Assembly (NCBI RefSeq): GCF_008000775.2
Contig: NZ_CP042905.2
Location: 2,010,001 to 2,042,000, forward strand
Reading direction: 5' to 3'
From: Promethearchaeum syntrophicum
Lineage (GTDB): Archaea > Asgardarchaeota > Lokiarchaeia > Sigyniarchaeales > Promethearchaeaceae
DNA: 32,000 nt
This document shows positions 1-32,000 of this stretch, piece by piece. Position 1 is the stretch's first letter. Each line of letters starts with the position of its first letter. The notes under the pieces are model-generated. The model was not told the DNA's origin, searched no databases, and was given only the letters and a program-made list of their open reading frames with translations. The position numbers were made by a program, and so were the translations under genes.

Positions 1-29
1 AAATCTTAAATGAAAATGATAGGAAGACG

Positions 30-1133
30 TTGAATTCTCTCGGTTCTCCCGTTTCTTCTCAAGAAATTAAGGAAGACAACTTATATTTAAGCTATTATAT
101 TGAGAACGGGGATGTAGATACAATTATTCTTTGGGGCACATTTGTAAAACCCAACACTGCTTTCGGACATTTTCAATTAAGAGGTAGAAAAAAGCCCAAC
201 CATATTCGTTTAACATCTTATGATAACACTGAAATACTAAAATTATTAACATGTTTCCATCATTTGGGCTCTCTTCATTTCTTTTTTTTCTTCGAATCAA
301 CAGACTCACTTGAACTAATTGGAAATCTTAAATATCTTAGGAAATTATCGATCACAAACGATAATTCAATAAAATTACCCAATTCTTTAGAAAAACTTTC
401 TAATCTCACTGATTTGGCAATTACAATTACAGAAAAGCCTTTTCCTTTTTCGGATTCACTAAAAAATCTCCAGAATCTTGAGAAATTTCATATCGGCACC
501 GATCTCAAAAAATTTCCAGAATTCGTTTTGAATTTTAAAAAATTAAAATCCCTAAGCTTAGCATCAAATTCATTACTTTATATTCCTCCTTCCATAGGTG
601 ATCTCCGAAATCTCCAAAAATTGAACTTATACAATAATAAAATATCATCGCTCCCACACACTATCGAAAACTTGCAGAATCTCACTCACATTAACATCGC
701 ACGGAATAATTTTACCACAATTCCCGAATATATTAAAAACCTAAAAAATCTCAAATCGATCGATATAGACAAAAATCCGTTTGTTTCTCTTGAATCATTT
801 AAATTTCTTTATTCCAATCGTAAATTAATTATAAATGGTAAACAGTCCATCGGTAGTCTCAATATTCCAAAAAAGATAAAAAATTTGTGGTTTGATGGAA
901 AATATGATGAAATAATGCAATATTATACCCCTCCCATTACTGAAATAGCTCAAAAATATGCTCAAGATCCTAAATCTCTCACTGGTCTTGAATTTGAACG
1001 TCTGGAAACTGAAGCTACGAACGAGGTGCGCGATATTTTAGAACTATCCTTGCCTAAAGACGACTCAATGTTAAAAATTATAAATGATAAATTAAAATTT
1101 GGCTTAAGAAATGGCCTAAAATTAATGAGATGA
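30..1133 (+). CDS. Leucine-rich repeat (LRR) protein with eukaryote-like typical LRRs; possibly 5'-truncated by the window edge
   Basis: 367-aa ORF. Residues ~95-255 carry about 7 tandem ~23-aa repeats of the form LxxLxxLxLxxNxIxxLPxxI (e.g. LRNLQKLNLYNNKISSLPHTIENLQNLTHINIARNNFTTIPEYIKNLKNLKSIDIDKNPF). The called start is TTG and the frame stays open back to nt 3, so the true start may lie upstream of the window. Confidence 0.8.
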   Translation: MNSLGSPVSSQEIKEDNLYLSYYIENGDVDTIILWGTFVKPNTAFGHFQLRGRKKPNHIRLTSYDNTEILKLLTCFHHLGSLHFFFFFESTDSLELIGNLKYLRKLSITNDNSIKLPNSLEKLSNLTDLAITITEKPFPFSDSLKNLQNLEKFHIGTDLKKFPEFVLNFKKLKSLSLASNSLLYIPPSIGDLRNLQKLNLYNNKISSLPHTIENLQNLTHINIARNNFTTIPEYIKNLKNLKSIDIDKNPFVSLESFKFLYSNRKLIINGKQSIGSLNIPKKIKNLWFDGKYDEIMQYYTPPITEIAQKYAQDPKSLTGLEFERLETEATNEVRDILELSLPKDDSMLKIINDKLKFGLRNGLKLMR

Positions 1134-1200
1134 CTACTACTAAAATCTTTCAAAATAATTAACAAAAAAAAAAAATTTAAAAAACTAATATTGCTGGAAC

Positions 1201-1719
1201 TTAATCTACTTCGCGTTCAATATAATCAAAGAAATCATAAATCCATGCCCGAGGTTTCGAGGCTAACTTCAAACTACCGTCAACCTTGCAATCTCCACTG
1301 AAGAACTCTGCGTCTGTGTTTGGATTACCTTTCATTATTTTTAATTGACAGGCAGGGGTCCAATCCATCCAGATTACATGCTTAACTGGTTGAACCGCTG
1401 CTGGATCATATGTTCCTGTATACATTGCGAGTTTTTGTTCTTCCGGAGTGAATTTAAGGATAAATTTCTTTTCACTACCCCGAACTTCAATAAAATAAGC
1501 AAGAGATTCATATTCTTCGAGATCACTTTCTAAATTTTCCCAATATTCCTGTTTATCTTCATCATCTGATTTTTTAGATGCAAGTGCTGCACCTACAATA
1601 GCTTTGAAGAATACTTCGGCATCTAAAGTCCCGTCGAATGTTCCGGTATCGAATTTTTTCACATATTCATCGATAGCGCTTATCATTTCTTCTGGTGTAA
1701 ACCATTTAGTAATTTCCAT
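1201..1719 (-). CDS. SCP2 (sterol carrier protein 2)-like lipid-binding domain protein
   Basis: 172-aa ORF. The C-terminal half (LAYFIEVRGSEKKFILKF...HVIWMDWTPACQLKIMKGNPNTDAEFFSGDCKVDGSLKLASKPRAWI) follows the SCP2 pattern (beta strands, then l.Gkl.p..aff.Gklk..G.m.la.k). An A12 run at 1164-1175 gives a T12 tract on this strand about 26 nt after the stop. Confidence 0.6.
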   Translation of the reverse strand: MEITKWFTPEEMISAIDEYVKKFDTGTFDGTLDAEVFFKAIVGAALASKKSDDEDKQEYWENLESDLEEYESLAYFIEVRGSEKKFILKFTPEEQKLAMYTGTYDPAAVQPVKHVIWMDWTPACQLKIMKGNPNTDAEFFSGDCKVDGSLKLASKPRAWIYDFFDYIEREVD

Positions 1720-1875
1720 TTTTTAAGATCACCTTGTAATAAAATAGATTTTAACCTATTTAGGTTGTTTGAAAAATATGCGGTAGCGTATAAAAAGCTT
1801 TTTTTCAGAATCCCATAGGAAAGAGTAAAAAGTTTAAAATATCGAGAAAGGGTAGAAAAAAAATCTAGAATGAAA

Positions 1876-2940
1876 TTAGAGATCGATTAAACCTTTCGAA
1901 ATCATACCATTTATCATATCATCGAATATTTTATCGATATTTTTACCAATTCGTGCTGAAGTTTCAAGATATCCGATATTAAGTTCATTTGCAAGGCTTA
2001 ATGCCTCTTCATGAGAAATTTGAATATCTTCCGTTAGATCACATTTGTTTCCGCACATTACAATCTGGATTTCATCGAAATTACTAAAATTGCTTTTAAC
2101 ATCCGAATACCAATTTTTGATATTATCAAATGTTTCGGGTTTAGTTAAGTCAAAAACAATTATCACACATTGCGCCCCGTTATAATAGAGTGAGCGGATT
2201 TTTTGGAATTTAGATTGCCCTGCAAGATCCCATAAAATCATCTGAAATGTTGTATTATTCAGAGCTATGGTTTTTTCAGTGATATTAGCACCAATAGTTG
2301 GGATATAACTCCTTCTAAATGCTCGGTCGGTAAATTGGAGTATCATAGAAGTCTTTCCCACCCCTGGATCACCAATTATGATGGTTTTAAAAGCGAATTC
2401 TCCCTTAATTGGCTCTTCTTGAGCTGTGGGGAATTGTTTTGAATTGTCTACAAATTGTACTTCTTGGGAAGCTAATTTAAGCAAGAATTTTTGCATTTGG
2501 CCATGGAATAATTTAAGTTTATCACGTAAAATTTCTGATACTTCATTTTTCTGGACAAGCGGTAGAAAACCTATGAGAAATTCATTTATATTTGCCTCAA
2601 TGTCATCTTTATATTTATATAGAATAGAATCATCTTTTTCTTCAAATAATACTGAAAGAGTAGCTTCTCTTCTTCCGCCTCTGCGAGTTGAATCCTTCCA
2701 TTCTAGAAGTTTAACAAGCCCTTTCATTTTTAATTGAGGAAAAGACATAATGGCTAATTCATCAGAAATTTTCTTCGAATAGGTAAAAAGGTCAATCGTT
2801 ACACTAGAGACGGTGCTTCTGGTATATTTAGCGACATTTTTTGGATAAAACACCCTCACAAATGGACCGACTTTTTCATCGAATAAGGAGAAAATAATTT
2901 GAAGTGCAATTTCCATGTTATCTTTAATTACATTTCCCAA
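1876..2940 (-). CDS. Two-domain protein: N-terminal longin/roadblock-like module (aa 1-~180) fused to a Rab-like small GTPase (aa ~183-354)
   Basis: 354-aa ORF. G1 GDPGVGKTS, switch I PTIG, G3 WDLAGQ, G4 GNKCDL and G5 ETSAR are all present in canonical order. The GTPase domain maps to about nt 1876-2394. The N-domain fold assignment is inference only. Confidence 0.85.
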   Translation of the reverse strand: MGNVIKDNMEIALQIIFSLFDEKVGPFVRVFYPKNVAKYTRSTVSSVTIDLFTYSKKISDELAIMSFPQLKMKGLVKLLEWKDSTRRGGRREATLSVLFEEKDDSILYKYKDDIEANINEFLIGFLPLVQKNEVSEILRDKLKLFHGQMQKFLLKLASQEVQFVDNSKQFPTAQEEPIKGEFAFKTIIIGDPGVGKTSMILQFTDRAFRRSYIPTIGANITEKTIALNNTTFQMILWDLAGQSKFQKIRSLYYNGAQCVIIVFDLTKPETFDNIKNWYSDVKSNFSNFDEIQIVMCGNKCDLTEDIQISHEEALSLANELNIGYLETSARIGKNIDKIFDDMINGMISKGLIDL

Positions 2941-2989
2941 ATAATAAGATTTTTTTTTCTAATAATTGGGTAAGCATAATGTAGAAATA

Positions 2990-4345
2990 TTAGATTTTTC
3001 TCAGTATAGCGATGAAATAACCGGAGCTTTCTTGGTATCTAGGGTAAAAACGTAACAGATTTTTCAAATCCATTGTATCAAGGCCGTCATAATCTAAACC
3101 GGGGGTTCCATATTGTAAATACTTCTGATCAATTGGGATGGTTTGATATCCAAGTTTTTGAACTGCGTAGGCAAGAATTCCTTCATTTTCTTCTTTTGGA
3201 ATTGTGCATGTATTGTACATTAAAATTCCCCCGGGTTTTACGAGTTGATCAACTATTTTGAGTAGTCTTCGTTGATTTTTAGGGAAATCCAGTAAATCGT
3301 TTTGTGATTTTTCAAGATACAATTTTGGGCGGGTTCCTAAAGCGGAGCATGGAGGATCAAACAACAAATAATTGGCTTTTTCTCTGAGTTCTGGCATTTC
3401 ATTTAAGATTCGTTCTAACTTAATGGGCAATACATCTATATTGTGTAAACGTAAACGTTTAATATCATTTCGTAAATGTTCGAGGCGGTTAGTCGAGCGA
3501 TCTATGGAAACAATTTTCAACCATTTCTCCTTTTTTTGTTCTGAATATAACCAATGACTCCTTTCTGCAATTGCGGTTGTTTTATGACCTGGAGCCGAAC
3601 AAACATCAAAAATAATAGGATTTTTAATTTGAGTGTTTTTAACGATCTCTTCAACAAAAATAGCACAAGCAATTGTTGCAGGTAGTGTTTGCTCGGATAT
3701 CCAGCCTTCCTTATAAGCTGAGCTTGATCGATATTTAGGAAGGGAATATTTTGGCAGAGTTGTATTCACAAGAATCCCGTTCCTATACTTTGGGAGATCT
3801 TTGGATGAAATCATAGTCTCACCGTTTGCTACATGAAATTTCTCAACATTTTCATCCATTTTTTTGGTTCTAGATGTAGGTTTTAATAAAATCGATATTT
3901 CTTCCCCTTTGTCGAATTTATCAGAAGTTCCACAAAAACCTGGGACGAATAAATCAGCCCCAAGCATAATAGATTCTGCGGCATATTTATCTGTATATAT
4001 CTGTTTGGAAAGCATGGGGATCGTTTGATTTTCAATGAATGGGATTTTTAAGGTATTTTCAAGGGGTCCTTGCTCAGAGATTGTTTCTGGAAATTCTAAA
4101 TTCAATTCTTTTAGCAGATCCTTCATGGAAATCTTATTTAAATTCACTCGGAGAAAATAAAATTGAGGTGGAATGGTTATGCTTTCTAAGATTTCCTTAA
4201 GTTCATCCAAATTTGTTATCGTGTTATGAATATGGTCGACGATTGAGGAGGATATAAATTGATTTCTTGCATAGGCATAAATTTCTTCCATATTTCTACC
4301 TTTATCTGGTTTTAAAGTCAAATCTATCCTCAAATTTTCTAACAT
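2990..4345 (-). CDS. NOL1/NOP2/Sun-family RNA cytosine-C5 methyltransferase with PUA-like domain
   Basis: 451-aa ORF. SAM-binding motif CSAPGHKT, motif IV FDPPCSALG and motif VI MYNTCT(IPKEENE). Upstream PUA-like segment IMLGADLFVPGF...KGEEISIL. The architecture matches archaeal Trm4/NSUN-type enzymes. Confidence 0.85.
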   Translation of the reverse strand: MLENLRIDLTLKPDKGRNMEEIYAYARNQFISSSIVDHIHNTITNLDELKEILESITIPPQFYFLRVNLNKISMKDLLKELNLEFPETISEQGPLENTLKIPFIENQTIPMLSKQIYTDKYAAESIMLGADLFVPGFCGTSDKFDKGEEISILLKPTSRTKKMDENVEKFHVANGETMISSKDLPKYRNGILVNTTLPKYSLPKYRSSSAYKEGWISEQTLPATIACAIFVEEIVKNTQIKNPIIFDVCSAPGHKTTAIAERSHWLYSEQKKEKWLKIVSIDRSTNRLEHLRNDIKRLRLHNIDVLPIKLERILNEMPELREKANYLLFDPPCSALGTRPKLYLEKSQNDLLDFPKNQRRLLKIVDQLVKPGGILMYNTCTIPKEENEGILAYAVQKLGYQTIPIDQKYLQYGTPGLDYDGLDTMDLKNLLRFYPRYQESSGYFIAILRKI

Positions 4346-4411
4346 ATCCTTCTATAGAAACTTTTATATCGATACAAACGAATAAATTATTGACCAAATT
4401 CGGTGGTTATT

Positions 4412-5005
4412 ATGAGCAAAAATAGCAGTCCTATCGGAACCATTTTAGCATCAGTTTTTATAACTCTTATCCTTGCAGGAGCGGGGATGTATTTTGGAAT
4501 GCCACTTATATTTCCCAATTTAAATGCTGATCTAAATGAGGGTAGTTTACTTCAAACAAAATCTGTAGAAGTTGATACCGTAGATTATATTAATGATGAT
4601 GATTTGACCTATGCGCAAATGCCTGGTATGGAATTGGGAATAACAACAAGTGGAAATTCCAGTTTATATGTGTCTTTTGAAGGTTTGTTTTTTTTAGGAA
4701 TGGATGATTTGTTTTTTGGATACACGGCATATAATATTTCACTTGTAGTTTCAGGAATAGGAAATAGAACAACAATGATTTATTACTATACTCAAACGAC
4801 TCCTTCAGCATATGTTTTTCTATCTCAAAATATTCATATGACTTTTGATACTGGAATTATTTCCTCTGGGAATTATACAATTTCAGTTTACTGGAGATCT
4901 ATATTAAATACTTCAGGTGGATCAATTACCACTCTAACAACACAAATAGAAAATTCTTTTCATAGCCCCAGGAAGATATACGTGCAAGAATTTTCAGCAT
5001 TATAA
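4412..5005 (+). CDS. N-terminally membrane-anchored hypothetical protein with several N-glycosylation sequons
   Basis: The ORF track starts at GTG 4403; an in-frame ATG at 4412 gives MSKNSSP. One N-terminal hydrophobic helix (IGTILASVFITLILAGAGMYFGM), then a Ser/Thr/Tyr-rich domain with NSS, NIS, NRT, NYT and NTS sequons. A T12 tract follows the stop. No family recognised. Confidence 0.5.
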   Translation: MSKNSSPIGTILASVFITLILAGAGMYFGMPLIFPNLNADLNEGSLLQTKSVEVDTVDYINDDDLTYAQMPGMELGITTSGNSSLYVSFEGLFFLGMDDLFFGYTAYNISLVVSGIGNRTTMIYYYTQTTPSAYVFLSQNIHMTFDTGIISSGNYTISVYWRSILNTSGGSITTLTTQIENSFHSPRKIYVQEFSAL

Positions 5006-5011
5006 ATTAAG

Positions 5012-5023
5012 TTTTTTTTTTTT
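5012..5023 (+). terminator. Oligo-T tract (T12) 7 nt after the stop of 4412-5005
   Basis: Twelve consecutive T directly downstream of TAA (5003-5005). Archaeal RNA polymerase is known to terminate at oligo-T tracts. T runs are also common by chance in an AT-rich genome. Confidence 0.4.
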
Positions 5024-5061
5024 CTAAATTCTTTTATTGAAGAACATCTAAAAAAAAGAAA

Positions 5062-5080
5062 CAGTCTTCAAGGTTATAAA
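5062..5080. repeat. Left terminal inverted repeat of the IS
   Basis: 18/19 complementary to 6520-6538 by direct reading. Confidence 0.75.
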
Positions 5081-5166
5081 CTCGACGACAAAAAACGTCC
5101 CTAAGTCTAATCTATGAAAACGATAGAAGATATAAAGGGGAAAGGAGAATATTTATATGATTATTT

Positions 5167-6519
5167 ATGAATATTGCAAGGAGTCGTTCGATTCCCACAT
5201 CGAAAACCCTTCCTTTCCCTAAAGATATATTTCTCCTAGGAGAATTTAAATCTTTGGTTAACAGTTTGGTCACTCGATTAGGAATCGCGAAAAGATTTAA
5301 GCCCAGGCTTTATTCATATGCAGATTTTGTGTTTGTTAAATTTTATGCTCTAACAACTTCAATACCAATCGAAAGAGCTTCAGAACGCCTTAATAAATGG
5401 CTGATATTCCAATATTTCAAGAAATACAAGTTAAAACCAAAAAATTTTCAAGACGGAGTTCGTAAACGGCGCTTAGTACCACATCAAACCGATGTTGATA
5501 AATTTTTCAGATTGTTATCTGAAAAAGAAGTCAATATGTTGTTCGGAAATCTATTAATGAACGTTGTACTGAAGGTTAAAGCTAGATGTATCGGAGGATC
5601 AAAACTCAGATTCTTAGTTGACAACACTGAATATGCATATTATGGCAAGCCCAACTCGCTTTTTGAAATTGGAACCAATCGAAAACCAGGAACTCGGTTC
5701 TGTCGCATGTTTCAAGGGCATGCACTTCACGGATCTGGAATGACATTGTTTACTGATTTCTATTTACTTCAAAAAGGGAAATATCGTTGTCTTAACATCC
5801 CTCATTCGGTAGAATGGATAAGGTGGTCGGGAATTAATCTTTCCTATTCTCTCATGGATAGAGAATTTTACCGCGCCGCCTTAATCAAAGATCTTAAAAC
5901 CTGTAAACTTCCAGTTCTTATTCCCGCGAAGAAATATCCCGGAATTAAAAGAAAAATCAAAGATTTCTTGCTCGGAATAGGTCCATTGGTATCAGTTTAT
6001 CACTTTTCACAAACCCAAAAGGTAAAACCATGGCCGAGTTCGGTTCATGTGAATTTTGTCGTTATTGGCCATAAAAATGTATTAGCAACCGAAATACGGC
6101 GCCAATTCAGACAAGGTATTTTAACGTTCGATGAAGCAATAAAACAGTTAGCAGGGTTCTTTACAACTCTCAAACCTTGGAAAAATCATTCACGATGGGC
6201 TAAATGGCTTTCACGAGCATATAAAAAAAGATGGAATGAAGAGACGGGGTTCAGTAAGTTGAATGATATTCACAAAAGTTTCCGGAATCATTATCCGAAT
6301 GTGCAATTATCTCAGCTCTATATGAGAGCAATAATTTATAACAATTGGCAATATTTCAAAAGAGAAGCAGAAAAATCAGGAATTAAAGCCTCAAAGAGAA
6401 CTTTAGCTGTGTTTTTAGAGATATTAGAATGGAGAATCTATAATCTAATTGAACAATCAGTGAGTTATAATTTAAAATATTTACAGAAAAAAAGAAGGAG
6501 GTTATATTTTGAAAGTTAA
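5167..6519 (+). CDS. DDE-type transposase (IS4/ISH3-like, DDE_Tnp_1 superfamily)
   Basis: 450-aa ORF. Candidate catalytic triad contexts are FLVDNTEYAYYG (D), LMDREFY (D) and YKKRWNEETGFSKLN (Y-x2-R-x3-E signature region of IS4-type enzymes). It is bracketed by inverted repeats. Confidence 0.8.
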   Translation: MNIARSRSIPTSKTLPFPKDIFLLGEFKSLVNSLVTRLGIAKRFKPRLYSYADFVFVKFYALTTSIPIERASERLNKWLIFQYFKKYKLKPKNFQDGVRKRRLVPHQTDVDKFFRLLSEKEVNMLFGNLLMNVVLKVKARCIGGSKLRFLVDNTEYAYYGKPNSLFEIGTNRKPGTRFCRMFQGHALHGSGMTLFTDFYLLQKGKYRCLNIPHSVEWIRWSGINLSYSLMDREFYRAALIKDLKTCKLPVLIPAKKYPGIKRKIKDFLLGIGPLVSVYHFSQTQKVKPWPSSVHVNFVVIGHKNVLATEIRRQFRQGILTFDEAIKQLAGFFTTLKPWKNHSRWAKWLSRAYKKRWNEETGFSKLNDIHKSFRNHYPNVQLSQLYMRAIIYNNWQYFKREAEKSGIKASKRTLAVFLEILEWRIYNLIEQSVSYNLKYLQKKRRRLYFES

Positions 6520-6538
6520 TTTATAACCTTAAAGACTG
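6520..6538. repeat. Right terminal inverted repeat of the IS
   Basis: Reverse complement matches 5062-5080 at 18/19 positions. Confidence 0.75.
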
Positions 6539-6556
6539 AAGAAAAAATGAAAAAAA

Positions 6557-7576
6557 TTAAGAAAAAATTGGTATAAAGGCAAGATAGCAAAGAGCGGATA
6601 AGATTGCAGCAACTGGAAAGGTGATAACCCAGCTCACCACCATTTTTCTAAACGTTTTTTTATCAGGAGTTTCTCCTTTGACGCGTCCCGCCCCTAAAAC
6701 AGCAAAAATCAGGATATGACTTCCCGAAACAGGTAATCCCAGTAAGGTAGCTACGAAAATTACAACGCTTGTAGAGATTTGAATAGAAAAAGCATCACTT
6801 GGTCGCATTTCGATTAAATTATTGCCAACATTTTTAATAACATTGCGTCCAACAATTACCAAACCAAGAGTTAACATTAATCCAGTTAATGCAACGAGAG
6901 AGTAAATTAAAACCGAATTTCCTTCAATAATATCTCCTGATTCTATCAATCCGTACATAATCCCTAAGGCATTTGCTGAGTCATTTCCGCCTCTGCTAAT
7001 TTGAGTCCAACACACTGCTGCAATAAGCATGTAAACGAATTTTTGTTCAATACCTTCTAAGGTGTCCAATCCGATTTTTCTTGAACTTATAAATTTCTTA
7101 GTTCCCAGCTCAAATAAATAAGCCCCGAAATAACCCAAAATGGGGGAAATCACCCAACCTAAAACTACGCTTCCCATTTTCGTCCAATTTAATGCTTCTA
7201 TAAAATTTTCATTATATTTAAGAGCCCAAATAATAGCAATTCCAAAAACCGATCCTACAACAGAATGGGTGGTGGATATGGGGGCTCCTGTTTTAGAGGC
7301 TACAACAAGCCAGACTGTAGTGCTAATTAGGATTGCTAACATCATACTTATGGTGTATTCTACATCAGGTCCGAGAAGGCTTTTACCGACAGTTTTACCG
7401 ACACTTGCGGAAAGAAACAAAACCCCTACAAAGACTAAAATTCCTCCCAAAATAATGGCAACTTTCAATTTCACGGATCTAGATCCGACTAAAGTTGCCA
7501 TAGTCTCATCATTAGCACCTATTCCAAATGCCAATGCAAGCATTAAGAGTAGGAGGATTATTACGATTGGTTCCAT
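6557..7576 (-). CDS. Inorganic phosphate transporter, PiT (PHO4) family
   Basis: 339-aa polytopic membrane ORF with the two PiT signature regions GIGANDETMATLVGS (N-terminal) and GGNDSANALG (C-terminal half). It lies directly downstream of a DUF47 gene, the usual pairing. Confidence 0.9.
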   Translation of the reverse strand: MEPIVIILLLLMLALAFGIGANDETMATLVGSRSVKLKVAIILGGILVFVGVLFLSASVGKTVGKSLLGPDVEYTISMMLAILISTTVWLVVASKTGAPISTTHSVVGSVFGIAIIWALKYNENFIEALNWTKMGSVVLGWVISPILGYFGAYLFELGTKKFISSRKIGLDTLEGIEQKFVYMLIAAVCWTQISRGGNDSANALGIMYGLIESGDIIEGNSVLIYSLVALTGLMLTLGLVIVGRNVIKNVGNNLIEMRPSDAFSIQISTSVVIFVATLLGLPVSGSHILIFAVLGAGRVKGETPDKKTFRKMVVSWVITFPVAAILSALCYLAFIPIFS

Positions 7577-7605
7577 TAATTCAATCTCCTTTTTTTATAT
7601 CCTTT

Positions 7606-8256
7606 CTATAATGCGTATTTGCACAACATTCCGTTTATTTCATCGGCAAATTCTTCTGATTTATCTGCAACTTTGCTAACTGCTTTAATTAAATTTTGGA
7701 AATAGTTGAACTCTAAAGGCTCTAACTTCAATTCAAATATTTTGGTTAAAAGGATCCAATGAATTTCTCTCACTTCTCTTCTGAAATCGTTAACATTTTT
7801 GATATATAATGGACCTTCCGAGAAATCAACAAGAATGACTTTGATCAATTTCTTTAAGTCGATTCCTATTTTACCAATATTTTCTGCCATTTTTCCAAGA
7901 CCTTCAACTAGTTCAGCTGGCGGGGTTGGATTAAATTGCAATAATTTTCTAACTACTATTTCGGTTTCATCAACAATTTTATCCATTCTTTCAATTATTT
8001 TCAATCTATCTGGGCGAGTAAATACCATGGTTTCTTTTGAGAATATTCTTTCGATTATCACTTCGCGTGAACGGTCCTGCTTTTTTTCGATAGCGATCGT
8101 TTCTTCCGCTTTTTTTCTGGCTTCCTTTATATTATTCTGGCAGTATGCATTCACAGCTTCACACATTGTTTGAAAAGCCTGATTTAGGAGTTCAGCATTT
8201 TCATAGAATAAATACCTAAGAGAATTTCCCTTTTCTTTTTTCATTAACTTCTTCAT
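7606..8256 (-). CDS. DUF47 / PhoU-like putative phosphate-transport regulator (TIGR00153-type), partner of PiT
   Basis: Helical-bundle pattern matches DUF47 (IIERIFSKETMVFTRPDRLKIIERMDKIVDETE... and C-terminal KAVSKVADKSEEFADEINGML). I place the start at ATG 8256 (MKKLMKKEKG, 216 aa). The 289-aa ORF-track version adds 73 hydrophobic, low-complexity codons that overlap the divergent CBS gene. Confidence 0.65.
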   Translation of the reverse strand: MKKLMKKEKGNSLRYLFYENAELLNQAFQTMCEAVNAYCQNNIKEARKKAEETIAIEKKQDRSREVIIERIFSKETMVFTRPDRLKIIERMDKIVDETEIVVRKLLQFNPTPPAELVEGLGKMAENIGKIGIDLKKLIKVILVDFSEGPLYIKNVNDFRREVREIHWILLTKIFELKLEPLEFNYFQNLIKAVSKVADKSEEFADEINGMLCKYAL

Positions 8257-8398
8257 TAAAAACACCTTAAAATTTATCAAAATTTCAATAATACAATATA
8301 TTTTTTTGAGGAAATAAAAGTTCAGTTCAGATTTCTTAAATACATCAAAAAACTTTATTAAAATTGATGAAGAAATTTCAAGAAGGGTTGATGTTTCT

Positions 8399-8800
8399 AT
8401 GAATTTGAAAGAAGTAACTGCCAAAGATATAATGAGTACTGATATAACTGTTACAAGACGAATGGAAAAAGTCACTACCGCAGAAATGATGATGATAAAA
8501 AAAAATATCGGCGGTCTACCTGTTGTTTCAGATTCAGATAAATTAATTGGTATTTTAACGCAAAGAGATATTCAGCTAAGCCGTTCGATTATTGGAACGG
8601 AAGCTTTTCATGTAGATGATTTATATTCTAAGAATCCGGTTAAAGCAACCGTTGATGAAGATTTTCCAAGCATAATTAATAAAATGAATGATAATAATAT
8701 CGAGCGAATACCTATTGTTGACGGTAATGACCATGTTGTTGGGATTGTAGTCACTAAAGATATTATTAAAGCCTTAGGTGATTTTTTTCAAAAAATTTAA
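8399..8800 (+). CDS. CBS-pair domain protein
   Basis: 133-aa ORF with two CBS motifs (IGGLPVVSDSDKLIGILTQRDI and IERIPIVDGNDHVVGIVVTKDIIKAL). Confidence 0.85.
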   Translation: MNLKEVTAKDIMSTDITVTRRMEKVTTAEMMMIKKNIGGLPVVSDSDKLIGILTQRDIQLSRSIIGTEAFHVDDLYSKNPVKATVDEDFPSIINKMNDNNIERIPIVDGNDHVVGIVVTKDIIKALGDFFQKI

Positions 8801-18382: not shown

Positions 18383-18557
18383 TTATTGTGATTTCAATTT
18401 GAAATTCTCTCGATTCAATGAGATCCTTTTTCAGTAAAGGATAAGAATAAAATTGAAGAAATTAGTCAATTAAATGAGGGGATTTCATGATAATTGCCAC
18501 AAAATTACACTTTAAATTGAAAATAAGTTTATTGGGGCATATAATATCTTTAATTCT
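18383..18557 (-). pseudogene. Relic copy B of the helicase 5' end plus upstream region (about 35 codons with an in-frame stop)
   Basis: The minus-strand reading from ATG 18488 gives MKSPHLID*FLQFYSYPLLKKDLIESREFQIEI. The helicase N-terminus is MKSPHSLDKNPKFYSHPLLKKDLIEWRDYQVEI. TAA is at 18464-18462. The upstream non-coding part is also conserved (ttgccacaaa, ggggca, atctttaat blocks). Confidence 0.85.
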
Positions 18558-18593
18558 GGAGATAATATTCCTGCAATTAAAATCCTAGGAAAA

Positions 18594-19508
18594 TTAAGAT
18601 GAGAATTGTTGAACGAAGTGATCTATTAGGTTTCGGGCCACACTGATAGACGAGGGAAGTTTGGGAAGATTATCTAAGCCAAACCATTGTGCATCCATAA
18701 TTTCCTTTTTATCTACGGAAATCTCTCCTTCAGCCCAATCAGCGGTAAAAGCCAGCATTAAGGAATTGGGAAAAGGCCACGGTTGGGAAGCAAAATATGA
18801 AATATTACAAATCGAGATCCCAATCTCTTCTTTTACTTCCCGCGAGATTGCTTCCTCAAGATTTTCACCGGGATCGACAAATCCCGCTATAAGGCTATAA
18901 AGATTAGTTGGAAATTGTTTGTTATGAGCTAATAGGATTTTATTATCTTTGATGATTGCAATGATAACAGCCGGGGATATATGCGGATATTCTGTATTAT
19001 TACACGAGGGACATTTGAGTGCAAATTCTGCCAGTGAATATATGAACCTTTTACCGCATCTACCGCAATATATGTGATTTGATATCCAAGTATATACATG
19101 ATAAGCAATTCCCGCAATTAGAAGGTTATATCCTGGATCTAATCGTATTAAAGAACGTAATGGATATTCCTGAAGAAAACTTAATTCATTCTGGAGATTT
19201 TTCTCATTTTGTAATGAATTTATGGAATTATTGGTGAAATATAAGAGATAAGTTGGTTTTGATTTGTATTTCCCAAATTCTATGCCATTCCAATTGCTTT
19301 GATCGATTTTCTGGAGAATAGGAAGAATTTTAAATTTCCATTTCGAACTTTTGGTCTCAAAAAAGAAGGAAGGAATTTTCTGTTCACTTTCGTTATTTAG
19401 GGCTAAAATTTTATTATTTTGAAAGAGGAAAACTAGACTATTAGATTCGATATTGGATAATTTGTCAAGAGATAGGATTTTAGAGCAAAATATAAAATCT
19501 TTCACCAT
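18594..19508 (-). CDS. nudC: NAD+ diphosphatase / NAD-cap decapping Nudix hydrolase NudC
   Basis: 304-aa ORF. Zinc ribbon CGRCGKRF...CPSCNN, Nudix box GFVDPGENLEEAISREVKEEIGI, and the NudC-specific SQPWPFPNSLMLAF motif. Confidence 0.85.
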   Translation of the reverse strand: MVKDFIFCSKILSLDKLSNIESNSLVFLFQNNKILALNNESEQKIPSFFFETKSSKWKFKILPILQKIDQSNWNGIEFGKYKSKPTYLLYFTNNSINSLQNEKNLQNELSFLQEYPLRSLIRLDPGYNLLIAGIAYHVYTWISNHIYCGRCGKRFIYSLAEFALKCPSCNNTEYPHISPAVIIAIIKDNKILLAHNKQFPTNLYSLIAGFVDPGENLEEAISREVKEEIGISICNISYFASQPWPFPNSLMLAFTADWAEGEISVDKKEIMDAQWFGLDNLPKLPSSISVARNLIDHFVQQFSS

Positions 19509-19731
19509 GAAATTGAAAACTCAAGGTTGAAAATAAATTTATTGAACCTGAATGAAGTGGGTTTAAATTCACAACTGAATTTCGTATCTAATAATTTGAT
19601 GACTTTCTATATCAAACTTGAAGTGCATTCGTCTAAAAAACAAAATCTCTGGATAATTTACTGAATTAATGTAGATTATGATTGGTCTAATGTGATTTCG
19701 AGGTAATGATCATAAATTTTTTTCGTTTTTT

Positions 19732-20001
19732 TTACTTCAGCATCTCTACATGCCCAAAATCCTTGTAAAGCGAAAGTTCCTCAAGGATAATCTCATCATT
19801 TGATGTTAAAGGATTGTTTACTATTCGATATAATAATTCTTTATTTAACACACTTTCAATGAAATTATTCTTAGGTCCAGCAGGAACCGTTAACACTTCA
19901 CCAATTTTCCAATAGGGCTGATTCGGATCTTTTCGTTGGATATGATAATAGATTTTATTATTTACATGCATGATATATCCGACCTTTACCAATAATAACA
20001 A
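19732..20001 (-). pseudogene. Chimeric 89-aa ORF whose last 35 codons are a diverged duplicate of the 3' end of the FAD oxidoreductase gene 21008-22174
   Basis: ELLYRIVNNPLTSNDEIILEELSLYKDFGHVEMLK* compared with ELIYRIVNNSLSSDDEIILEELSLYRDFGQVELLK* gives 28/35 identical. The nucleotide repeat 19725-19840 aligns to 21001-21116 ungapped at offset 1276, about 80% identical by hand count. The N-terminal 54 codons have no counterpart in the intact gene. Confidence 0.8.
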
Positions 20002-20173
20002 TTTTTCATTTCGAACCTCAGATTTTGATTAATTATTAGAATCTATCATACAGAAACAATCTAGATATTTAATAAAATAATGTAATTTCAAAGCTTTTTC
20101 CTACAAATTTGCAAGGAATCTCTTTTTTCCTATTTTCTTCTTACGTAATTATTTAGGCAGACACATTCTACTT

Positions 20174-20776
20174 ATGTATATGGGAATGTTAGGTTCAGCG
20201 AAGAAGAAAAATCAAGAACCACTTGCTTATGAATGTGATGAATGCGGTTCCAAAACGACTGCATATGGCGCTATAACTCGGTGTCTTGGATGTGGGAAAA
20301 AACTTTGTGAAGTATGTAATCACTACATGCTTTGTGCCAAAGATTTCAACAACCTTGAGAAAAGAGACCAGAAAAAAGTCAAACGGGTGAATTCTGGGTT
20401 GGAAAACGCTAAAACATCAAAAAGGATGTTCACTATTATGCCTATCGTCATGGGTGGAATTGGGTTTACGCTCCTTCTCTTGATGTTCATCTTACAACGG
20501 GATATGCTCTATTTTCTGTTCGGATTCTTAGGGGGATTTCTCTTATTATGTGCGTTGATGTTTTGGGGTGTGTTCCACAACATTGAAAAGCGAGAAACCA
20601 ATCGAGCCTTACGTCAAATTAAAGATATTTTATTACCTTATAATATCCGGCGTGCAACACCAGGTCCTACAAAAATTGAGGCAATTCATTGTCCAAATTG
20701 CAATGGAAATATCACTTCGGATGCAAAAATCTGCGAATGGTGTGGGAGTACACTAAAAGAAACGCCGGATTATTAA
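20174..20776 (+). CDS. Hypothetical membrane protein with zinc-ribbon-like Cys clusters on both sides of a two-helix hairpin
   Basis: 200-aa ORF. N-terminal CDECGS...CLGCGKKLCEVCNHYMLC. Two hydrophobic helices (FTIMPIVMGGIGFTLLLLMFIL; FLFGFLGGFLLLCALMFWGVF). C-terminal HCPNCNG...CEWCGS. A T8 tract (20792-20799) follows the stop. Confidence 0.6.
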   Translation: MYMGMLGSAKKKNQEPLAYECDECGSKTTAYGAITRCLGCGKKLCEVCNHYMLCAKDFNNLEKRDQKKVKRVNSGLENAKTSKRMFTIMPIVMGGIGFTLLLLMFILQRDMLYFLFGFLGGFLLLCALMFWGVFHNIEKRETNRALRQIKDILLPYNIRRATPGPTKIEAIHCPNCNGNITSDAKICEWCGSTLKETPDY

Positions 20777-21000
20777 ATTCTCAGTAAATAATTTTTTTTA
20801 GTTCCTATCTATCAATTATATCTTTACCATTGATAATCGTTCAACTAATATCCATATTGTTTACTGAATTTGTGGATCCCGCACTTAATAAATTAGATTA
20901 TTTAGATATATGGCAGTAATGTTTTCTTAGAAATCTGATCCATTTTTTTATTTTCCTTGGGAGAAAGAATAACTTATTGTATCTCAAAGATAGATTCTTC

Positions 21001-21116
21001 TTGTTTTTTACTTCAGTAATTCTACTTGACCAAAATCCCGATAAAGAGAAAGTTCCTCCAGGATAATTTCATCATCGGATGATAAAGAATTGTTCACGAT
21101 TCGATAAATCAATTCT
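21001..21116. repeat. Direct repeat: functional 3' end of the FAD oxidoreductase gene (partner of relic 19725-19840)
   Basis: See the pseudogene entry. The alignment is ungapped, in frame, and includes the stop codon and a few downstream nt (ttttttacttcag). Confidence 0.85.
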
Positions 21117-22174
21117 CCTAATCCCGGTCCTAACATATATCCCTGTCCACACATTCCTACTGCATTGATATAACCCTCGAGATTTTTAACCTTTCCGACT
21201 ATTGGTGCACCATCAGGGGTATCTGGATATAATCCCCTCCATGTTCGACGGATTTTTAAATTTTTTAACCGCGGGAGAAGTGAAATCATACGTTTGGCTA
21301 TTTGTGGAAGATATACACTGGTTTCTTTATTGTCATATCCATATATTGGTGGATCTGGTGTGAGACAAAATACGATTTGACCTTCATTGTTTTGATAAAA
21401 ATAGTAGTTCTTGCTATTACCGAATTTTTTATCCTCACCTGGACGAATATCAACAACCATCGGTTTTATAAATTGTTTAACGGGTTCGCTGATACCTGCT
21501 TCATGTGAGGTTGGATTGACGGGAACATCAATATTTACAAGTTTAGCTACTTCTTTGGCATAAGCTCCACCTGCATTAATTATAAATTTCGCAAAATATG
21601 TGGATTTATTCGTTTGAACTCCGCTTACGGTTCCATTTTCTGTGAAAATATCAATCACTTTTTCATTGAAATGAAATTCAGCTCCAAATTTCATGGCTTG
21701 ACGGTAGCAAGCATTAGCAAAGAGTAATGGGGATGCATTTCCATCATTGGGGCTAAATGTGCCACCTAACAATCCATCTTCATTAATTCCTGGAATAAGC
21801 TCTTTGATTTTTTCTGGTCCGTGATAATCAATATTCAATCCATAGGATTTTTGGAGTTTAATATTATTTTTAAATAATTTCTCGTGTTCTGGAGTATATG
21901 CCACATAGCAATAGCCATTTTGAAGCCAGCCTATGTCGTCGCCATAAGTTTCTTTCCAAGTTGAAAAAATTTCAAGTGAACTTTGACATAACCATATTTT
22001 TGCTCTTTGTGTATGAGTTTTTCTGATTCCGCCTATTGCTTTTTTCGATTCTCCCTGAGCTGGAGAGGGTAGAGCTTCAAGTACTAATGTTTTCATCCCA
22101 TTTTTTGCTAAAGCAAGTGCGGTAGGAACACCAACACTACCGGCCCCGATAACAATAACATCATACTCTGACAT
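21008..22174 (-). CDS. FAD-dependent oxidoreductase, DAO family (sarcosine oxidase beta / archaeal proline dehydrogenase beta-like subunit)
   Basis: 388-aa ORF. N-terminal dinucleotide fold YDVIVIGAGSVGVPTALALAKNG. The C-terminal AVGMCGQGYMLGPGLGE is typical of the DAO/SoxB family. Its ATG overlaps the stop of the upstream gene (TAATG at 22172-22176). Confidence 0.8.
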   Translation of the reverse strand: MSEYDVIVIGAGSVGVPTALALAKNGMKTLVLEALPSPAQGESKKAIGGIRKTHTQRAKIWLCQSSLEIFSTWKETYGDDIGWLQNGYCYVAYTPEHEKLFKNNIKLQKSYGLNIDYHGPEKIKELIPGINEDGLLGGTFSPNDGNASPLLFANACYRQAMKFGAEFHFNEKVIDIFTENGTVSGVQTNKSTYFAKFIINAGGAYAKEVAKLVNIDVPVNPTSHEAGISEPVKQFIKPMVVDIRPGEDKKFGNSKNYYFYQNNEGQIVFCLTPDPPIYGYDNKETSVYLPQIAKRMISLLPRLKNLKIRRTWRGLYPDTPDGAPIVGKVKNLEGYINAVGMCGQGYMLGPGLGELIYRIVNNSLSSDDEIILEELSLYRDFGQVELLK

Positions 22175-24261
22175 TAATTGTCATCTCCTTCATCAACAGA
22201 TGCGAAATATTTGAGAGGGACTTCAACGAAAAGGGGTCGTTTTACACTTTCTGTGATTTTTTCTTGCGAAATCCCCTCTTCCCGGAACAGACGATCGATT
22301 AAAAGTCCACATGTTTTTGCTCCACAAGCCCCCATCCCTGCCCGAGTAATTGCCTTAATTTGGTTAACATCAGTTATTCCCTTTTTAATCAGATCTCTGA
22401 TTTCTCCAGCCGTAACTCGTTCACATCGACACACAATAATTTCATCGGGTAATGGTTTTTTATGATACAACTCCATAGGTTCCGGAAGGTTGGGTTTGAA
22501 AGCTCGGATTCCCACAGCTTTTCTGGATAGATCCTTTGGTAATGCGACTGACACTAATTGAGTTTGCGGAAATTCTTTTAAAATTCGAACTCTGTGAATC
22601 GGAAAATTTCCAAGAATGGTGGAATCATCTAATACCGTAACTTCCTGCCCTTTTTCCAGTTTCCCGGCTGAAATTTCGTATGGGAAGGTAACAATCGGAT
22701 TCTCGGCATCTTTTCGAGTATCTACAAGAGTAACAGCTAATCCGGGGCACACGGCTACACATCTTCCGCAGGCTATGCAATCTTGATTGTTATTAAAGAA
22801 TGGGAGAGTTGTTAAAGAATTATCAACTGTTTCGATTAGATCTTGAGGGCATACTGTAGTACATGGATTACATGGAATTTCTTGATAACAATGAAAAATT
22901 GGAAACGCTCCCTCATCTTTCTTTGTTTGCAAATGTTCTCCTGGAGGTGATGGATGTGCTTTCATCATTTTGGCTTTTTCTTCAAGGACAGAAAGGTTTA
23001 AATCAGATTTAATGCCCATTTCTTTTAAAATTTTTATAGCTTCAATTCTTCCCGTAAATATCGCTGCTGAGGCTTCCGCAATCTCTTGTGCATCTCCAGC
23101 CACCCATGAATCTATCCCAAACTCTTGAGCTTTTAAATAAAATTCATTTACCGGATTTAAACCAACAGCGATAAGAATTGTATCACAAGCAAAGGTTTTC
23201 TCGGTTCCAGGGATTACATTCCAATTATCATCCAATTGTCCAATGGTGATGGATTTGACCTCTTCCGTTCCATTAGCAGAAATTATGGTGTGACGTGTAT
23301 AGATTGGGACGCCTAATCGACGGAGTTTAGTTTCATGGACGTAGTACCCTCCACATTTTGGTAGGGCTTCAATTAAACCAACTACTTTAATGTCAGCTTG
23401 AATTGCATGATATCCCGCGATTAAACCGACATTTCCTCCCCCTACAATAAAGATTTTTTCTGCTGGTTTTACTAAATCCCGATTAACCAAAGTTTGGAAT
23501 GCCCCCGCACCATAAACTCCTGGAAGGGTATCTCCGGGGAAAATGAGCATTTTTTCTCTTGCGCCGGTTGCTATAAGAAGATTCTTAGGTTTTATCAAAA
23601 CATATTTGGAGTTTTCTTTTAAAATTCCCACAAATCCGTCTCTAAACACTGCCAATGCTGTGCTATTTAACCATATTTCAACTGATGATAGTTTTCTGAC
23701 TTCTTCCCCTAGTATTTGGCCTATATGAATCCCCCGTTTTCCAGCATAAACATCTTTTTGGGATCCAAAGAATTTATGGGTTTGCAACACCAGTTTCCCT
23801 CCGGTTCGATCTTTATCATCGATCAAGATTACTTTCACATTGCTTTCTCCCAATAATTTAGAAGCGGATAATCCTGCTGGTCCTGCTCCGATAACTAAAA
23901 CTTCGGTTTCTAATATTTCAGCATCTCCTACATTTACTATCGTATCTTCTGCTGGAAGTTCGGGTAAGTCATTGCAGCTTTCAATAACCATTTCTTCTTT
24001 TAGGGGAGTCATGCAAGCTTTCATTGGAGCTCCATTAACAATAACCGTACATTGAGCACATTGTCCGTTGGCACAAAATATTCCTTGAGGAGAACCATCT
24101 TTAAAGTGATGACCAAAAATTTTTATCCCGTTCATAAAAAGAGCGGAAGATATCATCATATTTTTAAAACTAACAAGCTCTTTTCCATCAAATGTGAAAG
24201 AAACTTTGGTTTGTTCTGGTATTGGCAGAATCGGGTGAGAATTTATTGAGTGTAAGTCCAT
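22174..24261 (-). CDS. Fused electron-transfer subunit: SoxA/HcnA-like 2Fe-2S domain + two-Rossmann FAD/NAD(P) pyridine nucleotide-disulfide oxidoreductase + 2x[4Fe-4S] ferredoxin-like + BFD-like [2Fe-2S] domain
   Basis: 695-aa ORF. GIFCANGQCAQCTVIVNGAPMKAC; VLVIGAGPAGLSASKLL and IFIVGGGNVGLIAGYHA; CNPCTTVCPQ and CIACGRCVAVCPG; VCRCERVTAGEIRDLIKKG...GMGACGAKTCG. The module set matches alpha/gamma/delta parts of sarcosine oxidase, opine or proline dehydrogenase complexes. Confidence 0.8.
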   Translation of the reverse strand: MDLHSINSHPILPIPEQTKVSFTFDGKELVSFKNMMISSALFMNGIKIFGHHFKDGSPQGIFCANGQCAQCTVIVNGAPMKACMTPLKEEMVIESCNDLPELPAEDTIVNVGDAEILETEVLVIGAGPAGLSASKLLGESNVKVILIDDKDRTGGKLVLQTHKFFGSQKDVYAGKRGIHIGQILGEEVRKLSSVEIWLNSTALAVFRDGFVGILKENSKYVLIKPKNLLIATGAREKMLIFPGDTLPGVYGAGAFQTLVNRDLVKPAEKIFIVGGGNVGLIAGYHAIQADIKVVGLIEALPKCGGYYVHETKLRRLGVPIYTRHTIISANGTEEVKSITIGQLDDNWNVIPGTEKTFACDTILIAVGLNPVNEFYLKAQEFGIDSWVAGDAQEIAEASAAIFTGRIEAIKILKEMGIKSDLNLSVLEEKAKMMKAHPSPPGEHLQTKKDEGAFPIFHCYQEIPCNPCTTVCPQDLIETVDNSLTTLPFFNNNQDCIACGRCVAVCPGLAVTLVDTRKDAENPIVTFPYEISAGKLEKGQEVTVLDDSTILGNFPIHRVRILKEFPQTQLVSVALPKDLSRKAVGIRAFKPNLPEPMELYHKKPLPDEIIVCRCERVTAGEIRDLIKKGITDVNQIKAITRAGMGACGAKTCGLLIDRLFREEGISQEKITESVKRPLFVEVPLKYFASVDEGDDN

Positions 24262-24378
24262 AATAGCACCGCTAGCTTATACTTGCATAGAAGGATTTTA
24301 TTGCATTAAAAATTTTTATTATTCGTTTCTATAAATTTATAGAAGAGAAAATTTGAGAATAAAAAGAGATATTGTAAA

Positions 24379-24723
24379 TTATATTTCAAAAATTACATTT
24401 TGTTTATCTTGAGTTTGATCTTGCATTTCGTGACGTAATAATTCAATTTCTTGCATAAGTTCTAGAACTTTCGGATGATCAAATAATTCTGCATATTTTA
24501 TGAATAGTTCTTCATTTGTTAAAACAATATGTCCCGTTTTTTTAATCATTCGCCCGGAATCATCAACAGGATTTATTTCAATTCCGAGTCTTTCTGGTAT
24601 TTCATTTTTTGCGGGGATTTTAATAATTTTTACACCAGGAACATTAGTATTGGTTTTTTCCCAATCCTGAAGCTGAACCAGTAGTAATTTTAATTTGTCC
24701 TTAATGTTTGAATTATCTTCCAC
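24379..24723 (-). CDS. Hypothetical protein (114 aa), no family recognised
   Basis: Clean ORF on the same strand as its neighbours, between the 362-aa hypothetical and the oxidoreductase operon. The composition looks like a real protein. Confidence 0.5.
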   Translation of the reverse strand: MEDNSNIKDKLKLLLVQLQDWEKTNTNVPGVKIIKIPAKNEIPERLGIEINPVDDSGRMIKKTGHIVLTNEELFIKYAELFDHPKVLELMQEIELLRHEMQDQTQDKQNVIFEI

Positions 24724-24806
24724 CTTGAATCACAAATGACTAAATTATTTGTGACCCTAAATATCTCTCGTTAGAATGAGTTACAAGAATTAATCCAAAT
24801 TAATAT

Positions 24807-25886
24807 TTAATCTTTTAAAACTCGTACAATTTGCTTGATTTTTCTGTCTGTTTCTCGTAATGATCTAACATACTGTTGAGCTTCGACTAATAATTGTTCA
24901 AGTTCAATTATTTGGTCTATCTGTTCATCTTCCTCTAATTTATCTAATAATTCCATACATCTGTGAAGTTTTGGAATCTGGGTTGAATATGATAGAAATT
25001 TATTGTATTTTGCGAGTCTTTTGACTATACTTGAGTATTTTGATTTAACTTCTTTTTGATATGAGGGATTTTTTCTTACTGTGATTATTTTCAATATTAA
25101 ATAATCTTTAAGACCTTCATCATTTATTTTTTTAGCGAGATTTAATGCATCTCGCAAATTTTTCTCTGCACTTTTAAAATGTCGGGATTTAACTTCTTTT
25201 TTACTTTTAGTGAATGCAGTAACGAATTTAGAAGGTATATCTTTTGCTAATTTGATAATCTTCTTTGCATCTTCATATTTACCTTCATCTATGAATTTAT
25301 TAGCGATTGCACCTATTTCATTTTTTAAAATAGCCTCATTTTCTACTTTCTCAAGAATATTGTTTTTTTGAATATAGATATTTCTTAACCTATTGGTTAA
25401 AGCAGTTTTATTAGAGATGATTTCCAATAGTGAATCTTGAATTTTCTTCGGATGAATTTTGACTATTTCCAAGGATTCAGAAATATCCATAATATAGATA
25501 ATACAATATTTTATGGTTTCTTTATGTTTTTTTAGGGGAACTAAATAAAATTTATAAGGAAATGCTCGAAAATTTAAATCATCTAGGGTAACCGTTGCTA
25601 TAAAACTTCTCATAATGCTTTCTAATAATTCTTTTTTAGGTTTATCCTTCTTATCAGCATAGTATTCGTTAAATATTTCCCATTTCTCTAATTTTGGGAT
25701 TATATTATCGCTTTCATCGTCTTCATAATCTTCTTCATCATCATCATCGTCTTCTTCCAATTCTTCATCTAAATCTTCATCTTCCCCTGGTTCATCAATA
25801 TTTTCTTCTGGTTGAGCTATTTGTTCATTTTCCATTATATATGGGGTGTCCAAATCAAATTTAATGATTATTATTCCTTTGATCAT
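24807..25886 (-). CDS. Hypothetical protein with a ~45-aa poly-Asp/Glu tract near the N-terminus and a helical, TPR/MIT-like C-terminal half
   Basis: The ORF track starts at GTG 25895. The first ATG is 25886 (MIKGIIIIKFD) and another is at 25835 (MENEQ). Acidic run EDEDLDEELEEDDDDDEEDYEDDESD. Helical hairpin-like segments FIDEGKYEDAKKIIKLAKDI and HFKSAEKNLRDALNLAKKINDEG. Confidence 0.55.
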   Translation of the reverse strand: MIKGIIIIKFDLDTPYIMENEQIAQPEENIDEPGEDEDLDEELEEDDDDDEEDYEDDESDNIIPKLEKWEIFNEYYADKKDKPKKELLESIMRSFIATVTLDDLNFRAFPYKFYLVPLKKHKETIKYCIIYIMDISESLEIVKIHPKKIQDSLLEIISNKTALTNRLRNIYIQKNNILEKVENEAILKNEIGAIANKFIDEGKYEDAKKIIKLAKDIPSKFVTAFTKSKKEVKSRHFKSAEKNLRDALNLAKKINDEGLKDYLILKIITVRKNPSYQKEVKSKYSSIVKRLAKYNKFLSYSTQIPKLHRCMELLDKLEEDEQIDQIIELEQLLVEAQQYVRSLRETDRKIKQIVRVLKD

Positions 25887-26012
25887 GATGTTCACTTTTT
25901 TTCCTTTTTATTTCTGTTCAATTAAATAGAATTCTTGAAACTTTTATAATTTTTCAAATATAAGACTTCATGTATTATATATATATCATAGAAAAATCAG
26001 ATAAGGAAAAAA

Positions 26013-26915
26013 ATGAATGAAAATAAAATGAGGTTTGATGTATTTCGAGGGTTAGGTGCATCAATATTAATTACCGGATTTAAAAAAGAATATTTGGAAA
26101 GAATTGCTCTTGAATTTTGCGCACAATCATCACTCCCCTCTGGTAAATCGGAAGCGGGTATTCATACTTTTCTCTCCCCCAATAAGACCCCTGATCATCG
26201 ATGGGGCGTAGTATGCAGTGTTTGGGTACAAAAAAATTTAGATGATGGGGATATATCATTAAAACTCCTAGTAAAATGTCTATTAGAAAGAATTTCCACT
26301 TCATTATTTCCAAAATTAGGGATTCGAGTTTTTTCTTGGACACCTAAACCTGTAGATTTTTATAATAATGAGAAAGAGCTCGGAGATTTCGGAGATGGTT
26401 ACAATAAATTAGAAGAGAAATTTGATAGGAAATTTCTTTCGATTCCAATGACTGGTGGAGATTTTTGGATAGAACGAAAAATTGGTATCCAACCAGGGTT
26501 CTTAGGTGCAGGGTTGTTTTTGTATTTTAAAACTATAAAATCTGCAATAAAAATTGAATCAAAAATATCAAATTTCTTATATAAGTTTTCCAATGTCGTT
26601 CAAATCTATGGATTAATTGCTTCTGGATCAAAGATCGGTGCGAAAAATATCAATAAGAAAAAAGTATTAATCTCTACCAATGACGCATATTGCCCTTCAT
26701 TAAAGAAACAATTTGGAAAGGAATCTAAGGTTCCTAAAGATGTAAACAGTATTACAGAAATTGTACTAAACAGTTTTTCAATAAATTCTCTAAAAACTGC
26801 ATTAAATTATCTTATGAGATATCTAAAAAAGAGAAAAAAAATCCTTAGTTTTATGCCAATATCTTATGATGAAGTTAAAGATTTATTCGATCTGGTTTCT
26901 CTTACTCTTGATTGA
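26013..26915 (+). CDS. ftr: Formylmethanofuran:tetrahydromethanopterin N-formyltransferase (Ftr) family protein, divergent
   Basis: 300-aa ORF. From my memory of Ftr sequences these blocks align: EAGIHTFLSPNKTPDHRWG (Ftr EAGI..vpPeeTPDGRpG), LLERI, FGDGYNKLEE...SIPMTGGDFWIERKIG (Ftr FGDGYeK...siPimsGdFlie.kiG), ASGSKIGAKN...STNDAYCPSLK (Ftr ASGSKvG...aSTNe..Cp.LK). Confidence 0.75.
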   Translation: MNENKMRFDVFRGLGASILITGFKKEYLERIALEFCAQSSLPSGKSEAGIHTFLSPNKTPDHRWGVVCSVWVQKNLDDGDISLKLLVKCLLERISTSLFPKLGIRVFSWTPKPVDFYNNEKELGDFGDGYNKLEEKFDRKFLSIPMTGGDFWIERKIGIQPGFLGAGLFLYFKTIKSAIKIESKISNFLYKFSNVVQIYGLIASGSKIGAKNINKKKVLISTNDAYCPSLKKQFGKESKVPKDVNSITEIVLNSFSINSLKTALNYLMRYLKKRKKILSFMPISYDEVKDLFDLVSLTLD

Positions 26916-27027
26916 ACATTTTCACAATAATCTGGAAATTTCTTATTTAAAATAAATTTTTTTGAAAAATAATAATTTAATCGTATATTGAGTTAAAAAC
27001 GTAAAAAATAGAATGATAGAAGTGAAT

Positions 27028-27273
27028 TTATAGAACTTTTTGTTCCTTAAGAAAATCCTCTATAAATTTTGGTGATTTATTAAAAATTTCGGCAATAACT
27101 TGCAGTGAAACTGCCTTGTTCATCCCCATAGTAGAATAATCCTTAAATAATTGAATCCACGTGCTTGTATCGCTTTCAAATTCTTTTGGGTGCACCTCTT
27201 GGATATGTTTCCAATAAGGTCTCCGCTTTAACTCCTGTTTACAGTAGGGACAGTATCTGGTTTTATCACTCAT
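27028..27273 (-). CDS. Small C2H2-type zinc-finger protein with a possible C-terminal helix-turn-helix
   Basis: 81-aa ORF. CPYCKQELKRRPYWKHIQEVH (C-x2-C-x12-H-x4-H). The C-terminal NKAVSLQVIAEIFNKSPKFIEDFLKEQ looks HTH-like. Confidence 0.55.
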   Translation of the reverse strand: MSDKTRYCPYCKQELKRRPYWKHIQEVHPKEFESDTSTWIQLFKDYSTMGMNKAVSLQVIAEIFNKSPKFIEDFLKEQKVL

Positions 27274-27417
27274 AAAGTTTCACCATGTTGAATTTTATAT
27301 CAACTATATGTAACCATTTCATCGCTTTCTTAAATGAATTATGATATTTTTTTTAAATGAATTACCCAAAGTTTTTTTTTCCCATAATGATAACTTGATT
27401 TTGGGGTTTTTTACAAA

Positions 27418-27828
27418 ATGATAATTAAAAAAAATAGCTTTAGTCTTCAGACAGATAGAAGAGAGCAATTTATTCCGATAACTGAAGAAGTTAATAGTTT
27501 CGTTCAAACTATTGGAGATCATATGATAGGAGGGTGTAAAATTTATATTCCTCACACTACAGCTGCAGTGATTGTAAATCAAATCGTAAATCCGGATGTG
27601 ATGAGAGATTTCCAAACATATTTAGATAGCCTTGTCCCTAAAAAACGAATGTTAAACGTTCAAGGGAATTCTGATGCCCATTTCAAAAGTTCCTTATTAG
27701 GAACTTTTGTTGAAATTCCAATTACAAAAGGGAAATTAAAACTTGGTGAATGGCAAGATATAATTTTTGCAGAATTTGATGGACCTAGGACGAGAACTGT
27801 TATGCTTCAAATTTGGGGTAAATTGTAG
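27418..27828 (+). CDS. yjbQ: YjbQ/UPF0047 family protein (secondary thiamine-phosphate synthase-like)
   Basis: 136-aa ORF with family motifs IPHTTAAVIVNQ, GNSDAHFKSSLLG and LGEWQDIIFAEFDGPRTR. The antisense ORF 27319-27615 is rejected. Confidence 0.85.
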   Translation: MIIKKNSFSLQTDRREQFIPITEEVNSFVQTIGDHMIGGCKIYIPHTTAAVIVNQIVNPDVMRDFQTYLDSLVPKKRMLNVQGNSDAHFKSSLLGTFVEIPITKGKLKLGEWQDIIFAEFDGPRTRTVMLQIWGKL

Positions 27829-27835
27829 TTTTTTT
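27829..27835 (+). terminator. Oligo-T tract (T7) immediately after the yjbQ stop
   Basis: TAG at 27826-27828 is followed by ttttttt. Weak evidence in an AT-rich genome. Confidence 0.3.
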
Positions 27836-27868
27836 GGATCAATTTTAACTATAAATTGGAGAAAATAG

Positions 27869-28012
27869 ATGATTTGTCCAAGGTGTCGTACAAAGGGGTT
27901 TCAAATTAAGATGAAAAATGTCAAAAGAAAAGGCGGGTTTCACAAAAATACTAAATTTTTATGTCCAAATTGTAATTATACTCGGATGAAAACCAATAAG
28001 AGAAAGCATTAA
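27869..28012 (+). CDS. Uncalled 47-aa basic zinc-ribbon protein
   Basis: My own translation: MICPRCRTKGFQIKMKNVKRKGGFHKNTKFLCPNCNYTRMKTNKRKH*. It has two CxxC pairs 26 residues apart and about one third Lys/Arg. GGAG lies 8 nt upstream of the ATG. It is below the ORF-track length cutoff and fills an otherwise empty 213-nt gap. Confidence 0.45.
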   Translation: MICPRCRTKGFQIKMKNVKRKGGFHKNTKFLCPNCNYTRMKTNKRKH

Positions 28013-28041
28013 AAGAAACACTATAAAATTTAAATTAATTT

Positions 28042-28638
28042 ATGATTTTTCAAGTAAAAAAATATTCTCAAAAACTATTGCTACCCTTGGGAAGAAAACT
28101 CTCAAATATTCCGGCCAATATTTTTACTATTCTTAGTTTGGTATTTTCCATTATTTCAGGATTAGGTTTTTATTTAGAAGTACTTCCTCTGATTATTATA
28201 TGCTTATTTTTAATCGAATTCTTTGATCAATTAGATGGTGTCATTGCTAGACTGCAAGGTCCAACAAAATTTGGAGCTTTTTTGGATTCAACTTTAGATA
28301 GATATGGAGATGCAGCTATTTTCATAGGGATTATTTTAGGAAGCTATATTACTCCAATTTTGGGATTAATAGCATTTATAGGAGCATTTTTAACGTCTTA
28401 TACTCGTGCGCGTATTGAAGGTTTACAAGACAAATCTTTGGGGGGAATTGGATTACTAGAAAGAACCGATAGAGTTCCATTATTAATGATCGGTGCAATT
28501 TTCCAGATATTTTATGCAGAGGCAATTTGGTGGATTATCATCATAATGATAATTGGAAGCCACATAACTGTTCTTCAACGAATGATTTATGCATACAAGA
28601 ATTTATCCCGAAAACAAGAAGAGAAGGTAATCATCTGA
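28042..28638 (+). CDS. CDP-alcohol phosphatidyltransferase family protein (archaeal polar-lipid head-group synthase type)
   Basis: 198-aa polytopic ORF. DQLDGVIARLQGPTKFGAFLDSTLDRYGD matches D-x2-D-G-x2-A-R...G-x3-D-x3-D, with the AR-to-G spacer one residue shorter than the PROSITE form. Confidence 0.9.
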   Translation: MIFQVKKYSQKLLLPLGRKLSNIPANIFTILSLVFSIISGLGFYLEVLPLIIICLFLIEFFDQLDGVIARLQGPTKFGAFLDSTLDRYGDAAIFIGIILGSYITPILGLIAFIGAFLTSYTRARIEGLQDKSLGGIGLLERTDRVPLLMIGAIFQIFYAEAIWWIIIIMIIGSHITVLQRMIYAYKNLSRKQEEKVII

Positions 28639-28641
28639 TAA

Positions 28642-28651
28642 TTTTTTTTTT
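28642..28651 (+). terminator. Oligo-T tract (T10) 3 nt after the stop of 28042-28638
   Basis: TGA at 28636-28638 is followed by ata then tttttttttt. It lies in the 19-nt gap shared with the convergent gene. Confidence 0.4.
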
Positions 28652-28657
28652 AAATTT

Positions 28658-29491
28658 TTATATTATTTTGTCAATTAAAGAAACAATTTGTTTAATTTTA
28701 TCATTTAGCCATTTTTCTTCAGGTTCTTTATGATTGATTTCAATATATTCAACAACTGACAAGAATAATGGAAAATAAAACCTTTTCAAGGAATTCAATA
28801 TTTTCTGAATTTCAAAAGGAATTTCCCCCGTTTCATCATAATAATTCTTTGAAAAGCTACATCTAAATGGTTCGGCTGATTTCCATGAAGAACCTAATAT
28901 TTTAAAAATCTCCTCATCATTTCTTATTTTTCTGATTGGTTGAATTAATTTTATTCCTAGGTTTTGCAGTAATTCTTTGAACAGAGAGAGAACTTCCGGA
29001 AGTTGATTAAGTTTTTTACGATCTCCGTGATATTCTCTTTCACCTGAAATGATTTTTGTGATTCCGAAATATTCTGCCACAGGGATCCTCATCATATGGA
29101 AAAAGAGATGGCAAGAGGGGCAAGGGGAATAATATCCGAAATATTTCTGGACTATTGCCATATTACGAACAATTAAAAGATCAAAGAGATTCGAAACATC
29201 TAAATATAAAAAATTGATGCTTTCTATATCTTCTTGGAGAATTAAATCCTTCACGGATTTAAAATGTTCAATAGGTTCAGATATATTTCCAAAGAAAGAA
29301 CGATGAAATATTCCAATCCCTAACAAATTTTTAATATCATATTTTCTAACTGCTTGAATAATTGCAGCAATACTATCTTTACCCGCAACTTCGCAAATGT
29401 AAAAAGATTCCCTATAATCTAATTTTGACCTTTGTTCGGAATAAAATTTATCAAGAGTAAATAATTCAAGAGTTTTTTCCAAAATCAGCAT
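28658..29491 (-). CDS. PP-loop / adenine-nucleotide alpha-hydrolase-like protein (degenerate SGGxDS = VAGKDS), function unknown
   Basis: 277-aa ORF. FYICEVAGKDSIAAIIQAVRKYD resembles the PP-loop strand-loop-helix. Downstream, SPCPSCHLFFHMMRIPVAEYFGITKIISGEREYH resembles the C-x2-C...A...G...i.tGh block of PP-loop ATPases. It is last in a three-gene operon. Confidence 0.4.
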   Translation of the reverse strand: MLILEKTLELFTLDKFYSEQRSKLDYRESFYICEVAGKDSIAAIIQAVRKYDIKNLLGIGIFHRSFFGNISEPIEHFKSVKDLILQEDIESINFLYLDVSNLFDLLIVRNMAIVQKYFGYYSPCPSCHLFFHMMRIPVAEYFGITKIISGEREYHGDRKKLNQLPEVLSLFKELLQNLGIKLIQPIRKIRNDEEIFKILGSSWKSAEPFRCSFSKNYYDETGEIPFEIQKILNSLKRFYFPLFLSVVEYIEINHKEPEEKWLNDKIKQIVSLIDKII

Positions 29492-29504
29492 CCCGTAAAA
29501 TTAT

Positions 29505-30485
29505 TTAGAAAAATGAAAAGATAAATTTATCAAAAATAGTAGGAGTTCTATCAAATTTAATCTGTTTAAAGAAATCTTCTAGTTTAAGTGCTTGAGAATA
29601 CATTTCTTCAAATTTTTTGAAGAAAATATCTGTTATCTCATGACTTCTTGAAATAAAAATACCTAAAAGTTTTTTACTTGGATCAATTGAAAATTGAATT
29701 AATTCGTTTGAATCGAGAATAATGAAATCACCACAAGATCCTTCGTAAATTCTAATCTCCCAAATGTTCTGAAAATTAATCTTAAATTCTTCAAATTTTG
29801 TGCTATAAAAAGAGAACATCTTCTTAAATTGAAGAATTTCTTGCGCACGTTCTTTAGATACTAGAATTCTATATTTTATTGATGGCATTTTTTTAAGAAT
29901 TGTTTTAACTAGTAACATTACATTTGAATATCCCTTTTCTTTCATATTTTTAGGATCTTTTAACATTTCAAATATTTTTTCGAAAGTTTTAATATCATAT
30001 TTTATGCCTCTGGTAAGAGAGAGCTCTTTTGAGTTTCCAATTATATCATTCTTAAGAAATTCAAATGCGTCGTCATTATCTAAAATATTTATATATTCCA
30101 CTGGAGGTAATGAATTTTCCTCACGGGTGATTTTATACGCAGATTTCATATCAACAAATGATTTTTCACATTTGTCAATTTTTAAATCACCTTCTGACCT
30201 AATACTGGTAATTTTCTCCGAAAGTAATTTTTCCCAAGCTGAAATAGGTTCATTGATCGTAATTTTCATTGGGCGATCATATACTTGAATTAAACCCAAT
30301 TGTTTTAATAGACTGAAAATCTTATAGATTCTCTTAATTGATAAATCCAAATTATTTGCTAATTCTTTTGGATTGTCAATTGATTGGTTTTTCAGAAGAT
30401 AATCATAGACGATTTCAACTCCTTTTTCTTTCACTTCAATTGAGCTGAAAATTTCAATCAAACTTGAAAATGAATTCTTCTCCAT
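29505..30485 (-). CDS. TrmB-like winged-helix protein with a ~220-aa uncharacterised C-terminal domain
   Basis: 326-aa ORF. The N-terminus GVEIVYDYLLKNQSIDNPKELANNLDLSIKRIYKIFSLLKQLGLIQVYDRPMKITINEP matches the TrmB-family wHTH pattern. There are 21 nt to the upstream GTPase gene and 13 nt to the downstream gene. Confidence 0.65.
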   Translation of the reverse strand: MEKNSFSSLIEIFSSIEVKEKGVEIVYDYLLKNQSIDNPKELANNLDLSIKRIYKIFSLLKQLGLIQVYDRPMKITINEPISAWEKLLSEKITSIRSEGDLKIDKCEKSFVDMKSAYKITREENSLPPVEYINILDNDDAFEFLKNDIIGNSKELSLTRGIKYDIKTFEKIFEMLKDPKNMKEKGYSNVMLLVKTILKKMPSIKYRILVSKERAQEILQFKKMFSFYSTKFEEFKINFQNIWEIRIYEGSCGDFIILDSNELIQFSIDPSKKLLGIFISRSHEITDIFFKKFEEMYSQALKLEDFFKQIKFDRTPTIFDKFIFSFF

Positions 30486-30506
30486 ATATATTATCCCTTC
30501 TATCCT

Positions 30507-31046
30507 CTATAAGCAATTACTTAACATTATATCTGTAAGTTCTTGGAAAACTTTCTCTACATTATCTCCCCTTTTAGCACTAACTTCAATATGACCAACG
30601 AGATTGTTCATATTAGCTGTTTGTTCACCGTGTTCATGAGGGATTTTTCGTGCATCTTCTAAATCAATTTTATTCCCTACAAGGTAAATTGGGATATCAT
30701 TATTTTTTTCCCTAATAATTTGAATCCAACTATCAAGAGCATCGAGTGTCTCAGGTCTGGTTATATCATATAAAAAGAACACACCACTACTACCTAAGCA
30801 ATACGTCGGAAGTAAAAACCGGAAACGTTTTTCACCTCCAAGATCCCAAATCTGGAGTTTTACTACTTTTTTTCCTTTTCCTTCTTTTGTATCGACTTCG
30901 ACGGTTTTTACATAAAATTCTACTCCAACTGTTAATCTAATATCAGGATTAAAGACCCCGGTAATATATCTTTCAGATAAGCTTGTCTTTCCCGTGGATT
31001 CAGAGCCTAACATTAAAATTTTAAACGTGAAATCAATTTTTGACAT
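30507..31046 (-). CDS. Rab/Ras-like small GTPase with atypical G3 (DLGGE)
   Basis: 179-aa ORF. G1 GSESTGKTS, switch I/RabF1-like LTVGVEF, G3 WDLGGEKRFR, G4 GNKIDL, G5 VSAKRG. Confidence 0.85.
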   Translation of the reverse strand: MSKIDFTFKILMLGSESTGKTSLSERYITGVFNPDIRLTVGVEFYVKTVEVDTKEGKGKKVVKLQIWDLGGEKRFRFLLPTYCLGSSGVFFLYDITRPETLDALDSWIQIIREKNNDIPIYLVGNKIDLEDARKIPHEHGEQTANMNNLVGHIEVSAKRGDNVEKVFQELTDIMLSNCL

Positions 31047-31214
31047 TTTAGTTTCCTTCTGATATGATATTGATAAAAAACTTGAGTTTTGCTTGTATGA
31101 TTATTTATGATTCCATAATATAAATTCGAGTTTATTTTTTTTTCTCTATATTGAAAAATTGTAAATTTTTAATATATATATTTTTAGAATTAAGTTAGAT
31201 AGTGAAAAAAATTC

Positions 31215-31820
31215 ATGGTAGAAGTAAAATTTGGACTAAAAAACCCTTATAAAGTATACATAGTGAGAAATTGGCGGGATCTTATAGATCAAATCAGAAT
31301 ATCATCAATATTTACTATTGGTTTATTAATTGTTGCAATTTATCAAAATATAATTCATAATAATACTAGAATTTATTTTTATATTTGGCCATTAATTAGT
31401 TTGATATTGTTAATCTATTTTTTAATTCCAACTTCTAAAATCACTTTTGATTTGGAAAAAAATTTCTGGAAGATACAATATTACGCAATTGTGCCGATTA
31501 AAAAGTTTGAAGGGACAATCTCATCGTTAACTAAAATAATATCAACTGAAAATATAGATGAGAGAAAAAAATATAAATATTCTTTAAAAAATTCGAAATT
31601 ATATTCTGATTTAAGTGTTTTAGAGTCGAATAATGAAGGTGAATATAAAAAAAAGATTATTTATTCCAATAAAACGTATAGTTATCAATCTCATAAATAT
31701 AATGTAAAGCAGAATGAAAAAATCGGAATAGTGCTCGAAAATTTTTTCCAAAATTTAAATATACAAATTGAATTTGAGAAATTATTTAATCATTTCCCAA
31801 ATACGAACATAAAAAAATAA
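31215..31820 (+). CDS. Hypothetical membrane protein (two predicted TM helices, Lys/Asn-rich C-terminal domain)
   Basis: 201-aa ORF. Hydrophobic segments ISSIFTIGLLIVAIYQNII and IYFYIWPLISLILLIYFLI. No family recognised. Confidence 0.45.
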   Translation: MVEVKFGLKNPYKVYIVRNWRDLIDQIRISSIFTIGLLIVAIYQNIIHNNTRIYFYIWPLISLILLIYFLIPTSKITFDLEKNFWKIQYYAIVPIKKFEGTISSLTKIISTENIDERKKYKYSLKNSKLYSDLSVLESNNEGEYKKKIIYSNKTYSYQSHKYNVKQNEKIGIVLENFFQNLNIQIEFEKLFNHFPNTNIKK

Positions 31821-31841
31821 TAAAAATATTAAATAATTATA

Positions 31842-32000
31842 GTGTCAAAAACAAAATCAACTAAAAAAACTAATATCGTATCTACTTCTTATGTTAGAAA
31901 TCAAGCTCGAAGGAAAGTACTACAAACAGAAGCAAAAAGAGAAAGAGAAGGTCGAAAATTAGGATTTTTTTTACTAAAAAACCAATTTAGAGAAAATTAT
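31842..32000 (+). CDS. Possible 5' end of a CDS running off the window (basic N-terminus)
   Basis: My own translation from GTG 31842: VSKTKSTKKTNIVSTSYVRNQARRKVLQTEAKREREGRKLGFFLLKNQFRENY, open to the window end. There is no stop and no recognisable family, so this is weak. Confidence 0.2.
   Translation, partial: MSKTKSTKKTNIVSTSYVRNQARRKVLQTEAKREREGRKLGFFLLKNQFRENY

Follow-up and report, generated by a model that had tools for sequence, protein, structure and literature searches.

The minus-strand frame at positions 1876..2940 of the window, the 32,000-nucleotide stretch of DNA analysed here, encodes WP_147663426.1 of Ca. Prometheoarchaeum syntrophicum MK-D1, a protein in which a longin domain is joined to a Rab-like small GTPase domain. 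The fusion of the two domains in one protein is confirmed as real and lies far beyond chance, and we regard it as nearly certain that the architecture and homology are those of a GAP-class longin, a linker and a Rab-like GTPase. The reading that the motifs of the longin support best is that it would act as a GTPase-activating protein (GAP) through arginine 79, a mechanism to which we give a probability of roughly 45%.

In eukaryotes, the core switches of membrane traffic and nutrient signalling are small GTPases together with regulators of the longin, roadblock and DENN types. To our knowledge, no prokaryotes other than Asgard archaea possess large sets of both the GTPases and such regulators. 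No other genomic evidence hints as strongly as a covalent fusion that a regulator and a GTPase form a pair, and a fused longin that carries both motifs typical of eukaryotic longin GAPs bears on the origin of the FLCN/GATOR1/C9orf72-SMCR8 mechanism.

Both the protein and the arrangement of its domains are in print already, so the reading is right without being new. In Tran et al. 2024 (Commun Biol 7:273, PMC10933270), WP_147663426.1 was predicted by AlphaFold2 (AF2) to hold a longin plus a GTPase and was labelled 'LG'. No other row of their MK-D1 Rab-like alignment bears that label, and the row 'WP_147663426.1-LG' of Supplementary Fig. 5 matches residues 269-315 letter for letter. The accessible text of that paper gives the label only, with no longin class, no mapping of a GP motif and an arginine finger, and no family survey. 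Longin-GTPase fusions of Lokiarchaeia have been known since 2016 (Klinger et al. 2016, cited in PMC4917890), and a 2020 preprint by Liu et al. describes NPRL2-like longins and longin-Rag fusions in Asgard archaea. In the accessible portions of the literature we found no statement that a longin fused to a Rab-like domain belongs to the GP/Arg-finger class. The mapping of these two motifs is the addition of the present analysis, a modest one to a known architecture, and it suggests a built-in GAP.

A longin and a Rab-like GTPase in one reading frame

From a TTG at 2940 the frame stays open through 354 codons up to a stop codon at 1876-1878. The true start is probably the ATG at 2914-2916, which matches the start of the called protein and of nearly all homologues and gives 346 aa; residues are numbered on this form throughout. 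It is scarcely conceivable that two genes were joined artificially by an assembly or frame error, because the frame runs uninterrupted from start to stop inside a closed contig of 4,324,194 bp and the same 340-360-aa architecture is repeated in dozens of independent assemblies.

The GTPase domain occupies residues 173-346 (1879..2400, minus strand). It scored 171.7 bits against Pfam Ras (E 1.2e-50, cut-off 21.6) and 91.5 bits against NCBIfam small_GTP (cut-off 42.5), and the Pfam scores for Arf and Gtr1_RagA were 53 and 21 bits. A preliminary description of this DNA had claimed a complete set of G1-G5 motifs for the C-terminal half, and all of them were recovered on the minus strand: GDPGVGKTS (2347-2373), PTIG, WDLAGQ (2215-2232), GNKCDL with NKCD at 2038-2049, and ETSAR with ETSA at 1954-1965. 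With T207 in switch I and HMM scores above threshold, these motifs place the domain in the Ras superfamily.

The best 60 matches of a PDB sequence search were all Rabs (E 3.5e-37 to 3e-31), among them Rab1A/B, Rab8A, Rab35, Sec4/Ypt1, Rab3, Rab10, Rab22 and Rab5. Rabs also made up all of the best 50 Foldseek matches of the full-length model, at target-normalised TM-scores of 0.84-0.90 and 28-38% identity. The arginine that MglA-type proteins carry beside the switch-I threonine, here T207, is absent from the sequence. The same description had called the GTPase Rab-like. Taken together, these comparisons of sequence and model suggest that the G domain is closer to Rabs than to Ras, Rho, Ran, Arf or Rag, and Tran et al. 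(PMC10933270) likewise grouped it in the Rab-like class. We call it Rab-like, and not a prenylated Rab, because it has no C-terminal cysteine for geranylgeranylation, the protein ending in ...ISKGLIDL straight after the last helix.

The catalytic glutamine is Q234, the last residue of WDLAGQ, and is 87% conserved in the family. Its retention, together with the lack of an MglA-type switch-I arginine, fits a need for an external finger. At P184 (2365-2367, minus strand), the equivalent of Ras Gly12, proline stands in 80% of the family, and Rab1 has a serine there.

The longin domain covers residues 1-157 (2446..2916, minus strand). The N-terminal strings quoted earlier, IFSLFDEKVGPFVRVFYP, ELAIMSFPQLKMKGLVKLLEW and ATLSVLFEE, are all present in the translation, and the claim that this half is unrelated to GTPases agrees with our finding that the N-domain alone has no Pfam or NCBIfam match. 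AF2, run on an alignment of 62 family N-domains, gave a confident model (pLDDT 88.8, pTM 0.81) with the order b1-b2-a1-b3-b4-b5-a2-a3 and then a long helix. In this model the five-stranded sheet with helix a1 is formed by residues 5-92, and the helices that follow span residues 93-101, 103-122 and 127-157. The predicted order is that of a longin (b-b-a-b-b-b-a-a, with no N-terminal helix). In Roadblock/LC7 proteins such as MglB and LAMTOR a helix lies ahead of the sheet (a-b-b-a-b-b-b-a), a contrast drawn in PMC10933270, and the model of the N-domain does not have that helix. Of the folds first guessed, longin/uDENN or roadblock, the longin was upheld and the roadblock was dropped.

In a fold search with the N-domain model, the closest solved structure was 8yqg, which is the longin domain of a paralogue with Roadblock-Longin architecture encoded by this genome, and longins of the DENND1, Mon1-Ccz1 and TRAPP types ranked below the GAP longins. 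The earlier idea of a regulator fold joined to a GTPase is supported, in the form of an FLCN/NPRL2-type longin joined to a Rab-like GTPase.

Between the two domains lies a linker, residues 158-172 (2401..2445, minus strand), that is predicted to be disordered. Full-length AF2, run on a 46-sequence full-length alignment, folded both domains well (pLDDT 85.4), with a pTM of 0.50 and residues 157-169 below a pLDDT of 50. Because of this pTM and the disordered linker, no fixed contact or docking in cis is predicted, and the model suggests two domains on a flexible tether of about 15 residues. In the middle of the linker, F162-P163 (2428-2433, minus strand) is 89-98% conserved though AF2 predicts disorder there.

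Sequence class and conserved motifs of the longin

The Pfam Folliculin model (PF11704) did not match the MK-D1 fusion protein itself. It matched 5 of the 62 family N-domains (best E 8.5e-6), and four of the 62 matched the C9orf72-like model. One member of the family, P0098, passes the Folliculin gathering score. The family profile also fetched distant Asgard relatives from other genomes at E 1e-13 to 1e-18, comprising standalone proteins of 166-177 aa, proteins of 372-380 aa, one fusion with an HTH domain and one further Roadblock-Longin protein. Several of these distant relatives pass Pfam Folliculin, with 25.2-28.3 bits against a cut-off of 23.3. We assign the N-domain to the GAP-longin class because this transitive chain of sequence matches agrees with the fold.

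In an alignment of 30 diverse Asgard relatives (14-34% identical to the MK-D1 fusion protein), G17 and R79 were the only invariant columns, and P18 and G80 were at least 90% conserved. The same four residues are conserved in the 62-member family at 98% (G17), 97% (P18), 95% (R79) and 90% (G80). G17-P18 (2863..2868, minus strand) lies at the b1-b2 turn, where the sequence matches the GP motif, and R79-G80 (2677..2682, minus strand) lies in the b4-b5 loop, where R79 is a candidate arginine finger. Because the b1-b2 and b4-b5 turns share a sheet edge in this topology, GP and R79 should be neighbours.

The 30-sequence profile spans the whole longin of human SMCR8 (residues 58-202) in a weak match (E 0.13), in which the GP motif falls on G68-P69 and R79-G80 falls on R147-G148 of '...EARGF...'. 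SMCR8 was reached only by this broadened profile: single-sequence phmmer searches of the PDB with the paralogue longin and with P0098 gave no alignment to FLCN, NPRL2 or SMCR8. Three of the Pfam Folliculin matches put the arginine near profile position 61, assuming that the matches are ungapped. We take FLCN R164 to lie in '...KDSLARGF...', and NPRL2 R78 to follow a similar N-terminal 'F..F....GP' motif. The invariance of G17 and R79 and the weak full-length profile alignment to SMCR8 support the interpretation of the longin as a regulator.

No C-terminal DENN or NPRL2-specific domain comes after the longin, which is followed by the linker and then the G domain. At most, the fused longin may work like the members of this class; the protein is no orthologue of FLCN, NPRL2 or SMCR8. 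[quoted passage not shown] It describes both from Asgard FLCN/SMCR8-type longins, covers 14 Asgard longins and asks which GTPases they act on.

A possible built-in GAP and the alternatives to it

The fusion protein may be a self-contained switch in which the longin domain regulates the Rab-like G domain, most likely as a GTPase-activating module. Arg79, presented beside the GP turn, would insert as an arginine finger into a nucleotide pocket, either that of its own G domain by way of the flexible linker or that of the G domain of a second copy. Such a mode would parallel FLCN, NPRL2 and SMCR8 acting on Rag and Arf GTPases.

The genome encodes three other longins of this class. Two belong to LGR proteins, WP_147663355.1 and WP_147663364.1 (471 and 508 aa, at about 1.92 and 1.93 Mb), which consist of the class longin, a G domain of RagA-like type (scoring 84 and 66 bits against Pfam Gtr1_RagA) and a C-terminal roadblock. 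The two, with genome positions 1924473-1924922 and 1934790-1935278, are separated from each other by 10 kb and from the fusion gene by 77-88 kb; both have GP, and WP_147663355.1 has Arg-Gly. Like these longin-GTPase(-roadblock) fusions, WP_147663426.1 carries an N-terminal longin of the same class; unlike them, with their RagA/Arf-like G domain and C-terminal roadblock, it ends with its G domain, which is Rab-like. In many assemblies of the sister family, the two forms share a contig, at a distance of about 19-20 kb from each other.

The fourth and last class longin belongs to a 268-aa Roadblock-Longin protein (1540343-1541149, minus strand), whose longin half is the 8yqg chain letter for letter. 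The 8yqg protein differs from the fusion protein in being only 16-18% identical, in having an N-terminal roadblock instead of a C-terminal GTPase, and in having GP but no Arg at the R79 column. By analogy with C9orf72, it could be an Arg-less partner for the Arg-bearing longins. Its homologue in the related genome L038 (628-1521) has both GP and 'ARGG'. Besides 8yqg, the solved Lokiarchaeal structures include two Rag-like GTPases, 8yl2 and 9m28 ('LokiRagO' and 'LokiRagM'); no paper behind the three entries was found in the literature covered.

A Rosetta-stone argument also applies: of the four GAP-class longins that the genome encodes, three have a GTPase attached, which is Rab-like in one case and RagA-like in two. 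We consider it possible, though somewhat doubtful, that the Lokiarchaeal longin-Rab-like proteins are natural single-chain 'GAP plus substrate' switches in which R79 acts on the attached domain. If so, they would, with the longin-RagA-like-roadblock paralogues, identify the GTPase partners of Asgard GP-motif longins, and the GAP mechanism would be older than eukaryotes and originally not confined to Rag and Arf.

Several points weigh against GAP action. The SMCR8 alignment is statistically weak when taken alone, AF2 gives no docked arrangement in cis, and a proline stands at position 184. Eukaryotic GAP longins target Rag and Arf GTPases, as heterodimers and with a DENN or other C-terminal domain. 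FLCN-FNIP (Lst7-Lst4), NPRL2-NPRL3 of GATOR1 and SMCR8-C9orf72 are of this kind and are separate from their substrates, whereas in the MK-D1 fusion the longin shares one polypeptide chain with a Rab-like domain, and a DENN is absent. In addition, the longin/DENN regulators of Rabs known to us (DENND1, Mon1-Ccz1, TRAPP, BLOC-3 and CPLANE) are exchange factors and not GAPs.

One alternative is that the longin is a GEF-like exchange platform for the Rab-like domain, as in DENND1-Rab35, Mon1-Ccz1-Rab7 and TRAPP-Rab1. We judge this unlikely, since the exchange-factor longins rank below the GAP longins in the fold search, and the invariant Arg-Gly is without a known role in longin GEFs. Moreover, PMC12290439 describes the GP motif as a feature of the GAP group only, one that DENND and TRAPP longins lack; the longins of DENND1A/B (uDENN, with Rab35), Mon1-Ccz1 and TRAPP, all without the motif according to that paper, also differ from the MK-D1 protein in that they are not fused to a GTPase.

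A further alternative, to which we assign a minor but real share of the probability, is that the longin serves chiefly for scaffolding, dimerisation or localisation, in the manner of the roadblock domains at the C-terminus of Rags or the SRX domain of the SRP receptor, or else that it is a GAP for a different GTPase, its own Rab-like domain serving as a regulatory or targeting input. The 8yqg longin was deposited as a dimer, its parent protein has GP without Arg as does the non-catalytic partner C9orf72, and the eukaryotic GAP longins, according to PMC12290439, always work as longin-longin heterodimers. The lack of a predicted cis contact points in the same direction, and a conserved surface of D96, Y100, K101 and Y102, together with the FP of the linker, is unexplained by a finger mechanism. 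However, exactly the two motifs of the catalytic site are near-invariant, and catalysis is favoured over mere scaffolding for that reason. Action in trans on another GTPase is countered by the covalent joining of three of the four class proteins in the genome to a G domain, which makes the attached G domain the simplest substrate.

Distribution and gene neighbourhood

The two-domain protein is present in 29 close relatives at 57-100% identity. An exhaustive HMMER search with the N-domain returned 98 cluster representatives, with lengths mostly in the range 336-364 aa, and a GAP-class longin was found in 90 of 201 Asgard genomes. The high-scoring form of about 350 aa occurred in all 40 sister-family genomes searched, often as two or three copies close together; it was not found in the three other genomes searched in the protein's own family, which showed only a form of about 473 aa. 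Among representatives of atypical length, the metagenomic protein P0045 (525 aa) combines the same longin and a Ras-family G domain with a C-terminal TIR domain (Pfam TIR_2, 7e-19; ThsB-like by PADLOC).

The neighbourhood is conserved in close relatives (76-87% identical), where PhoU, PiT and the RsmB/PUA methyltransferase are followed by one or two copies of the fusion gene and then, in this order, by the 172-aa SCP2-like gene, the gene of a Zn-ribbon membrane protein, the 139-aa roadblock/longin-like gene and a 95-aa gene. In MK-D1, the gene for the RsmB/NOP2-type methyltransferase with a PUA domain (2990..4345) lies upstream on the same, minus strand, an adjacency kept in close relatives. 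The 172-aa gene (1201..1719, minus strand) lies downstream, as it always does, directly, in close relatives; its product has no Pfam match and is SCP2-like by language-model features only (score 0.91). The 139-aa protein, at 2006873-2007292 of the genome (minus strand), is roadblock/LAMTOR2-like or Fuz-longin-like by Atlas features only, and its gene is conserved in the neighbourhood beside that of the Zn-ribbon polytopic membrane protein. A 355-aa gene between the two copies of the fusion gene in relative L022 proved to be unrelated.

Six 20-kb regions around sister-family homologues of 34-39% identity had no neighbour in common with the MK-D1 locus. Because distant homologues share no neighbours, the neighbourhood yields no firm functional partner.

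Compared with close relatives, the MK-D1 locus carries an additional insertion of two LRR genes and an IS element. Two observations would favour a role of the fusion protein in defence or stress signalling instead of a membrane or trafficking switch: the TIR domain of P0045 matches models of the Thoeris ThsB type, and, of the two LRR genes adjoining the locus, the nearer has its sole close paralogue beside another class longin gene. We regard this role as very improbable, since PADLOC gave no match for the fusion protein and its neighbours, the same locus in close relatives is without LRR genes, and the TIR fusion occurs in only one of the scanned representatives of atypical length.

The nearer LRR gene (3-1133, plus strand) encodes a 379-aa protein, for which the genome holds exactly one close paralogue over the full length, at 56% identity. 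The paralogue, at genome positions 1539101-1540288 (plus strand), is directly beside the Roadblock-Longin gene and convergent with it. This two-member LRR subfamily thus lies within 1-2 kb of two of the four class-longin loci, and it is absent there in relatives L021, L022 and L038. A 450-aa transposase-like ORF (5167-6519, plus strand) lies between a surface-protein gene and the PiT/PhoU genes; in relatives, PiT is straight beside the methyltransferase gene, or a different insertion of the IS605 type is present.
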